A DNA stretch of 64,000 bases from an uncultured Erysipelotrichaceae bacterium. Lineage in GTDB: Bacteria; Bacillota_I; Bacilli_A; RFN20; CAG-826. Position numbers and translations under genes: made by a program. The notes below the pieces were generated by a model. It searched no databases, was not told the DNA's origin, and saw only the letters and a list, made by a program, of their open reading frames with translations. The stretch covers positions 31,759 to 95,758 of the forward strand of contig CADCLU010000006.1 in the NCBI GenBank assembly GCA_902802355.1, read 5' to 3'. Numbering within the stretch: position 1 is the first letter of the stretch; every line of letters begins with the position of its first letter. Shown piece after piece: positions 1 through 64,000 of the stretch.

Positions 1-601
1 CTTGAACATCATCAATGCGATGGGAATCAATTATGAGATCGACGAGAATCTTGTCCGCGGACTTGATTACTATAGCGAAGTCGTCTTCGAAATCCATCTC
101 ACCAGCCCAGAAAACAAAGACTACGGCGCAGTTTGCGGCGGTGGTCACTATGGCGGACTCATCAAAGGCCTTGGCGGACCAGATTTGGCCGGTGTTGGCT
201 TTGCTATGGGTCTTGAACGCGTCTATAGTCTCATGGAAGACAGCCATCTTCTCGACCACATCGAAGAAGGCGTCGACCTCTATGTTATGCCTGTAGGTGA
301 GAAAGTCCTCGATGAGGCCTTTGAAATCACCATGGCCTGCCGTTCCTTCGGGTACTCAACCGAAACCCCATTGGCCGCTCTTAAGTTCGGTGCCATGTTT
401 AAGAAAGCCGAACACTTAGGTGCGAAATACGCGCTCATCGTTGGCGAAGAGGAAATGGCCAAAGGCATCCTTAAGATCAAGAATCTCCAAAGCCAGGAGC
501 AGAAGGAGATTTCATTAGAAAACCTTCAGGAAGAACTCGACAAGCTCTTCCACGAAGGACACGAAGAACATCATCATCACTGTCATTGCCACGAAGAGTA
601 A
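1..601 (+). CDS. hisS: Histidyl-tRNA synthetase, C-terminal part (5' end outside window)
   Basis: The ORF is open at the window edge. It has the class II motif-3-like CGGGHYGGL and an anticodon-binding domain, and is followed by aspS as in Firmicutes. It ends in a His/Cys-rich tail, HEGHEEHHHHCHCHEE. Confidence 0.9.
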   Translation, partial: LNIINAMGINYEIDENLVRGLDYYSEVVFEIHLTSPENKDYGAVCGGGHYGGLIKGLGGPDLAGVGFAMGLERVYSLMEDSHLLDHIEEGVDLYVMPVGEKVLDEAFEITMACRSFGYSTETPLAALKFGAMFKKAEHLGAKYALIVGEEEMAKGILKIKNLQSQEQKEISLENLQEELDKLFHEGHEEHHHHCHCHEE

Positions 602-617
602 TTGGAAAGGAGAAAAA

Positions 618-2351
618 ATGGAAAGAACAGATTACAATGGCGAGCTACGTTTGTCTGACGTTGGCCGCGAAGTAAAGCTTGTTGGTTGGGTCTCAACTAG
701 AAGAAGACTCGGCGCCATCGAGTTTATTGACTTACGCGACAACACTGGCATCGTTCAGCTCATGATCAAAGAAGGGGTCGAAGTCCCTGACGTCAGAAAC
801 GAATATGTCATTTCTGTCACTGGAACCGTCTCCAAGAAAGAAGTTCCAAACCCAAAGCTTCCTACCGGTGATATCGAAGTCATCGTCAAAGAGCTTAAAG
901 TGGTCAACAAAGCCGAGAACCCACCTTTCATTATTGCCGATAAAACCGATGCTTTGGAGGAAACCCGCCTTCAGTATCGTTATCTCGATCTTCGCCGCCC
1001 AGAGATGCAGCGTCGTCTCCGCGTCAGAGCCAAGATCGTTCAGCTTACCCATGAGTATCTCGATAAGAACCGCTTCTTAGAAGTGGAAACCCCGATTCTC
1101 AATCTCGCAACCCCTGAGGGCGCACGCGACTACATCGTCCCATCCCGTCTTCACCATGGTTCTTTCTATGCTCTTCCACAGTCTCCTCAGCTCTTCAAAC
1201 AGTTGCTTATGATCGGTGGCATCGAGCGTTATTACCAAATCGCCAAATGCTTCCGTGATGAAGATTTACGTGCCGACCGTCAGCCTGAGTTCACTCAGAT
1301 CGACGTCGAGTGCTCCTTTATGGAACAGGATGACATTCTCACCCTTTGCGAAGGAATGCTTCAACGCTATTTCAAAGAAATAGTTAACTATGATGTTAAG
1401 CTTCCTCTCCGCCGTATCGATTATTGGGATGCCATGGACAACTATGGCAGCGATAAGCCAGATACACGTTATGAGTTAACCCTCAAGGATGTCTACGCCA
1501 TTATGAAGAAAACCAGCTTTGCTGGATTCGAAGATGCCAAATACATCCGTGCCATCGTCATTCCTAACCACGCCACCGAAACGAGCCGCAAGGTTCTTGA
1601 TGAGCTTCAGGTCGAAGCCAGGAAGTTCGGTCTTAACGGCGTTATGTCCCTTAAATACAACGGTGGTGCCTTAAGTGGTTCATTCGCCAAGTTCATGGAC
1701 GAAGCCGCCCAGAAAGAATTGATTGAGACATTATCCCTTAAGGAAGACGATCTCGTCTTATTCGCTGGTTCACCATATCGCCGTGACGTCGACTTTGGTC
1801 TTGGCGCTTTAAGAACTCGCTTTGCTAAAGAGATGGGTCTTATCAAACCTGGCACCTACGATCTTCTTTGGGTCATCAACTTCCCAATGTTCGATAAAAT
1901 CGAAGGAACCGAAGATCAGTACACGGCCGAGCATCACCCATTCACCCGTCCACGCGACGAGGATCTCAAATATCTCGACACCGATCCAGAGAAAGTTTTG
2001 GCCTACGCTTACGATATCTGCATCAACGGATACGAAGCTGGTGGTGGAACCTTAAGAATCTACGACCACGACACTCAGTGGAAGATCTTCAAACTTCTTG
2101 GTCTTAGCGACGAAGACGTCGCCAAGAAGTTTGGTTGGTTCATCGATGCTTTCAAGTATGGCGCGCCGCCGCACGGAGGATTCGCTCTTGGTCTCGACCG
2201 TTTGTCGATGATTCTCTCCGGCACCGATAACATCCGCGACGTTGAGGCGTTCCCAAAGAACCTTCAGGCTGTCGATCCGATGTCCAAAGCCCCGGCTGGT
2301 GTCAGCCAAGAGGCACTCGATACTGTTGGTATCGAATTAAAGAAGGAGTAA
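618..2351 (+). CDS. aspS: Aspartyl-tRNA synthetase
   Basis: 577-aa ORF with SD GGAAAGGAG upstream. It has an OB-fold N-terminus and class II motifs (FRDEDLRADRQPEFTQID, GGGTLRIYD, PPHGGFALGLDR). Confidence 0.95.
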   Translation: MERTDYNGELRLSDVGREVKLVGWVSTRRRLGAIEFIDLRDNTGIVQLMIKEGVEVPDVRNEYVISVTGTVSKKEVPNPKLPTGDIEVIVKELKVVNKAENPPFIIADKTDALEETRLQYRYLDLRRPEMQRRLRVRAKIVQLTHEYLDKNRFLEVETPILNLATPEGARDYIVPSRLHHGSFYALPQSPQLFKQLLMIGGIERYYQIAKCFRDEDLRADRQPEFTQIDVECSFMEQDDILTLCEGMLQRYFKEIVNYDVKLPLRRIDYWDAMDNYGSDKPDTRYELTLKDVYAIMKKTSFAGFEDAKYIRAIVIPNHATETSRKVLDELQVEARKFGLNGVMSLKYNGGALSGSFAKFMDEAAQKELIETLSLKEDDLVLFAGSPYRRDVDFGLGALRTRFAKEMGLIKPGTYDLLWVINFPMFDKIEGTEDQYTAEHHPFTRPRDEDLKYLDTDPEKVLAYAYDICINGYEAGGGTLRIYDHDTQWKIFKLLGLSDEDVAKKFGWFIDAFKYGAPPHGGFALGLDRLSMILSGTDNIRDVEAFPKNLQAVDPMSKAPAGVSQEALDTVGIELKKE

Positions 2352-2352
2352 A

Positions 2353-2372
2353 TAATATTCTTAAGAATATTA
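2353..2372. repeat. Perfect 20-bp palindrome TAATATTCTTAAGAATATTA between aspS and tkt; function unknown (weak AT hairpin or operator)
   Basis: Read directly from the sequence. It is centred on CTTAAG. Confidence 0.5.
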
Positions 2373-2415
2373 ATGAAACTATAAATTGACTAAAAATCTA
2401 CTAAGGAGAAAAACA

Positions 2416-4389
2416 ATGATTAGTCACTTCAATGAAAAGGATGCGCTCGCAGTCAGTGCTATCCGTGCTCTCGTAATCGACGAGATCAACAAGGCCAACA
2501 GCGGCCACCCAGGCATGGCGCTCGACATCGCTCCAGCCCTTTATGTTCTTTACAAGAACCATCTTGTTGCTGACCCAAAACATCCAGAATGGATTAACCG
2601 TGATCGCTTCGTTCTCTCAAGCGGCCACAATAGCGCCCTTCTCTACGCTATGCTCCATGTTGCTGGTTACGAAGTAAGCCTTGATGACATCAAACAGTTC
2701 CGTCAGCTCAACTCCAAGACCCCAGGCCACCCAGAATTTGGTTGGACCAAAGGCGTTGATGCCACTGGTGGACCTTTAGGTCAGGGTGTTGCCCAGGCTG
2801 TCGGTATGGCCATGGCCGAAGAGAAGATCCGTGGTTCTTATGCCGAAGGCGAGAAGATCATGAGTCACTATACTTACTGTCTCTGTGGCGACGGCTGCTT
2901 AGAAGAAGGTATCGCTCAGGAAGCCATCTCCCTTGCCGGTATGCAGAAGCTCGGCAAACTCATCCTTATCTATGATAAGAACACTTCGACCCTCGATGGC
3001 CCAACCTCCAACTCCATGACCGAAGACGAAATCATGCGTTTCAAAGCCATGCAGTGGAATGTCCTTGAAGTCAAAGATGGTAACGACCTCGATGAGATCG
3101 ATGCTGCCTTAGCCAAAGCCCGTGAGCTCTCCAACGCTCCAACCATGATCCTTATCAACACCGTCATTGGTTATGGTTCTCCAAAAGCCGGAAGCCACAC
3201 CACCCACGGTTCTCCTTTAGGAGAGGAACTCGGAAACGCCACCAAGAAAGCTCTTGGCTTCGACTTCCCTCCGTTCACCGTTCCAGAATCCACCTATGCT
3301 GAGCTCGATGAGAACTTCGGCAAGCGTGGTGCCAAAGCCTATGCCGAATATCAGGCTGCCTACGCTGCCTATGGTAAAGCTCATCCAGAGGACTTAAAGG
3401 TCTTCGAAGCCGCCTTCAAGCGTGACGTCAAAGCCTTCAAGTTCGCCGATCCATCCGTCGCCGAGAAACCAGAAGCCACCCGTAATTCCAGTGGCCGTAT
3501 GCTTGTTGAAGTCGCCGCCAACATCCCATTCACCTTTGGTGGAAGTGCTGACGTCGCCTCCAGCGTCAAGACCGCCATCCCAGGAGATCCAGGCTTCGAT
3601 GCTGAGCACCGCAGTGCCAAGAACATCAACTGGGGCATCCGTGAATTCGCCATGGCCGCTGCCCAGAACGGTATGTTGCTCCATGGTGGCTTAACCACCT
3701 ACGTTGGCTGCTTCTTAGTCTTCAGCGACTATATGAAGAACGCCATCCGTATGAGCGCTATCCAGCATTTACCGGCCATTTATCTCTTCTCCCACGACTC
3801 CATCGCCGTTGGCGAAGATGGTCCAACACACGAACCAATCGAACAGCTTGTTGCTCTTAGAAGCATCCCAGGCGTCGAGGTTCTCCGTCCTGCCGACACC
3901 AGAGAGTGCTTCGCTGCTTGGCGTTTAGCCCTTGAAACCAAGGATCACCCAGTTTGTCTCATCCTTTCCCGTCAGAACCTCCGCAACCTCGAGAAATCTT
4001 CTCTTGAGAACGTTGCCAATGGTGCCTATGTCGCCAAGAAGGAAGAGAAAGCCGATCTTGAGCTCATCGCTACCGGCAGTGAAGTCGGTCTTGCCCTTGA
4101 TGCTGCCGCCCTTCTCAAGGAGAAAGGAATCAAGGCCAGCGTCATCTCCATGCCAAGCTGCGAGCGTTTCGATAAGCTCCCACAGGCCAAGAAAGACGCC
4201 ATCATCACCTTGCCAAAAGCCAAGCGCGTTGCTATCGAGATGTTAAGCGGCCTCTCCTGGTATAAGTACGCCGACAATGTCATCTCTCAGGATGGCTTCG
4301 GTTACAGCGCCCCAGCAGAGCAGGTCATGGATGTCTGTGGCTTCACCGCTGAGAAAGTGGCTGCCAAGATTGCCAAACTTATTGCGTAA
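2416..4389 (+). CDS. tkt: Transketolase
   Basis: TPP-binding motifs are present (SGHPGMALD, GDGCLEEGI, EDGPTHEPIE). I moved the start to the ATG at 2416, which sits 8 nt after SD AAGGAG. The track's upstream extension has no SD. Confidence 0.93.
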   Translation: MISHFNEKDALAVSAIRALVIDEINKANSGHPGMALDIAPALYVLYKNHLVADPKHPEWINRDRFVLSSGHNSALLYAMLHVAGYEVSLDDIKQFRQLNSKTPGHPEFGWTKGVDATGGPLGQGVAQAVGMAMAEEKIRGSYAEGEKIMSHYTYCLCGDGCLEEGIAQEAISLAGMQKLGKLILIYDKNTSTLDGPTSNSMTEDEIMRFKAMQWNVLEVKDGNDLDEIDAALAKARELSNAPTMILINTVIGYGSPKAGSHTTHGSPLGEELGNATKKALGFDFPPFTVPESTYAELDENFGKRGAKAYAEYQAAYAAYGKAHPEDLKVFEAAFKRDVKAFKFADPSVAEKPEATRNSSGRMLVEVAANIPFTFGGSADVASSVKTAIPGDPGFDAEHRSAKNINWGIREFAMAAAQNGMLLHGGLTTYVGCFLVFSDYMKNAIRMSAIQHLPAIYLFSHDSIAVGEDGPTHEPIEQLVALRSIPGVEVLRPADTRECFAAWRLALETKDHPVCLILSRQNLRNLEKSSLENVANGAYVAKKEEKADLELIATGSEVGLALDAAALLKEKGIKASVISMPSCERFDKLPQAKKDAIITLPKAKRVAIEMLSGLSWYKYADNVISQDGFGYSAPAEQVMDVCGFTAEKVAAKIAKLIA

Positions 4390-4427
4390 TACTTCCTTTG
4401 CATCGACCTTTTCAGTAAAATAAGCCT

Positions 4428-4817
4428 ATGAGTGATTTCTACTATCTCAACAACTACCAGCATTCCGGCAAGATGGGCATCTCGAGAAAAGCTTTCGAGA
4501 ACATCGTCACCATCGCGAGCAACAACCTTCAGCACGTTAAGATCAATAACTACGGTGAGGCTCTTACTCGTCTTGGCAACATCATCTCGGCCGTTCGCCC
4601 GGTCAAAGCCTTCTTCAAGAAGGATGGCCGCGTGGATTTAATGTTGGACGTTGTGGTGGGCGATAAAGTCACCGCGATTGCCGACCTCTGCGCAAGCATT
4701 CAGGAAGAAGTCGCCAACAGCATCTCGATGATGTGCGAGACCGTTCCTGTCTCCGTTGAGATTCACGTCTCGAAGGAAAAGCCGGCCAAGGCTTCCAAAA
4801 AGGTCAAAAAGGCCTAG
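4428..4817 (+). CDS. Asp23/Gls24-family (alkaline shock protein-like) protein, YqhY-like
   Basis: 129-aa ORF with an Asp23-like N-terminus (ISRKAFENIVTIA). It sits immediately upstream of nusB, as yqhY does in B. subtilis. Confidence 0.7.
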   Translation: MSDFYYLNNYQHSGKMGISRKAFENIVTIASNNLQHVKINNYGEALTRLGNIISAVRPVKAFFKKDGRVDLMLDVVVGDKVTAIADLCASIQEEVANSISMMCETVPVSVEIHVSKEKPAKASKKVKKA

Positions 4818-4845
4818 TTAACCAAAAGGATTACATAAGTAATTA

Positions 4846-4878
4846 GGGCGCTCCCAAAAAGTGGTAGCGCCCTTTTTG
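4846..4878 (+). terminator. Rho-independent terminator
   Basis: Stem GGGCGCT / AGCGCCC with a 13-nt loop, followed by TTTTT. Confidence 0.75.
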
Positions 4879-4945
4879 TTCCCTCTTTCTCTTTCCGTTG
4901 GATGTGATAAACTTAGTAGCCTTAATTTCAGGAGGCTTGATCTTT

Positions 4946-5362
4946 ATGGAAAAAACACTATCTCGCAACAAAGCCCATGACATCGCACTTTTCGCGATTT
5001 ATGACGTTCTGACTTACTCTGCGGCGAAGCTTCCAGCTCCGATTGAGGATATCGTCAGCGGCTTAACTGAAAAATCTTTTGCGGATAGTGACTTTTTTGT
5101 TAAAGAGATGGTTTTGGCCATGGTCAAACACTATCAAGAGATCATCCCGATTTTTGAGAAGAACATGAGAAAGTGGACGTTCGATCGTCTTAACCTTCTC
5201 GAGCAAGCTTTGCTTTTGCTTGCATATTGCCAGTCTTATTACAGCGTCGAGAAAACAGATAAAGCCATCATCATCAACGTCTCTGTTGAGTTGGCTAAGA
5301 AATATCTGAGCGATAACGACTATAAATTCGTTAATGCGATTCTGGATAAGGTCTTGGCCTAA
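4946..5362 (+). CDS. nusB: Transcription antitermination factor NusB
   Basis: NusB-like sequence with an RxxAL-type helix pattern. I placed the start at the ATG at 4946, downstream of SD AGGAGG. It overlaps the xseA start (TAATG). Confidence 0.8.
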   Translation: MEKTLSRNKAHDIALFAIYDVLTYSAAKLPAPIEDIVSGLTEKSFADSDFFVKEMVLAMVKHYQEIIPIFEKNMRKWTFDRLNLLEQALLLLAYCQSYYSVEKTDKAIIINVSVELAKKYLSDNDYKFVNAILDKVLA

Positions 5363-6561
5363 TGGAACGAAATCAATATTTCAGCGTAACAGCGCTTAAC
5401 ACCCTCATAAAATCGAAGATCGATGGAGATGAGGAATTACATAACGTTTACGTTAAAGGGGAGATTAGTAACTGGAAAGGTTACAGCTCCGGTTATTTCT
5501 TCGACCTCATCGATGAGAAGAAAAGCGTCATATCATGCGTCGTTTGGAGAGACAACTACCTGTATCTCCCGTTTGAACCGAAGGACGGCGATGAGGTGAT
5601 AGCCCTAGGCTCGGTTAGCGTTTATGTCGGCAGAGGCCGCTATAACTTCGCAGTCAAAACACTCGAGAAATTCGGACAAGGCGCAGCATTGCTCGCTTTA
5701 GAAGCCTTGAAAAAGAAACTCCAGGCTGAAGGCTTGTTTGATGTTTCGCATAAACAAACTATCCCTGAATTCCCAAGAAGCATTGGTCTCATAGTAGGGG
5801 ACCAGAGTGCGGCAGAGGCCGATCTCATCAAAAACATCTCCAGACGTTGGCCATTATGCGATATTCTCGTTTTTCCATCGCTCGTCCAAGGCAAGGATGC
5901 CCCAAAAGAGCTCTTAAAGGCCCTCAGGAGAGCGGAAACGACCGAAATCGATATTTTAATCATCGCACGTGGCGGCGGCTCAAATGAGGACCTTAGCGCG
6001 TTTAATGACGAAACGCTTGCTAGAGAACTCTATACTTGTAAGATTCCGTGTATCTCAGCGGTCGGCCATGAAATTGACACAACATTAATCGATTATGTCT
6101 CGGATTTGAGAGTCAGTACGCCAACAGGCGCAGCGGAAGCCGCAACACCGGATCAGGCTGAGATTAGAGCGGCATTACTAGGTGCAGAGGATGCCTTAGA
6201 TACCGCCATCAAAAACATCTTTTCTAAGAAAAGGGATCTCCTTAATAATTTAAGTGCCAGGCCGTTCTTCAAGAATCCTTCATCAAATTACGAGAAAGCC
6301 AAGGAAGAAGTTCAACAACTATCCAAGCGTTTGAGTATTTCTCTTAGCCACATTCTTGAAAAGAATAAGAGCCAGGTTGAGTCCCTATCATCGAAGCTCA
6401 ACGCGCTTAATCCGCGTAATGTAATCAACAGAGGCTATTCGATGACGACCGATGAAAAGGGGAATGTCATCACATCAATAAACCAAATAGCAGAAGGCGA
6501 CACGCTAAAAAGCGTATTGAAAGATGGCGTGATAACGTCTAAAGTCACGTCTAAGGAGTAA
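5362..6561 (+). CDS. xseA: Exodeoxyribonuclease VII large subunit
   Basis: 399 aa with an OB-fold N-terminus and the catalytic region ARGGGSNEDL. It is followed by xseB. Confidence 0.92.
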   Translation: MERNQYFSVTALNTLIKSKIDGDEELHNVYVKGEISNWKGYSSGYFFDLIDEKKSVISCVVWRDNYLYLPFEPKDGDEVIALGSVSVYVGRGRYNFAVKTLEKFGQGAALLALEALKKKLQAEGLFDVSHKQTIPEFPRSIGLIVGDQSAAEADLIKNISRRWPLCDILVFPSLVQGKDAPKELLKALRRAETTEIDILIIARGGGSNEDLSAFNDETLARELYTCKIPCISAVGHEIDTTLIDYVSDLRVSTPTGAAEAATPDQAEIRAALLGAEDALDTAIKNIFSKKRDLLNNLSARPFFKNPSSNYEKAKEEVQQLSKRLSISLSHILEKNKSQVESLSSKLNALNPRNVINRGYSMTTDEKGNVITSINQIAEGDTLKSVLKDGVITSKVTSKE

Positions 6562-6563
6562 TC

Positions 6564-6761
6564 ATGGAAAAGAAAACCGAAAAGACTTTCGAAGAAAAAC
6601 TCACTCGTCTTAACGAGATCGTTGAGAAAGTGGAGAATACGACGCTTTCCCTAGAGGACGCCATGAAGCTTTATGAAGAGGGTAATGCCCTTATCAAAGA
6701 TCTTCAGAAGTCTTTGAATGAAGCAGAGACCAAAATCCAAGTTATCAAAGATAAACAATAA
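6564..6761 (+). CDS. xseB: Exodeoxyribonuclease VII small subunit
   Basis: 65-aa coiled-coil protein (FEEKLTRLNEIVEKVEN...LSLEDAMKLYEEG) directly after xseA. Confidence 0.9.
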   Translation: MEKKTEKTFEEKLTRLNEIVEKVENTTLSLEDAMKLYEEGNALIKDLQKSLNEAETKIQVIKDKQ

Positions 6762-6801
6762 CGAAATAGGATAATATTAGTAGTTTTTAAGTTATTTAAA
6801 C

Positions 6802-8661
6802 ATGTCCAAGAAGGTAGAGCACATCGACATAAAATCCATCAAGGATCCAAGCGTGGTTAAAACCCTTAACCGCGAATCTTTGAAGTTGCTCTGCGAGGAT
6901 ATCAGACAGGAAATCATACGTGCAACATCCGAATTTGGCGGACATCTTAGCTCTAATCTAGGCGTTGTCGAACTTACCGTTGCCTTGCATCGTAACTTCG
7001 ATTTCCCAAAAGATAAGCTCATTCTTGATGTCTCGCATCAATCATACACGCATAAGATTCTTACTGGTCGCAGTTTAGAAAACCTCAATTCCAAAGACGG
7101 TGTCTCAGGTTTCATGCGCATGGATGAATCTGAATACGATTGCTATGAGTCAGGTCATTCTTCGACCTCGCTTTCGGCCGCTGAAGGTTTTGCCATTGCG
7201 AGAGACATTAAGAAAGAGGACTTTTACATTGTTCCTGTAATCGGCGATGGTTCCTTGGTCAACGGTTTGTCATTTGAAGCCTTGAACCATATTGCAGGGC
7301 GCTTTGGAAAGATGATCATCGTCATCAACGACAATGACATGTCCATTTCTCGTCCTGTCGGCGGCTTAGGAAAATTCTTCCGCCGTATTTCAACCGCCAG
7401 AGGTTACAACTCTTTCAAAGAAAGATATAAGAACACTTTGGAGAAAAATGCCGTTGGACGCTGGTTCTATAGATTCAGCTATGCAATTAAGAACGGCATC
7501 AAACGTATCTTGGTTCCATTAACCTTATTCGATAATCTCGGATTCACGTACATGGGTCCTTACGATGGACATGACATTAAGATGCTCGATAAGGCCTTTA
7601 AACGTGCTAAAAACGCGACAAAGACTGTCATTATGCATGTTTACACAACCAAAGGAAAAGGATACGAGCCAGCCGAGAAGGATAAAACCGGTTATTGGCA
7701 TGGCGTAACTCCGTTTGATGTTGAAACCGGAGACCCAAAGATCCAGCATCCTGATTTCTGTTCATGGCCTCATTTAGTTGGTGACATCGTCAAAATGGAA
7801 ATGGAAAAGCACGATGATGCCTTATTAATTTGCCCAGGTATGGCAAAAGGAAGCCATCTTGAGGGATCCTTTGAATCATATCCAGATAGATGTGTTGATG
7901 TCGGCATCGCCGAAGAGCACGCTTTGACAATGGCCGGAGCCAGCAATTTAGCTGGAATGCATCCGATTGTATGCGTCTATTCGACATTCCTTCAGAGAGC
8001 TTATGACGAATTGCTCCATGACTGTGCGAGGATGAATGTCGATATGACATTGCTCATTGATCGTGCCGGTCTCGTCGGTAAAGACGGCGAAACCCACATG
8101 GGCATTTACGACGAAGCCTATCTCAAATCCATCCCAGGCACGAAGCTTTATATGCCTTCGACACCTCAAGAAATGCGCGGCGTTATCGATTATTCTATGG
8201 AAAAAGGACATGGTATCGTCGGCATCAGATATCCGCACACCCTTTTCAAATGTAAAGAAAATGACGGAAGCGGAATTCAGGTCAAGCCATGGGTTAATTT
8301 GCAAAATGTAAAGAAACGTAACGAAGTTGTGATTGCTGTCGGGCCTAAAGGAAGAGAGCTTTTATACGCTTTATCAGAGAACGGTTACGATGGACAATTG
8401 ACGATTGCAATCAGACTTTTACCTTTACCTGAAAAAGAAATCGACGAAATTGTAAAGATGGACAAGATCTATATTTATGATTCGTACGGAACGGAAAAAG
8501 GTTTCGCTGAATCCTTAAGCGCAGCCTTGATGAATAAAGGTTTCAAAGGAACGCTTAAAGTGTTTGCCGTTCCGAATACATACGTTCAACATGCTACGAT
8601 CTCCGAACAAGAAAAAGAATTCGGTTTGGATATCGAATCAGTGACTAAACAAATCCTATAA
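6802..8661 (+). CDS. dxs: 1-deoxy-D-xylulose-5-phosphate synthase
   Basis: 619 aa with DXS motifs (GGHLSSNLGVVELT, GDGSLVNGLSFEALN, IAEEHA). Confidence 0.93.
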   Translation: MSKKVEHIDIKSIKDPSVVKTLNRESLKLLCEDIRQEIIRATSEFGGHLSSNLGVVELTVALHRNFDFPKDKLILDVSHQSYTHKILTGRSLENLNSKDGVSGFMRMDESEYDCYESGHSSTSLSAAEGFAIARDIKKEDFYIVPVIGDGSLVNGLSFEALNHIAGRFGKMIIVINDNDMSISRPVGGLGKFFRRISTARGYNSFKERYKNTLEKNAVGRWFYRFSYAIKNGIKRILVPLTLFDNLGFTYMGPYDGHDIKMLDKAFKRAKNATKTVIMHVYTTKGKGYEPAEKDKTGYWHGVTPFDVETGDPKIQHPDFCSWPHLVGDIVKMEMEKHDDALLICPGMAKGSHLEGSFESYPDRCVDVGIAEEHALTMAGASNLAGMHPIVCVYSTFLQRAYDELLHDCARMNVDMTLLIDRAGLVGKDGETHMGIYDEAYLKSIPGTKLYMPSTPQEMRGVIDYSMEKGHGIVGIRYPHTLFKCKENDGSGIQVKPWVNLQNVKKRNEVVIAVGPKGRELLYALSENGYDGQLTIAIRLLPLPEKEIDEIVKMDKIYIYDSYGTEKGFAESLSAALMNKGFKGTLKVFAVPNTYVQHATISEQEKEFGLDIESVTKQIL

Positions 8662-8701
8662 TTTAGTTAACATAACGGACAACATAAAATAAAATATCTA
8701 C

Positions 8702-9886
8702 GTGGCTAAAATAATCATTCACGTTGATTTAAATGCGTTCTTTGCTACGGCTGAGCAGATTCGCCGTCCAGATTATGTTGGGAAACCCGTAATTGTTGGC
8801 GGCCTTGGTCCTCGTGGCGTTGTTTCAACGGCGTCTTATGAGGCTAGAGCTTACGGCGTTCATTCGGCTATGCCTATCGGTGAAGCCAGGATGCTTTGTC
8901 CGAACGGAATATTCCTTCCGGGGGATTATCGCTATTACGAAATGCTCTCTCGTTCTTTCTTCGGCTATTTGAAAAACTATTCATCTTTAGTCGAAGCAGC
9001 CTCGATCGATGAAGGGTTCGTTGATATGACGTCGATGTTAAGCAAAGAGAAGGATCCAATGGCGAAGTTGGTTCAATTGCAGCGTGGCCTTTTAGAACAG
9101 ATAGGTTTGAAATGCTCCATAGGGGTGGGACCAACCAAATTCCTTGCCAAGATGGCGTCCGACATGAAAAAGCCTATGGGAATTACCGTTATCAGAAGAA
9201 AAGACGTCAAAAAGATGCTATATCCTCTCCCGATCGATAGTTTTTTCGGCATCGGAAAGAAGACAGCTGCATATTTGAGGAGCAAAGGAATCAACACGAT
9301 CGGGGATTTTGCGAACGAAATCGCCACTAATGAACCTGAAATGCAGCGATACTTCGGCAAAAGATTCGATTATTACGTCGAAAGCATCAATGGTTATGGT
9401 GATGATGTCGTTAATCCAGATAGACCTGATCCTAAATCTCTCGGCCACAGTCAGACTTTTATGACTGACACGGATGATTTCAGCGAAATCAAAACAGTTA
9501 TTGAGAGTCTTTCCAAAGAAGTCAGCGAAGGCTTGGTAAAAGAAAAGAAGAAATGTAAAAGAATCGTCGTAAATGTAAAGGACTCAAATTTTAAGGTAAG
9601 TTCTAAATCTCTAAACCTTGATGAGCCGGTTTACGATGCAGATGACATTATCAGGCTGGCAAAAAAGCTCTTCGCTGATTATTACTCAGGAAAAGTTATT
9701 CGCCTTGTTGGCGTCACAGCAGGCAATCTCGTGCCTTTTAAAGAAAGGAATGCACAATTGTCTTTGTTTGATGAAGAGGAATATGAGGAAGATGAAACGC
9801 AGGTTCTCATCGATTCCTTGAACAGGAAAGCTAACAAGAAGGTAGTTATGGTTGCTAGTGAGGCATTGAAGAACAATGGAAATTAG
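8702..9886 (+). CDS. dinB: DNA polymerase IV (Y-family)
   Basis: GTG start. Y-family motifs are present: IIHVDLNAFFATAEQ, SIDEGFVDMT and the little-finger region. Confidence 0.9.
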   Translation: MAKIIIHVDLNAFFATAEQIRRPDYVGKPVIVGGLGPRGVVSTASYEARAYGVHSAMPIGEARMLCPNGIFLPGDYRYYEMLSRSFFGYLKNYSSLVEAASIDEGFVDMTSMLSKEKDPMAKLVQLQRGLLEQIGLKCSIGVGPTKFLAKMASDMKKPMGITVIRRKDVKKMLYPLPIDSFFGIGKKTAAYLRSKGINTIGDFANEIATNEPEMQRYFGKRFDYYVESINGYGDDVVNPDRPDPKSLGHSQTFMTDTDDFSEIKTVIESLSKEVSEGLVKEKKKCKRIVVNVKDSNFKVSSKSLNLDEPVYDADDIIRLAKKLFADYYSGKVIRLVGVTAGNLVPFKERNAQLSLFDEEEYEEDETQVLIDSLNRKANKKVVMVASEALKNNGN

Positions 9887-10757
9887 GGATGCTGTCTCGT
9901 TGTTTTTGCAACATTTACAGGTAGAAAAAGGCGTTTCAAAAGCGACGATCGAGAATTACAAAGAAGACCTGAAGTTGTTTTTTGATTATTTCAAAGACAC
10001 TAACAATACCGACGATTTGATGATTCAACAGATTGCTGAGTTTATCCAAATACAAAGCGAAGATAATAAGGCTGCATCGACGATTTTGAGGCGTTACAGC
10101 TGTTTGAAAAATTTCTTTACATTTTTGGTTGGAGAAGGTGTGATCGACACCGATATCCCTGAGTTTGAGAAGCCTAAGAAAGATAAGAAACTCCCTTTGG
10201 TAGTCTCTAATGAGGATGTTGAGGCCCTGTTAGAGGCCCCAGACATGACCAAAGAAAGCGGTCAAAGGGATAGAGCGATGCTGGAAGTAATGTATGCAAC
10301 CGGGCTTCGTGTTAGCGAATTGATCAGTCTTCAGTTTAAGAACGTAGATTTTCCAAGCCAAGTCATTACCGTTTACGGTAAAGGGAACAAGCAAAGAAGC
10401 GTCCCGGTTTCATCGTTTGCATTGGATTATCTATCTAAATACATCAACGGCGTCAGAAAAAGGAATCCAGGCCATGCATCGAATTATTTATTCCTTAATA
10501 AACAAGGACATCCGGTCTCTAGAGTGTATTTCTTTAAACAAGTTAAGAATTATGCGGCCATGGCCGGAATAGATGACGCGATATCTCCGCACACTTTGAG
10601 ACATTGCTTTGCAACGCATTTATTAGAGAACGGCGCAGAGTTGAGAGCTGTGCAGGAAATGTTAGGACACAGTAAGATCTCGACAACGCAAGTCTATACG
10701 CAAGTTTCGACCAAGAGGATTATATCTGCCTATGACAGGTATAGCTCAAGGAAATAA
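9876..10757 (+). CDS. Tyrosine recombinase, XerC/XerD family
   Basis: 293 aa with an N-terminal SAM-like domain and the catalytic residues in context (ATGLRVSE, HTLRHCFATHLLENG, LGHSKISTTQVYT). Confidence 0.88.
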   Translation: MEIRDAVSLFLQHLQVEKGVSKATIENYKEDLKLFFDYFKDTNNTDDLMIQQIAEFIQIQSEDNKAASTILRRYSCLKNFFTFLVGEGVIDTDIPEFEKPKKDKKLPLVVSNEDVEALLEAPDMTKESGQRDRAMLEVMYATGLRVSELISLQFKNVDFPSQVITVYGKGNKQRSVPVSSFALDYLSKYINGVRKRNPGHASNYLFLNKQGHPVSRVYFFKQVKNYAAMAGIDDAISPHTLRHCFATHLLENGAELRAVQEMLGHSKISTTQVYTQVSTKRIISAYDRYSSRK

Positions 10758-10818
10758 TATGAACGCTAATTCATATTAAATAATTAATAAATACCTATTA
10801 ATAGAGAAGGGCAAAAGC

Positions 10819-10844
10819 AGGATTCAATAACTTGGATCCTTTTT
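10819..10844 (+). terminator. Rho-independent terminator after the Xer gene
   Basis: Stem AGGATTC / GGATCCT (7 bp including one G-U) with an 8-nt loop and a T-run. Confidence 0.65.
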
Positions 10845-11203
10845 GTATAGCTTAGTTGTTGTTATAGAGCCATCTATCGGTGTGGCAAAAGCGTTTTAGA
10901 TCTAAATAAGGTATCAGAAAACCCGTTAAAACAAGGTAAAAAAAGTAAGCGCTTACAAAAGATTACAATTTTAGTCAGCCAAAAAATCAATTAAGGAATT
11001 GCGTATTTTAATTCGGTATTTTGTGTGGGTTTTGAAGGCAGTAAAAACGCTCATTTGATTAGTAGTTTAGATTAAATTCTAAAAGTAATTAACTAGTAGT
11101 TTTGACTGATGTGTTAAAAACTCATTATTTAGGTGGATTAAATGGTTAATAGATTAATTATGTAATTTATAAAAACAAGCAAATACGCTTTTCCTATATA
11201 TTT

Positions 11204-11231
11204 AGTTAACATAAAGGCTATTATGCGAAGA
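11204..11231 (-). other. dif: dif-like Xer recombination site (TCTTCGCATAA-TAGCCT-TTATGTTAACT on the minus strand)
   Basis: The site has the 11-6-11 architecture. Its arms match E. coli dif (GGTGCGCATAA TGTATA TTATGTTAAAT) at 8/11 and 10/11 positions. The right arm matches the B. subtilis dif right arm TTATGTAAACT at 10/11. It lies in a noncoding AT-rich gap at the plus-to-minus gene orientation switch, 450 bp from the Xer gene. Confidence 0.7.
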
Positions 11232-11420
11232 TATAGTATTTTCGATGGTGGGACCCAAAGTAAGCATATCCTTACTGCAACAATTGTAAACGCTTTTTGT
11301 GCAAAAATTGTTAAATTACAATTTCCTTCCACCGCTTAATTTCATATAAAAATAGGCCTTCAAAAATCTAGAAATGCTTATAGTCAACAAAAACGCTATT
11401 TGTCCTTAAATGGAGCACTA

Positions 11421-11448
11421 AAAAAGCCACCGCTGGTCTTGCGATGGC
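11421..11448 (-). terminator. Rho-independent terminator after rsfS
   Basis: On the minus strand, the 8-bp stem GCCAUCGC / GCGGUGGC is followed by UUUUU. Confidence 0.75.
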
Positions 11449-11465
11449 CTTTAAGAAACCGATTT

Positions 11466-11795
11466 TTATCTCTTCTCTATTTTGAAGAGGTCTTCCAGGT
11501 TCATTTCTTGTCGTTTGGCGGCCGTGAATATATGAACGACGACTTCGCCGGCGTCCACTAACACCCAGCCTGACTCTGGCTGACCTTCAATTTGCCTTAA
11601 ATCATCTACTTTGTTCTGAAAGAACTCTTCCAATGAATCGGCATATGCCCCTGCTGCGCGCATGTTCGGGGCTGTAACTAGGATGTAATAGTCTGTGAAT
11701 GGCGTTCTATCCCTGACATCTACGATTGTGATGTCTTCTCCCTTTTTGTCTTCGAGTAATTCTTTGGTTTCTTTGATTAGTTTAGGATAAGCCAT
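11466..11795 (-). CDS. rsfS: Ribosomal silencing factor RsfS
   Basis: 109-aa RsfS/YqeL-like protein (KGEDITIVDV...TDYYILVTA). It is the last gene of the yqeG-to-rsfS operon. Confidence 0.88.
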   Translation of the reverse strand: MAYPKLIKETKELLEDKKGEDITIVDVRDRTPFTDYYILVTAPNMRAAGAYADSLEEFFQNKVDDLRQIEGQPESGWVLVDAGEVVVHIFTAAKRQEMNLEDLFKIEKR

Positions 11796-12928
11796 TAATT
11801 CATTCCTTCCTTTTTATCTAAAAAATATGAGTAGCTTTCTTCAGTTAATGGACAACTGTTGTTATGAGGCGTGTCCTTTGTTTTCTCTGCTAAATAGATC
11901 CTATTGGCGGCTAAGACATCCAAGAATCCCTGGTGATAGTCCTTTATGCAGCTCGCAATTAGGTCAGATGAGTCGTAACCTCTGCCAGGCTCAATTTTAT
12001 CCGCGCTATAGATTGTTTGCTCAAGAGGACCCATTTCTGCTCTTCCTGTGCAATGGTATGCAATTGAGTCGAGGATGTCTTTGTCCTTAATCCCGAATTC
12101 TCTTTCGGCCAAATAAGCTCCGACCCATTGGTGAAGAGCCCAATAAGGATACTCCGAATATTCTTCTGAATATTCCTTGGCCACAATATCTTTCGATTTA
12201 TCGTCTGGGATGTATTTGCCGATGTCATGAAGGATCGCAGCTTGATAGGTTTTTAACGGATCGAGGGCGTCTTGATTGTTTCTGGCGATATCCAAAGCAA
12301 CGTTCGCGACTCTGATGGAATGGTTAAGCCTCGTTTGCTTTAGATATTTGGACATTCCTTTTATAAAATAAAGACCATTAGCTTCAACGTAATGCCTGAT
12401 GTAATCCGGATAGTCGATCGATTTCATTTCGCGGATGTCCGTGCTCGATACTTCGTGTTCTTTGAAAGGCATTGGCTTCATATTGAAGCGCTTGATGATT
12501 TCTTCGTTCAATGGATAACCATGTCTTGGGACATAGTAGATTTGAGCGTTTGACGCGATGATATCTGGGTCTTTCCACTTGTTGAAGAGGTTTACTTGGT
12601 CCGCTCCGATGATGAAATAGAGCGTGTTGTATTCCTTTTTGAAATGAAGAATCGTGTCTACGCTGTAGGATGGCCCATCACCCGGAATGGTTATTTCATA
12701 ATCCGAGACAGAGAAACGCTTCTCCTTCTTGTTTAGCTCATCGCAAGCGATGTTAAGCATGGCAAGTCTATCTTTAGGGCTAGCGTCGTTATCTTTCCAT
12801 CTCGCGTTTTTGGCAGGAACGAACAAAAGAGGACAGCCAAGGTAATCAGATGCTGCCTTCGCTATTTCAACGTGTCCGTTATGGAGCGGATCGAAACTGC
12901 CGCCGTAAATGATAATCTTGCCGTTCAT
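11795..12928 (-). CDS. nadD: Fusion: nicotinate-nucleotide adenylyltransferase NadD + HD-domain YqeK (Ap4A hydrolase family)
   Basis: The N-terminus has GGSFDPLHNGHVEIA, the (H/T)xGH nucleotidyltransferase motif. The C-terminal half has the HD motif (RLNHSIRVA...ILHDIGK). The two form a single 377-aa ORF. Confidence 0.85.
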   Translation of the reverse strand: MNGKIIIYGGSFDPLHNGHVEIAKAASDYLGCPLLFVPAKNARWKDNDASPKDRLAMLNIACDELNKKEKRFSVSDYEITIPGDGPSYSVDTILHFKKEYNTLYFIIGADQVNLFNKWKDPDIIASNAQIYYVPRHGYPLNEEIIKRFNMKPMPFKEHEVSSTDIREMKSIDYPDYIRHYVEANGLYFIKGMSKYLKQTRLNHSIRVANVALDIARNNQDALDPLKTYQAAILHDIGKYIPDDKSKDIVAKEYSEEYSEYPYWALHQWVGAYLAEREFGIKDKDILDSIAYHCTGRAEMGPLEQTIYSADKIEPGRGYDSSDLIASCIKDYHQGFLDVLAANRIYLAEKTKDTPHNNSCPLTEESYSYFLDKKEGMN

Positions 12929-13221
12929 TTATGAGGAAGTGTAATCGTCTTGTTCTTTTTGCTTTCGCGGTAAAGGGTGATGATATGCCCTGTTTTGCCG
13001 ACAAAATGGGAATTGGTTCCCTTGCAAAGGGAGTCAGCGATCTCATCAAACGTCGATGAGGCCGTTTCCAAAACACGGACCTTAACGAGTTCGTGTGCCT
13101 CAAGGGCTTTATCTAAGACTTCTAAGATGCTTTGGTCGATGTCGCCTTTGCCAATGTTGAGTGATGGCTTCAAATGGTTGGCAAGGCCTTTAAGGTATGC
13201 ACGGTTTTTAGGAGAAAGCAT
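12925..13221 (-). CDS. yhbY: YhbY/CRS1-type RNA-binding protein (YqeI-like)
   Basis: 98 aa containing KGLANHLKPSLNIGKGDI...ELVKVRVLE. Confidence 0.85.
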   Translation of the reverse strand: MLSPKNRAYLKGLANHLKPSLNIGKGDIDQSILEVLDKALEAHELVKVRVLETASSTFDEIADSLCKGTNSHFVGKTGHIITLYRESKKNKTITLPHK

Positions 13222-14402
13222 TATTTCTTCTTTCCTTCTTTTTTCTTAATGATGATTTTCGCGCGTGACGCGTATGTGCCGATGTTCTTAGGAACATAGA
13301 CTCTGTAGATATCGCCTTTTTTGCCTTCGAAGGAAACCCAGCCAACGCCGGCGATACCGAGGTCTCTTGGTCCGTCTTCTTCTAATTCGAAGTCGAAGAC
13401 GTCAGCATCATTCTGACATTTGAACCAATCAACATATGGTTTAAGCGCTTTGTTCTTGATGTACTTCTGGAACAAGGCGGTCATATCGTTCTTTGGGGTT
13501 ATGCTCTTCAAAGCGACTTTCGGTGCGAAGTAGCAAGTGAATGAAGTTCTCTTCTTCTCAGAAGAAAGGCGAATTGGATCGATTCTTGCGATCCCACCGA
13601 TAAACAAGCTGCCGTTTAAGGCAACAACCTGCTTTCTAGAGACGATCTTGCTTGTAACAAGGATCTCTTTTGGTGGGTTTGGCTTTCCGAGGAAAGAGTT
13701 CTTAACGCCCGTACCAGGAGTGTCGTAAATGTAGGAATGGTCATCGAGAGGAATCTGCCACACTTCTAAAGAAGTGTTTTTGTATGCTCCGATCATGATT
13801 CCGCGATTGGAAGTGTTCTTGAACTGTCTGATGAAGCTGTTAAGGAAGGCGCTCTTGCCAGCTCCCTTGGCACCGATAACGAAAACGTTCTTGCCGTTAT
13901 GCTTCTTTTTAATCATGCCAGAGGCAAGAGTGACATCTGCTGAACTGTTGTAGTTCAAAAGAACAACATCAGTTGCCTTTGCTTTCTTAAAGCCTTCGGC
14001 TCTGAAACGGTGAGCGACATATTCTTTGGTGTGCTCGGCTTCGACTTCTTTCGGCATCAAATCCCATTTACTGGCGATGATGACGATTGGGAGATCTGTG
14101 ATCAAATCCAAGACATCCTTATTGAAGGAACATTCGAAAGAGATCAAATCAACGAGGTAGACGATTGTGGCGCCTTCTTTTTTGGCGTCTCTGAGCATGC
14201 TTAAGAATTCATCGGAAACATCAGCAACTGCAGGCGTGGCATTTGGATGGAGCTCCTCGTAGCACTCTTGGCAAAGAATCATCTGATTTGTGCGAACTGC
14301 AACCAAGGCTGATGGGTCGATATAGCCTTCTTTTTGTGGGTCTTTGTCCTGAAGGACTTTGCCACAGTGGTAACAACGGCGAACGGATGTGATGATGCTC
14401 AT
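13221..14402 (-). CDS. yqeH: Ribosome biogenesis GTPase YqeH (circularly permuted, N-terminal zinc finger)
   Basis: It has CYHCGK...CQEC and a permuted G domain (ASKWD...GAKGAGKSAF). I placed the start at the ATG at 14402, after SD GGGAGG. Confidence 0.88.
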   Translation of the reverse strand: MSIITSVRRCYHCGKVLQDKDPQKEGYIDPSALVAVRTNQMILCQECYEELHPNATPAVADVSDEFLSMLRDAKKEGATIVYLVDLISFECSFNKDVLDLITDLPIVIIASKWDLMPKEVEAEHTKEYVAHRFRAEGFKKAKATDVVLLNYNSSADVTLASGMIKKKHNGKNVFVIGAKGAGKSAFLNSFIRQFKNTSNRGIMIGAYKNTSLEVWQIPLDDHSYIYDTPGTGVKNSFLGKPNPPKEILVTSKIVSRKQVVALNGSLFIGGIARIDPIRLSSEKKRTSFTCYFAPKVALKSITPKNDMTALFQKYIKNKALKPYVDWFKCQNDADVFDFELEEDGPRDLGIAGVGWVSFEGKKGDIYRVYVPKNIGTYASRAKIIIKKKEGKKK

Positions 14403-14406
14403 CTTT

Positions 14407-14928
14407 CTACCTCCCAATTAAATTATAATTCTCAGAGAGAATCTTTTTGCTTTTCTTTTTTTCGAAAACGCGATTGAATCTAGTCCAAATGATATCTCCC
14501 TCGCTGATTGGCTCGGTGAGAATGGTCATGATTCCTGCTTTGTTCCCAGCCTTCACATCGGTAAGAACCTGATCTCCGATAAGAACGACTTCTTCTTTTT
14601 TGAACCCTTGTCTTTCGATTAGTTTCTTAAGGGGTCCGCTAAAAGGTTTCATCAATCCTGAAAAAACCGTGATACCTAGTTCTTTGCCGTAAAGTGAAAC
14701 ACGTTTTGAAGTGTTGTTGGAAGCAATATAGAAGTCGATTCCGGCCTCTTTGAGGTTTTTGACGAGTTCTTGGGTTCTTAGACTCGGGGTTTTGACCCTA
14801 TAGTCATCAAGAGTGTTGTCGAGATCGGAGAGAACCACCTTGATTCCGTGTTCAGCATAGAAAGACACTGGTATCTCGAAGATTGAGTTAGCGCGATATG
14901 TTGGGAACCAAATGGGTTTCTTTTTCAT
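14407..14928 (-). CDS. yqeG: HAD-family phosphatase YqeG
   Basis: 173 aa with DLDNTL and GDQVLTD HAD motifs. It is the first gene of the yqe operon. Confidence 0.85.
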   Translation of the reverse strand: MKKKPIWFPTYRANSIFEIPVSFYAEHGIKVVLSDLDNTLDDYRVKTPSLRTQELVKNLKEAGIDFYIASNNTSKRVSLYGKELGITVFSGLMKPFSGPLKKLIERQGFKKEEVVLIGDQVLTDVKAGNKAGIMTILTEPISEGDIIWTRFNRVFEKKKSKKILSENYNLIGR

Positions 14929-17564
14929 TATTCTTTCTTATCGTCCTCAAAATTTAGAATGTCGTCGAAGAGAGACATCTCTTCATAAACGACCGGGGCC
15001 TCCTCGGTCTTAGGCTCGGTCAGAATCTCTGGCTCTTCTTCAATTGGAGGGAGCTCAGGTTCGAATGATTGGATCGAATCGTCGAGGAGATAGGAATTCG
15101 AGTTGTCCCTAGAGACATAGTCGATGCGGTATTTGGCCGAGAACGAGTCTGGGCGCTTTGCGTACCTATCGGTTGGAGTCAAATAGAAGTCTGGGAAGGT
15201 GATGTCATAACGAGTTCCGTCGTTAAGCACCGCTTCTACGGTGTATGGAGGGACTTGACCGTTCGTCCTTGAGATATAGACGACGCGGTGCGGTTCCTTT
15301 TTGAACATATTGAAGAATGGGTTGGCCTTATGGAGCCTCTTTCCAAGGTTGATGTGATTGGTATCAAAGACTCTCGTTGACCCGCGGTCGGTGATAACGA
15401 GGATCTTGTTCTCTTTTTCGTCTTGGTTGAAAGCAAGAACGCCTGCTAAAGGCTTGCCACCGAAGGAACCGGCTTTCATGCCACGGCTTCTTGGGTTGCT
15501 GATGAAGATCTCATTTTCGTTATAGAAAGCAGCGCGGCCGTCTTCGCTTGTAATAAAGAGGTTGCTGTTACCGGTCGTGTAGGTGACACCGACGAGATAA
15601 TCGCCCTTCTCAAGCCTGATGGCTGGGATTGGCTTGCTGCGTCTGATAACTGGGAAGGAATCAAGACGGATTCTCTTAACGGAACCGTTCCTTGATAAGA
15701 GGATGACGAAGAGGTCATGCCTGAAATGACGGACCGCAAAGGCCGAGATAAGGTGATCGTTTGGAGCGAGGTTGACGAGGTTGTTAACGTGATATCCTTC
15801 GTCGTTCCATTTAGCTTCTTTGACCTCGTTCACTGGAATGTAGAGGTAATTACCCTGCTCTGTGAAAATGAGGATGAAATCGGTTGTCTCGCATTCGCCA
15901 TCAAAGATGAAGGAGTCGCCGGTCTTGATACCTGCTCTAGCACCGTTCTGTCCGCCAGATCCTTTCCAGGACTTGATGGATGAACGCTTGATGTATCCGT
16001 GTCTTGTAATAACGAGTTTGACTGTCTCTTTGGCGATGAGGTCGCGTTTATTGAGTGCGGTCGTGGTCTCTTCTTCTCTAATCTCAGTTAAACGTTCGCC
16101 GGAGTACTTCTTGGCGACTGCTTTAAGATTGTCGATGATGACGTCTTCGCGTTTGCTCTGATCGCTTAACAAGCCATTGAGGTAAGCGATGTCCTCATTG
16201 AGTTTAAGGTTCTCGTCCTCAAGGACTTTGATATCCGTGTGAGAAAGCTTATAAAGCGGCATCATGACAATAGCTTCGGCCTGAGGCTCTGTAAATCCGA
16301 ATTCCTTTTGGATATTGGCCTTGGAATCCGCTTTATCGTGGCTGGCTTTAATGACTTCCACGACTTGGTCAAGAATGCTGATGGCTTTGATAAGCCCTTC
16401 AACAATTTGGAGACGCAAAGTGTACTTATTTAAGAGGAAGTGACTCTTTCTGGTGATGACATCGAGCTGATGCTGGATGTAGCAATCACAATAGGAAAGA
16501 AGATCGAGTGTCTTTGGTTTGTCATCAACAATGGCCACTACTTGAGCGCTGAAAGAGGTCTTGAGCTGAGTCTTGTTCATAAGGTAAGCCAAGACAGCAT
16601 CAGGCTTGCAATCGTTCTTAAGGTCAACGCAGATACGGAGACCTTCTTTGTCGCTTTCGTCGCGGACTTCTAATATGCCTGGGATGGTTTTATCGTGGCA
16701 AATCTTATCGATGGACTTAACGAGCATCGATTTATTAACGTGGAACGGAATCTCAGAGATGATGATCTGGCTGGCGCCTTTTCCGTCAGTGACGATTTCG
16801 GCTTTGCCGCTGACGATAACTTTTCCACGGCCTTTCCTATAGATGTCCTCTAACCCGGTGGATTTGAAAATGATACCGCCAGTTGGGAAATCTGGGCCTG
16901 GAACGTATTTCAGGAGATCATCGACAAGACAATCTGGGTGTTTGATTCTGTGAACGATCGCTGATGTGATTTCGCGAAGGTTATGAGGCGGGATTGAGGT
17001 TGAGATACCGACAGCAATACCTTCAGAGCCGTTGGCGAGAAGGTTTGGGAATTGCGCTGGAAGGACTGTTGGTTCGAATAAGGTATCGTCGAACGTGAGT
17101 TCCATATCCACCGTATCTTTGTCGATATCGGCAATCAATTCGTTGGAAATGGCGCTTAATCTGGCTTCGGTATAACGATAGGCAGCTGCACTGTCTCCGT
17201 CCATGGAACCGTTGTTTCCTTGGAAATCGATCAAAGGATAGCGGACATTCCAGTCTTGGGACATATGAACCAAGGCATCGTATACGGAGGAGTCGCCATG
17301 TGGGTGATATTTACCTAAAACGTCACCAACGATACGAGCGCACTTCTTGGTTGGCTTATCGATTGTGTTTCCGGTGTTCCACATATCATAAACAATCCTG
17401 CGCTGAACCGGCTTCAAGCCGTCTCTAGCATCAGGGATTGCACGATCCTGGATTACGTCTTTGGCGTAAATAGCGAATTTATCGCCCATCAATTGGTCAA
17501 GAGGACCAAAAATGATGTTTTCCTGGATTATAGGTTGTTCAGTCTTCTTCTTGGCCATGATCAA
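14928..17564 (-). CDS. parC: DNA topoisomerase IV subunit A
   Basis: Type IIA subunit A with [10 protein letters not shown] (catalytic Tyr). It has KPVQRR, the ParC-type Q where GyrA has H. The GyrA-box position is degenerate. It lies next to dif and has an acidic C-terminal tail. Confidence 0.8.
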
Positions 17565-19492
17565 TTCTTCACTTCTTTAATAAATTCGTCTTTCTCGTTG
17601 AATGTGACATTCTCTTGGATCCAAGCCCAACGAGGAGCGCTGTCCTTGCCCATGAGCGTCTCAACGCGTTTCTCAGTGACGAGAGAATCATCAATCATCA
17701 CTCGGCAAAGCATACGGGTCTCTTTGTTCATTGTGGTAACGGCGAGTTCGTCTTCGTTCATTTCACCAAGACCTTTGTAACGATTGATGCCATAGCCGGC
17801 GCCAATCTTCTGTTTGGCTTTCTCGAGTTCTTCGTCGTTCCAGCAGAATATGTGTTTCTTTGTATCGCTCTTCTTATAAACGCGATAAAGAGGCGGCTGC
17901 GCGATATAAACCATGCCACGATCGATAAGAGGCTTCATGTAGTTATAGAAGAACGTAAGCAAAAGAATCTGGATGTGTGCACCATCGGTATCGGCATCGG
18001 TCATGATGATGATCTTGCCATAATGGCTGGCATCCGGATTGAACTCGTCGCCAAAACCAGCACCAATAGTCTGGATTAAGGTCGAGAACTCAAGGTTATC
18101 GATGATTTCCTGATTGGAAACGTTATGCGTGTTCAAAGGTTTGCCACGGAGTGGAAGGATGGCCTGATGACTTCTGTCGCGGCCTTTCTTGGCGGTTCCG
18201 CCTGCGGAATCACCCTCAACGATGAATAGTTCGTTGTTCTTATAGTCTTTGCTCTGAGCGCTGGCGAGTTTGTCGCTGATGATCATCTCGGCGACTTTCT
18301 TCTTGGTTCCCCTAGCGGCTTCACGGGCTTTGCGAGCTGCCTCGCGGGCTTCCTTGGCTTGGTTGCACTTCTTAATAAGCGCCACCGCAAAATCTTTATT
18401 CTCGGTGAGGAAGTAAGGCATAAAATTCGATAAAGCGTTGCTGACAACAGCTGTTGCTTCTGGCGTGCCTAACTTGCCTTTGGTTTGGCCTTCGTATTCG
18501 AGTTTGTTCTCTGGGACTTTAACGGAGATGATCGCAGTTAAGCCTTCACGGATATCACTGCCATCGATTGACTGGTTGCCTCTGATAAGTTCATTATCTC
18601 TGGCCCAATCGTTAAGAATTTTGGTTAAAGCGCCTTTGAAACCGATTTCGTGAGTACCACCATCGGCAGTCTTAACGTTGTTAGCGTAGCTGATGATATT
18701 CTCACCATAGTCGCCGACACACCATCTCATGGCGATCTCGACTTGGATTGGATTCGAAGTATCGACCAAATCAATAACGTCCGCCATAGGGGTTTTATCG
18801 ATAGTTAAGGTTTGGACGTATTCGCGTAAACCATGCTCTGTGCAGTAGTCATGGGTATTTCCGCTAGCTTGATCTTTGATGATGAAATGAACGCCATTCA
18901 AAAGATAACTCTTTTCCTCTAGCCTAGAGGCGATCGTCTCATAGTTGAATTTGGTATTAGGGAAAATGGATGGATCCGGTTTGAAATGAACGGTTGTTCC
19001 ATGCTTGTTCGTAGAACCGATCACATGGAGAGGCGTGATTAAATGTCCGCCGTTCGCAAAAGCGATGTGATTGATCTCGCCATCACGGTAGACAGTAACC
19101 TCAAGGAATTCGCATAACGCGTTCGTAACGGTAGCGCCTACGCCATGAAGACCGGCGCTGGTCTTATAGTTCTTGCTGTTGAACTTGCCACCACTGTGGA
19201 GGGTCGTATAAAGAAGCTGAACGGCTGGGAGGCCGGATTCCTTATGAATATCACATGGAACGCCACGACCTTCGTCTTCGACGGTTAAAGATCCGTCTCT
19301 CATAAGGGTGACGGTAATCTTCTTGCCAAAGCCGTTGACTGCTTCGTCAACTGCGTTATCTATGATTTCCCAAGCGATATGGTGTAGTCCGTTTAAGTTG
19401 GTGGAACCGATGTACATGCCAGGACGTTTTCTGACACCCTCAAGTTCCGATAATAGTTCAATGTCGTTAGCTGTGTATTTCTCGTCGGCCAT
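17561..19492 (-). CDS. parE: DNA topoisomerase IV subunit B
   Basis: GHKL ATPase plus Toprim domains ([22 protein letters not shown]). It is coupled to parC by an ATGA overlap. The ParE versus GyrB call rests on the partner gene and location. Confidence 0.75.
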
Positions 19493-19610
19493 AAGTCTAA
19501 ATAATGCTGGAGTTATAACTACGTCTGTTGTAGTGTATTATAGCAAACTTGCTTTGAAAAAAGTAGGGCTATTATCAAAATAATAGGACCATTTTAAGAG
19601 AGATTGTATT

Positions 19611-20339
19611 GTGAACATTTTATTGAACATCGGCATTGCCCTTGCCTGCATAATTTGGGGTTTCCTAATCGGTAGCATTCCTACTGGCGTTATTGTCGGT
19701 AAAGTCTTTTTCGGAGTCGATCCACGCGACTATGGTTCACACAACTCCGGCGGAACTAACTCTGGCCGTGTTTTAGGCAAGAAAGTTGGCATCCTCGTCA
19801 TGGTCCTTGATATCGCCAAGACCGTTATTGCGTTCTGGACCATGTGGCTATTCCTTCACTTCGGTCCAATAAATCTTGGAGAGCTTTGGGACTACGGCGT
19901 TTTCTATAACTATCTAGTTTTCGCTGCCGCGGCCTTTGGCCACTGCTTCTCGCCATTCCTCAAATTCAAAGGTGGCAAAGCCGTTGCCTGTTTCATGGCT
20001 ATCTTCGGAGGATCAAGCTGGCTTGGTTTCATCATCAGCTTGGCTGTCTTCTTCATTATCTTCCTTGTTGTCTTCAAGAAGGTTATGTCGAAGGCGTCTC
20101 TTCTTTCAGGAGCCGTTCTTATCCTTATCAGCGGAATCTTCTGCTTGCTTAGGTTGATCCCAGGAGCCGATTCGGTCCTCAATATCTTCCTTTGGGACTT
20201 CGGCCTCGTTGGCGGCGTCTGCTTCGGATGGCAGATGATTGTTGTCGAGGTCGTTGTGTATACACTTCTTGTTATCCGTCACGCTTCCAATATCCAGCGC
20301 ATTAGGAAAGGCGAAGAAAAGCCTCTCGAATGGAAGTAG
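19611..20339 (+). CDS. plsY: Glycerol-3-phosphate acyltransferase PlsY
   Basis: GTG start. It is a polytopic membrane protein with GSIPTG...GSHNSGGTN. Confidence 0.88.
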   Translation: MNILLNIGIALACIIWGFLIGSIPTGVIVGKVFFGVDPRDYGSHNSGGTNSGRVLGKKVGILVMVLDIAKTVIAFWTMWLFLHFGPINLGELWDYGVFYNYLVFAAAAFGHCFSPFLKFKGGKAVACFMAIFGGSSWLGFIISLAVFFIIFLVVFKKVMSKASLLSGAVLILISGIFCLLRLIPGADSVLNIFLWDFGLVGGVCFGWQMIVVEVVVYTLLVIRHASNIQRIRKGEEKPLEWK

Positions 20340-20371
20340 TTAATTAGTAGATATTTAGTTTTATATCAAAT

Positions 20372-20405
20372 AAGTGTGTGGATTCCACTGCCACACACTT
20401 TTTTT
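20372..20405 (+). terminator. Rho-independent terminator after plsY
   Basis: 10-bp stem AAGTGTGTGG / CCACACACTT followed by a T-run. Confidence 0.8.
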
Positions 20406-20415
20406 CGATGATTAC

Positions 20416-20970
20416 TTATTTATGAAGATCTACTTTAGCGTCGCGGTTGCTGATTCTCTCGATTATCGAATCTAACAGCGCTTGTTCTTTTTTGGAGAGC
20501 ACTTGAGCCTCAAATGAGAACTCGTTCCTTCCGTGCTTTCTATAGACAAAATGGATCTTTCCCTTCTTTTCATATTTGAATTCTAGAAGGCTATCGACAG
20601 AGATCGTCACTTTCTCTTTCTTGATTTCATCGAAGAAGGTTAGTGATTCTTCCGTTATCGTTAGGCCACGGCCTTTCCAATAATGTAGGCAATCGGCAAA
20701 GAAGACGATTAAAAAATATAGCTCCCCTAACGTAGCTATTACTACGTAACCCCAAAGAATTGGGGTGCTGCTAAGAAGGTTCAGCATAAAAATTACTATC
20801 ATGCTGGCGGTGTATAGAACGCTAGCAGTATAGAAACTGTATGACTGAGTTGTTCTCCAAGGATTGTATTTCACGGGGAAATTATACCAAGAAGACAGAA
20901 ACCACGCACCCCTTCTCTCTTGTTTCGACATCTCAGGGCACATCCCTTTAAAGAGTACGCACGATAACAA
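20416..20970 (-). CDS. Membrane protein of unknown function (2-3 TM segments plus a soluble C-terminal domain); start uncertain
   Basis: 184-aa ORF. The most plausible start is MSKQERRG near 20929. I recognise no family. Confidence 0.55.
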   Translation of the reverse strand: MLSCVLFKGMCPEMSKQERRGAWFLSSWYNFPVKYNPWRTTQSYSFYTASVLYTASMIVIFMLNLLSSTPILWGYVVIATLGELYFLIVFFADCLHYWKGRGLTITEESLTFFDEIKKEKVTISVDSLLEFKYEKKGKIHFVYRKHGRNEFSFEAQVLSKKEQALLDSIIERISNRDAKVDLHK

Positions 20971-20984
20971 GAGCAGAAGAGGCT

Positions 20985-21152
20985 AAGTGGGAATCAGAGC
21001 CTAGGAACTAGGAGGTTTCTTTCGGCTCTAGCCCGCTTGCAAGCGGATACTGACAATAGTGATTGGCTATTTCAGGGAATATTCATCATGCTGCTTCTTC
21101 ACCGCATAAGCGGCGAAACCCGGCCGGGAAAAGTCAGCTTGAATCCCCCTCC
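20985..21152 (-). ncRNA. Candidate structured RNA or 5' leader, family not recognised
   Basis: The region is noncoding and GC-rich relative to other spacers. Nested helices with G-U pairs favour the minus strand: GGGGAUU/GAUUCCC, GCUGAC/GUCAGU, a 9-bp hairpin UUUCGCCGC-UUAU-GCGGUGAAG, the hairpin CCGCU-UGCA-AGCGG, and AGAGCC/GGCUCU. Confidence 0.35.
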
Positions 21153-21185
21153 AATATCTATATAGTGTCGAAACGCAGTTTTTTC

Positions 21186-21222
21186 ACAAAAAAAATAAAA
21201 AGAGCCACATTTTTATGGCTCT
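21186..21222 (-). terminator. Rho-independent terminator after the yneF-like gene
   Basis: Stem AGAGCCA / TGGCTCT, with a long U-run on the minus strand. Confidence 0.8.
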
Positions 21223-21238
21223 TAGTTTTTTAAGAAAT

Positions 21239-21463
21239 TTATTTCTTGTTGGCGGAACGCATGATGGCGCGAATCTGCTTTTCGCTTGGTTTGCGACCCA
21301 TTTGTTCGTACATCGCGCGAATCTGCTTTTCGGTGACCGTCGGGTTCTTCTCAATCTGTTTCATGATGAGATAACGAGCAAGGAAGAAGCCGATTACACC
21401 ACCGACGATGAGAACGCCAATCAAGGAAAGGACAAAAACCCAAACCTCAACCTCAACCTGCAT
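21239..21463 (-). CDS. UPF0154 (YneF-family) small membrane protein
   Basis: 74 aa with one TM segment, then NPTVTEKQIRAMYEQMGRKPSEKQIRAIM, which is typical of UPF0154. Confidence 0.8.
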   Translation of the reverse strand: MQVEVEVWVFVLSLIGVLIVGGVIGFFLARYLIMKQIEKNPTVTEKQIRAMYEQMGRKPSEKQIRAIMRSANKK

Positions 21464-21465
21464 GA

Positions 21466-22023
21466 TTAAGCTCTCTTATCGTATTTGCCGGTGACGGTGT
21501 CGACCATGACCTTTTCGCCCTTCTCAATGAAGAGAGGAACTCTGATCTTAAGGCCGGTTTCAAGGATAGCATCCTTGGATCCACCGTTGGTGACGGTGTC
21601 GCCTCTGACGCCTGGCTCACACTCGGTGATCTCAAGGGCGACTTTGGCTGGAAGTTCGATACCAAGGATTTCTTCTTCGTAGGCGTTGATGGTGACAAAG
21701 CCATTTGGAGCAAGGAATCCCATCTCGCGCTCGAGTCCGGTCTTTGGAAGCTCGACCTGCTCATAGGTATCTGGATCCATGAAGACTAAGGTGGTTCCGC
21801 CGTCGTAGAGGTACTGCATCTGTTTCTTGTCGACGCTGACAAGGGTAACGTCGTAACCGGAGTTACGGGCGAGTTCGGTGATGGCACCGGTGCGGACATT
21901 TCTAACTTTGACTTTAGCAACCATCTTTCTCATAGCGGTTTTGTTGAGAAGGATGTCGATAACTTGATAAAGGGTGTTTTCATCTTCGAAGTAGTTGCCA
22001 GGGCGTAATTCTGTAACGTTCAT
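21466..22023 (-). CDS. efp: Elongation factor P
   Basis: 185 aa containing LRPGNYF...KVKVRNVRTG...FMDPDTYEQ. Confidence 0.93.
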   Translation of the reverse strand: MNVTELRPGNYFEDENTLYQVIDILLNKTAMRKMVAKVKVRNVRTGAITELARNSGYDVTLVSVDKKQMQYLYDGGTTLVFMDPDTYEQVELPKTGLEREMGFLAPNGFVTINAYEEEILGIELPAKVALEITECEPGVRGDTVTNGGSKDAILETGLKIRVPLFIEKGEKVMVDTVTGKYDKRA

Positions 22024-22078
22024 TCTAAAATCTCCTTAAATTTGACGATGGTATTCTATACCAAGATTTGTAAACTAT

Positions 22079-22717
22079 CTACCTTTTTAGGCTCTTTAGA
22101 TACGGATTTAGACGCAATTCGTCCCCAATTGTGGTTGCTGGACCGTGCCCAGGATAGACTTTTGTCTCTGGTGGCAGGACGATCAGTTTCTTCAAGCTGC
22201 TCTCGAGGGTTCTTGGGCTTCCGGTGAGCAAATCAGTACGACCAACGCTTAGATGGAAGAGGGTGTCTCCGGAGAAGAGAACATGCTCATCTTCGAAATA
22301 GAAACAGGAGCTTCCCCTTGTGTGGAATGGGGTGTGGATGACTTTGATCCTGTATTTCCCAATGTTTAGGATATCCCCATCGATGAACAATACGGTTTTG
22401 AGTCCACGAATATAGAGGTTATCGAGGAAATCGAGCGATAAATTGTAGGCGGGTTCGACCAAGAATTCCTCTTCGAGGAGGTGGACATAGACAGGTGCTT
22501 TCATGGTGCAAAGCCTTAAGCCTTCGATATGGTCATAGTGACCGTGCGTCAAAAGGAATCCGGCAATCTGTCCGCCATGGTGTTTGTTAACGTATTTCTC
22601 GAGGAACTGATTTGGGTCTGCTCCAGGATCGACTATTATGCAAGGCTCGCCTTCTTCACCGATGACGTAGATGTTGCAAACGTAATCGTCGCCAATGTTG
22701 AACTTCTCAATTTTCAT
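22079..22717 (-). CDS. MBL-fold metallo-hydrolase (YqgX/GloB-like)
   Basis: It has the THGHYDH motif and a downstream His/Asp pattern. Its start ATG overlaps the stop of the upstream mini-ORF (ATGA). Confidence 0.8.
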   Translation of the reverse strand: MKIEKFNIGDDYVCNIYVIGEEGEPCIIVDPGADPNQFLEKYVNKHHGGQIAGFLLTHGHYDHIEGLRLCTMKAPVYVHLLEEEFLVEPAYNLSLDFLDNLYIRGLKTVLFIDGDILNIGKYRIKVIHTPFHTRGSSCFYFEDEHVLFSGDTLFHLSVGRTDLLTGSPRTLESSLKKLIVLPPETKVYPGHGPATTIGDELRLNPYLKSLKR

Positions 22718-22863
22718 AAAAAAAATAAGGCTTGAGCCTTATTTATTTGCTTCATTTTTTCCATCTTGTTAGGATGAAGCTTCTTATTGCGGTCGGTAAT
22801 ATAATTGTGCTCTCCGCATTCGGTGCAGGCAAGAATCACTTGATCACGTTTGCTGATGGCCAT
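22714..22863 (-). CDS. Unannotated 49-aa ORF, ribosomal protein L33-like with a divergent C-terminus
   Basis: The translation is MAISKRDQVILACTECGEHNYITDRNKKLHPNKMEKMKQINKAQALFFL. The N-terminal 38 aa fit the L33 signature (LACTEC..RNY.T..N....P..ME..K), but the second CxxC and the H.ETK end are absent. SD GAGGGG lies 9 nt upstream. The ORF is below the track's length cut-off. Confidence 0.55.
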   Translation of the reverse strand: MAISKRDQVILACTECGEHNYITDRNKKLHPNKMEKMKQINKAQALFFL

Positions 22864-22961
22864 AAATTGTTCCCCTCACTTTCTCGTGCGGTGCTAAGAA
22901 TATCATAGACCAGCCAATTTATCTACAATAAAACCACAAAAATGATTAAAATGTTTCATAT

Positions 22962-24008
22962 ATGAAAAGGAATGAGACGAGAAAAATCCAAATAGGCCAA
23001 ATATCAATTGGCGGAAGCGAACACGTAGTCATTCAGTCGATGTGTTCTATCAAGACATCCAAGATTGAAGAAGTCTCCGCACAGATAAACAGATGCGCTT
23101 CTTTAGGCGCTGAGCTAATGCGCTGCTCCGTCCTCGATTTCGAAGACGCCGAAGCTTTTAAAGAGATTAAGAAAAGAGTCTCCATTCCTCTCGTAGCCGA
23201 TATTCATATCGACTATCACTTAGCATTAGCGGCTTTAGATTCCGGCGTCGATGCCATCAGAATCAACCCAGGCAACATTGGAAGCGAAGAACGCGTCCAA
23301 GCCGTTGTTGAGAAAGCGAAAGAGAAACACGCCGCCATCAGGGTTGGCGTCAACGGCGGATCGCTTGATAAATCCATATATTTTGGCAAAGAGAAGATCA
23401 AGGGCGAATGGCTTTTCGAAAGCGCGAAAAAGCACGTCGCCATGTTAGAAAAATATGATTTCCATGATATCGTAATCTCCCTTAAGGGAAGCGATGTCCA
23501 GGAAACAATTGAAGCATATAAACTTGCCGCCGCTTATTTCCCATACCCATTGCATTTAGGCATCACTGAAGCCGGCCCAAAAGATATTTCTTTGATTAGG
23601 TCTGCAGCAGGCCTTACTCCACTGCTCCTTGATGGAATTGGCGACACGATAAGAATCTCTTTGAGCGAGGATCCAGAGGAAGAGGTTTTGGCTGCTTCCC
23701 GTTTACTCCACGACCTTGGCCTTAAGAAAGATTGGCCAACGTTCATTTCCTGCCCTACCTGTGGTAGAACCGCGGTTGATTTGATTCCTTTAGCCAAAAA
23801 AGTGATGAAATATCTCGAAGAGAACCACATCTACAAAACGGTTGCCGTCATGGGCTGCATCGTTAATGGTCCAGGCGAGGCGAGACACGCGGATATCGGC
23901 ATTGCCGGAGGAAGAGGAAAATGGGTCATCTTCCGCAAAGGAGAGACCATCCGCGAAGTTAAAGACGAAGACGCTTACGAAGCGTTAATCGAAGAAATCA
24001 ACCGTTAA
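22962..24008 (+). CDS. ispG: HMBPP synthase IspG
   Basis: 348 aa with TIM-barrel and 4Fe-4S parts (CPTCGRT...GCIVNGPGE). Confidence 0.92.
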   Translation: MKRNETRKIQIGQISIGGSEHVVIQSMCSIKTSKIEEVSAQINRCASLGAELMRCSVLDFEDAEAFKEIKKRVSIPLVADIHIDYHLALAALDSGVDAIRINPGNIGSEERVQAVVEKAKEKHAAIRVGVNGGSLDKSIYFGKEKIKGEWLFESAKKHVAMLEKYDFHDIVISLKGSDVQETIEAYKLAAAYFPYPLHLGITEAGPKDISLIRSAAGLTPLLLDGIGDTIRISLSEDPEEEVLAASRLLHDLGLKKDWPTFISCPTCGRTAVDLIPLAKKVMKYLEENHIYKTVAVMGCIVNGPGEARHADIGIAGGRGKWVIFRKGETIREVKDEDAYEALIEEINR

Positions 24009-25366
24009 TCTTCGTCGTCATTCATCCTGAAAGATTTATCTAATTGTTTGCGAACGCTGTTTCTAATGGCCATTCGACGGTACTTACGTTTGACCTTGTC
24101 GATGGCCTCTTTCTTTTTCTTCTTGTAGCCAGGCTCGACACCTTTTGTTCTTGAAAGAGCTTTGGCAATCTTGATGTCCTTCATCTCAGCCTCAGGGAGC
24201 TCTTTCTTCTTGGTCATCTTGCGTTTCTCGCTTGGACCAAGGGTCTCTTTCTTGAGTTCATCTCCTTTCAAGGAGAAATAGTCGAATTTGACGCCTTCTT
24301 TCTGAAGGGCTATTGGTCCGCTTACCGTATCAGCGTTAAAGAAAACCCAGGAATCCCCTGCTTTTCCGAAACGTCCAGTACGGCCGGCGCGATGATGATA
24401 GAACTCCAAATCGTTTGGAAGGTCGATTGAAATAACGTCGCTGACGTCTGGGATATCAAGGCCGCGTGAAAGGATGTCACTAGCCACGATGATGCTGCAT
24501 GTGTTGCTCTTAATCTGACGAAGAGCTTTCTTTCTTGAACGATCATCAAGAGAGCCTGTGAAATAGATGGTTTCAAAACCATTCTCTTTAAGAGATTTGT
24601 TAATGGTATTAACCTTTTCAACCGTCGAAGCAAAGATAATAGCAAGATATGGCTTCCTTATTTTAAGGAAGGAAAGCAAGGCGGCGCTTTCACCAATATG
24701 CTTGATGTCGATGAGGTGATGTTTAACGCTCGAAGCCGTCTGGATGTTGTCGTTTTCGAACTCAAAGTCGCTTCTCACGAACTTGAGTAATTCATCCTTG
24801 AGATTCTGCTTAAGAGTCGCTGAGAAAACCATGGTCTGCGGCTCATCTAAATTAGCGAAGATTTCTTCGATATCGCCGAAGAATCCCATGTCTAAAAGCA
24901 TATCCGCTTCATCAAGGACGGCACACTTGAGATTTCCTAGGAAGAATATATGTTTAGTGATTAAAAGGTCTTTTAATCTGCCTGGGGTTCCGATGATCAG
25001 CTGAGGAGGAACGCTCTTGCCTTCGACATTGTCGCTAACGTCGCTTTCCGATGTGTAGAGACGAACTTTGAATTTAGGGAAGAAGCGGGTGAATTCAAAA
25101 GCGAATTCATAGGTTTGCCTAGCAAGTTCCCTTGTTGGGGAAATGACGATGGCCTGTGGCCTATTAAGATTGAAATCAATCTTTTCGATAAGAGGAATAA
25201 GGAAAGCGTGGGTCTTTCCACTGCCGGTCTCACTCTGGGCAAGCAAAGATGTTCCGCGAAGGGCCTTAGGGATAACGGCCTTCTGAACAGGAGATGGATC
25301 TATATAGCCTAGTTTGTTTAAGGCGTTTGTCAGTTGTGATGAGAGGTTGAACGATTTGAAACTCAT
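24005..25366 (-). CDS. DEAD-box ATP-dependent RNA helicase (CshB-like), basic C-terminal tail
   Basis: It has the Q motif, SETGSGKTHAF, DEAD (LDEADMLLD), SAT and HRAGRTGR. Confidence 0.88.
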   Translation of the reverse strand: MSFKSFNLSSQLTNALNKLGYIDPSPVQKAVIPKALRGTSLLAQSETGSGKTHAFLIPLIEKIDFNLNRPQAIVISPTRELARQTYEFAFEFTRFFPKFKVRLYTSESDVSDNVEGKSVPPQLIIGTPGRLKDLLITKHIFFLGNLKCAVLDEADMLLDMGFFGDIEEIFANLDEPQTMVFSATLKQNLKDELLKFVRSDFEFENDNIQTASSVKHHLIDIKHIGESAALLSFLKIRKPYLAIIFASTVEKVNTINKSLKENGFETIYFTGSLDDRSRKKALRQIKSNTCSIIVASDILSRGLDIPDVSDVISIDLPNDLEFYHHRAGRTGRFGKAGDSWVFFNADTVSGPIALQKEGVKFDYFSLKGDELKKETLGPSEKRKMTKKKELPEAEMKDIKIAKALSRTKGVEPGYKKKKKEAIDKVKRKYRRMAIRNSVRKQLDKSFRMNDDED

Positions 25367-25428
25367 AATGAGTTTATTATAGAGGAAGTTCCTTTTATTC
25401 GCATCATCTACGAGTAATAATTAAGACC

Positions 25429-26301
25429 ATGAAGGTTTCAGTAATAAATCCCCATGGGTTCTGTGCGGGAGTCCAAATGGCTCTCGACTGCGCTTACAAA
25501 GCGAAAGAAGAACACTCAGATGAGAAAATTTACATACTCGGAAACTTGGTTCACAACGAAAGAGTCATCGGCGACCTTGAGAATGATGGTTTTATCATCC
25601 TTGATGAACGCAAAAAGTCCCTTTCAGAATGGATAAAAACCCTCGAAAAGGGCGATGTTGTCGTGTTTTCAGCACATGGACACGATCCTCATCTAGATAT
25701 AGAGGCCAAAGAAAAAGGCTTAGTCGTTTATGACGCGACTTGCCCATTTGTCAAAGCCAATTCAATCCTTATCAAAAAGAGAATCTCTGAGAATGGCGAG
25801 GTCATTTTCATCGGACAAGCCGGTCATGCAGAAACTGTTGGCACACTAAAGATCGATGAAGCCAAAATTCATCTCTATGAACCTGGAAAACAATTCGATT
25901 TCAGTGCAATTCAGGTCAAAAATCCGCTTTTAGTCTCACAAACAACAATGGGAACGGATGAAATGAAAGAGTCAGTTTCCTTACTAAAAGACCATTTCGC
26001 TGAAATCGATATCGCAGCCAGGGTTTGCGATGCTACCGATAAGAGACAAAGCGCTATTTGTACTGCCCCAAACGACGTAGATCTTTATGTGGTCATGGGT
26101 TCTTCGACCAGCAACAACACCATGAAACTGCTTGGGCTTGCCAAGATCAAATATCCAAAGGCAAAAGTTATCAGATGCCTTGATCTGGACGAAATCCGCA
26201 AGATGGAATTAAGAGGTTTCAAAAACGCCGCTTTGATTAGCGGAGCATCGACTGGATTAAGGGAACTCGAAGAAGTTAAGGCCTACCTCGAAAGCTTATA
26301 A
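25429..26301 (+). CDS. ispH: HMBPP reductase IspH
   Basis: 290 aa with GFCAGV, the Cys ligand contexts and SSNT-like SSTSNNT. Confidence 0.9.
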   Translation: MKVSVINPHGFCAGVQMALDCAYKAKEEHSDEKIYILGNLVHNERVIGDLENDGFIILDERKKSLSEWIKTLEKGDVVVFSAHGHDPHLDIEAKEKGLVVYDATCPFVKANSILIKKRISENGEVIFIGQAGHAETVGTLKIDEAKIHLYEPGKQFDFSAIQVKNPLLVSQTTMGTDEMKESVSLLKDHFAEIDIAARVCDATDKRQSAICTAPNDVDLYVVMGSSTSNNTMKLLGLAKIKYPKAKVIRCLDLDEIRKMELRGFKNAALISGASTGLRELEEVKAYLESL

Positions 26302-26454
26302 AGAACCTGGATATATCAAGGGTTTATTACAAAATACCATTAGTTTGATAATAGTTTAAAATTAGTACTTTGGAACATTTTTCATTAGCGATAATAACTA
26401 ATCTGTTTAGTTAAATGTAATGAAAGTCTAATAAATGATGAAATGTGCTATTTT

Positions 26455-28632
26455 CTAGTGTTTCAATAGGGTTTTGATCTCGCTGATCTCAACCCCTAAC
26501 TCCCCTGCTTTCGGGGAATCTGCTGATAATGAGCTTCTTATCTTCTCAAGAATCTGCAATTGTTTCTCGTAATATTGTTTCCAAGCCTTGTTTGGGTGCT
26601 TTACGTTGAAATACCCATACTTCTTCTCAAGCGGAGAGTAATTGGGTTCCTTTTCGGACTTCTTCCACCGCATTATGTCGTATGGTTTACCTTTGTCGAT
26701 GAGGAAATGACCCTTTTCAATTTCATAACCTAGTGAAATCAGGGTTTCATAGACGATATCTAGATCAGTATGCGCATCAATAACGATATATTGGACATTC
26801 TCTAATCTTTCTTTATGGCTAGTCAAAATTTCGGAAATTAGCCTTCCACCCATACCGGCTAGTACAACCGTATCGCAACGCGGATCGAGTTTTTCGATTC
26901 CGTTACTCAAGGAATAAGAGATCTTATCCTCTAGCCCCGCATCCTTGATTGCCTTAACCATTCGACTATAAGGCCCTTCTTTGTTATCGACTGCAAACGC
27001 ACCTTCTATGAGGTTTTGCTCGCAAAGGAAAATCGGAAGCAAACAATGGTCGCTTCCGATATCCGCGATGAAAGAGCCTGGAACGATGAATTCCGCTAAC
27101 TTTAAGAGTCTGTTAGAATAGGCGTCTTGATAATCGCCGAGTCTCTTGGCTCTCGTTGGATGGCGGAGCTTTCTGATGGCTTTGGCCTCAATCTGGCGGA
27201 TACGCTCACGAGTGACGCCGAATTCTTTTCCGACTTCCTCAAGGGTCCTTGGACGGTTGTCATCGAGACCATAACGAAGCCTGAGAACTCTTTCCTCACG
27301 ATCGGTCAAATCGTGCATGATTTCGTATAATTCATCCTTCAAAAGGGACTTTGTGGTGAACTCTTCTGGGGATTGAACCTCTTTATCCTCGATGAAATCG
27401 CCAAGGTGGGAATCGTCTTCCTCGCCGATTGGGGTTTCAAGGGAAACAGGTTCTAAGGCGATGCGCTGAATCTCACGGATTCTCTCTGGGGTGAGAGCGC
27501 CTTCCATCTTCTTACTGATTTCCTCTGGTGTTGGATCTCTGCCAAGCTCTTGGACAAGCTGGCGCTGAACCCTGGTCATCTTGTTGATGGTTTCGACCAT
27601 GTGTACTGGGATACGGATGGTTCTAGCCTGGTCAGCAATAGCACGGGTGATGGCCTGACGGATCCACCAAGTTGCATAGGTTGAGAACTTGAAACCTTTG
27701 GTGTAATCGAATTTTTCGACAGCCTTGATGAGACCCATATTGCCTTCCTGAATCAAATCAAGGAAGTGCATTCCACGGCCGACATAGTGTTTGGCGATGG
27801 CGATGACAAGACGGAGGTTGGCGGTAATCAAACGGTTCTTCGCGGTGATGCCTTCGTCAGCTTCGTATTTAAGGCCTCTCAAATCAGCTTCAAGCTTACG
27901 GGACTCCATATCATAGTTAAGGCCTTCGCCTTCGCATTTCTCTTTGAGAGCAGCGAGCTCTTCGTCTTTATGGCCGATGCGCTTATCGTATTGTTCCTTG
28001 GCGGCCTCACCACGTTTGATAGTCTCAGCAAGTTCGGTTTCCTCTTTGGCGGTAAGCAAGCGGACTTTGCCGATCTCTTTGAGGTACATCTTGACGGAGT
28101 CGTTGACTTTAACATCGCCAGATTGGACTCTGGCGAACTCGTCAATCGCGCTGTCATCGATGTTTGCGATCTCTTGGTCGGCTTCATCGATATCTTCGTC
28201 GATGATTTCTTCTTCAGCCTCACGGTTGGCCTTCTCAAGGTCATCCAAGGATGGGCCGATATCATCGGATCCGGCTTCTTCTTCGTCGGTAATGACTTTG
28301 ATTTTGTTTTCGTTGAAGAAAGAGATAAGGGTTTCGAGGTCGTTCTCGCTGATATCTTGTTTGGCGGCGACGTCCATAAGTTCCTCTTGGCTGATGGAAC
28401 CACTGGATTTGGCCTTCTTCATGAATTGCTTCTTGATGGCCTCTAAAGCTTTCTCGACGCTAGAATCTTCGTTGTCGTCGATATCGACATCGTTAAAGCC
28501 GGTGTCAAAAGACTCGAAAAGGTCATCATCGGCCTTCTTTTTGCTGGCTTTCTTGGCTGGTTTGTCTTCTTTCTTAGCCTTTTTCGCCTTCTTGGTTTCT
28601 TCGGCGACTTCTTTGTTTTCTTTCTTTGGCAT
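26455..28632 (-). CDS. sigA: In-frame fusion: primary sigma factor SigA/RpoD + tRNA (adenine22-N1)-methyltransferase TrmK
   Basis: Sigma-70 regions 1.2 to 4.2 are complete ([42 protein letters not shown]). With no stop codon, the ORF continues after RLGDYQDAY into a TrmK fold ([20 protein letters not shown]). Confidence 0.85.
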
Positions 28633-28651
28633 GGGTCTTTCTTCCTTTCTC

Positions 28652-30475
28652 TTAGTTCTTTTTATTTCGGTTGAGACGTTCTCTTTGTCTGGCGGCGAAG
28701 TCTTTTAGCGCCGCTCCGGCTTTACGAGGATCCGTCGTAGGGTTCTTGATGGCCTTGGCGGTTTGTTCGCAATCGTAGAGCCTGTCTTTCTCATCTTTAA
28801 TGACCTTTATTACTTCTTGCATCCCTTGGTCGGAGTAAGGAGGGTAATAACGTTCGGAGGATATTTCCGTGATACGGCCGATGAGAGTGTCGGCCTCTTC
28901 GTCCGAGGCATTCTCGATGTCGTTGATAAGCAATGGCAACGTAACGCTTTCTTTTCGCGACTCTTGGTAATCGACGATGTAGTTAGCGATCGAGTTATAG
29001 ACCGATGTGTAGAAATTACCGACCTCATCCTCGAAGTACTTAACGGCTTTCATCTCGTTAAGCATGTAATAGAGAGCCTGTCTTTCTGCCCTCAGAAGCC
29101 TCTTTTCGATGAGTTTCTCAGGGTGGAGTCTTGAGAAGTCGAGTTCGTCTACGGCGATGCTCGTTTCCTCCTCGTCCTCTTTGCTTATGACTTTCTTATT
29201 GATTTGGATTCTGATCGCTTCCGCCTCATAGCCTGTGGCTTTTGAGAGTTTTGCGATGTAATTGTCTCGGTCTATTCCAGCTGGGACGTTACGGAGGAAC
29301 TTGATGAAGTAAAGCATGACTTTACGGCGTTCTTCCGGTGTCTCAAGCTTTTTGACGTTGAGGTAATAGTTGATTTGGAAGTCCATCGCATCGACGAGAT
29401 GTGACATGGCTTCTTTAAGGGCTTCTGGCCCGCTTTCCTGAAGAATGTCGTCAGGATCGCGAAGGTCTTTAGGATTGCTGACCAGACGATAAGGCAAACC
29501 GGCGGCATTGAGCTGGGTGATGATCTTCATCATGCCGATCTGGCCGGCATTATCACCGTCAAGGCAGAGTCTGATTTCACAGTTGAGTTTCCTCAAAAGT
29601 GCGATTTGGTCGGCAGATAACGCAGTTCCCATGAGAGCGACTGCGCTAGATATGCCAGCCTTATCGAGGGCCATGACATCCATGAATCCTTCAAGGACAT
29701 AGACGTAACCGTCATGGCGCGCGCTACCTTTGACGTTGTGATAGTTGTAGAGAATCTTTCCTTTATGGAAGATAGGAGTCTCTGGTGAGTTGACGTATTT
29801 CGGATTCTGCTCTTCGCTGAGTTTTCTGGCGCTGAAACCGACGACTTGGCCATTAGGGTCGCATAACGGGAAGATAAGTCTTCCGGCATTGGCGTCTTTG
29901 GCGTTCGCGCTGGCTAAAGCGATGCCGATATCCTCAATCGATTTGAGCGAATGCCCATGGGCAAGAAGGAATTCAATCGTCTTTCTTCCATCTGATAAGG
30001 AATAGCCAATCTTGTATTTCTTGACCTGGGCATCATCGATATTCCTTTTGGCTAAATAGTCTTTGGCTATCTTGCCCTCAGGGATATTGAGGTCGTATTC
30101 GTAGAATTTTTGAAGATCGTTGATGCAGTTATATAAAGGCTGAATGGTCGGGTCTTTCTTTGGAACAAAGGCCTCTTTTATGAGTCTTTCGTCATGGAAG
30201 CCGACGATATCGGCTACCTTGCGAACTGCCTCATTGTAGGAAATCTTCTCGTATTTGGAGACGAATGTGATGGCGTTTCCAGCCGTTCCGCAGACAAAGC
30301 ATTTGAAGATCTGCCTTTCTGGGGAGATGGACAAGCTAGGATGTTTGTCATCATGAAAAGGACAAAGGGCCATGTAGTTGCGACCCTTTTTGGTAACCGG
30401 GATGTAAGCCTTGATGACATCGACGATATCGGTTTGGGCCAATAACGCTGCGATGAGTTCAGGTGAATAAGCCAT
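28652..30475 (-). CDS. dnaG: DNA primase
   Basis: It has the zinc finger [13 protein letters not shown]...CFVCG and a Toprim domain (EGFMDV...DGDNAG). Confidence 0.92.
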
Positions 30476-30497
30476 CGATTGCCTCCTTTAAGCGGTC

Positions 30498-31877
30498 TTA
30501 GAATACGAATTTCTCTTCAAAGTATTTGACGAGTTCATCGATAGGCATGCGGATTTGCTGCATGGTATCGCGATCACGGATGGTGACGGTGTTGTTCTCA
30601 AGTGTATCGAAGTCAACGGTGACACAGAATGGGGTTCCGATTTCGTCCTGGCGGCGATAACGCTTGCCGATTGAACCGGTGACGTCATAGGTGACTTGGA
30701 AGTGTTTATTGAGGACGGAGAGAACCTCTTTGGATTTCTCTTCGAGTTTCTTGGATAAAGGAAGAACGGCGACTTTGTATGGGGCAAGAGCTGGGTTGAT
30801 GTGCATGACGGTACGGACATCTCCACCTTCTAAAGCCTCTTCGTCGTAGCTATCCATAAGGACCATGAGGATGAGTCGGTCAAGACCCATGGATGGTTCG
30901 ATGACGTAAGGGATGTATTTCTCGTTGGTCTCAGGATCGAAATAGCTCATATCCTCTTTGCTATATTCCTGATGGCGCTTCAAATCGTAGTCGGTTCTAT
31001 CGGCGACACCGAGGATTTCTCCCCAACCGAGATCCGGGAAATCGTACTCAACATCGGTGGTTGCTTTGGAGTAGAAAGCAAGCTCGGCTGGCTCATGGTC
31101 GCGGAAACGGAGGTTCTCGGCTTTCGGTCCGAGGCTCTCGACGAACTTAAGGCAGTAGTCTTTCCAGTAAGCGAACCACTCAAGGTCGGTTCCTGGCTTG
31201 CAGAAGAATTCCATTTCCATCTGATCGAATTCACGGATACGGAAAGTGAAGTTCCCTGGGGTAATTTCATTACGGAAGCTCTTACCAGTCTGGCAGATGC
31301 CGAACGGGAGTTTCTTTCTTTGGGTACGCTGGACGTTCTTGAAGTTGACGAAGACGCCTTGAGCGGTCTCTGGACGGAGATAGACGACGCTGCTGCTGTC
31401 TTCGGTGACACCAATGTGAGTCTTGAACATCATGTTGAACTTACGGATTGGGGTGAAATCGGCCTTTCCGCAAACTGGGCACTTAACCTCGTGCTCTTTG
31501 ATGAACTGATCCATCTGCTCGAAGGTCATGTTGTCGACATCGGCATCTGGGAACTCGGATTTGATGAGTTCATCGGCACGGTGACGGGCTTTGCAAGCCT
31601 TGCAGTCGACCATTGGATCATTGAAGGTGGTAACGTGTCCGGTAGCTTCCCAAACGCGTGGATTCATGAGGATACCAGCATCGATGCCGACGTTGGTTGG
31701 GGATTCCTGAACGAATCTCTTCCACCAGGCCTCACGAATGTTCTTCTTGATCTCGGCGCCTAAAGGACCATAATCCCAGCTGTTCGATAAGCCTCCATAT
31801 ATCTGTGAACCTTGAAAAACATAACCCGTCTGTTGGAGATGGGTAGTAATTTTCTCAAATGAATACTTATTTGCCAT
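30498..31877 (-). CDS. glyQS: Glycyl-tRNA synthetase (single-chain, homodimeric alpha2 type)
   Basis: 459 aa containing [13 protein letters not shown]...WDYGPLG and class II motifs. Confidence 0.92.
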
Positions 31878-31989
31878 ATTTTCCCTTTCGAATAAAAAAT
31901 CTCTCTACGAGAGCCACGCTATAATATGGGGCTTGACAAGATATAAAGTCAACCCTCTATGAGTGAACAAAAGTAATTTTAGTTAAGAA

Positions 31990-32709
31990 TTAAAGCAATT
32001 CAAGGCTTCTGAGCTTAACGCCGGTGAAATCCTCAACGTAATGAATGAGCTTCTTTAATAAAGAAAGGCTCTCTTTGGCCTCAAAGTTGACGCGTAAAGC
32101 ATCTTCTAGGCCGCACTTGAAACAGAACCTTAGGATTTTGAGGTCTCTAGCGGACATTTTCGAACTAGGTGAAGCGCAATCTCCGCAGACAAAACCGCCT
32201 TCGTTAAAGGAAACGCCGACGATATTGGTCTTTTTGCCACAAACGACGCACTCATTAACCTCTAATCCGTAGCCGATGACGGAGAGTAAATGGCAGAAAT
32301 AGATAAGCGCGCTCGAGATTTCTTTCCCCCTCTCCTTGATGTTTTCAATCGTTTGATCGAGCCAAGGATAAAGGGCGCTGGCTTCTTCCTCGGAGACGAG
32401 CTTGACGCTGATTTCGCTAAGGAAACTGAAAATGGCTAATCTGGTTAAATCGCCTTTGCCATCTGGAAGAGAGATAACCTCGCTTTCCGAAAGGGCGAAA
32501 CCACCGTTCTTTTGTTCGGCCAAGGAGAACTTGGCTTTGGAAAAAAGCTGGCATGAAGCGAAGTTTTTGCTGGTGTTTTTCTGAACGCCTCTACCTAAAA
32601 AAGAAAAGAGACCGTCAGACGATAAAACGCTGACCATGGCGTCACTTTCCTTATATGGGGATGAACGAAGGACAAAGCCTTCGATGTTCTTAATTGTCTT
32701 CTCTGCCAT
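31990..32709 (-). CDS. recO: DNA repair protein RecO
   Basis: 239 aa with an OB fold and the zinc motif CVVCG...CGDC. It sits downstream of era. Confidence 0.85.
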   Translation of the reverse strand: MAEKTIKNIEGFVLRSSPYKESDAMVSVLSSDGLFSFLGRGVQKNTSKNFASCQLFSKAKFSLAEQKNGGFALSESEVISLPDGKGDLTRLAIFSFLSEISVKLVSEEEASALYPWLDQTIENIKERGKEISSALIYFCHLLSVIGYGLEVNECVVCGKKTNIVGVSFNEGGFVCGDCASPSSKMSARDLKILRFCFKCGLEDALRVNFEAKESLSLLKKLIHYVEDFTGVKLRSLELL

Positions 32710-33574
32710 ATCCTAGTTTTTGGAGTTTGCGAGGATCGTTTCTCCATCCAGGGACACATTCGACACGGCAGATAAGGGTGACATGGGATTGCCACATCTT
32801 CTCAAGGTTATGGCGGGTGCTCATGGAGATCTTCTTGATCATGTCGCCGCCTTTGCCGATGATGATGGCCTTATGGCCTTCTTTCTCGGCTACGATTGTA
32901 GCTTTGATGAAGATGCCGCCGTCTTTCTCTTCATAAGAGGTAATCTCAACAGCGCATTCGTGAGGAATCTCATCTTTGAGGAAACGGAGAAGTTCCTCTC
33001 TGATTGCTTCTTTGGCCATGAATGGTTTGTCTTTGTCGGTGATAACGTCTTCTGGGTAGTATGGCAAACCTTCAGAAAGGTGTGCCATCACTGCGTTTTT
33101 GATATCTTTCAAACCAAAGTTGGTTTTAGCGGAGATCTGAATCTTTTCGTAATTTGGATATTTCTCGTTGTAGTGAGCCAAGAGAGCTTCCATCTGCTCG
33201 ACTCTAACGTCATCAATCTTATTGAAAAGAAGAATGATTGGGGCATCGCTCTTGATTGAGGCGAGCGTCTCATCGTCTTTCGAGTAGTTCTTGGAAGTCG
33301 AATCGATGACATAAAGTATGACGTCAACGCCGGACATCGATCTGCGGGCGCTCTTCTCCATCATCTGATAGAGAGCTTCGTCGCCCGGGAAAAGCCCTGG
33401 GGTGTCAATATAGACAATTTGAAGGTCTTTCTCGTTGTAGACTCCCATGATTGCGTCGCGGGTCGTCTGCGATTTAGATGTAACGATCGAAACTTTCTTC
33501 GAAAGAATAGCGTTGATTAAAGTGCTCTTCCCAACGTTTGGAAGGCCGAGGATGGATACGAATCCGACTTTCAT
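32690..33574 (-). CDS. era: GTPase Era
   Basis: It has GLPNVGKST, DTPG, NKID and a KH domain. Confidence 0.93.
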   Translation of the reverse strand: MKVGFVSILGLPNVGKSTLINAILSKKVSIVTSKSQTTRDAIMGVYNEKDLQIVYIDTPGLFPGDEALYQMMEKSARRSMSGVDVILYVIDSTSKNYSKDDETLASIKSDAPIILLFNKIDDVRVEQMEALLAHYNEKYPNYEKIQISAKTNFGLKDIKNAVMAHLSEGLPYYPEDVITDKDKPFMAKEAIREELLRFLKDEIPHECAVEITSYEEKDGGIFIKATIVAEKEGHKAIIIGKGGDMIKKISMSTRHNLEKMWQSHVTLICRVECVPGWRNDPRKLQKLGYGREDN

Positions 33575-34035
33575 TTTTTATCTCCTACAAGGCCGAGGAT
33601 CATCTCTTGAAGAGGGAACATTATGGCCTCGTCTTCTGGTGTCATGTGGTCATAGCCAAGCAAATGGAGAAGGCCGTGCGTGAAAAGGAATGACAGCTCA
33701 CGTTCTAAAGAATTGCCAATCTCAGTGGCCTGACGCTTGGCTTGCGGCAGACAAATGAGGATTTCTCCGAGCATTTTCTGCACGTCTAAGGAATTGATTT
33801 GATCTTTCGGGTCCTTATCGTCATTGAAGGCGAAAGAAATGACATCGGTTACGCGATCGACGTTCCTATAGTCCCTGTTAACCTGATGAATAGTCTCATC
33901 GTCGACGAGGGAAACGTCGACTTCATAATTCTCTTTGATGTTGAGGTAAGAGAAAGCGACCTTTGCGATTTCGGTGTATCTTCCCTCTAACCAGTCAAAG
34001 TCTTTTCCGTAAGGATTATCAAAAACAACTTCCAT
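33571..34035 (-). CDS. ybeY: rRNA maturation endoribonuclease YbeY
   Basis: It has the HGLLHLLGYDH zinc motif. ATGA overlap with era. Confidence 0.92.
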   Translation of the reverse strand: MEVVFDNPYGKDFDWLEGRYTEIAKVAFSYLNIKENYEVDVSLVDDETIHQVNRDYRNVDRVTDVISFAFNDDKDPKDQINSLDVQKMLGEILICLPQAKRQATEIGNSLERELSFLFTHGLLHLLGYDHMTPEDEAIMFPLQEMILGLVGDKK

Positions 34036-34073
34036 ATCGGCAATACTTTAGCACATGAGGAGGCAAGATAAAA

Positions 34074-35281
34074 TTATCTTGAACCTTCTTTTTTGACAAA
34101 ATTCTCACAGAAATAGACGTACGCCCTTTGTCGGTCGCACCTGTTCTCGAAGAAATTGAGGAGAGACCTTATTCCTTGACCAAGGCCTAAGAGGCCAAAG
34201 AAATGGAAAAGGAAGTAATTAATGGTGAGGTTGTCACTCATTAAGGCTGGGATAAAAGCCAAGCCAATTGCCACTGCCATATAGATGATCTGGATGTATG
34301 TGGCCCCTTCGCCAATTTGAAAAGCTTCGTTGTTGATGTTGGCCATTTTCTTGAGCTGTTCGTGGATGGAATCCCTTCCTTTTAGAAGGCTTTCCTCGGC
34401 AATCACGAGCTCTTCCTTCTTCTTAACCGCCTTCTTCCTGAATATCTGGCTTTCGAGTGCAAGATAGACGGTCAAGCCAATTGCGGAAACATAGAAAATG
34501 GGTCATTCAAACCAAAGAGGAAAGACAGGCCAAAGACCACGCTTATGCCTTCGATAACGGACATAACCGCAGGGAATGTTGAGCTCTTGAAAGCGTAGTA
34601 ACGCTCGTAATTCTTAGCCAGCTTCTTTTTAGATGTTGAAGGGACGCACTTAAGCCATTTCTTATCAAACCTTTTGCTGAAGAATCCGCTGATCAGTCTT
34701 GAGCCAACACTCAAAAGACCATAAAGCGCCAAAAGGGCTGCGGTTAGGATATACGAATCCTCTTTTCCTAATAAATATAGAGCGAAGTATAGTGCAGTTA
34801 TTCCTAGGAGCGAGGAAATCGCGCTCAAAAAGAAACCCGTCTTAGGAAATATCTTCGGCTTCGAATAAGGACAATTCTCCTCGCTGAAAAGAACAGCTTC
34901 GCCGTAGATGCAGGAGAACCTCTTCACCACCTCCTCTTTCTTGATCCATTTCTTGCCAATAGCTGGATCATAAACGAGGAAACGGTCTTTCCTGGCTTTT
35001 CTTAGATAGACTAAATGCCCTTTCCCATCTCCTTTTAGGAGAATCAGCAAAGGAAACGTCGTAGCGGTCAGCAAATCTTCCTCCTTTAAGCAGCGCTTCC
35101 ACTGAATGTCGACGCCTTCTTTGAAAGCCATCTGTCGGATGTCTTCTAGCGAAAGATCCTCCTCCTTTTCGGAAGTCAGGTATCGGTAGCCTTTTTTCTT
35201 GGTCAAATCCAAGAGGAGCATTTTGAGGCTGGCAAGGCCACAGCCTTCCTCATCTCCCTGATAAACAAAAATTCCCATCAC
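34074..35281 (-). pseudogene. C39 (bacteriocin-processing) peptidase domain + ABC-exporter-like membrane domain, no ATPase domain, split by a 1-nt frameshift near 34490
   Basis: The N-terminus has YQGDEEGCGLASLKML (C39 Q/Cys motif) and GHLVYL...VYDPAIG (His/Asp), followed by TM helices. ORF 34472-35281 and ORF 34074-34475 join into one reading frame (..LFGLNDP|IFYVSAIGLTVYLAL..) if one base is added at the run CCCATTTT. The total span is 1208 nt, which is 3n+2. Confidence 0.6.
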
Positions 35282-35326
35282 TTTCTATATAGAGAGGAAG
35301 GGAATGTTTTTTCGTAAATTGGCAAT

Positions 35327-35353
35327 AAAAAATCCCTCGTTTTGCTGAGGGAT
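35327..35353 (-). terminator. Rho-independent terminator after rpsU
   Basis: Stem ATCCCTC / GAGGGAT, with a U-run on the minus strand. Confidence 0.75.
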
Positions 35354-35358
35354 GGTTT

Positions 35359-35535
35359 TTACCACTTTTTACGGCGGGCCATTTCGGACTTCATTTTTCT
35401 ACGAAGGCCGGTTTTGAGATAGAACTCTCTTTTTCTGGATTCGAGGAGAATGCCGCTCTTATTGACGCTTCTCTTGAAACGACGTAAGGCCTCATCGAGA
35501 TTTTCGCCTTCGCGAAGAACTGTTTTGACTGGCAT
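35359..35535 (-). CDS. rpsU: 30S ribosomal protein S21
   Basis: The sequence is [22 protein letters not shown].... I chose the second ATG, which gives a canonical S21 N-terminus. Confidence 0.9.
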
Positions 35536-35611
35536 GGATGCATTCACCTCCTTTTTCGTGCTTCATTATTCTATCGAAGTGTAGGTGTTTTGCAACCTTT
35601 TTCAATTATTT

Positions 35612-35627
35612 AGTCACTTAAGTGACT
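35612..35627. repeat. Perfect 16-bp palindrome AGTCACTTAAGTGACT upstream of the GT2 gene (candidate operator)
   Basis: Read directly from the sequence. It lies 24 nt upstream of the ATG at 35651 and has no T-run, so it is unlikely to be a terminator. Confidence 0.45.
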
Positions 35628-35650
35628 GGTTTATATGCTATGATTACTGC

Positions 35651-36607
35651 ATGAATAAACCTGTCGTATCCATCATAATGCCTGTCTTTCGGAACAAAGA
35701 CACATTGGCCAGAGCCCTAGACTCTTTCCTTGAGCAAGATTTCGAAGAACCATCTGAGCTCATCATGGGAATAGATGATGCGAATGACGGCACTTTCGCC
35801 CTTGCCAAAGAGTATTCGGAGAAACACCCCGATAAGATCAAGATGCACACCGAGGACTACCGCATGGGTCAGGCTCTTTCCCGTTGGAAAGCCATCATGG
35901 ACAGCAAAGGTGAGTACATCTATTTCATGGATGCCGACGACAGACTAAGGAAAGACTGTTTGTCTACCTTGGTCAAAACGATGAGAAATACAGGTGCTGA
36001 CTGCGTTAATTGCTCTTTCTATCAAATTGATGAAAAAGAGAAAGAGAAGGCTTTCTTCTCCTCTTCGAGCGCCACATACAACAAAAAGGAAGCCATCACC
36101 GCTTTCCTTTGGGACATCTCTTTCCGCGGATTCCTTTGGACCAAAATGTGGAAGAGAGAAATCATCGAGAAGCGTCCGTTGCTTCTCCTCTCCGATCATA
36201 AAGACATGTTCGAGGATGTCGCCTTTTGCCTTTCGATGCTCTCCTATTGCGAGAAGATAGTCTGCATTAAAGATCCTCTCTACTATTACTACAAGAACGT
36301 CCCAACCAGCGCCATGAGCGTCCACCGCACCGACCGCGCAGAGAGACATCTTTGGGTTTTCGCTCTTATCAGAAGCTTTTTAGAGAAGAATGAAGACAAG
36401 AGTTTGGTTGAGGCTTTCAAGAAAACGACTTTCCGTTCCTACCTCTCACTTCTCTTCGATTTGTCTCTCGATAAAAAGTACGGCGCTACCAAAATCTATT
36501 TAAAGAATGTAAAGACAGAGTGGAAAGAACTCAAGAATCTAAAAAAGCCTCTTCCGCAATCTGGAAGAAGCTATACACCTCTGTTAGAAAGAGCGTGGCT
36601 CAAGTAA
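35651..36607 (+). CDS. Family 2 glycosyltransferase
   Basis: It has VSIIMPVFRNKD and a DDANDG/DADD-type DxD motif. I placed the start at the ATG at 35651. The track's upstream extension looks spurious. Confidence 0.8.
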   Translation: MNKPVVSIIMPVFRNKDTLARALDSFLEQDFEEPSELIMGIDDANDGTFALAKEYSEKHPDKIKMHTEDYRMGQALSRWKAIMDSKGEYIYFMDADDRLRKDCLSTLVKTMRNTGADCVNCSFYQIDEKEKEKAFFSSSSATYNKKEAITAFLWDISFRGFLWTKMWKREIIEKRPLLLLSDHKDMFEDVAFCLSMLSYCEKIVCIKDPLYYYYKNVPTSAMSVHRTDRAERHLWVFALIRSFLEKNEDKSLVEAFKKTTFRSYLSLLFDLSLDKKYGATKIYLKNVKTEWKELKNLKKPLPQSGRSYTPLLERAWLK

Positions 36608-37609
36608 TCATTTAAGGAGGCTCTCGTAAGCCTCTTTTAATTTGCCGCCGACGATCTTAAGCGTTCTTTCCTCAACGACTTTGTAGCCTGCGTCGAGGAT
36701 GGCTTGGTCTTCGCCATTCTTTAATAACGAATCAATGGTTTTGATAAAGCCTTCATTATCTTTCTCGATGTGGGCGTTCACTTTGTCTTTGAGCCATGGG
36801 ACATAGACGCCGATGTCGCGCACAACAAGCGGGCAATGACTCGCTAAAGCCTCTAAGACCACTATTCCTTCCGTTTCTTCTAAAGAAGGGAAGAATAAGC
36901 AAGCGGCTTGCTGATAAGCGCCATGGATTAAATCGCCCTTGCAGTATCCGGCCATGATGGCGTTCTCTGGACGATTCTTAACCCAGACTTTGACCTTATG
37001 GTTGGTGAGAATCTTTTGGAGAGCGCCGAACCAAATGAATTTGACATCTGGGAATGCCCTAGCGACTTCAAAGAAGTCTTTGATGCCTTTTCTCTCGAAT
37101 GGGAAGCCAACACCCATGACAAATTTTTCGCCTTCTTTGATACCAAACTTCTCTCTGAAAGCCTTCTGGGCATCGAGATTTTCGGCATATTCCTCTAAGT
37201 CGATGCCATTAGAGATATCGATGACCTTTTTGACGAAACCATAACCCTCAATAAGACCTTTGGAATATGGCGTTGGTGTAATAACAAGGTCCGCGCGTGA
37301 ATACATACGCCTGATGCGGGAGTTATAGAAAGGCGCGACAAGCTGCCAGGCCTTGAATGAGTTTCTGAAATCCTCGAAGGTGGAGTGCCCGTGAACGATG
37401 ACGGGAATCCCCTTCTTCTTGCATTTTCTTAAGACGGCACCGCTCTTAGCCCAAAGGGTATTGATATGGGCGATATCATAGCTATCCTTAGGATTTAGAG
37501 TATATTCGATGCCTTGGCTTTCAAGGGCACGGATCTGATGGCTTAAAGCACGGCCGATGCCGCTTGTCTTGATTGCCTCTTGGCCTTCGAAATAAAGTAG
37601 GACTTTCAT
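36608..37609 (-). CDS. GT4-family (GT-B) glycosyltransferase, glycolipid-synthase-like
   Basis: 333 aa with the EETEGIVVLEA (E-x7-E) motif. Its size and type resemble diacylglycerol glycosyltransferases of wall-less and low-GC bacteria; this part is inference. Confidence 0.7.
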   Translation of the reverse strand: MKVLLYFEGQEAIKTSGIGRALSHQIRALESQGIEYTLNPKDSYDIAHINTLWAKSGAVLRKCKKKGIPVIVHGHSTFEDFRNSFKAWQLVAPFYNSRIRRMYSRADLVITPTPYSKGLIEGYGFVKKVIDISNGIDLEEYAENLDAQKAFREKFGIKEGEKFVMGVGFPFERKGIKDFFEVARAFPDVKFIWFGALQKILTNHKVKVWVKNRPENAIMAGYCKGDLIHGAYQQAACLFFPSLEETEGIVVLEALASHCPLVVRDIGVYVPWLKDKVNAHIEKDNEGFIKTIDSLLKNGEDQAILDAGYKVVEERTLKIVGGKLKEAYESLLK

Positions 37610-37638
37610 ATCTATAACTATAAGCGTTTTTTATTTAA

Positions 37639-37665
37639 TAAAAAAGGCGCTCAACGAGGAGCGCC
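37639..37665 (-). terminator. Rho-independent terminator after rpmF
   Basis: Stem GGCGCTC / GAGCGCC, with a U-run on the minus strand. Confidence 0.8.
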
Positions 37666-37682
37666 ATTAAATCGAAGATAGA

Positions 37683-37868
37683 TTATTCGCCTTTTTTGAG
37701 GTGAAGGATATCCTTACCATCGTAATAGCCACATTCTGGGCAAACGTGGTGAGGTCTGACCATTGAGCCACAGTGGCTGCACTGAACGAGCGCCGGGGCT
37801 GCAAGGTTGAAATGAGTTCTTCTTTTTCTCTTAGCTGTTTTACCAGTTCTTCTCTGCGGGACTGCCAT
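37683..37868 (-). CDS. rpmF: 50S ribosomal protein L32
   Basis: It begins MAVPQRRTGKTAKRKRRTH and has the zinc ribbon CSHCG...CPECG. Confidence 0.93.
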   Translation of the reverse strand: MAVPQRRTGKTAKRKRRTHFNLAAPALVQCSHCGSMVRPHHVCPECGYYDGKDILHLKKGE

Positions 37869-37898
37869 TATTCGATCCTCCTTTGTTGGACTTGCATA

Positions 37899-37926
37899 AT
37901 TATAAAGAAGGGTTCCCTATAGTCAA
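37899..37926 (-). promoter_or_regulatory. Sigma-A-type promoter for rpmF
   Basis: On the minus strand: TTGACT, 16 nt, TATAAT. SD AAAGGAGG lies downstream. Confidence 0.65.
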
Positions 37927-38032
37927 ATTATTTTTGGTCAATGTCATAATTTTTCCGTAAAGTGTCGATAGTTTCTTATGTGGTTTTCGTTACACTTCAC
38001 TTAAAAAGTATGACAATCATCGAGCAAAATGA

Positions 38033-39313
38033 CTAGTCTGCCTTGCTGTTCTCGTCATATAGAACGCTGTCGAAGGTTTTTTGGAGAGAATGATCACTCT
38101 TTTTCTTCACAAGAAGATAGTTTTTCGTGTGGCCGTAAGCATACCCACTCTTAGCGTCGTAGTCCTCAAAAAGGACTTCCATCTCCTGGCCATAGAACTT
38201 GGCTTCATATTTATCTCTTAGCTCTCTCGAGATAGCTAAGAGTTCGTGTGATCTCTCGTCTTTAATAGCGCTATCGACCTGTTTCATCTTTGCAGCGACC
38301 GTTCCTTTTCTCGAAGAGTATGCAAAGCAATGGATCTCAGCAAATTCGCATTTCCTGACGAAATTCACGGTCTCCTGCCACTCCTCATCGGTTTCTTCAG
38401 GGAAACCAGCAATAACATCGGTGGTTATAGCGATATCGGGACACATGCTACGCAGCATCTGCACTTTCTCAAAATATTGAGCCGCTGTATAGTTGCGCTT
38501 CATCCTCTTTAATACACCGTCTGAACCTGACTGAAGGGATAAATGAAGGTGTGGCATCAAAGACGGGTATTGTCTGAAGTCCTCAAAAAGCTTGTCTGAA
38601 ATCTCACTGATATCAATCGAGGATAGACGGAGCCTCTTAAGAGTTGGGTTTTCTTTGATTATGTCTTCGACGAGTTCTCCTAAGCCGTATTCTTTGCCAT
38701 AAAGATCAAGTCCATAGAACCCGACTTCGATTCCGGTAAGGATCAATTCTTGATAGCCTTTCTCCACTAAAGCTTTTGCCTCTCTCAAGGCATCTTCCTT
38801 GGTTCTTGAACGGGAATTTCCCCTAACAAAAGGAATTAGGCAATAAGAACAGAACTTGTCGCAGCCATCCTGGATTTTGAGATAGGCTCTAGCATTATCG
38901 GTGAAAGCGTGAGACTGAAGTTCCTCATATATCTTCTTCCTAGAAAGATAGGTAACATCGACAATTTTCTTATGGTCTTTAGCGAATTGATCGATGTAGG
39001 AAAGGAGTTTGTCTCTCTTTGAGGTGCCGATTATGATGTCAGCACCAAGAGTCTCGGCTTCGCTTAAATGTCCTTCTGAATAGCAACCCATGACAGCGAT
39101 GATCGCATCAGGAGAAAGCCTTCTGAATTTGCGAATGTGCTGACGGGATTTCTGATCGCTCGTCGCAGTGACCGAACAGGTATTGACCACGATTAAAGAA
39201 GCCTCTTCAGGCTTAAACACCTCAATATCGCCTCTTTCGATCAAGGCCTCTTTGATGGCGTCTTTCTCATAGGAATTAACTTTGCAGCCAAGAGAGAAAA
39301 CGAAGAACTTCAT
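38033..39313 (-). CDS. mtaB: Radical-SAM methylthiotransferase MtaB (YqeV-like)
   Basis: It has an MTTase N-domain (GCKVNSYE), the radical SAM motif CDKFCSYC and a TRAM-like C-terminus. Confidence 0.85.
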   Translation of the reverse strand: MKFFVFSLGCKVNSYEKDAIKEALIERGDIEVFKPEEASLIVVNTCSVTATSDQKSRQHIRKFRRLSPDAIIAVMGCYSEGHLSEAETLGADIIIGTSKRDKLLSYIDQFAKDHKKIVDVTYLSRKKIYEELQSHAFTDNARAYLKIQDGCDKFCSYCLIPFVRGNSRSRTKEDALREAKALVEKGYQELILTGIEVGFYGLDLYGKEYGLGELVEDIIKENPTLKRLRLSSIDISEISDKLFEDFRQYPSLMPHLHLSLQSGSDGVLKRMKRNYTAAQYFEKVQMLRSMCPDIAITTDVIAGFPEETDEEWQETVNFVRKCEFAEIHCFAYSSRKGTVAAKMKQVDSAIKDERSHELLAISRELRDKYEAKFYGQEMEVLFEDYDAKSGYAYGHTKNYLLVKKKSDHSLQKTFDSVLYDENSKAD

Positions 39314-40068
39314 TTCTTTTTCTCGTCCGCCTTTTTGCGTAATGTGTCAGAGATGAGTTTCTCTTTGAGAAGGACATTGAGCATCTTGTCTCTATCGCCT
39401 TCGTAATAAGCATCAACGACCTTCTGAATGCGAGGAATCATGTGATTCTTTAGAGGTCTCGTTAAGCCTTTGTCAAAGAGGGCGATTTTCGCGTCTAACC
39501 TTCCTTGCTCATTAATGAAATAGATGCATTCAGCATCGTAATCATAAGCCGCCATCGAGGTTTCCGTCTTGCGAAGGATGACTAACTTCGTGAAATATGA
39601 GTCATATAAAGCCATACCATAGTAATCGAATGGATCGATTAAAGCGGCCTCATAATCCTTGAGAAGTCTCTTATATGGAGGAACTGATAGCTTTTCGTAT
39701 GAGTCGGTATAAATGGATGCCAAAGAAGATGGGAAGATCGGGACATAGATCTTCTCTCCGCCAACTTCGATATATGGCAACGTGCTTGTGACATCCTCCA
39801 TGAATTCATTCATCGGAGTTGCGTTAGGATTCTTCTCAAGAACCTTAGAATGTGCGAAGAAAGCCTTCTCTATCTCTTCTTTGTTGATGATGGCTCTAAG
39901 GACGATGTTGGCACGAATAACGCCAAAGGAATCGACGACTTTGGAAAGGTAAGCAAAAGGCTCGTTATCCGACAGTTTGTAGGAATAACGGTTATAGAAC
40001 GCTCTTTCATCGCCGTGATCGAACGATGTTGGAGCCTGGTTGTCGCTTAGGAGTTGATAAAGGTTCAT
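39310..40068 (-). CDS. Hypothetical protein (252 aa), no recognisable family
   Basis: The long ORF is translationally coupled on both sides by 4-nt overlaps with rsmE and mtaB. It is soluble with a Lys-rich C-terminus. Confidence 0.6.
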   Translation of the reverse strand: MNLYQLLSDNQAPTSFDHGDERAFYNRYSYKLSDNEPFAYLSKVVDSFGVIRANIVLRAIINKEEIEKAFFAHSKVLEKNPNATPMNEFMEDVTSTLPYIEVGGEKIYVPIFPSSLASIYTDSYEKLSVPPYKRLLKDYEAALIDPFDYYGMALYDSYFTKLVILRKTETSMAAYDYDAECIYFINEQGRLDAKIALFDKGLTRPLKNHMIPRIQKVVDAYYEGDRDKMLNVLLKEKLISDTLRKKADEKKK

Positions 40069-40787
40069 TCTTTGCTCTCCCCTAAGAACGAAAAGACGCT
40101 GGCCATGTAGATAGACGCCGTCTCGGCGCGGAGAATTCTCTGTCCGAGTGAGACTGGGGTAAGTCCCTTTTTGGTCGCTAAAGCAACCTCTTTCTCGTCG
40201 AATCCGCCTTCAGGACCAATAACAAGCAAGACTCTTTCGCCCTGCTTTACCTTGGCTGCCTCAGCAGCGAGGTTGAAGGATTCGTGAGAAAGGCCTTCAT
40301 AAGCGAAGAAAGCATGGTCGAATTTCATATCAGTCATTTTATCAAAAGATAAGATGCTGTCGACTTTTGGGATATCGATTCTCTTGCATTGCTCGCAAGA
40401 GGACTGAACGATTTTCTCGAAGCGGATTTGGCGCTTTTCCTTGTCTTTCTGGTCGAGTCTGACGATCGTGCGGCTCGAGATATATGGGACAAATTCGTTG
40501 ACGCCCAACTCTGTTCCCTTTTGGAGAACGAGTTCGTCATGTCCTCCTTTAAGAAGAGCGAATGCCAAAACGACGGTGAAAGGAAGAGGTTTTGGTTTGT
40601 ATAAAGATTCAAGAACTGCCAGCTCAAGAGGCTCGAGGCTTTTGATCTCACATAAATAAAGCTCACCGGTGTCGGCGATTTCCACCTTGTCGCCTTTTTT
40701 GGCACGCAAAACACGCACAAGATGGTGTGCTTTATCGGGGCTGATATAGGCCTTCTCCCCTTCGACGCGGCCGAAGAAGCGTTCCAT
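40065..40787 (-). CDS. rsmE: 16S rRNA (uracil1498-N3)-methyltransferase RsmE
   Basis: 240 aa with a PUA-like N-terminus (HHLVRVLRAKKGD) and the SPOUT C-terminus GPEGGF...LGQRILRAETA. Confidence 0.88.
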   Translation of the reverse strand: MERFFGRVEGEKAYISPDKAHHLVRVLRAKKGDKVEIADTGELYLCEIKSLEPLELAVLESLYKPKPLPFTVVLAFALLKGGHDELVLQKGTELGVNEFVPYISSRTIVRLDQKDKEKRQIRFEKIVQSSCEQCKRIDIPKVDSILSFDKMTDMKFDHAFFAYEGLSHESFNLAAEAAKVKQGERVLLVIGPEGGFDEKEVALATKKGLTPVSLGQRILRAETASIYMASVFSFLGESKE

Positions 40788-40789
40788 AT

Positions 40790-41242
40790 TTAGCGAAGGA
40801 ACACTCCATTCCCGTCTTTAAGGGAGTCTTTCAAAACATAATGGAAGGCATATCCGGCATGGAGGAAGAAATCCACGGCGAATGGCAAAAGGTATCCGCC
40901 AGGAATCGACCATTCAATCACGTTGGTGAGGTTGAGAATGAGGATGATTGTTCCGATGATTCCAACGAAACAGGTAGTGAAGATGATATTGGCGATGCCG
41001 TTTTTCTTGAAACCAAGATAGAAATCATGGATACCGGCAAAGCCAAGGAAAAAGCAAAGCCAGAAAGCGACTTTGCGCCTCTTGCTCTTATATAACCCGC
41101 CTTTTGGTCTTTGCGGGTCAATGAAAGATGTCATGTCTTTGGTCTGATATTGGGAATCGATTGGATCGGTTGTTCCGCAATATGGGCAGACGTCGGCATC
41201 GAATTTTCCGATTGTGCGATGGCAATTTCTACAAGTTGGCAT
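40790..41242 (-). CDS. Zinc-ribbon + TM2-domain membrane protein
   Basis: It has CRNC...CPYCG at the N-terminus and the TM2-like FLGFAGIHDFYLG. Confidence 0.7.
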   Translation of the reverse strand: MPTCRNCHRTIGKFDADVCPYCGTTDPIDSQYQTKDMTSFIDPQRPKGGLYKSKRRKVAFWLCFFLGFAGIHDFYLGFKKNGIANIIFTTCFVGIIGTIILILNLTNVIEWSIPGGYLLPFAVDFFLHAGYAFHYVLKDSLKDGNGVFLR

Positions 41243-41297
41243 AATTAGTTCTTTTAATACAACTCATAGCATAACCCCTTCACACGCATACGAGCAA

Positions 41298-41325
41298 TAA
41301 AAAAAGGCCTCACAATGTGAGACCT
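41298..41325 (-). terminator. Rho-independent terminator after dnaJ
   Basis: On the minus strand: AGGUCUCAC-AUU-GUGAGGCCU (one U-G pair) followed by U7. Confidence 0.8.
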
Positions 41326-41330
41326 TAATC

Positions 41331-42467
41331 TTATTTTTTGCCTTTGTTCCACCACTTGCCGAGCTTAGCTTGCTCTTCTTTTTGGAATTGTCTAAGCAAG
41401 TCTTTCTCAGTAGACGATAGATTCGTCGGCGTCGTGACTTTCACGTGAAGGAACTGATCGCCTGGACGGCCGGTTCTTAGGTCTTTCACGCCTTGGCCTT
41501 TGAGTTTGAGAATCTGATTTGGCTGGGTTCCGGCTGGGATAGAGACTTCAACAGAACCATAGACCGTATTCACTTCGAGGCTTGCGCCGAGAGCGCAGTC
41601 GACGAAGGATAGCTCAAGCTCCATGTGGATGTCGTTTCCATCACGGGTGAATGTCGGATCTTTCCTGATACGGACCTCGATGTAAAGGTCGCCGTTCTCT
41701 CCGCCATTGATGCCTCTTTCGCCCTTGCCTTTGACGCGGACCTGCTGGCCGTTGTTGATGCCGGCTGGAATATTGACGTCAAGGTCTTTGTGAACGCGGT
41801 TATATCCGCTGCCACCGCATGTTTTGCATGGGTTTTTGACGACTTTGCCAGTGCCATGGCAGTGATCGCATGGGCCTTCGGTCTGCATGGTTCCGAAGAG
41901 AGTTCTTTGGGTATGCAGGGTGTATCCGCGGCCACCGCAATACGGACAGGTTGAGATGTCGCTCGCGCTTTCGGCACCGGTTCCGTGGCAGTGAGAGCAA
42001 GGCTCATCGTAGGTTATTGGGACGGTGAGATGGGTTCCTTTGATGGAATCCATGAAGGAAATGGTCTTCTGAATGAGGACATCGTTTCCTTTCTGCGGTC
42101 CTCCGGAGCTTCTCGAAGAGCGTCTTCCGCCTCCGAAGAAACTCGAGAATATGTCATTGAGATCGACATCGCCAAAACCAGCGCCTTGGAAGCCAGCTCC
42201 ACCGAATGGGTTGCCTGCTCCTCCCGTTGAGCCTCCTTGCTGGAAGGCAGCGTGGCCGAATTGGTCGTACTGCTTTCTCTTGGAGTCATCGTAGAGGACG
42301 TCATAGGCCTCCTGAATCTCCTCGAATTTCTTTGGGGCGTCAGGAGAATGGTTGATATCCGGATGGTATTGCTTGGCTAGTTTGCGGTAGGCGCTTTTGA
42401 TTTCGTCTTTGGACGCGCTTTTGCTCACGCCAAGGACGTCATAATAATCGCGTTTTGCCTCTGCCAT
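41331..42467 (-). CDS. dnaJ: Chaperone DnaJ
   Basis: It has a J domain (HPD), a G/F region and four CxxCxGxG repeats. Confidence 0.95.
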   Translation of the reverse strand: MAEAKRDYYDVLGVSKSASKDEIKSAYRKLAKQYHPDINHSPDAPKKFEEIQEAYDVLYDDSKRKQYDQFGHAAFQQGGSTGGAGNPFGGAGFQGAGFGDVDLNDIFSSFFGGGRRSSRSSGGPQKGNDVLIQKTISFMDSIKGTHLTVPITYDEPCSHCHGTGAESASDISTCPYCGGRGYTLHTQRTLFGTMQTEGPCDHCHGTGKVVKNPCKTCGGSGYNRVHKDLDVNIPAGINNGQQVRVKGKGERGINGGENGDLYIEVRIRKDPTFTRDGNDIHMELELSFVDCALGASLEVNTVYGSVEVSIPAGTQPNQILKLKGQGVKDLRTGRPGDQFLHVKVTTPTNLSSTEKDLLRQFQKEEQAKLGKWWNKGKK

Positions 42468-42538
42468 TTTTTACTCCTTGTTTTAACAAAAGGTCGGTGG
42501 CGCCTAATTTCTAGACACCACCACCTCTTAGATGATGA

Positions 42539-44368
42539 TTAGTTTTTCTTGTCGGTGAAGTCGGCATCGACGACATCGTCGGCACCGGTCTGCTGAGACT
42601 CAGCGCCAGCGCCTGGATTTGGGTTGGCGCCAGTCTGCTGGGCATACTGAGCGGCTTTGGCGGCAGTGTCTTCGAGTCTTCCGACGATCTCGCGGAGTTT
42701 CTCGATGTCGTTGGCGCCCATGGCACCCTGAGCTTCGTCACGGATCTTGATGAGTTCGTCTTTCTGCTCTTGGGTGATCTTGTCGCCTTGCTCGACTAAG
42801 GTCTGGTTGATCTGGTCGATATAGGTCTGGGCCTTGTTCTTGACTTCGATGTCGCCTTTACGCTTGGCATCGGCCTCTTTGTTCTCCTCGGCCTCTCTGA
42901 TCATACGGTCGATGTCCTCTTTGGAAAGGCCGTTGGAACCGCTGATGGTGATATCCTGGGATTGCTGGGTGTCGAGGTCTTTGGCGCTGACTTTGACGAT
43001 ACCGTTGACGTCAATGCTGAAGGTGACTTCGATTCTTGGCTGGCCGCGTCTGGCTGGTTTGATGCCAGAAAGCTGGAAGTGGCCGAGTAATTTGTTATCG
43101 TGGGCCATCTGTCTTTCACCTTGATAAACCATGATGTCGACGGCTGGCTGATTGTCTTCAGCGGTCGAGAAGACCTGGCTCTTGGTGGTTGGGATGGTCG
43201 TGTTCCTTGGGATGAGTGGGGTCATGACACCGCCAAGGGTCTCAATGCCAAGGGTAAGAGGAGTGACGTCGAGAAGGACGACATCCTTAACGTCGCCGGC
43301 GATGACGGCGCCCTGAAGGGCAGCGCCACGGCTGACGGCTTCGTCTGGGTTGACGGAAAGGTTGATTTCGTGGCCGGTGACCTGACGGACCATATCCTGG
43401 ACGGCTGGCATACGGATGGAGCCGCCGATCATAAGGATCTGACCGAGGTCGCTGTATTTGAGTTTGGCATCAGCCATGGCTTTCTCCATTGGGGCCTTGC
43501 ATCTCTCAAGGAGGTTGCGGGTCATGTTCTGGAATTCAGCGCGGCTGAGGGTTTTTTCGAAGTTGATAGGACCATTGGCACCCATTCCGATGAATGGAAG
43601 GGAGATGGTCGTGGTTAAGGAGCTGGAGAGCTCGATCTTGGCTTTCTCAGCGGCATCTAAGAAGCGCTGTTCAGCCATCTTGTCGTTGATGTCGACGCCG
43701 GTCTCAATCTTGATCTGGGCGCGGATCCAATCGGCAAGGGCCTTATCCCAGTCATCGCCACCGAGTCTGGTATCACCGCTGGTAGCAAGAACCTGGAAGG
43801 TGCCGTCACCGATATCAAGGATGGAGACATCGAAGGTGCCACCGCCAAGGTCGAAGACGAGGACTTTCTCGCTCTTATTGCTATCAAGGCCGTAAGCTAA
43901 GCAGCTGGCGGTTGGCTCATTGATGATACGGACAACATCAAGACCGGCGATGGTGCCTGCGTCTTTGGTAGCCTGACGCTGAGCGTCATTGAAGTATGCA
44001 GGAACGGTGATGACGGCCTTTTTGACTGGCTGTCCGATGTTCTTCTCAGCATAGCTCTTCATGTAGGAAAGGACCTTAGAGGAAATCTCCTGTGGGGTGA
44101 AATCCTTGTTTAAGCAATTGATGTGGAACTTCTCGGAAGTGCCGATGGCGCGCTTGGCGCTTCTGACGGTGTCAGGATTGGTGATGGCCTGACGCTTGGC
44201 GGCATTGCCGACGATTTCCTCACCACTTCCTTTGAAGGCAACGACCGATGGGGTGGTCATGGTTCCTTCTGGGTTTGGGATGACTTTGATCTGGCCATCA
44301 GCCTGCATATAGCTGATGACGGAGTTGGTGGTACCAAGGTCGATACCGACGATAATTTCTTTTGCCAT
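42539..44368 (-). CDS. dnaK: Chaperone DnaK (Hsp70)
   Basis: It has [17 protein letters not shown] and the C-terminal lid. Confidence 0.97.
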
Positions 44369-44383
44369 AATGATTAATCTCCT

Positions 44384-45037
44384 TTAAGCCTTGTTGGCTT
44401 CGTTTGTGTTCTCTGCTGAGGCAGCTTCTTTGGCTTCTTCAGCTGGTTTGTCTTCTTTTTTCTTGCTCACCTTGACCATTGCAGGTTTGATGAGTTTCTC
44501 GTGGAGGCGGTAGCCTTTGGAATAAACCTGAAGGACTTTGTTTTCGTCTCCTTCCGTCTCTTCGACTTCCATGGCGTGCATGAAGGCCGGATCGAAGGAA
44601 TCGCCGACTTTAGGAAGGATTTCCGTGACGCCTTCGTTAGAGAGGGCGGTTTGGAGTTGGTTGTAGATGAAACCGAATCCTTGCTGGTAGTTCTTGGCTT
44701 CTTGGCTGTTTGGCTCAACGCTTAAGGCCATGTAGAAGCTGTCGAGGGCCGGGAGAAGATTCTCAACGAATCCTTCCGCCCTGTATCTGATGGCATCGCG
44801 ATGGTCGGCTTCGAGGGATTTGCGGAGGTTCGCCATATCGGCATAGGCCATATAGCATTTGTTCTTCCAATCCTCTTTCTCTTTCTTCTCGACCTCGGCG
44901 GCGTCTTTCAGTTTGAGGAAATCGCTATAGAGGATCTCGACCGTCTTCGGTTCTTTGTCCTCTTTCTTTATTTCTTCGCTTTTTTCTTCGGGCTGTTCGG
45001 GCTCTTTGCGTTCTTCTTCTTTTCTTTTGTTGAACAT
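44384..45037 (-). CDS. grpE: Nucleotide exchange factor GrpE
   Basis: 217 aa with an acidic N-terminus and a GrpE core (YMAYADMANLRK...FDPAFMHAM). Confidence 0.92.
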   Translation of the reverse strand: MFNKRKEEERKEPEQPEEKSEEIKKEDKEPKTVEILYSDFLKLKDAAEVEKKEKEDWKNKCYMAYADMANLRKSLEADHRDAIRYRAEGFVENLLPALDSFYMALSVEPNSQEAKNYQQGFGFIYNQLQTALSNEGVTEILPKVGDSFDPAFMHAMEVEETEGDENKVLQVYSKGYRLHEKLIKPAMVKVSKKKEDKPAEEAKEAASAENTNEANKA

Positions 45038-46059
45038 TCCTGTCCTCCTTTCGTGGTAGCGCTGAAGTAATTGTCTAGGGCTTCAGCGAAGTACTGCAGA
45101 GTGGCAACGACTTTGTCGTAGTCCATACGGGCTGGGCCAAGGACGGAGAGGGTACCCTTCTCGCCAGGGACGTTGATGTTCGTGCTGACGAGGGCGAGGT
45201 TCTCGTAACCGTATTCCTTGTTTCCGATGGAAATGGTGATGTTGCCGCTTGTTTTACCTGATTTGAGAATCCTTTTGAATTCTTCTGGATCGTCGATGAA
45301 GGAGAGAAGCTCTCTTAGTTTGCTGGCGTCGTTGGCGAACTCCGGTTGCTTGTATAGCTCTTCTTGGCCATAAAGCTCCATACGTTCGGTAGCGAGCTTA
45401 GCGAAGACTCCCATGATGGCTTCGTAGATGAGTTCTTGGCCGACCATGTAATCGGTAAGGGCTGGGCGAAGCGCCTCCATCTTCGAGACAACTTGGCTGA
45501 GCGGGGTTCCGGTAAGGCGGTCGTTGAGGAGTTTGACGGTCTTGACGACCTGGTCCACTTTCGTGCCCTCTTCCATAAGGAACGTCTTATTCTCGACGTA
45601 GCCTTTATCGGTAACGAACACCGCGGTAGCCGTGTTATTGCTAAGAGGGATGACTTGGACGCTCACAAGCTTCTCATCATCGACGCTTTGACCGATGACG
45701 ACGGATGCGAGGTTGGTCATCTGCGAGAGGATCTCACAGGACTCTTTCATGACTTCCTCGACGCTCTTGGTCTTTTCGCTAAGGATGTTCTGAAGAGCGT
45801 TTTTGGCTTGTTGTTCAACACCGCCTGTGCGGAGGTTGTCGACATAGTACTGATAGCCTTTCTCGGTTGGCACGCGTCCGCCGGAAGTATGAGGCTTCTC
45901 GATGAAGCCCATTTTCTCGAGGGCGTTCATCTCGTTGCGGATGGTCGCACTACTGATGTCGAGTTTGTATTTCGTCATCAGGGTCTTGCTGCCAATCGGC
46001 TCAGCGTATCTGATGAAATACTCGACTATAAGCTTGAGGATTTCGTCACGCCTGGTCAT
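44968..46059 (-). CDS. hrcA: Heat-inducible transcription repressor HrcA
   Basis: It has a wHTH N-terminus (RRDEILKLIVEYFIRYAEPIGSKTL). I placed the start at the ATG at 46059, after SD AAGGAG. The C-terminus runs 70 nt into grpE. Confidence 0.88.
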   Translation of the reverse strand: MTRRDEILKLIVEYFIRYAEPIGSKTLMTKYKLDISSATIRNEMNALEKMGFIEKPHTSGGRVPTEKGYQYYVDNLRTGGVEQQAKNALQNILSEKTKSVEEVMKESCEILSQMTNLASVVIGQSVDDEKLVSVQVIPLSNNTATAVFVTDKGYVENKTFLMEEGTKVDQVVKTVKLLNDRLTGTPLSQVVSKMEALRPALTDYMVGQELIYEAIMGVFAKLATERMELYGQEELYKQPEFANDASKLRELLSFIDDPEEFKRILKSGKTSGNITISIGNKEYGYENLALVSTNINVPGEKGTLSVLGPARMDYDKVVATLQYFAEALDNYFSATTKGGQECSTKEKKKNAKSPNSPKKKAKK

Positions 46060-46075
46060 CTGTTTAGTCTCCTTT

Positions 46076-46102
46076 TTAGCAGTCACACCTTTCTGGTGCT
46101 AA
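46076..46102. promoter_or_regulatory. CIRCE operator copy A (TTAGCAGTC-N9-TGGTGCTAA), at the predicted 5' end of the hrcA transcript
   Basis: It matches the consensus TTAGCACTC-N9-GAGTGCTAA at 8/9 and 7/9 positions. It lies between the -10 box and the SD. Confidence 0.75.
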
Positions 46103-46106
46103 CGAT

Positions 46107-46134
46107 ATTATATGGCGCTCATTAGCACTGTCAA
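46107..46134 (-). promoter_or_regulatory. Sigma-A promoter of the hrcA-grpE-dnaK-dnaJ operon
   Basis: On the minus strand: TTGACA, 16 nt, TATAAT. Both hexamers are consensus. Confidence 0.8.
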
Positions 46135-46148
46135 TATGCAAGTGCTAG
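46122..46148. promoter_or_regulatory. CIRCE operator copy B (TTAGCACTG-N9-AAGTGCTAG) overlapping the -35 box
   Basis: It matches the consensus at 8/9 and 7/9 positions. The -35 hexamer overlaps its left arm and 9-nt spacer. Confidence 0.75.
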
Positions 46149-46177
46149 AAAAATGAAAATCCCCTTTAAAGGGGACC
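46149..46177 (-). terminator. Rho-independent terminator after hemW
   Basis: Palindrome TCCCCTTTAAAGGGGA, followed on the minus strand by UUUUCAUUUUU. Confidence 0.75.
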
Positions 46178-46199
46178 TCTAATGTGTATGTGCGCCTAA

Positions 46200-47291
46200 T
46201 TAAAATAAGGATATAAGCACGCGGTCGAGAAGGAGCATTCCTTTGTCTGTGCAATGGATCCTTCCTTTCTCGGAAGTTAAGAGTCCATCGGATTTTAGGG
46301 ACTCATACTGCTTTTCGAATTTTTCGAAAAAGGAAACACCAAAACGCTTGATGTAGTCCTCATCTTCGAAACCTTCCTCAAGACGGAGATGTGTAAGGAA
46401 GAACTCTTCTTTTTTGTCCTTGTCTGAGAGCTTTTCCCTCTCCCCTTCAAAAGACCCTTTCAAATATGAAAGAAGGTTCTTCGTGAAGGTGAGTCTTTCA
46501 CCATTGAGGTAACCGCTGGCGCCTAGACCTGCAGCGTAATATTCCTCATCTCTCCAATAGACAAGGTTGTGACGAGATTCATAACCAGGTTTTGAGAAGT
46601 TAGAGACTTCATATCTCTTGTAGCCCGCTTTTCTGAATTCGCTCAGAATCAAATCATACTGATCAGCGGCATCGCCATCATCCATTTCCTTGTAGCCTTT
46701 GTTATGCCAAACGGTTCCGGGGTTAACACTTAGACAATAGGTTGATAGATGAGGGACGTTTAAGGATAAAAGTCCCACCACATCTTGTTTTACGTCTTCT
46801 AAGGTTTCGGTTGGGAGACCATAGATCAGATCGCAGGAGATATTGGTGAAGCCATGCGTCTTGGCGAGTTCGACTTTCACTTTCGCCTCTTCGAAGGTGT
46901 GTGGTCTTCCCATGAGCTTGAGGAATTTCAAGTGGGTGCTTTCGACACCGATCGAAAGACGATTAACCCCACATTCACGCATGATTGAGAGTTTCTCGTC
47001 ATCAAGGCTCTCTGGATTAGCCTCGACTGTGAACTCATAGTCATTCTTATTGAGATAAGTCGAGAGTTTGCTGAGGATCACTTTTAGAAGCGAGGATGGC
47101 AATGCGGTCGGTGTTCCACCGCCCACATAAACGGTCTTAAGAGGCTTATCGATATTGAGTGAATCAAGTTGTTCCTTCAGGCGCTCTATATAAGAAGAAG
47201 CCCACTCTTCCTGGTATATGACTTTCGTGAAGTCACAATACCCGCAGATATGGGCACAAAATGGAATGTGAACGTATAAAGATTCGGCCAC
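46200..47291 (-). CDS. hemW: Radical-SAM heme chaperone HemW (HemN-like, oxygen-independent coproporphyrinogen oxidase family)
   Basis: GTG start. It has HIPFCAHICGYCDF and sits between lepA and hrcA as in Bacillus. Confidence 0.88.
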   Translation of the reverse strand: MAESLYVHIPFCAHICGYCDFTKVIYQEEWASSYIERLKEQLDSLNIDKPLKTVYVGGGTPTALPSSLLKVILSKLSTYLNKNDYEFTVEANPESLDDEKLSIMRECGVNRLSIGVESTHLKFLKLMGRPHTFEEAKVKVELAKTHGFTNISCDLIYGLPTETLEDVKQDVVGLLSLNVPHLSTYCLSVNPGTVWHNKGYKEMDDGDAADQYDLILSEFRKAGYKRYEVSNFSKPGYESRHNLVYWRDEEYYAAGLGASGYLNGERLTFTKNLLSYLKGSFEGEREKLSDKDKKEEFFLTHLRLEEGFEDEDYIKRFGVSFFEKFEKQYESLKSDGLLTSEKGRIHCTDKGMLLLDRVLISLF

Positions 47292-47296
47292 AGCTA

Positions 47297-47643
47297 TTAT
47301 TTGTCTTCTTTTTCTTCGAAGGCGGCAGCTTCTTCAGGGTGCTCTTCGGCGTAGCGTCTCATGGCCTCGGCAGTAGCTTCATCAGCGACTTCTTCGGTAG
47401 CACGGGAAACTTCTTCTTCGGCGACTTCATCTGTTCAAGAGTGGCTTCGTCGGTGATGTCGGTGACAAGGCGATTGACCTCTTCTTCCGCGATCTCTTTA
47501 TCGCTCTTTGGCTTTTCCTGGTTCTGGAACGGTTTCACGTATTTCTTAACGAGAATGACTCCTAAAACGATGATGCCGAAAAACACGACAAGAGCGATTG
47601 TTATGAATAATGGGCTTTCAAAAAAGCTGGCGTAAAGTCTCAT
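47297..47643 (-). pseudogene. Small single-TM protein with an acidic tail, interrupted by a 1-nt frameshift near 47432
   Basis: The track ORF 47359-47643 turns from acidic (EIAEEEVNRLVTDITDEATLE) to basic nonsense. Another frame continues as TDEVAEEEVSRATEEVADEATAEAMRRYAEEHPEEAAAFEEKEDK and stops 6 nt before hemW. The span is 347 nt, which is 3n+2. The shift falls at GAACA, where GAAACA would be expected. Confidence 0.55.
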
Positions 47644-49172
47644 TTCTTTTCTCCTTTAGTGGCTGGACGATAAACGAATTTGTTCTTCACTTGGAGTTTT
47701 TCGTAATAGCCTTCGCTGGCCAAGTGGTCCATCGAAGTACGGGCTGTTTCGTATGCGCAACGGCAGAACGACTTGTACTGCTGGATCGTGTAATAACGAC
47801 CTGGGGTGCAATGGTTCGCCAAGAAGTTGGCCTGCTTTCTGTTGAGGCTTGGGTTGGTCTCAAGGAGATAGCGGACGTATTCTTTGACTTCCTTGTCGCT
47901 CAAAGTGTTGGAAGGAACGCCGAAACGGTAGCCAGGGACGGATGGTTGTTCCATCATCATCTCCTCAGGAGTGATGAATCCACTTGGCTTAAGGGCGTTC
48001 TTCGGTTCTTTTTTCTCTATGACCTGTGGTTTTGGCTCTTCTGGAGCAGGTTCCTCGAACACCGCTGGGGCAGACTCTTCGGCCTTTTCTTCCGTAATTG
48101 GCTCTTTGATCGGCTCTTCCACAGGCTCTGGTGCTGGTGCAACTGGAGCCGGGGCGATTTCCTCTGCCCTCTTTTCCTCTTCAGGAGAAAGCGTCTTGTA
48201 TTCGCCTTTGTATTGGGTGATACGGGCTTGCTGAATCTGATCTTTCAAGTTATCGAGCAAACGATTCATGAAATTGAGGGATCCGAGGATGAAGTAAGTC
48301 AAATCGCCGTCCTTTTTGCACTCCTTGATGGATTCCATGATGGCATGGTCGCTAAGGATTCCTTCAAAAGGAAGCATGAAAGCGCTGATGCCAGAACTGC
48401 TACCGGCATAGACATCCTTGGCTAAAAGGATGGCAAGCGGATAGTTGAGATTATCGAACGGCTGAATGTATGACACATAGAAAAGAGCGGTCAAAGAGTT
48501 GATGAGAAGCTTATCGGTGCCTTTGAGCATTCCAAAGAGGTTATCCATCATCGGCTCGATATCTCTGACTGGGGCTTTATCGTAGTCATAGCCATTGATA
48601 AGCGAGATAGGACGATAGGAACTTGGGCCTTCTTCGCGGTAGAACTTGGTAAGCTCAGGAACGCCAAGAAGATAAGTGAAGGCGTCAGCTAAGAAATTGT
48701 CATCTGGCTGAAGAAGTCTCTGATCCTCTGCAAGATAATGGTCGAGGGTATGGAGATAATGGATGACCGGCGTATGCTCAGGAGCGTCTTCGCGGTAGGT
48801 TCCGTTAAGCAAAGCTCTGATTGAGATGTCGCTGATCTGCACTCCTTCATACACGGCGATCGAACGGAGCCATGGATAGAACGCGTTCTTCCTGACCTCG
48901 TATTTCGCAGCCTCATCGAGTCCACGGTAAAGCCTGAGGGTGTTATCGATCTTATTCTCGAACATCGCGATTCTGTCATTGATCGATTGGGTCAAAGTGA
49001 CATAAAGCGGCGTTCTGTTGATAAGGCAGATAGGAAGCTCATAACGGAACTGCTTCCTGTACTCCTCTTGCTCTTTCCAGAAGGAATCGACAAAAGTCGT
49101 GTTCAAAGCACGAGACAATTCTTTGCGATTAAGATACTTCTCATTGGTATAGAGATCGGTATATTTGGACAT
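47640..49172 (-). CDS. Fic-fold protein with a degenerate active-site motif, Pro/Glu-rich linker and C-terminal winged-helix domain
   Basis: At the position of HPFxDGNGRxxR the sequence is QPFDNLNYPLAI. The low-complexity linker is APAPVAPAPEPVEEP...EEPAPEEPKP. The C-terminus (YTIQQYKSFCRCAYETARTSMDHLASEGYY) resembles the wHTH found on many Fic proteins. Confidence 0.6.
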   Translation of the reverse strand: MSKYTDLYTNEKYLNRKELSRALNTTFVDSFWKEQEEYRKQFRYELPICLINRTPLYVTLTQSINDRIAMFENKIDNTLRLYRGLDEAAKYEVRKNAFYPWLRSIAVYEGVQISDISIRALLNGTYREDAPEHTPVIHYLHTLDHYLAEDQRLLQPDDNFLADAFTYLLGVPELTKFYREEGPSSYRPISLINGYDYDKAPVRDIEPMMDNLFGMLKGTDKLLINSLTALFYVSYIQPFDNLNYPLAILLAKDVYAGSSSGISAFMLPFEGILSDHAIMESIKECKKDGDLTYFILGSLNFMNRLLDNLKDQIQQARITQYKGEYKTLSPEEEKRAEEIAPAPVAPAPEPVEEPIKEPITEEKAEESAPAVFEEPAPEEPKPQVIEKKEPKNALKPSGFITPEEMMMEQPSVPGYRFGVPSNTLSDKEVKEYVRYLLETNPSLNRKQANFLANHCTPGRYYTIQQYKSFCRCAYETARTSMDHLASEGYYEKLQVKNKFVYRPATKGEKK

Positions 49173-49180
49173 ACGGCTAC

Positions 49181-49209
49181 ATTATAGACAAGTGCGCGAT
49201 TTCGCACAA
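49181..49209 (-). promoter_or_regulatory. Sigma-A-type promoter placed for a leaderless or near-leaderless transcript of the Fic-like gene
   Basis: On the minus strand: TTGTGC, 17 nt, TATAAT. Only 8 nt separate it from the ATG, and there is no SD. Confidence 0.5.
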
Positions 49210-49270
49210 CACGATAACTAAAAAACTACTAAAAATTTTAGCGATTAACTGAAATTATAAAGACGCTGGG

Positions 49271-51088
49271 CTATTTTTCGTTGCCTTCGTCAATTGATAG
49301 CAATGCCATAAAAGCCTCTTGCGGAACCTCGACGGAACCGATGGCTTTCATTCTCTTTTTGCCTTCTTTTTGCTTTTCTAAAAGCTTCTTCTTACGGGAG
49401 ATGTCTCCGCCATAGCACTTGGCGAGGACGTCCTTACGGACGCTCTTGATGTCGCTTCTGGCGATGACTTTGCCGTTAATGGCAGCCTGGAGAGGGACTT
49501 CGAACTGCTGCTTAGGGATGATTTCTTTGAGTTTGGAGACAATGGCAAGACCCCTGCCATATGCGCTCTTCCTATAGACGACCGTGCTCAAAGCGTCGAT
49601 TGGGTCGCCATTAAGGTAGATATCCATCTTGGCGAGGTCGCTTGGTCTGAATCCGTCGAGGGTATAGTCAAGCGAGGCATAGCCACGGGAAACGCTCTTA
49701 AGGCGATCGAAGAAATTGAAGATGATCTCGCTAAGAGGGATGAGATACTTGAGGGTTTCTCTCGTATCATCAAAATAGATAAGGTCTTGGTAGATGCCGC
49801 GCTTGTCTTGGCAGAGCTGCATGATGGCGCCGACATAGTCTTTTGGCGTCATGATCGAGGCCATGACATAAGGTTCCTCAATAGAGGAAATCTTCGATGG
49901 CTCAGGCATTTCGCTTGGGTTATCGATGGTCAAAACATCACCGTTAGTGAGGTTAACTCTATATTTAACGGATGGTGCGGTAAGGATGAGATTTAGGTTA
50001 TATTCCCTTTCAAGTCTTTCCTGGATGACATCCATATGGAGAAGACCAAGGAAGCCGGCACGGAAGCCGAAGCCCAAGGCTTTCGAACTCTCTGGTTCGT
50101 AGACCAAAGAAGCGTCGTTCAAAGTAAGCTTTTCCAAAGCGTCCTTAAGATCGCCGTATTTCTGTGAATCGACAGGATAAAGACCACAGTAGACCATAGG
50201 CATGATTTTGCGGTAGCCCGGCAACGGTTCTTTGGCAGGTTTGTTCTCCAAAGTGACGGTCTCGCCTGGGAAAACATCTTTGATGTCTTTAATGGTTGCG
50301 GTCAAATAACCGACTTCACCACATTCGAGAACGCCGGTTGAGAGCTCTTTCGGAGTACGGATGCCAACCTCGGTAACTGTGTAGGTCTTTCCGCTTTGCA
50401 TGAGGAGGATCTTATCACCTACTTTGACGCGGCCGTTTTTGACACGGATCAAAACGACGACACCGCGATAGGAATCGTAATAGGAATCAAAGATTAATGC
50501 CTCGAGAGGGCCTTCGCTGTCGCCACTTGGAGGCGGGACGAGTTCCACTACTTTCTCAAGCATTTCATCGATGCCGGCTCCAGTTTTGCCACTGACGCAG
50601 ACAACGTCATTCGTTGAAAGACCAATCTTGGTTTCAATCTCTTGTTTAGCCAAAGCAATATCTGCGCTTGGCAAATCGATCTTGTTGATGACCGGGATGA
50701 TCATGAGATCGTTATCGACGGCGAGATAGACGTTCGCAAGCGTCTGAGCCTGCACGCCTTGCGTTGCATCGACGACCAAGATGGCGCCTTCGCATGCCGC
50801 TAAGCTTCTGGAAACCTCATATGTGAAATCCACGTGCCCAGGAGTGTCGATAAGATTGAAAACGTATTCATTTCCGTCCTTTGACTTAAATGTCACGGTG
50901 ACGGCATTGAGTTTGATTGTGATGCCGCGTTCCTGCTCAAGTTCCATATCATCGAGCATCTGTGACGAAAGGTTGCGCTTCTCAACCGCTCCGGTGCTTT
51001 CGAGGATGCGGTCGCAGATAGTGCTCTTGCCATGGTCGATATGGGCGATGACGCAGAAGTTTCTGATGTACTTTTTGTTGAACGGCAT
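49271..51088 (-). CDS. lepA: Elongation factor 4 (LepA)
   Basis: It has [25 protein letters not shown] and a LepA-specific C-terminus. Confidence 0.96.
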
Positions 51089-51110
51089 AATTGACTCGAA
51101 GAATTATAAT

Positions 51111-53465
51111 TTATTTCTTTCCTTTAGGGAAGAAACTATCTAACGACTCTTTCACTTCTTCTGGCGAGAAGGCCACCTCATATCCGCTATAGGAACGCTC
51201 TAAGACCATTCTGTACTCGTTTTGGAGGTAACGGTCATCGATCAAAAGGGCGACGCCTTTGTCGCTTTCGCTTCTAATTAATCTGCCCATAGCCTGCATA
51301 ACTTTGTTAAGGCCTGGGTTCTTATAGGAATAGTCGAAACCATTACCGTTCTTCGAATCGTAATAATCCCTGATAAGGTCTCTTTCATATGAAAGCTGAG
51401 GTAAGCCGATACCGACGATGGCTACGCCAATGAGGCGGTCATCCACCATATCGATTCCCTCGCTGAAAGAGCCGCCCATAATCAAAAGGCCGATGTGCGT
51501 TTTCTTTGGGCTCTTGCGGAAATGCTCAAGGAATTCCTGTTTCTCTTCATTCGTCATGTTCCTCTCTTGGACATAGACGTGAGCGTTCTTAAACGAGAGC
51601 CTGTCTTTGATGTTATCCAGATACTCATATGACGGGAAGAATATGAAGTAATTGCCTTTCTTTCCTGAGACGAACGTTTCCAGATATTTGGCGACTTCAT
51701 CGTAGTTTTTTGCTCTGTCTTTGTATCTGGTCGAAACACCTGGAGCAACGATGATCTTGAAGTTTTTAGGCGGGAATGGCGAAGGCAATAAGAGGTAAGG
51801 CTTGCCCTCCTCTCCTTCTATGGCATTCATGTAATACTCAATCGGCGAAAGAGTCGCGCTGAATAAGACATGTCCTTTGACCTTCTTTAAGGATTCGCTG
51901 AGCAATGGAGCCGGGTCAGGGCAATAGATCCTGAAAACGAAATCATCGCCCTTCTTCTCAGCGTAGCAAGTTAGGTGTTCAGAATAACCTTCGTAAATCG
52001 ATGTGAACGCGTGACACTCTCTAGAGAACTCTCGGTATTCAGTCGGATATGGAGCGTGCTTTTCTTTATCCAAAGACCTTTGCTTCGTGCCCAAAGATTC
52101 GAGAGCTGAAATCAGACTATCAGGCACGCCATCGAATATTTTGTGTTCTTCCGCAAGACCTTCCATAAGTGTTTTGAGTACTCTTTGGATCTTATTGAGA
52201 GCCAGTCTTAGAGTCTTGTTTGTCTTAGTTCCAATCGCCTTCTTTGCGCTTTTGAGTTCAAGAAGCGAGACATAAGCACCATACATATCGCGACCTCTTT
52301 CAACAAGGTTATGGGCTTCGTCGATAAGAAGGACGTGTTTGGATGGATCGGCCTCTTCGCCGAAGTATCTTTCAAGTTTGACGAGAGGGTCAAAGAAGTA
52401 GTTATAGTCGCAGATGATGATGTCGCTCCAAAGAGACAAATCAAGTTCCATCTCAAATGGGCAAATCTGCTCTTCTTCGGCAAGTTCGACTATATAGTCG
52501 GGCGAGAATCGTCTTCCACTCTTTATGGCCTTCTCAGTGACTGAACGAATCTTGTCGTAATACCCTTTGGCGTATGGGCAATCGTCAGGATTGCAGGAAG
52601 CACCTGGCCTAAAGCAGATCTTCTCTTTAGAAGTTAGAAGCGAATCCCTGGCACAGAGTCCTTTTTCATAAAGCTTTGTTAAGGCATCATAGGCGGACAT
52701 CGAACCGCTGTTTTTGGCGGTTAGATAAAAGATCTTCTCGGTCTTTCCTGTAGCAAAGCTCTTGATTGATGGGAAAAGCGCGCTCATCGTTTTGCCGATT
52801 CCCGTCGGAGCTTCTACAAGGAAAGTTCCTCCATTAGAGGCAACCGAATAAACGTATTTTGCCATATTCCTTTGACCAGCCCTGAATTTTTCAAAAGGGA
52901 AGGTAAGGTCTTTGGCCTTTTCGTTTCTTTCTTTAAGGTGGTTGAATTCGCTGTTCCAGAAAGCAAGATAACGGTCCATCAAGCCGCCGATATACTCTTC
53001 TATTTCCTTGATCGAATACACGGCTTCGTGGGTTGTTTTGCTGTTGTCGATTTGCGAGATGTAAGTAAGGCGGACGCCCATCTTCACGCATCCATTTTCG
53101 TGAGCGTACATTAGGGCATAGCACATCGCCTGCGCTTTATGCCATTCCTCTTGTTGCTCATAGAAGACATCGAGAGGCAAAACCGAGCTTTTGATTTCAT
53201 CAACGATCGGGAAAGGACCGCCGATAATGATACCATCGGCTCTTCCTTCGAGGTTGATGACGCCTAATGGTCTGTCAAAAGCTTCTCTTAGGACAACCTC
53301 GCTTAGATACTCGTTCCCCTGCTTTTTCTGAAAGGCGGCATGAATCTTCGTGCCAACCATCATTGTCTCTTGGTTATAGACGCGGTTGTCGATATCGCCT
53401 TTTCGCAACAAAAAGTCCACGAGATCATGAACTGATAAGGTGAGATATTGTTTCTCTTTCGGCAT
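51111..53465 (-). CDS. PD-(D/E)xK nuclease domain fused to an XPD/DinG-family Fe-S helicase
   Basis: The N-terminus has GRADGI...VDEIKS...QAMCY, which corresponds to the D, ExK and QxxxY motifs. The helicase part has Walker A APTGIGKT, DEAH (LIDEAHN) and four Cys between them (CFRPGASCNPDDCPY...ICPFE). Confidence 0.75.
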   Translation of the reverse strand: MPKEKQYLTLSVHDLVDFLLRKGDIDNRVYNQETMMVGTKIHAAFQKKQGNEYLSEVVLREAFDRPLGVINLEGRADGIIIGGPFPIVDEIKSSVLPLDVFYEQQEEWHKAQAMCYALMYAHENGCVKMGVRLTYISQIDNSKTTHEAVYSIKEIEEYIGGLMDRYLAFWNSEFNHLKERNEKAKDLTFPFEKFRAGQRNMAKYVYSVASNGGTFLVEAPTGIGKTMSALFPSIKSFATGKTEKIFYLTAKNSGSMSAYDALTKLYEKGLCARDSLLTSKEKICFRPGASCNPDDCPYAKGYYDKIRSVTEKAIKSGRRFSPDYIVELAEEEQICPFEMELDLSLWSDIIICDYNYFFDPLVKLERYFGEEADPSKHVLLIDEAHNLVERGRDMYGAYVSLLELKSAKKAIGTKTNKTLRLALNKIQRVLKTLMEGLAEEHKIFDGVPDSLISALESLGTKQRSLDKEKHAPYPTEYREFSRECHAFTSIYEGYSEHLTCYAEKKGDDFVFRIYCPDPAPLLSESLKKVKGHVLFSATLSPIEYYMNAIEGEEGKPYLLLPSPFPPKNFKIIVAPGVSTRYKDRAKNYDEVAKYLETFVSGKKGNYFIFFPSYEYLDNIKDRLSFKNAHVYVQERNMTNEEKQEFLEHFRKSPKKTHIGLLIMGGSFSEGIDMVDDRLIGVAIVGIGLPQLSYERDLIRDYYDSKNGNGFDYSYKNPGLNKVMQAMGRLIRSESDKGVALLIDDRYLQNEYRMVLERSYSGYEVAFSPEEVKESLDSFFPKGKK

Positions 53466-53469
53466 CTCT

Positions 53470-54417
53470 TTATTTGAGGAAGCAAGGGAAGGTTAATCTA
53501 GCGCCGTTAAGGAAGGCTCCCCCTGCCATCATCTTCTTGCCTTCGAGCTGGATTTCGTCAAGCGAGATAACGCCGTCCTTGAGCTGAAGGAGCAAATGTT
53601 TTTTGTTTTGGATGATTTCTCCGACCTCATGGGCTTTTTCTTCGCTGAATAATGAGGCCTTGAACACTTTGAGTTTCTTATCGCCAAGGTACAAATAGGC
53701 ACCTGGTTCATATGAAAGTCCCCTGATGTAATTGATGGTTTCTTTGACACTAAGATTCAATGGAAGGTGCTCATCTTCGACACTGATTTTCTCAGCGAAA
53801 GTAACCTTGGATTCATCCTGAGGAATGCCTTTGAGTTCGCCGTTGACGTATTTGAAAATGGCATGCTTAGCCATTTCGCCGGCAGCTGATCCCATCTTTT
53901 CGTAGAGTTCGCTGTAATTGGCGACGTTTTCAAGAGGAATGACGCTCGTTTCATAGACATCACCAGCGTCCATCTTGGACACCATCTCCATCAAGCTGAC
54001 GCCGGTTTCGGATTCGCCGTTCATTAACGCGCGCTGCATAGGCGCGGCTCCGCGATATTTAGGTAACAAGGAGCCATGGAAGTTAACCGCGCCCAAAGGA
54101 GCCATCTTAAGAAGCTCATCTGGGATTATTTGGCCATAGGCCATACAGACTATGACATCGAAGCCAAGTTCTTTGGCCCACCCATAATCTTTGCGGATCT
54201 TGGCTGGCTGAAAAACCGGGACACCGGCTTTGAGGGCGATCTTTTTGACTGGGCTAGCGGTGAGTTCGCCGCTTCTGCCGTTTGGCTTGTCGGCTTGGGT
54301 GACGACACCGACCACATTAAAGCCTTCTTCAAGCAAAGCAAGAAGTGGGTAAATCGCGATCTTTGGAGTGCCCAAATAGAGCACTTTGACATCACTTGGT
54401 TTTTCGAATTTCATCAC
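53470..54417 (-). CDS. fmt: Methionyl-tRNA formyltransferase
   Basis: It has the FHGSLLPKYRGAAPMQRAL motif and the C-terminal OB-like domain. Confidence 0.92.
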   Translation of the reverse strand: MMKFEKPSDVKVLYLGTPKIAIYPLLALLEEGFNVVGVVTQADKPNGRSGELTASPVKKIALKAGVPVFQPAKIRKDYGWAKELGFDVIVCMAYGQIIPDELLKMAPLGAVNFHGSLLPKYRGAAPMQRALMNGESETGVSLMEMVSKMDAGDVYETSVIPLENVANYSELYEKMGSAAGEMAKHAIFKYVNGELKGIPQDESKVTFAEKISVEDEHLPLNLSVKETINYIRGLSYEPGAYLYLGDKKLKVFKASLFSEEKAHEVGEIIQNKKHLLLQLKDGVISLDEIQLEGKKMMAGGAFLNGARLTFPCFLK

Positions 54418-54508
54418 TATGCCACCTCTTTCTTTTCAAATTATACTCGCCCTAACCTTATTCTTGGAATAAGATAGTAAAGATTGAACAAAGGAAATAT
54501 AAAGAATT

Positions 54509-56527
54509 ATGCCAATCAACTATAGCGAAAAAGAATGCCAGAAGTTCATTGACAGTGCTCTTGATCTCAAGAAGACCAACATGCACTTCGAGGACATCTT
54601 CAAATACATCATCACCAAAAGAGCCAACGAAAAAGCCGTCCTCTACTTCGATGAAGATGGCAAAATCCAATCTTACAATTACAAGACTTACGGCGAACAC
54701 GCCTACTATTTAGCCCGCCACTTGAGCAGTGCCTTCAAAGACCTCACCCCAAATTCCCCTGTCGGACTTAAGATGAGGAACACCCCAAACTGGCCGCTCC
54801 TCTTCTGGGCCATCCTCATGACCGGACACCCAGTCCTTCTCATCGATGCCCGCTTAGAGCATGACAACACCGAGAACCTCCTCGTTCAGGCTAAAGCCGA
54901 GGCCATCGTCGTCAACGAATTCGACCCATATTCCGTCCCATCCTTCAAACTCAACGAGATCAGAAAGTCTCCAGAGGTTGATTCTTTCTCACCAAAATGG
55001 GCTGACGAAGCCATGTTCTGCTCCAGCGGAACCACCGGCGACATCAAGATTATGATCATGACCGGCAGAGCCATCTGTAATCAGATCATCGCCTCCCACA
55101 ACATGCCTGTTGAGACCAACACTCTCATGCACCCAGGCAAAATCAACATCCTCGCGATGCTTCCGCTCCACCACATCTTCGGTTTCAGCGCCGTTCTTAT
55201 GTGGTATAGCTTCTACGGAAAGACCCTCGTCTTCCCAGCAGGCATGAGCTCAAGCGACCTCAAGACCGCCTGCAAAAAGGGCAAATGCACCCACATCTTC
55301 TCCGTTCCTCTCGTTTGGGATGCCGTCGCTCAGGGCTTAACCCGTTCAATGAGCATGGCCAACAAGAGAACCCAGAATCTCTTCAACAAGATCATCGCCT
55401 TCAACCTTGGCGAGATTACGGCCAAAGAAGCTGGAATCATTGCGCGCAGCAAATTCGCGACCAAGTTCGTCCAGAAGAAGGTCTTTGGACCGCAGGTCCA
55501 GTACTGTATCTCCGGCGGCGGCTACCTCAATGCCGACACTTCCAAGATCATCAACGGCGTTGGCTACCCACTCTATAACGGATTTGGCATGACCGAAGCC
55601 GGTATCTGCTCGGTCGAAATGTCTAAGGACGTCAAGACCAGACTGAAGTGCTCCATCGGCCACCAGCTCTATGGTGTCGAATACAAGATCAAGAGGGATG
55701 ACCCAAGCAAGAAGCAAGGCGAACTCATGATCAAGAGCGACTACCTTCACAGTGAGGAAATCATCGGTGGTGTCCGTAAAAAAGCCGAATATGAAGATGG
55801 TTTCATGGCCACTGGTGATATCGCCGAGATCGAAGAAGACGGCCGTGTTTACATCAAAGGCCGTTTAAAAGACACCATCATCGGTGCCAACGGTGAGAAC
55901 ATTTTTCCAGATGAGATCGAAACCTACTTCCAGGGAATCGAAGGCATTGAGCACGTCTGCGTCTTTGGATACAGCCGCGGAACCGACGAGAAGATCATCC
56001 TCGTTGCCGAACTTGGAAACAAAGTGGCCAGCGAAGAATTCCCAGAATTCAAGAAGAAGCTCGATGAAATCAACGACAAGATCCCAAGTGGAAAGAAAGT
56101 CGCTGAGTTCTACGTCTATAAAAAGAGCATCCCGATCTCCAACTCGATGAAAGCCAAGCGCTTCGCCGTCAAGAAGGATTTCGCCGAGCATCCAGAGAAC
56201 TTCGTCGACTTCATCGCTAAAGAGAAAGTCGAAGTCTCCTTCGAGGGATATGATGACAAAGATGTCCAGGAAACTATCAAGGGAGTCAAGAAGGTCTTTG
56301 CTAAGACACTTCTCCTTCCAGACTACAAGATTGCTAACGACGCTATCTGGAACGTTGACCTCGGAGGCGACTCCATGTCCTACATCCAGATGATCCAGGA
56401 ACTTGAGATTGCCTTCGGCGTTTCCATTCCAATGGAACTCTATGGCAAACTCGCCAACGTCAACGATTTCGCACTCGAAGTCTTGACCCTTAGGAAAGCC
56501 GCTGGAAAGCTAGGAAAGCAAAAGTAA
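54509..56527 (+). CDS. Adenylate-forming acyl ligase (FadD/FAAL-like) fused to a C-terminal phosphopantetheine carrier domain
   Basis: ANL motifs are present (SSGTTGDIKI, NGFGMTEAG, ATGDIAE, GRLKDTIIGANGENIFPDEIE, and a late Lys in SMKAKR). The last ~80 aa carry the carrier motif DLGGDSMSYIQMIQELE. Confidence 0.75.
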   Translation: MPINYSEKECQKFIDSALDLKKTNMHFEDIFKYIITKRANEKAVLYFDEDGKIQSYNYKTYGEHAYYLARHLSSAFKDLTPNSPVGLKMRNTPNWPLLFWAILMTGHPVLLIDARLEHDNTENLLVQAKAEAIVVNEFDPYSVPSFKLNEIRKSPEVDSFSPKWADEAMFCSSGTTGDIKIMIMTGRAICNQIIASHNMPVETNTLMHPGKINILAMLPLHHIFGFSAVLMWYSFYGKTLVFPAGMSSSDLKTACKKGKCTHIFSVPLVWDAVAQGLTRSMSMANKRTQNLFNKIIAFNLGEITAKEAGIIARSKFATKFVQKKVFGPQVQYCISGGGYLNADTSKIINGVGYPLYNGFGMTEAGICSVEMSKDVKTRLKCSIGHQLYGVEYKIKRDDPSKKQGELMIKSDYLHSEEIIGGVRKKAEYEDGFMATGDIAEIEEDGRVYIKGRLKDTIIGANGENIFPDEIETYFQGIEGIEHVCVFGYSRGTDEKIILVAELGNKVASEEFPEFKKKLDEINDKIPSGKKVAEFYVYKKSIPISNSMKAKRFAVKKDFAEHPENFVDFIAKEKVEVSFEGYDDKDVQETIKGVKKVFAKTLLLPDYKIANDAIWNVDLGGDSMSYIQMIQELEIAFGVSIPMELYGKLANVNDFALEVLTLRKAAGKLGKQK

Positions 56528-56536
56528 ACAAAACTA

Positions 56537-56565
56537 TTGTTTAAAAGCGTCATCAAATGTAGAAT
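56537..56565 (+). promoter_or_regulatory. Sigma-A-type promoter for rpsT
   Basis: TTGTTT, 17 nt, TAGAAT. SD AAAGGAA lies downstream. Confidence 0.55.
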
Positions 56566-56598
56566 AACTGACGCACAAATAAAAGGAATCTAAGTAAT

Positions 56599-56862
56599 AT
56601 GGCAAACATTAAATCAGAACAAAAGAGATTAGAGGTCCGCAGAAGGAACAACGAACGCAACAGCGCCGCCAAATCCGAAACCCGCACCGCTATCAAGAAG
56701 GCTGAAGCCGCTCTTGCCGCCGGCAACAAAGAAGAAGCGACCAAGCTCGTCAACGAAGCCCTTTCCCTTCTCGACAAACTCGGACAGGCCAACATCATCA
56801 GCACCAACAGTGCTCTTCGTAAAAAGGCCCACCTCAAGAAAGAACTCGGCAAGCTTAACTAA
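56599..56862 (+). CDS. rpsT: 30S ribosomal protein S20
   Basis: It begins MANIKSEQKRLEVRRRNNERN. Confidence 0.93.
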   Translation: MANIKSEQKRLEVRRRNNERNSAAKSETRTAIKKAEAALAAGNKEEATKLVNEALSLLDKLGQANIISTNSALRKKAHLKKELGKLN

Positions 56863-56883
56863 GCTTACTAAAACAATAAAAAT

Positions 56884-56906
56884 AGAGCCGTTATGGCTCT
56901 TTTTTT
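56884..56906. terminator. Bidirectional terminator between rpsT and the phosphoesterase gene
   Basis: Stem AGAGCC / GGCTCT, flanked by an A-rich run upstream and T7 downstream. Confidence 0.75.
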
Positions 56907-57351
56907 ATATCTCTTTGAAGGTCGCTTTCACTTCATTCTCAGTAATATCGAGAATCAGATAAGTGCCTTTGTCATTATCCCTTGGGAATGATAAGGAACC
57001 TGGGCAGAACGTGTAGATACCATCTTCACATCTTTGTTCCCTTACATGGGTATGGCCATGGATGAAGATCTTAACCCCTTCTGTTTCAAGAGAGGCTTCG
57101 TATATATCTCTCACAGGGTAATGCTCCATATGAAGTTTGCCATATGGGGTTTTGCATTCGTAGACGGGCTTGTAATCCTCTCTGAAATAGCCGTCGCAGT
57201 TTCCTCTGACGGCAGCAAAAGGCGAGATGCTCTCTTTTGGGGCACAGACATCCCCTGCATGTAGATAAACATCGATACCAGGCTCTCTTAGTGCAACCTG
57301 CTCTAAAGCGAAGTTGTCACCATGGGTATCGCTTACGACTAGGATTCTCAT
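56905..57351 (-). CDS. YfcE/MJ0936-family metallophosphoesterase
   Basis: It has MRILVVSDTHGD, GDV and GHTH motifs. Confidence 0.8.
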   Translation of the reverse strand: MRILVVSDTHGDNFALEQVALREPGIDVYLHAGDVCAPKESISPFAAVRGNCDGYFREDYKPVYECKTPYGKLHMEHYPVRDIYEASLETEGVKIFIHGHTHVREQRCEDGIYTFCPGSLSFPRDNDKGTYLILDITENEVKATFKEI

Positions 57352-58331
57352 AAGGAGAAATTGGCTAAGAATAAGTTAAAGGCGAGATCTTCGTCGACTT
57401 TACCAGTCATGACGCCGAGTTCGGCTTGATAAAGATCCTCGATAGCCTTCTCAAGGCATTTGTCGCTCATCTTACGAACGGAATACAAAGAAGCGTTAGC
57501 GCGGCCAAGCGAGCAGCCAAGCTCTTTGGATATCTGCTGAGGGTTCATCCCATTGTTATAAAGGTATTGAACTTCATGAAGGAAAGTCAGTTGTTTCACA
57601 AGTGCGTTCATCAAGGAAATGCCACGCGTATTGTTGACTTTCAAATCATTGTAAACATTTAGGGCTTTCTTTTTATCGCCTCTAGTCAAGGCGTTGCTAA
57701 GCTCGAACATGTTCTCTTCAAGAGGCTTGCTGACAAGCATCTCGACGGTTTGTTTCGTGATGGTTTCGCCGTTGGCGTAAGTCACAAGCTTCATGGCTTC
57801 GTTAAGGAAAGCCGAGTAGTCATTATTCACTCTCAAGATGAGTTCTTTGACTGCATCAGCATTGATTTTGGTATTGCGTTTTTCGAAGAAGTTATTAACG
57901 ACGACCGGCCATTGATCTGGTCCGAAGGAATTGACGACAGTGAACTTCGCTCCTCCTTCTTTTAAAGCTTTGAAGAAGTCGCCATTCTCGTCCAGCGCTT
58001 CTGAATAGACCAAAATGTAAAGACAGATATTTGGGTCAGGTTTTTTGAAAAAGGTAAGAAGATCGTCAGCAACATCACCCTTTTGAGGCTTCTGTTTGGT
58101 CTTCGTTTTTTCTAGATAGAAGAAGTTCTCGGCGACGACCGCTTTCTTGTCGTAACCAAGAGGCAATGATTCGCATTCGTTGGCTAAATCGATGAGACGT
58201 TCTTTGCCCATGTCGAGCTCGACATAGTTCATCTCATCGCGTTCAGGAAGTTCGTTTTTGAGGACTTTCCTTAGAGCGGTTTTGCACATGCTGCTCTGAG
58301 GATTGTAGATAACTTGAATCATTTGATTCAT
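57348..58331 (-). CDS. holA: DNA polymerase III delta subunit
   Basis: 327 aa, positioned after comEC as in Bacillus, with a delta-like three-domain helical C-terminus. Sequence support is weaker than positional support. Confidence 0.75.
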   Translation of the reverse strand: MNQMIQVIYNPQSSMCKTALRKVLKNELPERDEMNYVELDMGKERLIDLANECESLPLGYDKKAVVAENFFYLEKTKTKQKPQKGDVADDLLTFFKKPDPNICLYILVYSEALDENGDFFKALKEGGAKFTVVNSFGPDQWPVVVNNFFEKRNTKINADAVKELILRVNNDYSAFLNEAMKLVTYANGETITKQTVEMLVSKPLEENMFELSNALTRGDKKKALNVYNDLKVNNTRGISLMNALVKQLTFLHEVQYLYNNGMNPQQISKELGCSLGRANASLYSVRKMSDKCLEKAIEDLYQAELGVMTGKVDEDLAFNLFLANFSL

Positions 58332-58352
58332 TATAACGCATTAAAGTCTGCT

Positions 58353-60443
58353 TTAGTTGCCTGAGAACAACAAATTCTGACGATAAGTAATCGATCCTTC
58401 GACATCGGTCCTTCTAACCTTGATTCCAAGGCGATCGAACCTAGCCAAAACCTTGTCGCTAGGGTGTCCATAAGAGTTCTTTTTACCAACAGACAGGATG
58501 GCCACTTCTGGCGTGACACATTTCAGGAACTCCTCACAAGATGAGGTGTCGCTTCCATGATGCCCCGCTTTTAGGATGTCACAGTCGAGATCTGGATGTT
58601 CTTTGATTATCTGTCGTTCAAGAGCCTCCGGAGCGTCGCCCATAAAAAGCCATTTCTTGTTCATAAACTCTAGGGACAAGACCAAAGAGTTGTTGTTTTC
58701 CTCCTTGGTGTCTCTATCGTTTTCGTTATAGTTGATGAACCTTAAATCTCCGATGGTTAGTGGAAAACTGCTTTTATCTCGGATGATGTGTTTAATGTTG
58801 TAGTTTTTCTTTAAGGACTCTAGAGCGCCTGAGTGATCCGCGTCTCCGTGAGTGATGATAACATAATCGAGTTTTGAAACCCTTTGCCCTCTGAGGAAAG
58901 GGATATCTACCTCTTTCGCCATGTCAAACGAGGTGTTTCCACCGGTGTCTATGAGAACAGTTTTGTTCTGGTTCCTAATGAAGATGCAGTCGCCTTGACC
59001 GACGTTTAGGAAAGTCACTTGATTGCTAGCGTAGTTCACAAACGGGCAAACATCGATGATAAACGCCACAACTCCAGCCAAAGGAACGATCTGAGCCAAA
59101 AGAGTTTTTCCTTGATCCTTGATAATGAAGAATATGGCTAAGCCGTAATAATAAATGAATGTCGTTAAATCATTGAATTGTCCGACCGTTACTACCAAAT
59201 CAAAGTTTTCCAGAAATTGAAGAGTGCCGTTCAAGAAAGACGAACAGACATTCAAAACGCTGACGAACGGAAGGCTGATGAAACTTAGATAACCTAGCGC
59301 TGCAAACGGTCCAACGAGAGGTATGAGCATTGCGCTGTATAAAGGCCCCATTACATGAAAAGCGTTCCCTTTGATGAATAAAGGCGCCAAGAACACCAGA
59401 AGATAAACCGTGTCGATTGCCTTTCTGTCTCTTCGTTTGTATCTGACCCTATTTCCGGCGGTCAGCATCATAAAGATCGATAAGCCAAACCCTATGAGAT
59501 AGCCACTTTGCAGAGCGTTCCATGGGTTAAGAAGGAATAGAGCAATTCCAATAACGGATGTCCTTGTTAGAGGCGTTGTGGTCTTCCCGCTTATCGTCGA
59601 AGCTAGGGCACTAGCCCTTCCTAGGTATACGCGCCAAAAGCCTATCTTATGAATGCCAAACGGGAATAGCAATGTCGCTATGATAAACACGATGGTGTCT
59701 GCTGTTTTGTCCTTAAATCCTAGCCTAAAGAACCAATCAAGGAACCTTAGGAAGAAAGATAGGATCATGCCAGAAACGCTTAGGAATGCCAACGCGTTCA
59801 TGCTGGCGGCCAGTGCAACCGTGTCATTTGAATAATTCTTGGCCCCAAAGAGGACCGACGAGAGCAAACCCCTCGTCGGCTCTTCAAAGCTTTTAAGGAA
59901 CTTATTCTCTCTGGACGCAAGCCTTAAGGGCCTAGCGAACTTAACTTCCGTTTCATAAGCATGTAATTCATAATCGACTCCTTTTTTGTTGAGATAGCTT
60001 TCGAAGGAAAAATAACCCTCATAAGAAGTCATCTTTAAAGGGGTTGCCTTCCCTGTTATGGCCAGGAAGTCCCCTTCTTCCCTCTCGCAGTCTCTTTCAT
60101 ATACGTAATAGCGATGAAAACCGCTATCGAACAGGAAGTAGTTCTCCCTGTTCTCTATGACGATGCCTTCGTAGATCCCGTAGTCTGTGCGTGCTTTGGT
60201 CTTAGGTATGCCTAAAACAAACCCAATCAAAAGGGCAACACCCATAGTGATCATTCCGATCTTCCCTCTTTTTCTTAGAGGACAAACGAAAAGAATCAAC
60301 ACCAAAAGAGGGAGGATTACGGCAAGGCTGAAAAGGTGAAAACCAATATTGAAACCGATGATCAGACCGCTTAAAGCGAAAAGCGTCAGATAAGGTTTCA
60401 GAATCAGACCGTCAGACTTATGTACTTCTTGTTCTTTTCCCAT
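58353..60443 (-). CDS. comEC: DNA internalization channel ComEC/Rec2 with a C-terminal MBL domain
   Basis: It has a polytopic competence domain plus HGDADHSG...AGHHGS. The annotated start overlaps comEA by 40 nt, so the true start may be further downstream. Confidence 0.85.
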   Translation of the reverse strand: MGKEQEVHKSDGLILKPYLTLFALSGLIIGFNIGFHLFSLAVILPLLVLILFVCPLRKRGKIGMITMGVALLIGFVLGIPKTKARTDYGIYEGIVIENRENYFLFDSGFHRYYVYERDCEREEGDFLAITGKATPLKMTSYEGYFSFESYLNKKGVDYELHAYETEVKFARPLRLASRENKFLKSFEEPTRGLLSSVLFGAKNYSNDTVALAASMNALAFLSVSGMILSFFLRFLDWFFRLGFKDKTADTIVFIIATLLFPFGIHKIGFWRVYLGRASALASTISGKTTTPLTRTSVIGIALFLLNPWNALQSGYLIGFGLSIFMMLTAGNRVRYKRRDRKAIDTVYLLVFLAPLFIKGNAFHVMGPLYSAMLIPLVGPFAALGYLSFISLPFVSVLNVCSSFLNGTLQFLENFDLVVTVGQFNDLTTFIYYYGLAIFFIIKDQGKTLLAQIVPLAGVVAFIIDVCPFVNYASNQVTFLNVGQGDCIFIRNQNKTVLIDTGGNTSFDMAKEVDIPFLRGQRVSKLDYVIITHGDADHSGALESLKKNYNIKHIIRDKSSFPLTIGDLRFINYNENDRDTKEENNNSLVLSLEFMNKKWLFMGDAPEALERQIIKEHPDLDCDILKAGHHGSDTSSCEEFLKCVTPEVAILSVGKKNSYGHPSDKVLARFDRLGIKVRRTDVEGSITYRQNLLFSGN

Positions 60444-60961
60444 GTAGCGGCTCCGATGCCACTCACGTTCTGGATTTCTTCAAGACGATGGAACTTACCG
60501 TGTTCATTGCGGTAATTGACGAGAGACTGGGATTGACTCTCGCTTAGTGAGGTTTTCGCTAAAAGCGTGGCCTTATCGGCGCTATTGATGCACGCTTTGT
60601 CGATTGGACTGGAGTTGCAAGTGTCCGTGTTGTCGTAGATAGGCGCGATATAAAAAGCGATGTCCCCATCTAAGACAAAGGATGTGTCATAACATTTCGT
60701 ATCGGCGTTGCTCGTGACTCCGCCAGCCGCTTTGATCGCATCGAAGAGCGTACTATTGATAGGTAATAAATAGGTGCCCGCAAGCTCCACTTCCCCTGAT
60801 AATGTGACTTCGATTCCCTCAGGGTCGGAAGCGACGAGAACCTCACCGCCTTCTTCGGCGATTTCAGTCGTGATTTTGTCGACACAGGCCATAACGATCA
60901 AGGTGACAATCGTCACAGCCAAAACGATGAGTATTGTTTTGAACATAAAAAGCCTCCTCAT
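60404..60961 (-). CDS. comEA: DNA receptor ComEA (TM anchor, SLBB-like region, helix-hairpin-helix)
   Basis: The C-terminus INSADKATLL...VSGIGAATWEKNKKY is an HhH motif. There is an N-terminal TM segment. Confidence 0.85.
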   Translation of the reverse strand: MRRLFMFKTILIVLAVTIVTLIVMACVDKITTEIAEEGGEVLVASDPEGIEVTLSGEVELAGTYLLPINSTLFDAIKAAGGVTSNADTKCYDTSFVLDGDIAFYIAPIYDNTDTCNSSPIDKACINSADKATLLAKTSLSESQSQSLVNYRNEHGKFHRLEEIQNVSGIGAATWEKNKKYISLTV

Positions 60962-61023
60962 TTAATAGATAGAAGGCTTCGGTCCGATTTTTCGCAAAAC
61001 CGTGAAAATATTTTTTGAAGGCA

Positions 61024-61048
61024 CAAAAAAAGAGGCGATGTCGCCTCT
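61024..61048 (-). terminator. Rho-independent terminator after greA
   Basis: Stem AGAGGCG / CGCCTCT with a 4-nt loop. U-run on the minus strand. Confidence 0.8.
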
Positions 61049-61053
61049 AATTT

Positions 61054-61557
61054 TTATTTGTCGGAAGATTGATAGGAAACGGAGAGAATCTCGATTTCGT
61101 ATGGGATGTTGCACTCAACGGTGACTTTCTCGCCGACTTCCTTACCGATAAGGGCAGCGCCTAATGCGGATCTGCCGCTGATATATGGAATTGGACTCTT
61201 GCTGGCAAGTGGATCGACCTCGACGGTGCCAACGACTTTGACGGTGTTGACTTCGCCGCTCTTGACCTCACGGTATTCAACGGTGTGGCCGATGTTGATC
61301 TTCTTGCTCTTGCCATCTTTGGAATTAATGATGACGGCAACGTCTTTAATGTGCTGTAACTGCTCGATCTGGCCGTCGATTTCGCCTAATTTGTGCTTAG
61401 CGGCGGTATAGTCGGCGTTCTCGGAAAGGTCACCCTGTTCACGAGCGGCGACGAGAGCTTCGAGGACTTCTTTACGTTCAACGTCAAGAAGGTAGCGGTA
61501 TTTCTTTTCGACTTCATCAAGACCCGCTTGGGTCATTTCAATTTTTTCTTCTGCCAT
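61054..61557 (-). CDS. greA: Transcription elongation factor GreA
   Basis: It has a coiled-coil with GDLSENADY and the FKBP-like C-terminus. Confidence 0.93.
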   Translation of the reverse strand: MAEEKIEMTQAGLDEVEKKYRYLLDVERKEVLEALVAAREQGDLSENADYTAAKHKLGEIDGQIEQLQHIKDVAVIINSKDGKSKKINIGHTVEYREVKSGEVNTVKVVGTVEVDPLASKSPIPYISGRSALGAALIGKEVGEKVTVECNIPYEIEILSVSYQSSDK

Positions 61558-61617
61558 TTTAGTTCTCCAATTTCGCCCCTAGATTATATGGACTATGGGG
61601 CTAAGAAACAAGTTTCT

Positions 61618-61881
61618 TTATTTAATCTCCTGAATGTCAGGATCTTCCTCGTAGGTGTTGAGCATCTCCTGGGCTTCCTTCATTTCCTCTTCGGAAACGT
61701 CCATAAGCGTCTCGTGATCCTCACTGGCCATGACGATAAGACTATCTGGATCTTCTTCCTTGAAGAGGAAAAAGAAGTCCTTATTCCTGTCTGGGTTGTG
61801 GTAATAGAAATAGATCTTCCAGGTGTCTTCGGTGCCATCATCTCTGGTGATAATGACGGTGTTGTCGGTGATTTCTAGCAT
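61618..61881 (-). CDS. DUF1292 (YrzB-like) protein
   Basis: 87-aa acidic protein. It sits next to ruvX as in Bacillus. Confidence 0.75.
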   Translation of the reverse strand: MLEITDNTVIITRDDGTEDTWKIYFYYHNPDRNKDFFFLFKEEDPDSLIVMASEDHETLMDVSEEEMKEAQEMLNTYEEDPDIQEIK

Positions 61882-61893
61882 TGGATGCTCCTT

Positions 61894-62325
61894 TCATAGT
61901 GTTTTCGCGTCTGGCGAATTAAGGAATGATTCGAGGATGATGACCGCGCTTTGCTGGTCGATGACCTTGTGGCGTTTGCCACGAGAGATATCGGCTTCGA
62001 GCATCGAGCGGTTGGCCATGACGGTCGTAAGCCTTTCATCAACGAGGAAGACTTTGAGGTTTGGGTCCGCTTCAAGAAGCGATTCTTTGAAACGCTCGGA
62101 ACGGATCGCGCTATCGCCTTTGGAGCCATCCATGTTGAGAGGATAGCCAAGAGCGACTACTCCAACGTTCTCTTTCTTGAGGTACTCAAGGATGTAGGCA
62201 AGGACCTGACGATAGGCGCCTTCAGTGAAACGGTAGTTCTCACGGCCATGGGCAATACCCAAAACATCGCTGATAGCGATGCCACAGGTGCGGCTCCCTA
62301 AATCAAGCCCAAGGACCTTCTTCAT
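61894..62325 (-). CDS. ruvX: Pre-16S rRNA nuclease / Holliday-junction-resolvase-like YqgF (RuvX)
   Basis: It has GLDLGSRTCGIAISD and ...VDERLTT. Confidence 0.9.
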   Translation of the reverse strand: MKKVLGLDLGSRTCGIAISDVLGIAHGRENYRFTEGAYRQVLAYILEYLKKENVGVVALGYPLNMDGSKGDSAIRSERFKESLLEADPNLKVFLVDERLTTVMANRSMLEADISRGKRHKVIDQQSAVIILESFLNSPDAKTL

Positions 62326-64000
62326 CAGAAGCCCTCCTTAAGGCTTTCGACGGCCTCGATGAAACCATCGGAGGTTTTGACCTGGCCGGTAGCCATTTCC
62401 GGTCTTCCGCCACCACCGCCGCCAAGACGTTTGGCCATAGCTTTGACGATGTCGCCGGCTTTGGTTTTCTTTAAGGCTTCGCCACCGACCATGGCGACGA
62501 GAGGTCTGGCACCTTCTTTGCCGCCAAGAAGAACTAAGACATAGTCTTTCTTATTGGCTTTGAGGGTATCGGCTAACGTAAGAAGGTCGTCTCTCGAGGC
62601 TCCTTCTTTGACTTCTTTGATGAATGCGATTCCGTTGACGCTGTCGACGTTTTTCTCCATCTCTTTCGCTTCAAGCGCGGCGATCTTGGCTTTGAGCTGA
62701 TCGTTTTGCTTTCTGAGGGTTTCTTTGTCGGCCATGAGCGTCTTGATGTGACGGCTGAAGTCGGCGTCATTCGCGCCAAGTCTCTTCTCATTCTCATCAA
62801 GAAGCATGAGACGGTTGCTTAAGTAGGAATAAGCGCCAAGGCTAGTGATGGCCTCGATACGGCGGACGCCACTAGAGATAGCTTCATCAGATTTGATTAA
62901 GAATAGGCCGATTTCGCTGGTGTTTTTGACGTGGGTGCCACCGCAGAATTCTTTGGAGTACTCACCGAATTCAACGACGCGGACGGTATCGCCATACTTC
63001 TCGGCGAATTCCATCTCAGCGCCTTTCTTCTTGGCTTCCTCGATTGGAAGGACTTCGGTGACTTCTTCGATGCCCTCTTCGATTTTGGCATTAACTTCTC
63101 TTTGGAGAGCGAGCAAATCTTCGTCGCTCATCTTCTTTGGGGCGCTGTAGTCGAAACGGAGGTATTCCTCGTTGACGAAGCTGCCGCGCTGATCGACGTG
63201 CTCACCAAGGACGTTGCCTAAGGCACTGTGGAGAAGGTGGGTCGCGCTGTGGTTGCGCTCGATTAAATGACGCCTATCTTTGTCGAGGACGATTTTCACC
63301 TCATCCCCTTCTTTGATGGTGCCGTATTTCATGACGATCTCATGGAGATGCTGGCCATTTGGGGCTTTGCTGACGCTGACGATCTCGCCTTCGAAGCCTT
63401 CGCCATAGACGAAGCCTTTATCGCTGACCTGACCGCCCATCTCGGCATAGAATGGGGTCTCACCGAAGATGGCCTCGCCTTCTTCATCTAAAGATGAAAC
63501 GCGGACGCCGTCTTTGAATAGGCCTAAGGCCTTGGTTTTGGATTCCTCTACGTCGTAGCGGAATTCACTTCTATCTTTGAAGGCCATGAGGTCTTTGGAT
63601 TGTTTTTTGAAGGAGTCAATCTGGCCACGGGCCTCTTTGGCTCTCTTCCTCTGCTCTTCCATGAGAGCGTCGAAGTTGTCGAGGTCGACTTTGGCTCCGA
63701 GCTCAAGACCCATTTCTGAGGTGAGGTCTTTTGGGAAGCCATAGGTGTCATAAAGAAGGAAGGCGTCTTCACTCGAGATGGAGCCTTTCTCTTCGACGAT
63801 TTTCTTAAGTTTCTTCTCGCCGATCTGAAGGGTCTGGCTGAATTTGTTCTCCTCTCCGAGGATCATCTTCTTGACGAGGTCTTTCTTCTCAATGAGGTTT
63901 GGATAGAATTCGCCGTATTTCTCGACGACGATGTCGACGAGATTGGAAAGGAATGGGCCGTTGATGCCAAGTTTCTGGCCATAGCGCATGGCACGGCGGG
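62325..64000 (-). CDS. alaS: Alanyl-tRNA synthetase, C-terminal part (N-terminus outside window)
   Basis: The frame is open to the window edge. It has the editing domain (HSATHLLH), the C-Ala/DHHA1 region and the GGGGGRPEMA motif. Confidence 0.93.
   Translation of the reverse strand, partial: RRAMRYGQKLGINGPFLSNLVDIVVEKYGEFYPNLIEKKDLVKKMILGEENKFSQTLQIGEKKLKKIVEEKGSISSEDAFLLYDTYGFPKDLTSEMGLELGAKVDLDNFDALMEEQRKRAKEARGQIDSFKKQSKDLMAFKDRSEFRYDVEESKTKALGLFKDGVRVSSLDEEGEAIFGETPFYAEMGGQVSDKGFVYGEGFEGEIVSVSKAPNGQHLHEIVMKYGTIKEGDEVKIVLDKDRRHLIERNHSATHLLHSALGNVLGEHVDQRGSFVNEEYLRFDYSAPKKMSDEDLLALQREVNAKIEEGIEEVTEVLPIEEAKKKGAEMEFAEKYGDTVRVVEFGEYSKEFCGGTHVKNTSEIGLFLIKSDEAISSGVRRIEAITSLGAYSYLSNRLMLLDENEKRLGANDADFSRHIKTLMADKETLRKQNDQLKAKIAALEAKEMEKNVDSVNGIAFIKEVKEGASRDDLLTLADTLKANKKDYVLVLLGGKEGARPLVAMVGGEALKKTKAGDIVKAMAKRLGGGGGGRPEMATGQVKTSDGFIEAVESLKEGF

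What the first reader, a model, noticed from the sequence alone, without database searches (positions are those of the whole stretch)
9876..11466. Probable replication terminus: consensus-like dif site beside the Xer gene at a strand-orientation switch
The minus strand at 11204-11231 reads TCTTCGCATAA-TAGCCT-TTATGTTAACT.
- Both 11-bp arms fit the bacterial dif pattern. They match E. coli dif GGTGCGCATAA-TGTATA-TTATGTTAAAT at 8/11 and 10/11 positions, and the B. subtilis right arm TTATGTAAACT at 10/11.
- The 6-bp core (TAGCCT) is not the usual TRTAYA type.
- The site sits in the only large noncoding stretch of the window, about 560 bp and very AT-rich.
- It is 450 bp downstream of a XerC/D recombinase gene and 4 kb from the parEC decatenase genes.
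- All 10 genes to the left are on the plus strand. About 44 of the roughly 50 genes to the right are on the minus strand. This is the convergence expected where two replichores meet.
- The track ORF 11138-11332 that covers the site is almost certainly spurious.
Basis: partly seen in the sequence, partly recalled or inferred. Interest (0 to 1): 0.6.

Follow-up and report, generated by a model that had tools for sequence, protein, structure and literature searches.

The report
Dif site at the replication terminus
This is the ordinary 28-letter site (dif) where two Xer enzymes unlink sister chromosomes at the end of replication, here in an uncultured rumen bacterium; its one unusual feature is that it lies right beside one of its enzyme genes.

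Summary
The 28-mer TCTTCGCATAA-TAGCCT-TTATGTTAACT is present on the minus strand at 11204-11231. It is a genuine XerC/XerD dif site.

- **Uniqueness:** it is the only strong dif match in the 1.09-Mb assembly (26.6 bits; next best 16.1).
- **Conservation:** it is the most conserved island in a fast-diverging spacer. A matching site occurs about once per genome in 100 of 101 genomes of the order (RFN20, class Bacilli).
- **Machinery:** the genome encodes XerD (adjacent), XerC and FtsK.
- **Terminus, this genome:** the spacer is the strongest convergent gene-strand switch. Cumulative A-T and purine excess peak within 0.2 kb of dif. A coding-independent polar word (GGGGAAG/GGGGAGA) flips there.
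- **Terminus, relatives with the same gene order:** dif lies about 180 degrees from dnaA at a classical GC-skew switch (G038), and 158-174 degrees from dnaA (G009).
- **GC skew:** raw skew is inverted here, giving a minimum, because codon position 3 is C-rich.

New details:
- xerD-dif linkage (0.2-6 kb) is conserved order-wide in a two-recombinase system.
- A XerD half-site sits on the dinB-xerD promoter.
- An unexplained direct-repeat motif clusters around dif.

The scan has reported Xer-linked dif sites in other lineages, but not in this one.

The parts
11204..11231 (-). dif, the 28-bp XerC/XerD recombination site. XerC arm TCTTCGCATAA (11231-11221), central region TAGCCT (11220-11215), XerD arm TTATGTTAACT (11214-11204).
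   Evidence: Sequence. Unique high score in the genome. Most conserved island of the spacer. About one perfect match to the order-wide pattern per listed genome.
9876..10757 (+). xerD (293 aa), a tyrosine recombinase with the catalytic residues present.
   Evidence: TIGR02225 XerD 325.5 bits (cut-off 329.6); XerC model 290.3; NF001399 310.3, above its cut-off. Best solved structure is E. coli XerD 1a0p, E 3.7e-52.
8702..9886 (+). dinB (DNA polymerase IV). It overlaps the xerD start, so the two genes are probably one operon.
   Evidence: The dinB-xerD pair is conserved across the order.
8665..8675 (-). Second exact copy of the XerD arm TTATGTTAACT, in the dxs-dinB spacer. It overlaps the -35 box of the dinB-xerD promoter-like site (TTAACA-17-TAAAAT, 8667-8695, plus strand).
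   Evidence: These are the only two exact copies in the assembly, both in the same orientation. TTAACATAA is kept at this position in 9 of 15 genus sequences. Promoter scan; sequence.
10758..11465 (.). 708-bp spacer between convergent genes, 30.5% GC. It is the terminus junction.
   Evidence: Top convergent change point in the genome. Cumulative A-T maximum at 11429 and purine-excess maximum at 11264. No Rfam family matched.
10819..10840 (+). Terminator-like hairpin followed by a T run, downstream of xerD.
11081..11101 (-). Direct-repeat motif AACTACTAGTTAATTACTTTT, at a fixed distance (+132) from dif on the XerD-arm side.
11132..11140 (-). Decayed DnaA-box-like word TAATCCACC. Relatives carry TTATCCACA with at most 1 mismatch at this position.
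   Evidence: 12 of 17 genus sequences.
11466..11795 (-). rsfS, the last gene of the yqeG-yqeH-yhbY-nadD/yqeK-rsfS operon that converges on dif.
14928..19492 (-). parC and parE (topoisomerase IV), 3.7 kb from dif.
6776..6796 (-). Another copy of the direct-repeat motif, in the 40-nt xseB-dxs spacer.
20332..20363 (-). Two overlapping copies of the direct-repeat motif, at the plsY 3' end in the spacer convergent with the 184-aa ORF.
11138..11332 (-). Spurious 64-codon ORF that runs across dif.
   Evidence: Not conserved in relatives whose xerD is 74-99% identical.

Best explanation
The 28-mer is the chromosomal dif site of an uncultured rumen bacterium. By the tool's genus grouping it belongs to GTDB genus UBA4951, family CAG-826, order RFN20, class Bacilli.

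**Inferred mechanism.** When sister chromosomes have been joined into a dimer, XerC binds the left arm (TCTTCGCATAA) and XerD binds the right arm (TTATGTTAACT) of each copy. XerC is encoded on another contig next to trmFO; XerD is encoded 446 bp away. FtsK at the septum translocates toward dif, guided by polar G-rich words, and activates XerD. Strand exchange across the 6-bp central region TAGCCT then gives monomers.

**What is shown.**
- The site and its uniqueness.
- Its conservation.
- The presence of XerC, XerD and FtsK.
- The site's position at the point where gene orientation, A-T skew and polar words all switch.

**What is inferred.**
- Binding and catalysis, taken from the established XerCD/dif mechanism.
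- That this point is opposite the origin. This rests on syntenic relatives, because dnaA was not found in this assembly.
For: **Site**
- Sequence. It scores 26.6 bits against 16.1 for the next best site in 1.09 Mb. Chance expectation in the window is 0.03.

**Conservation**
- It is the best-conserved island in an otherwise diverging spacer across relatives with 74-99% identical xerD.
- CGYATAAT-N5-TTATGTW (up to 1 mismatch allowed) is found in 100 of 101 genomes of the order. Nearly every listed genome has exactly one perfect copy.
- The order [aspS tkt asp23 nusB xseA (xseB) dxs dinB xerD>] dif [<rsfS nadD yhbY yqeH yqeG parC parE] is kept in the genus. Its core is kept in other families.

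**Machinery**
- There are exactly two tyrosine recombinases.
- This one is XerD-like. The other is XerC-like and lies next to trmFO.
- FtsK has a C-terminal winged-helix tail.

**Terminus, this genome**
- Top convergent switch of 348 boundaries.
- Cumulative A-T maximum at 11429 and purine maximum at 11264.
- GGGGAAG/GGGGAGA count 6:1 on the left and 1:7 on the right of dif, Fisher p = 0.010.
- Genome-wide these words stay on the presumed leading strand in head-on genes (23:7), whereas codon-driven words reverse.

**Terminus, G009 (same genus)**
- A 400-kb contig has about three quarters of its genes on the plus strand left of dif and about four fifths on the minus strand right of it.
- The cumulative polar-word maximum is 4.2 kb from dif.
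- Cumulative A-T maximum at 243,041, just past the end of dif.
- dif is 483-532 kb from dnaA in a 1,102-kb genome.

**Terminus, G038 (same order, same local gene order)**
- dif is 700.9 kb from dnaA in a genome of about 1.4 Mb.
- GC skew and gene strand flip between 123 and 154.5 kb (dif at 146.6 kb) and again between 844 and 849 kb (dnaA at 847.5 kb).
Against: - dnaA was not found in this assembly, and dnaN lies at the end of a 3.4-kb contig. The origin-to-dif angle therefore cannot be measured in this genome.
- Raw cumulative G-C has a minimum 6.6 kb to the left of the site, which is the sign usually read as an origin. This is explained by the codon-position-3 skew of -0.39. It also means that the base-composition skews here largely mirror gene strand and are not independent evidence.
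- Gene orientation switches back at C6:111.6 kb, and other contigs have smaller switches.
- Polar-word counts on this contig are small (15 words).
- The central region TAGCCT is not of the usual TRTAYA type.
- No binding or recombination data exist.
- About 3% of the genome is unassembled and could hold another site.
Confidence: 0.88

Rival explanations
1. The site is a genuine Xer site, but it works as a self-contained single-recombinase module with the adjacent gene product alone, as XerS/difSL and XerH/difH do.
For: The recombinase gene lies 446 bp from the site. This linkage (0.2-6.3 kb) is conserved across the order. Such linkage is a hallmark of single-recombinase modules (PMC5357621, PMC2731167).
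Against: - The genome and nearly all complete relatives encode a second, XerC-like paralogue with intact catalytic motifs.
- The two arms differ in the way XerC and XerD arms do.
- The site is a classical 28-mer with a 6-bp centre, not a difSL or difH type.
- The adjacent protein scores as XerD, far above XerS.
Confidence: 0.05
2. The site is a functional dif, but this locus is not the replication terminus in this genome. The strand switch would be a local rearrangement.
For: The origin region is not assembled. Gene orientation switches again 68 kb to the right. The skews are confounded by gene strand.
Against: - The gene order around dif is the same as in relatives whose dif is opposite dnaA.
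- The coding-independent polar words flip here.
- A dif site placed away from the terminus is known to work poorly (established knowledge; PMC3025954 removes candidates near the origin for that reason).
Confidence: 0.05
3. The AT-rich spacer is an origin-like or DnaA-controlled region, and the 28-mer is incidental.
For: Cumulative G-C has a minimum nearby. DnaA-box-like words lie 90-115 bp from the 28-mer in 12 of 17 genus sequences.
Against: - Genes converge on the spacer instead of diverging.
- In this window the box has 2 mismatches, and no box with at most 1 mismatch lies in the spacer.
- Relatives have a classical oriC elsewhere, with DnaA-box clusters around dnaA and divergent genes.
- The sign of the G-C skew is explained by codon usage.
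- The polar words point toward the site, not away from it.
Confidence: 0.01
4. The 28-mer resembles dif by chance.
For: It is short and AT-rich, and it lies in an AT-rich spacer.
Against: - There is a 10.5-bit gap to the next best site in the genome.
- Shuffles give 0.03 matches.
- It is conserved at the same syntenic position across an order while its flanks diverge.
Confidence: 0.01

Closest known systems
XerC/XerD-dif of Firmicutes (CodV/RipX-dif of Bacillus subtilis) and of E. coli
   Same: - A 28-bp site with two 11-bp arms of partial dyad symmetry and a 6-bp centre.
- One copy per chromosome, at the terminus.
- Two paralogous tyrosine recombinases plus an FtsK/SpoIIIE translocase.
- The XerD arm and the inner arm positions are the best conserved, as described for proteobacteria (PMC2731167).
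   Different: - The central region is TAGCCT here. Within the genus it is mostly TGTCCA or TGTCCG, and in another family of the order it is the classical TGTATA.
- The left arm (TTCGCATAA) looks more like the proteobacterial type than the B. subtilis one.
- xerD lies 0.2-6 kb from dif throughout the order. In a survey of 641 genomes, xerD genes were mostly near the origin and xerC genes near dif (PMC3025954).
Single-recombinase modules XerS/difSL (streptococci, lactococci) and XerH/difH (Helicobacter, Campylobacter)
   Same: The recombinase gene and its site are genetically linked at the terminus.
   Different: Those systems use one recombinase and atypical sites (a 31-bp difSL with an 11-bp centre; difH). 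This system has two recombinases and a classical dif.
XDS, the XerD-specific binding sites of the B. subtilis terminus region (Karaboja et al. 2021, cited in PMC11894783)
   Same: The second exact XerD arm at 8665-8675 has no XerC arm beside it and lies 2.5 kb from dif. This is like a XerD-only site near the terminus.
   Different: Only one such half-site was found. It overlaps the -35 box of the dinB-xerD promoter, so it may be an operator or just a promoter element. No binding data exist. The paper itself was not held, so the comparison is from memory.
FtsK/SpoIIIE orienting polar sequences: KOPS GGGNAGGG (E. coli), SRS GAGAAGGG (B. subtilis), GAAGAAG (Lactococcus lactis)
   Same: GGGGAAG/GGGGAGA are G-rich words. 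They are strongly biased to the leading strand whatever the gene orientation, and their polarity flips at dif.
   Different: The word is different. The E. coli and B. subtilis words show no such polarity here. Recognition by this FtsK is untested.

Membership tests
Classical XerCD/dif chromosome dimer resolution site | 28 bp: two 11-bp arms with partial dyad symmetry around a 6-bp central region, with inner arm positions CATAA / TTATG | tested here: met
   The arms match remembered dif sites at 7-9/11 (left) and 10/11 (right).
Classical XerCD/dif chromosome dimer resolution site | Single copy per chromosome | tested here: met
   One site at 26.6 bits against 16.1 for the next best, in a 96.6%-complete assembly. 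About one perfect pattern match per listed genome of the order; 100 of 101 genomes have a match with up to 1 mismatch.
Classical XerCD/dif chromosome dimer resolution site | Located at the replication terminus, opposite oriC, where strand asymmetries switch | tested here: met
   Gene-strand change point, A-T and purine extrema, and polar words. Syntenic relatives have dif 158-187 degrees from dnaA. The angle could not be measured in this genome because dnaA was not found in the assembly.
Classical XerCD/dif chromosome dimer resolution site | Genome encodes both XerC and XerD with catalytic R-K-H-R-H-Y residues | tested here: met
   Two tyrosine recombinases. One is XerD-like and one is XerC-like next to trmFO. 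The motifs are visible in both translations.
Classical XerCD/dif chromosome dimer resolution site | FtsK/SpoIIIE translocase with a gamma domain | tested here: met
   PF01580 hit on C6:104373-104942. The C-terminal tail looks like a winged helix (by eye). The N-terminal part lies in a separate frame, which may be an assembly frameshift.
Classical XerCD/dif chromosome dimer resolution site | XerC and XerD bind the arms and recombine two sites | not testable with these tools
   Needs gel shift and recombination assays.
Single-recombinase Xer modules (XerS/difSL, XerH/difH) | Only one Xer recombinase in the genome | tested here: not met
   Two paralogues in this genome and in nearly all complete relatives.
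Single-recombinase Xer modules (XerS/difSL, XerH/difH) | Recombinase gene adjacent to its site | tested here: met
   446 bp here, and 0.2-6.3 kb across the order.
Integrated mobile element exploiting Xer (IMEX) or pdif module | Two dif-like sites bracketing a gene cassette | tested here: not met
   There is no second full site in this genome or in the 20-kb neighbourhoods of relatives. The genes between xerD and dif in relatives are deoB and an ABC-type lipoprotein/permease pair.
Chromosomal origin (oriC) | DnaA-box cluster next to dnaA/dnaN with divergent gene orientation | tested here: not met
   No box with at most 1 mismatch in the spacer. The genes converge. dnaA is elsewhere in relatives.

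The most novel reading that the evidence does not exclude
In genus UBA4951, dif may be the core of a larger terminus-organising locus, not a bare recombination site. Four conserved features point that way:

- xerD is kept beside dif across the order.
- A XerD half-site sits on the xerD operon promoter. It could serve autoregulation or act as an XDS-like site.
- A DnaA-box lies 90-115 bp from dif.
- An 11-bp-period direct repeat (AACTACTAA-N-TAACTACTAAT) lies almost only within about 20 kb of dif. Its three core copies are in non-promoter positions and share one orientation.

This would imply an unknown DNA-binding protein that marks or controls the terminus, acting like matS/MatP, XDS/XerD or Ter/RTP.
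Probability: 0.15. Interest if true: 0.6.

Novelty: new member of a known kind. Interest (0 to 1): 0.3.

Why it matters
- **Anchor for assembly.** The site fixes the replication terminus of an uncultured, small-genome rumen and gut lineage (RFN20) that is known only from metagenome bins. That helps to order contigs and to check assemblies.
- **Warning about GC skew.** In this genus the leading strand is C-rich, because codon position 3 is C-rich in every gene. A standard cumulative-skew tool would call the terminus an origin. dif, the A-T skew and the polar words GGGGAAG/GGGGAGA give the right answer.
- **Departure from the textbook picture.** Order-wide linkage of xerD to dif in a two-recombinase system differs from the usual scattered xer genes. 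It may be a step toward, or a relic of, the linked single-recombinase modules.

Tried and rejected
- **Rfam** on the spacer found nothing meaningful.
- **Pseudogene remnants** of the genes that lie between xerD and dif in relatives: none found. No deoB match was found in the assembly, and the lipoprotein/permease pair is on contig C17.
- **IMEX or cassette reading:** no second full site.
- **Origin reading:** rejected.
- **Known orienting words** GGGNAGGG and GAGAAGGG show no dif-centred polarity.
- **DnaA-trio idea** for the CTACTAA repeats: the repeats are absent from the oriC regions of three relatives and from the DnaA-box cluster on C4.
- **RTP terminator protein:** no homologue at E <= 1.
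- **Fork-trap reading** of the repeat motif: the three core copies on both sides of dif share one orientation, so it is not a simple trap.
- **Karaboja et al. 2021** could not be read.
- **The dif sequences used for the weight matrix** are from memory. A text search for two of them in PMC2731167 found no literal match. The order-wide pattern result does not depend on them.
Full report
**What is there.** The window is G000:C6:31759-95758, from a 1.09-Mb assembly of 30 contigs that is 96.6% complete. The minus strand at 11204-11231 reads TCTTCGCATAA-TAGCCT-TTATGTTAACT. It lies in a 708-bp spacer (10758-11465) with 30.5% GC, the largest non-coding stretch of the window.
- Left of the spacer, on the plus strand: hisS (end only; named by an earlier scan note, not tested here), aspS, tkt, an Asp23-family gene, nusB, xseA, xseB, dxs, dinB and xerD.
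- Right of it, on the minus strand: rsfS, a nadD-yqeK fusion, yhbY, yqeH, yqeG, parC and parE.
parEC is on the right, 3.7 kb away.
- All 9 larger ORFs on the left are on the plus strand, and 42 of 49 on the right are on the minus strand.

**Is it more than chance?** A weight matrix built from the arms of five remembered dif sites scores the 28-mer at 26.6 bits. The training sites themselves score 26.7-29.2, and the next best site in the whole assembly scores 16.1. A relaxed pattern search finds one match in the window, where shuffles give 0.03.

**Conservation.**
- In relatives whose xerD is 74-99% identical, the spacer has diverged with many indels, but the 28-mer is its best-conserved island.
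- The centre drifts within the clade: TAGCCT, TAGCCC, TGTCCT.
- The pattern CGYATAAT-N5-TTATGTW was searched with up to 1 mismatch allowed. It is found in 100 of 101 sampled genomes of the order, and nearly every listed genome has exactly one perfect copy. One-mismatch hits are at the level of the reversed-pattern control.
- Centres range from the classical TGTATA in one family to TGTCCA in most of this genus.
- Variation of the centre between species, with conservation within a species, is the known behaviour of dif (PMC2731167). The atypical TAGCCT therefore does not argue against function.

**Taxonomy.** Record titles name rumen and gut 'Bacilli bacterium' bins. One same-genus genome is UBA4951. 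GTDB places it in o__RFN20; f__CAG-826; g__UBA4951 (PMC9302107).

**Machinery.**
- The genome has exactly two tyrosine recombinases.
- The adjacent one scores 325.5 bits on the XerD model and 290.3 on XerC. Its best solved relative is E. coli XerD.
- The other lies next to trmFO, as codV does in Bacillus, and scores best as XerC.
- FtsK is on the same contig. Its N-terminal part is in another frame, possibly an assembly error. An earlier follow-up already found contig-private lesions in this bin.

**Terminus, this genome.** dnaA is missing from the assembly, and dnaN sits at the end of a 3.4-kb contig. No origin-to-dif angle can therefore be measured.
- Raw GC skew is misleading. Codon position 3 has a G-C skew of -0.39 on the coding strand in genes of either orientation, so the skew simply mirrors gene strand with an inverted sign.
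- The cumulative G-C curve on C6 has a minimum at window 4616. That shape would normally suggest an origin.
- Cumulative A-T peaks at 11429 and purine excess at 11264, within 0.2 kb of dif.
- The spacer is the strongest convergent gene-strand change point among 348 testable boundaries (score 1.60; next 1.30).

**A marker that does not depend on coding strand.** This came from a de novo search in a same-genus 400-kb contig, G009:C2.
- CGGGGAAG occurs 94 times on the leading strand and 10 on the lagging strand. GGGGAGA occurs 92 against 8.
- These words keep their polarity in head-on genes (31:11 and 16:3). Codon-driven words reverse there.
- The cumulative polarity of the words peaks 4.2 kb from dif.
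- In this genome the same words stay on the presumed leading strand in head-on genes (23:7). For this count the leading strand was assigned from each contig's gene-strand majority. Control words reverse.
- On C6 they count 6:1 left of dif and 1:7 right of it (p = 0.010).

**Terminus, relatives.** The order [aspS ... dinB xerD>] dif [<rsfS nadD yhbY yqeH yqeG parC parE] is kept through the genus. Its core (dinB-xerD, dif, rsfS-nadD-...) is kept in other families.
- **G038** has 25% GC and a 1.03-Mb contig. dif is at 146.6 kb and dnaA at 847.5 kb, which is 700.9 kb apart in a genome of about 1.4 Mb. Sampled 20-kb blocks show classical GC skew and gene strand flipping exactly around those two points.
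- **G009** has 3 contigs totalling 1,102,061 bp. dnaA has DnaA-box clusters and divergent genes around it. With the joins that respect gene polarity, dif is 483-532 kb away, or 158-174 degrees.

**How it most likely works.** The standard XerCD/dif mechanism is inferred. XerC binds the left arm and XerD the right arm. FtsK is guided by the polar G-rich words and activates XerD at the septum. Exchange then occurs across TAGCCT. Nothing in the data requires a departure from this.

**What is unusual.**
- **(a) Linkage.** xerD is within 0.2-6.3 kb of dif in every genome where both could be placed. That is about 20 genomes in the genus and 12 of 16 in seven other families. A published survey found xerD mostly near the origin (PMC3025954). 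Linkage is regarded as a trait of single-recombinase modules (PMC5357621, PMC2731167). In other genus members deoB, with or without an ABC lipoprotein/permease pair, lies between xerD and dif. In this clade those genes are gone from here.
- **(b) A XerD half-site.** The only other exact copy of the XerD arm in the assembly is at 8665-8675, in the same orientation. It overlaps the -35 box of the dinB-xerD promoter-like site. TTAACATAA is kept there in 9 of 15 genus sequences. It may be an operator or an XDS-like site, or only a promoter element.
- **(c) Flanking words.** On the XerD-arm side of dif the genus keeps a DnaA-box-like word at +90 to +115 (12 of 17 sequences). It also keeps a direct repeat AACTACTAA-N-TAACTACTAAT at +132.
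- **(d) Motif cluster.** Exact hits to YTACYAR-N4-YTACYW across 31 genus genomes were compared with dif positions. In the 18 genomes whose dif position I know, 39 of 52 hits lie within 20 kb of dif. That count is my tally. Three orthologous positions recur: next to dif, the xseB-dxs spacer, and the plsY 3' end. All three share one orientation and none is a promoter position. No RTP homologue exists. I could not explain this motif.

**Verdict.** This is a new member of a well-known kind, in an uncultured lineage, with a conserved xerD-dif linkage and some unexplained flanking motifs. The scan has reported Xer-linked dif sites in other lineages, some with DnaA boxes beside them. It has none for this lineage.

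Noticed in passing
whole genome G000; window 1-64000: Raw GC skew is inverted relative to replication. Codon position 3 has a G-C skew of -0.39 on the coding strand in genes of either orientation, so the leading strand is C-rich and the terminus appears as a cumulative-skew minimum. The same holds in same-genus G009. A 25%-GC relative in another family (G038) has classical skew.
   Followed up: yes
G009:C2 (L155-L174) and G000 contigs; on C6 at 10665, 19242, 20454, 28703, 30400, 37216 (+) and 54069-103334 (-): GGGGAAG/GGGGAGA (extended form CGGGGAAG) behave like FtsK/SpoIIIE orienting words. They are strongly biased to the leading strand, also inside head-on genes, and their polarity flips at dif.
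   Followed up: yes
window 8665-8695: An exact XerD-arm copy (minus strand) overlaps the -35 box of the dinB-xerD promoter-like site. In genus relatives the -10 box sits exactly 6 nt before the dinB start codon, which suggests a leaderless dinB-xerD transcript.
   Followed up: partly
window 11081-11101, 6776-6796, 20332-20363, 2385-2405, 26350-26370, 49213-49233: An 11-bp-period direct repeat (consensus AACTACTAANTAACTACTAAT) clusters around dif. In 18 genus genomes, 39 of 52 exact pattern hits lie within 20 kb of dif. The three core copies share one orientation and are not in promoter positions. Several neighbouring genes belong to the MEP isoprenoid pathway (dxs, ispG, ispH). The binding protein is unknown.
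   Followed up: partly
window 11132-11140 and the same position in L035-L038, L114-L127: A DnaA-box (TTATCCACA with at most 1 mismatch) lies 90-115 bp from dif on the XerD-arm side in 12 of 17 genus sequences. In this window it has decayed to TAATCCACC. Earlier scan notes report DnaA boxes beside dif in unrelated candidate-phyla bacteria.
   Followed up: partly
G000:C6:103782-106442 (L154), outside the window: ftsK is split between two reading frames: the N-terminal membrane and linker part, and the C-terminal motor with its gamma-like tail. This is probably an assembly frameshift, like other contig-private lesions noted earlier in this bin.
   Followed up: no
G000:C27:2886-3299 and G000:C4:2356-2445: dnaA is missing from the assembly, and dnaN lies at the end of a 3.4-kb contig. 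Two perfect DnaA boxes and one near-perfect box lie upstream of pfkA on C4, close to the contig end.
   Followed up: partly
window 4900-11800: The genes nearest dif (nusB to xerD, and rsfS) have lower GC than the rest (0.40-0.43 against 0.47-0.51) and a weaker codon-3 C bias (xerD +0.11, dinB -0.04, against about -0.35 elsewhere).
   Followed up: no
window 11795-12928: One 377-aa ORF matches both NadD (residues 4-187) and YqeK (194-350).
   Followed up: partly
G000:C17:2993-4625: The lipoprotein/permease pair that lies between xerD and dif in other genus members is on a separate 12.7-kb contig here. No deoB match was found anywhere in the assembly.
   Followed up: partly

Follow-up and report, generated by a model that had tools for sequence, protein, structure and literature searches.

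The 725-residue open reading frame (ORF) that joins the primary sigma factor SigA to the tRNA methyltransferase TrmK in the window, by which we mean the whole 64,000-nt stretch of contig CADCLU010000006.1 analyzed here, can be traced to a 73-nt deletion that, across the assemblies compared, is private to this one contig. The fusion is most likely an artefact, a reading to which we assign a probability of about 70%, and would reflect an error of local assembly or of the consensus within a mosaic MAG contig. Judged from related assemblies, the normal state in this uncultured rumen lineage of Bacilli (Erysipelotrichales-like) is one in which sigA and trmK are separate genes, 19 nt apart. The sigma-TrmK fusion is not an evolved architecture, and the locus is an ordinary dnaG-sigA-trmK cluster.

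The fused ORF as deposited

The single 725-aa sigma-TrmK frame of the original prediction is present in the deposited sequence, where it is recovered by the ORF list, Pfam and NCBIfam (Table 1); it lies on the minus strand, a detail that the prediction had not given. In the sigma part, the Pfam domains Sigma70_r1_2, r2, r3 and r4 all score above their cut-offs, and together with a marginal match to Sigma70_r1_1 (22.1 bits against a cut-off of 22.5) the sigma regions span residues 64–491. The NCBIfam RpoD models are matched up to their last model positions, at residues 502–504; TIGR02393 (RpoD_Cterm) reaches 396 bits, above its cut-off of 354, and the full-length equivalog NF006666 scores 511, under its cut-off of 572. 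The part therefore has what defines a group 1 (primary) sigma-70 factor of the RpoD/SigA type, with regions 1.2, 2, 3 and 4 in order and the RpoD C-terminal signature, except for the native C-terminus (ending ...QDAYYPEGPDTHSKGNK and stop), as TrmK replaces the last 13 residues and the stop codon. The SigA that had been described as complete is so through region 4.2, but 13 C-terminal residues typical of the clade are gone when it is set against its relatives.

Residues 506–706 match TrmK (PF04816, E = 2.8e-37, 128.7 bits against a cut-off of 27) and Methyltransf_18 in Pfam. This part of the protein contains the class I SAM-binding motifs DIGSDH and AGMGG as well as a C-terminal helical domain, and we assign it to the tRNA (adenine22-N1)-methyltransferase family, with m1A22 activity predicted. 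The solved TrmK chains 3LEC, 3KR9, 7O4M and 6Q56 align to it from chain residues 3–8 onward, and the join therefore sits at the very start of the TrmK fold. What was taken for a full TrmK thus retains the domain and its SAM motifs, but has lost its first four residues, MKRL.

Table 1 Features of the window discussed in the text, with coordinates in the window.
Feature	Coordinates	Strand	Basis or remark
sigA-trmK fused ORF	26455..28632	minus	725 aa, ATG start, single frame (ORF list)
SigA part, residues 1–505: Lys/acid-rich N-terminus and regions 1.1–4.2	27118..28632	minus	Pfam, NCBIfam
TrmK part, residues 506–725 and stop	26455..27117	minus	Pfam PF04816/PF12847, solved chains
Deletion junction	27117..27121		Alignment and blastn break points; 73 nt missing
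dnaG, 5' gene of the dnaG-sigA-trmK cluster, 19 nt ahead of sigA	28652..30475	minus	ORF list, layout of contig L001
rpmG (L33) remnant	22714..22863	minus	Window-only 41-nt deletion at 22750–22753
Peptidase_C39-like gene	34472..35278	minus	Window-only 1-nt deletion at 34497; 401 aa reduced to 268 aa
Hypothetical 132-aa gene, broken	47359..47643	minus	Window-only 52-nt deletion at 47426–47428, frameshift

The junction falls between residue 505 (codon 27118–27120) and residue 506, and in-frame codon reading agrees with the earlier claim that no usable start lies there. The nearest canonical starts on its 5' side are ATG439 and TTG442, while on its 3' side the first start is TTG531, past the DIGSDH motif, and an ATG is not reached until residue 558. 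Between TTG442 and TTG531 no ATG, GTG or TTG is in frame, only rare ATC/ATT codons. A promoter and terminator scan of positions 26200–30700 gave sites at a count not above that of shuffled sequence. A hidden start for a separately made TrmK was considered and ruled out, as there is neither a canonical start codon nor an excess of promoters. A tblastn search for a second copy of sigA or trmK within the window matches the fused locus alone, and Rfam and tRNA scans of the window return no matches and no tRNA genes.

A 73-nt deletion in a two-gene locus

The top protein match (P0001) is a sigma-only protein of 518 residues that is ~99.6% identical to the sigma part of the window and ends in a clade-specific tail of 13 residues, YPEGPDTHSKGNK, that is absent from the window. 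This tail is also found in relatives at 77–92% identity, and all of the close relatives (P0001–P0008) are sigma-only proteins of 458–521 aa that bear it. The TrmK part, in turn, equals a free-standing protein of 224 aa (P0128) save for the missing first four residues. The layout of contig L001 (ENA ERZ27257205) unites the two halves as neighboring genes, with sigA, a 19-nt spacer, and a separate 224-aa trmK that has its own ATG.

Alignment of the window to the L001 DNA shows one clean 73-nt gap with matching flanks. With these 73 nt, sigA loses its stop codon and the 13 codons before it, the 19-nt spacer disappears, and trmK loses its ATG and three more codons (MKRL); in other contigs the intact boundaries around them read ...GACGCCTATTACCCAGAGG... 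and ...GAAAAGACTATCTAACAGAC.... Because the sigA and trmK frames are one base apart and 73 = 3 × 24 + 1, the deletion brings them into register. A 4-nt microhomology, CTAT (27118–27121), is found at the deletion edges, and it falls within an imperfect direct repeat, AAGACGCCTAT / AAGACTAT (AAGAC..TAT repeats). On this alignment the fused ORF results from the loss of 73 nt, the exact extent of which is established. The original prediction of a deletion that joined two operon neighbors is borne out in this respect, the length of 73 nt being that found by comparison with conspecific contigs in which sigA, its stop codon, the spacer and the trmK ATG are all present.

The 224-aa TrmK (P0128) occurs on 11 contigs, of which ten were fetched; with the addition of L001, which carries a slightly different TrmK allele, the comparison covers 11 conspecific contigs from 11 assemblies, and in all 11 the 73 nt are present and the two genes are separate. 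The fused form of the window was found in none of the 121 loci that were fetched, and an exact scan of genome and metagenome contig collections for the 28-mer that spans the junction, ATCAAGACGCCTATTCTAACAGACTCTT, gave zero matches. Three Logan contigs from ERR3201417 show 2 mismatches to the window in 21.1 kb. This comparison covers, of the four lesions described in the next section, the 73-nt site, which contig L087 of the same accession spans in the intact two-gene form. ENA scaffold_326 (ERZ28613015) is 99.84–99.98% identical to the window around the sigA-trmK locus.

In the public collection, the exact 725-aa protein is found on one contig, which is 120,845 nt long and is held by NCBI and ENA. 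The cluster that holds the fusion at 90% identity has 119 members and is bridged by the fused protein. Among the 15 cluster members listed, the sole protein of 725 aa is the window's own, and among the members listed the 518-aa sigmas occur on up to 15 contigs and the 224-aa TrmKs on up to 13. The locus is a cautionary case, in which one deposited ORF draws the proteins of two families, sigma and TrmK, together into one cluster; read uncritically, it could give rise to false inferences of domain architecture or of Rosetta-stone functional links. Its practical value is as a flag on a probably erroneous public protein.

Other lesions and haplotype switches along the contig

We compared the window with 66.7 kb of scaffold_326, stitched from four fetched loci. 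The two align over 62.2 kb with 104 mismatches, and relative to scaffold_326 the window has three deletions of 41–73 nt and one 1-nt deletion, all four of them within genes, with no comparable insertion in the opposite direction. The 41-nt deletion shifts the reading frame of rpmG, so that the product has 49 aa in place of 53 and is without the second CxxC pair; the site is intact in 10 distinct other contigs. The 52-nt site is intact in 2 other distinct contigs.

The mismatches are strongly clustered, with 40 at 34299–34491, adjoining the 1-nt deletion, and 13 at 47294–47417, adjoining the 52-nt deletion. Outside the divergent patches there are only ~31 SNPs. In both patches nearly all of the SNPs fall at one codon position, and in the patch by the 52-nt deletion this is the third position when codons are counted in the intact frame, as opposed to the one that the window now reads. 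Most of the window's SNPs relative to scaffold_326 fall within truncated or unlisted genes.

Upstream of both the 1-nt and the 52-nt lesion, the window and scaffold_326 agree at 100% identity. Downstream of the 1-nt lesion the window is 100% identical to contig L113 (ERZ27280754) and 81% identical to scaffold_326, and downstream of the 52-nt lesion it is 97.8% identical to contig L110 (ERZ27280754) and 90% identical to scaffold_326. A switch of haplotype thus coincides exactly with the lesion at two of the four sites, and at both of these neither parental haplotype has the lesion. A crossover by precise homologous recombination would leave no bases missing. Because the lesions lie at switches between two haplotypes that are each intact, a local assembly error is indicated. 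Read in this way from the alignments, the contig is a mosaic of strain haplotypes, and the 1-nt and 52-nt lesions are chimeric joins. Comparing near-identical assemblies and seeking private lesions that coincide with haplotype switches provides a cheap flag that requires nothing but sequence.

Origin of the deletion

The 73-nt deletion itself is, as for the other lesions, most probably of technical origin. We propose that the contig was assembled from several closely related strains in mixture and threaded across their haplotypes, and that a local assembly or consensus error most likely dropped the 73 nt that span the end of sigA with its stop codon, the spacer, and the start of trmK. By chance, their loss places the two frames in register and so creates one ORF. 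Two features of the data are those of a local assembly error, namely that the lesion is private while near-identical assemblies are intact, and that other errors and strain chimerism are present on the same contig. Some points run counter to an artefact. One is that the 73-nt deletion shows no visible switch of haplotype, which we ascribe to the flanks being alike in all of the near-identical strains. Another is that assemblers based on k-mer graphs do not usually make a join that is missing from all reads, and at least some molecules or reads may therefore carry the junction. The microhomology at the edges and the in-frame outcome, discussed below, are further such points.

Chen et al. (2020) reported that local assembly errors in MAGs put corrupted protein sequences into public databases (PMC7111523); they counted 13 such errors in one 1.13-Mb genome and suspected them to be prominent in IDBA-UD assemblies (PMC7111523). 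The lesions described here are like theirs in that they are short, confined to a single contig, corrupt coding sequence, and occur among mixed haplotypes, at ~1 per 15–20 kb. They differ in that a local assembly error is defined by read support, whereas the case in the window was recognized by comparing assemblies. Additionally, the 73-nt lesion comes without the visible haplotype switch that marks the 1-nt and 52-nt lesions.

It is also conceivable, though somewhat unlikely, that the deletion is real, a very recent microhomology-mediated event in one strain or subpopulation that left an 83-kDa SigA-TrmK chimera as the only primary sigma factor and the only TrmK. Such a chimera would be tolerated because both modules are nearly complete, and it would be neutral or mildly harmful, not adaptive. 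The placement of CTAT within the AAGAC..TAT repeats is as in replication-slippage deletions, but the event would have to be extremely young, as it is missing from an almost SNP-identical assembly (2 mismatches in 21 kb). It would also share 62 kb with three more private lesions that disrupt genes, two of them at chimeric haplotype joins, and four disruptive indels against ~31 SNPs is far more than would normally be expected under purifying selection. The in-frame join leaves every sigma region and the SAM motifs of TrmK in place, with just 13 + 4 terminal residues lost; however, this outcome weighs little, because the ORF was singled out on the very ground that its frame is open. That the window has no second sigA or trmK copy is likewise in line with a chimera that serves as both proteins.

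A join at this position is made easier to accept by the fact that the TrmK fold starts at residues 3–8 of the solved chains, and TrmK with an N-terminal His tag has been expressed (PMC9190014). The AlphaFold model, on the other hand, has no confident linker: residues 490–504 have a pLDDT below 50 and are drawn, with low confidence, as one helix that connects the sigma tail with helix 1 of TrmK. The TrmK part of the AF2 model is predicted with a pLDDT of ~90 and has C-terminal helices at residues 682–724, and the sigma part is of low confidence owing to a shallow alignment, so that the model permits no reliable statement on the fit to the holoenzyme. A natural precedent is found in the ECF41 sigma factors, which bear a folded domain directly after region 4, an arrangement that can thus be compatible with RNA polymerase binding (PMC3426412). 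ECF41 proteins are, however, conserved group-4 sigma factors with a regulatory extension, whereas the window has a group-1 housekeeping sigma joined to a tRNA methyltransferase, on a single contig and unconserved. B. subtilis can do without TrmK, which is essential to both S. aureus and S. pneumoniae (PMC9190014).

We consider it unlikely that, in a living rumen strain, a 25-kDa methyltransferase sits on region 4.2 of the only housekeeping sigma factor, and that the sole TrmK of the cell works while attached to sigma and RNA polymerase. If such a strain did exist, it would amount to a natural experiment, showing that a primary sigma can bear a large enzymatic domain at its C-terminus. If real and functional, the fusion would be the first primary sigma factor with such a domain, and it would mean that the interface of region 4 with the beta-flap and the -35 element tolerates a bulky appendage.

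The fusion in other genomes

The search for further fusions used the whole protein and region 4 plus TrmK as queries, exhaustive phmmer, and species-representative genomes. In ~50 GTDB species representatives, which include Erysipelotrichales-like Bacilli, Haloplasmataceae, Acholeplasmatales and some Clostridia, trmK directly follows sigA, and the two are separate genes in all of them; no sigma-TrmK fusion occurs among these ~50 genomes with adjacent genes. The sigA-trmK gap, as estimated by a first-start heuristic, is -26 to +23 nt in nearly all. The idea of a housekeeping sigma that works with an enzymatic appendage finds no support in these data, as 11 of 11 conspecific contigs, a near SNP-identical assembly among them, and the ~50 representatives have the two-gene form and the junction 28-mer is absent from the collections scanned. 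The original prediction had itself named relatives that always show two separate genes as the observation that would speak against it, and this is the arrangement seen throughout the 11 contigs and the ~50 representatives.

A word-indexed search of 5.8 billion clusters, together with phmmer against 1.84 billion representatives, returned four other sigma-TrmK hybrids (P0152, P0153, P0154 and P0332), all of them singletons and each with a different defective junction. In P0152, P0154 and P0332, adjacent genes are merged by a frameshift in or after region 4.2, with the spacer read through and the trmK ATG kept, and P0153, which comes from a contig of 645 nt, is a chimera with the order of the two reversed. 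The window resembles all four in combining sigma and TrmK sequence, but is distinguished from them by its clean in-frame deletion. A conserved fusion family was considered and rejected, as the protein libraries hold defective singletons only. Recurrence in independent genomes or assemblies, on which a Rosetta-stone link between sigma and TrmK would depend, was not found in these searches. An evolved, selected, lineage-wide fusion that links transcription initiation to tRNA m1A22 methylation is thus highly improbable and can be regarded as essentially excluded, since the one point in its favor is the conserved tight adjacency of sigA and trmK, which would ease fusion, and a fusion is seen in none of the ~50 species representatives and none of the 11 conspecific contigs, with only the four defective singletons coming from the large protein searches.

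The window otherwise shares the genes, their order and their strand with the ordinary dnaG-sigA-trmK cluster of Bacilli, which reads as two ORFs where the window, minus 73 nt, reads as one. The neighbors of the locus that are common to the window and its relatives are glyQS, recO, era, ybeY, ispH, a DEAD helicase and ispG.

Strain mosaicism of the contig

Two SNP-dense patches in the window, one holding 40 SNPs and the other 13, each at a single codon position, adjoin a 1-nt and a 52-nt deletion, respectively. At both patches the haplotype changes from that of scaffold_326, an ENA contig of a near-identical strain, to one like that of the assembly ERZ27280754, so the contig is a mosaic of strains. 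Six further SNPs fall within 45 nt of sigA, in the non-conserved part between regions 1.2 and 2, where the fetched locus L088 is closest to the window (98.8%) and the identity of scaffold_326 is only 92.6%; this cluster may represent a further, smaller haplotype patch or else a tract left by recombination. One intergenic region differs from scaffold_326 by 14 SNPs and three 1-nt indels, and the copy number of a 6-nt tandem unit (GGTTGA) differs from that in L001, an ENA contig with separate sigA and trmK genes.

The rpmG gene, which encodes ribosomal protein L33, is intact in 10 other distinct contigs. Its deletion in the window throws the final third out of frame, and the second CxxC pair of the zinc knuckle is lost.

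Coordinates of the features described in this section
Feature	Location	Remark
SNP-dense patch, 1-nt deletion	window 34299-34497	
SNP-dense patch, 52-nt deletion	window 47294-47428	
sigA SNP cluster	window 27706-27751	
Intergenic variants, GGTTGA repeat	window 21174-21230 and 21448	
rpmG	window 22714-22863	41-nt deletion at 22750-22753, found in window only
SigA residues 1-57	window 28460-28632	
Clade sigma C-terminal extension	L001 7517-7557; L002-L004; proteins P0001-P0003, P0006-P0008	

Spacing of sigA and trmK and the ends of the sigma factor

In many Bacilli, Haloplasmataceae and Acholeplasmatales, and in some Clostridia, trmK lies 3' of sigA with stop and start codons that overlap or almost touch. 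The gaps commonly found in the species-representative genomes from which spacing was taken (L005-L078) are -4, -1 and +1 to +5 nt. This arrangement suggests that the methyltransferase is translationally coupled to the housekeeping sigma.

In this rumen clade the primary sigma carries a conserved extension of about 13 residues past region 4.2 (YPEGPDTHSKGNK or ...ETHKKN), whereas in other Bacilli the protein ends a few residues past RLGDY/LKDF. At the other terminus, ahead of region 1.1, SigA begins with a low-complexity segment, at first rich in Lys and then strongly acidic, that varies in length between relatives and is predicted by the model to be disordered (pLDDT about 25-30).

Other proteins with an unusual region 4 context

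The second-best match to the region 4 plus TrmK query was P0207, a 938-aa protein of the representative library, encoded outside the window, that contains about 11 tandem sigma-70 region-4-like helix-turn-helix modules (pattern ...EKIIRLRYGLD...KEIA...), an unusual architecture. Two public metagenome proteins are likely assembly chimeras: P0153, on a 645-nt contig, joins the N-terminal half of TrmK to a following region 4, and P0160, on a 20-kb NCBI/ENA contig, places an ABC ATPase N-terminus ahead of sigma region 4.
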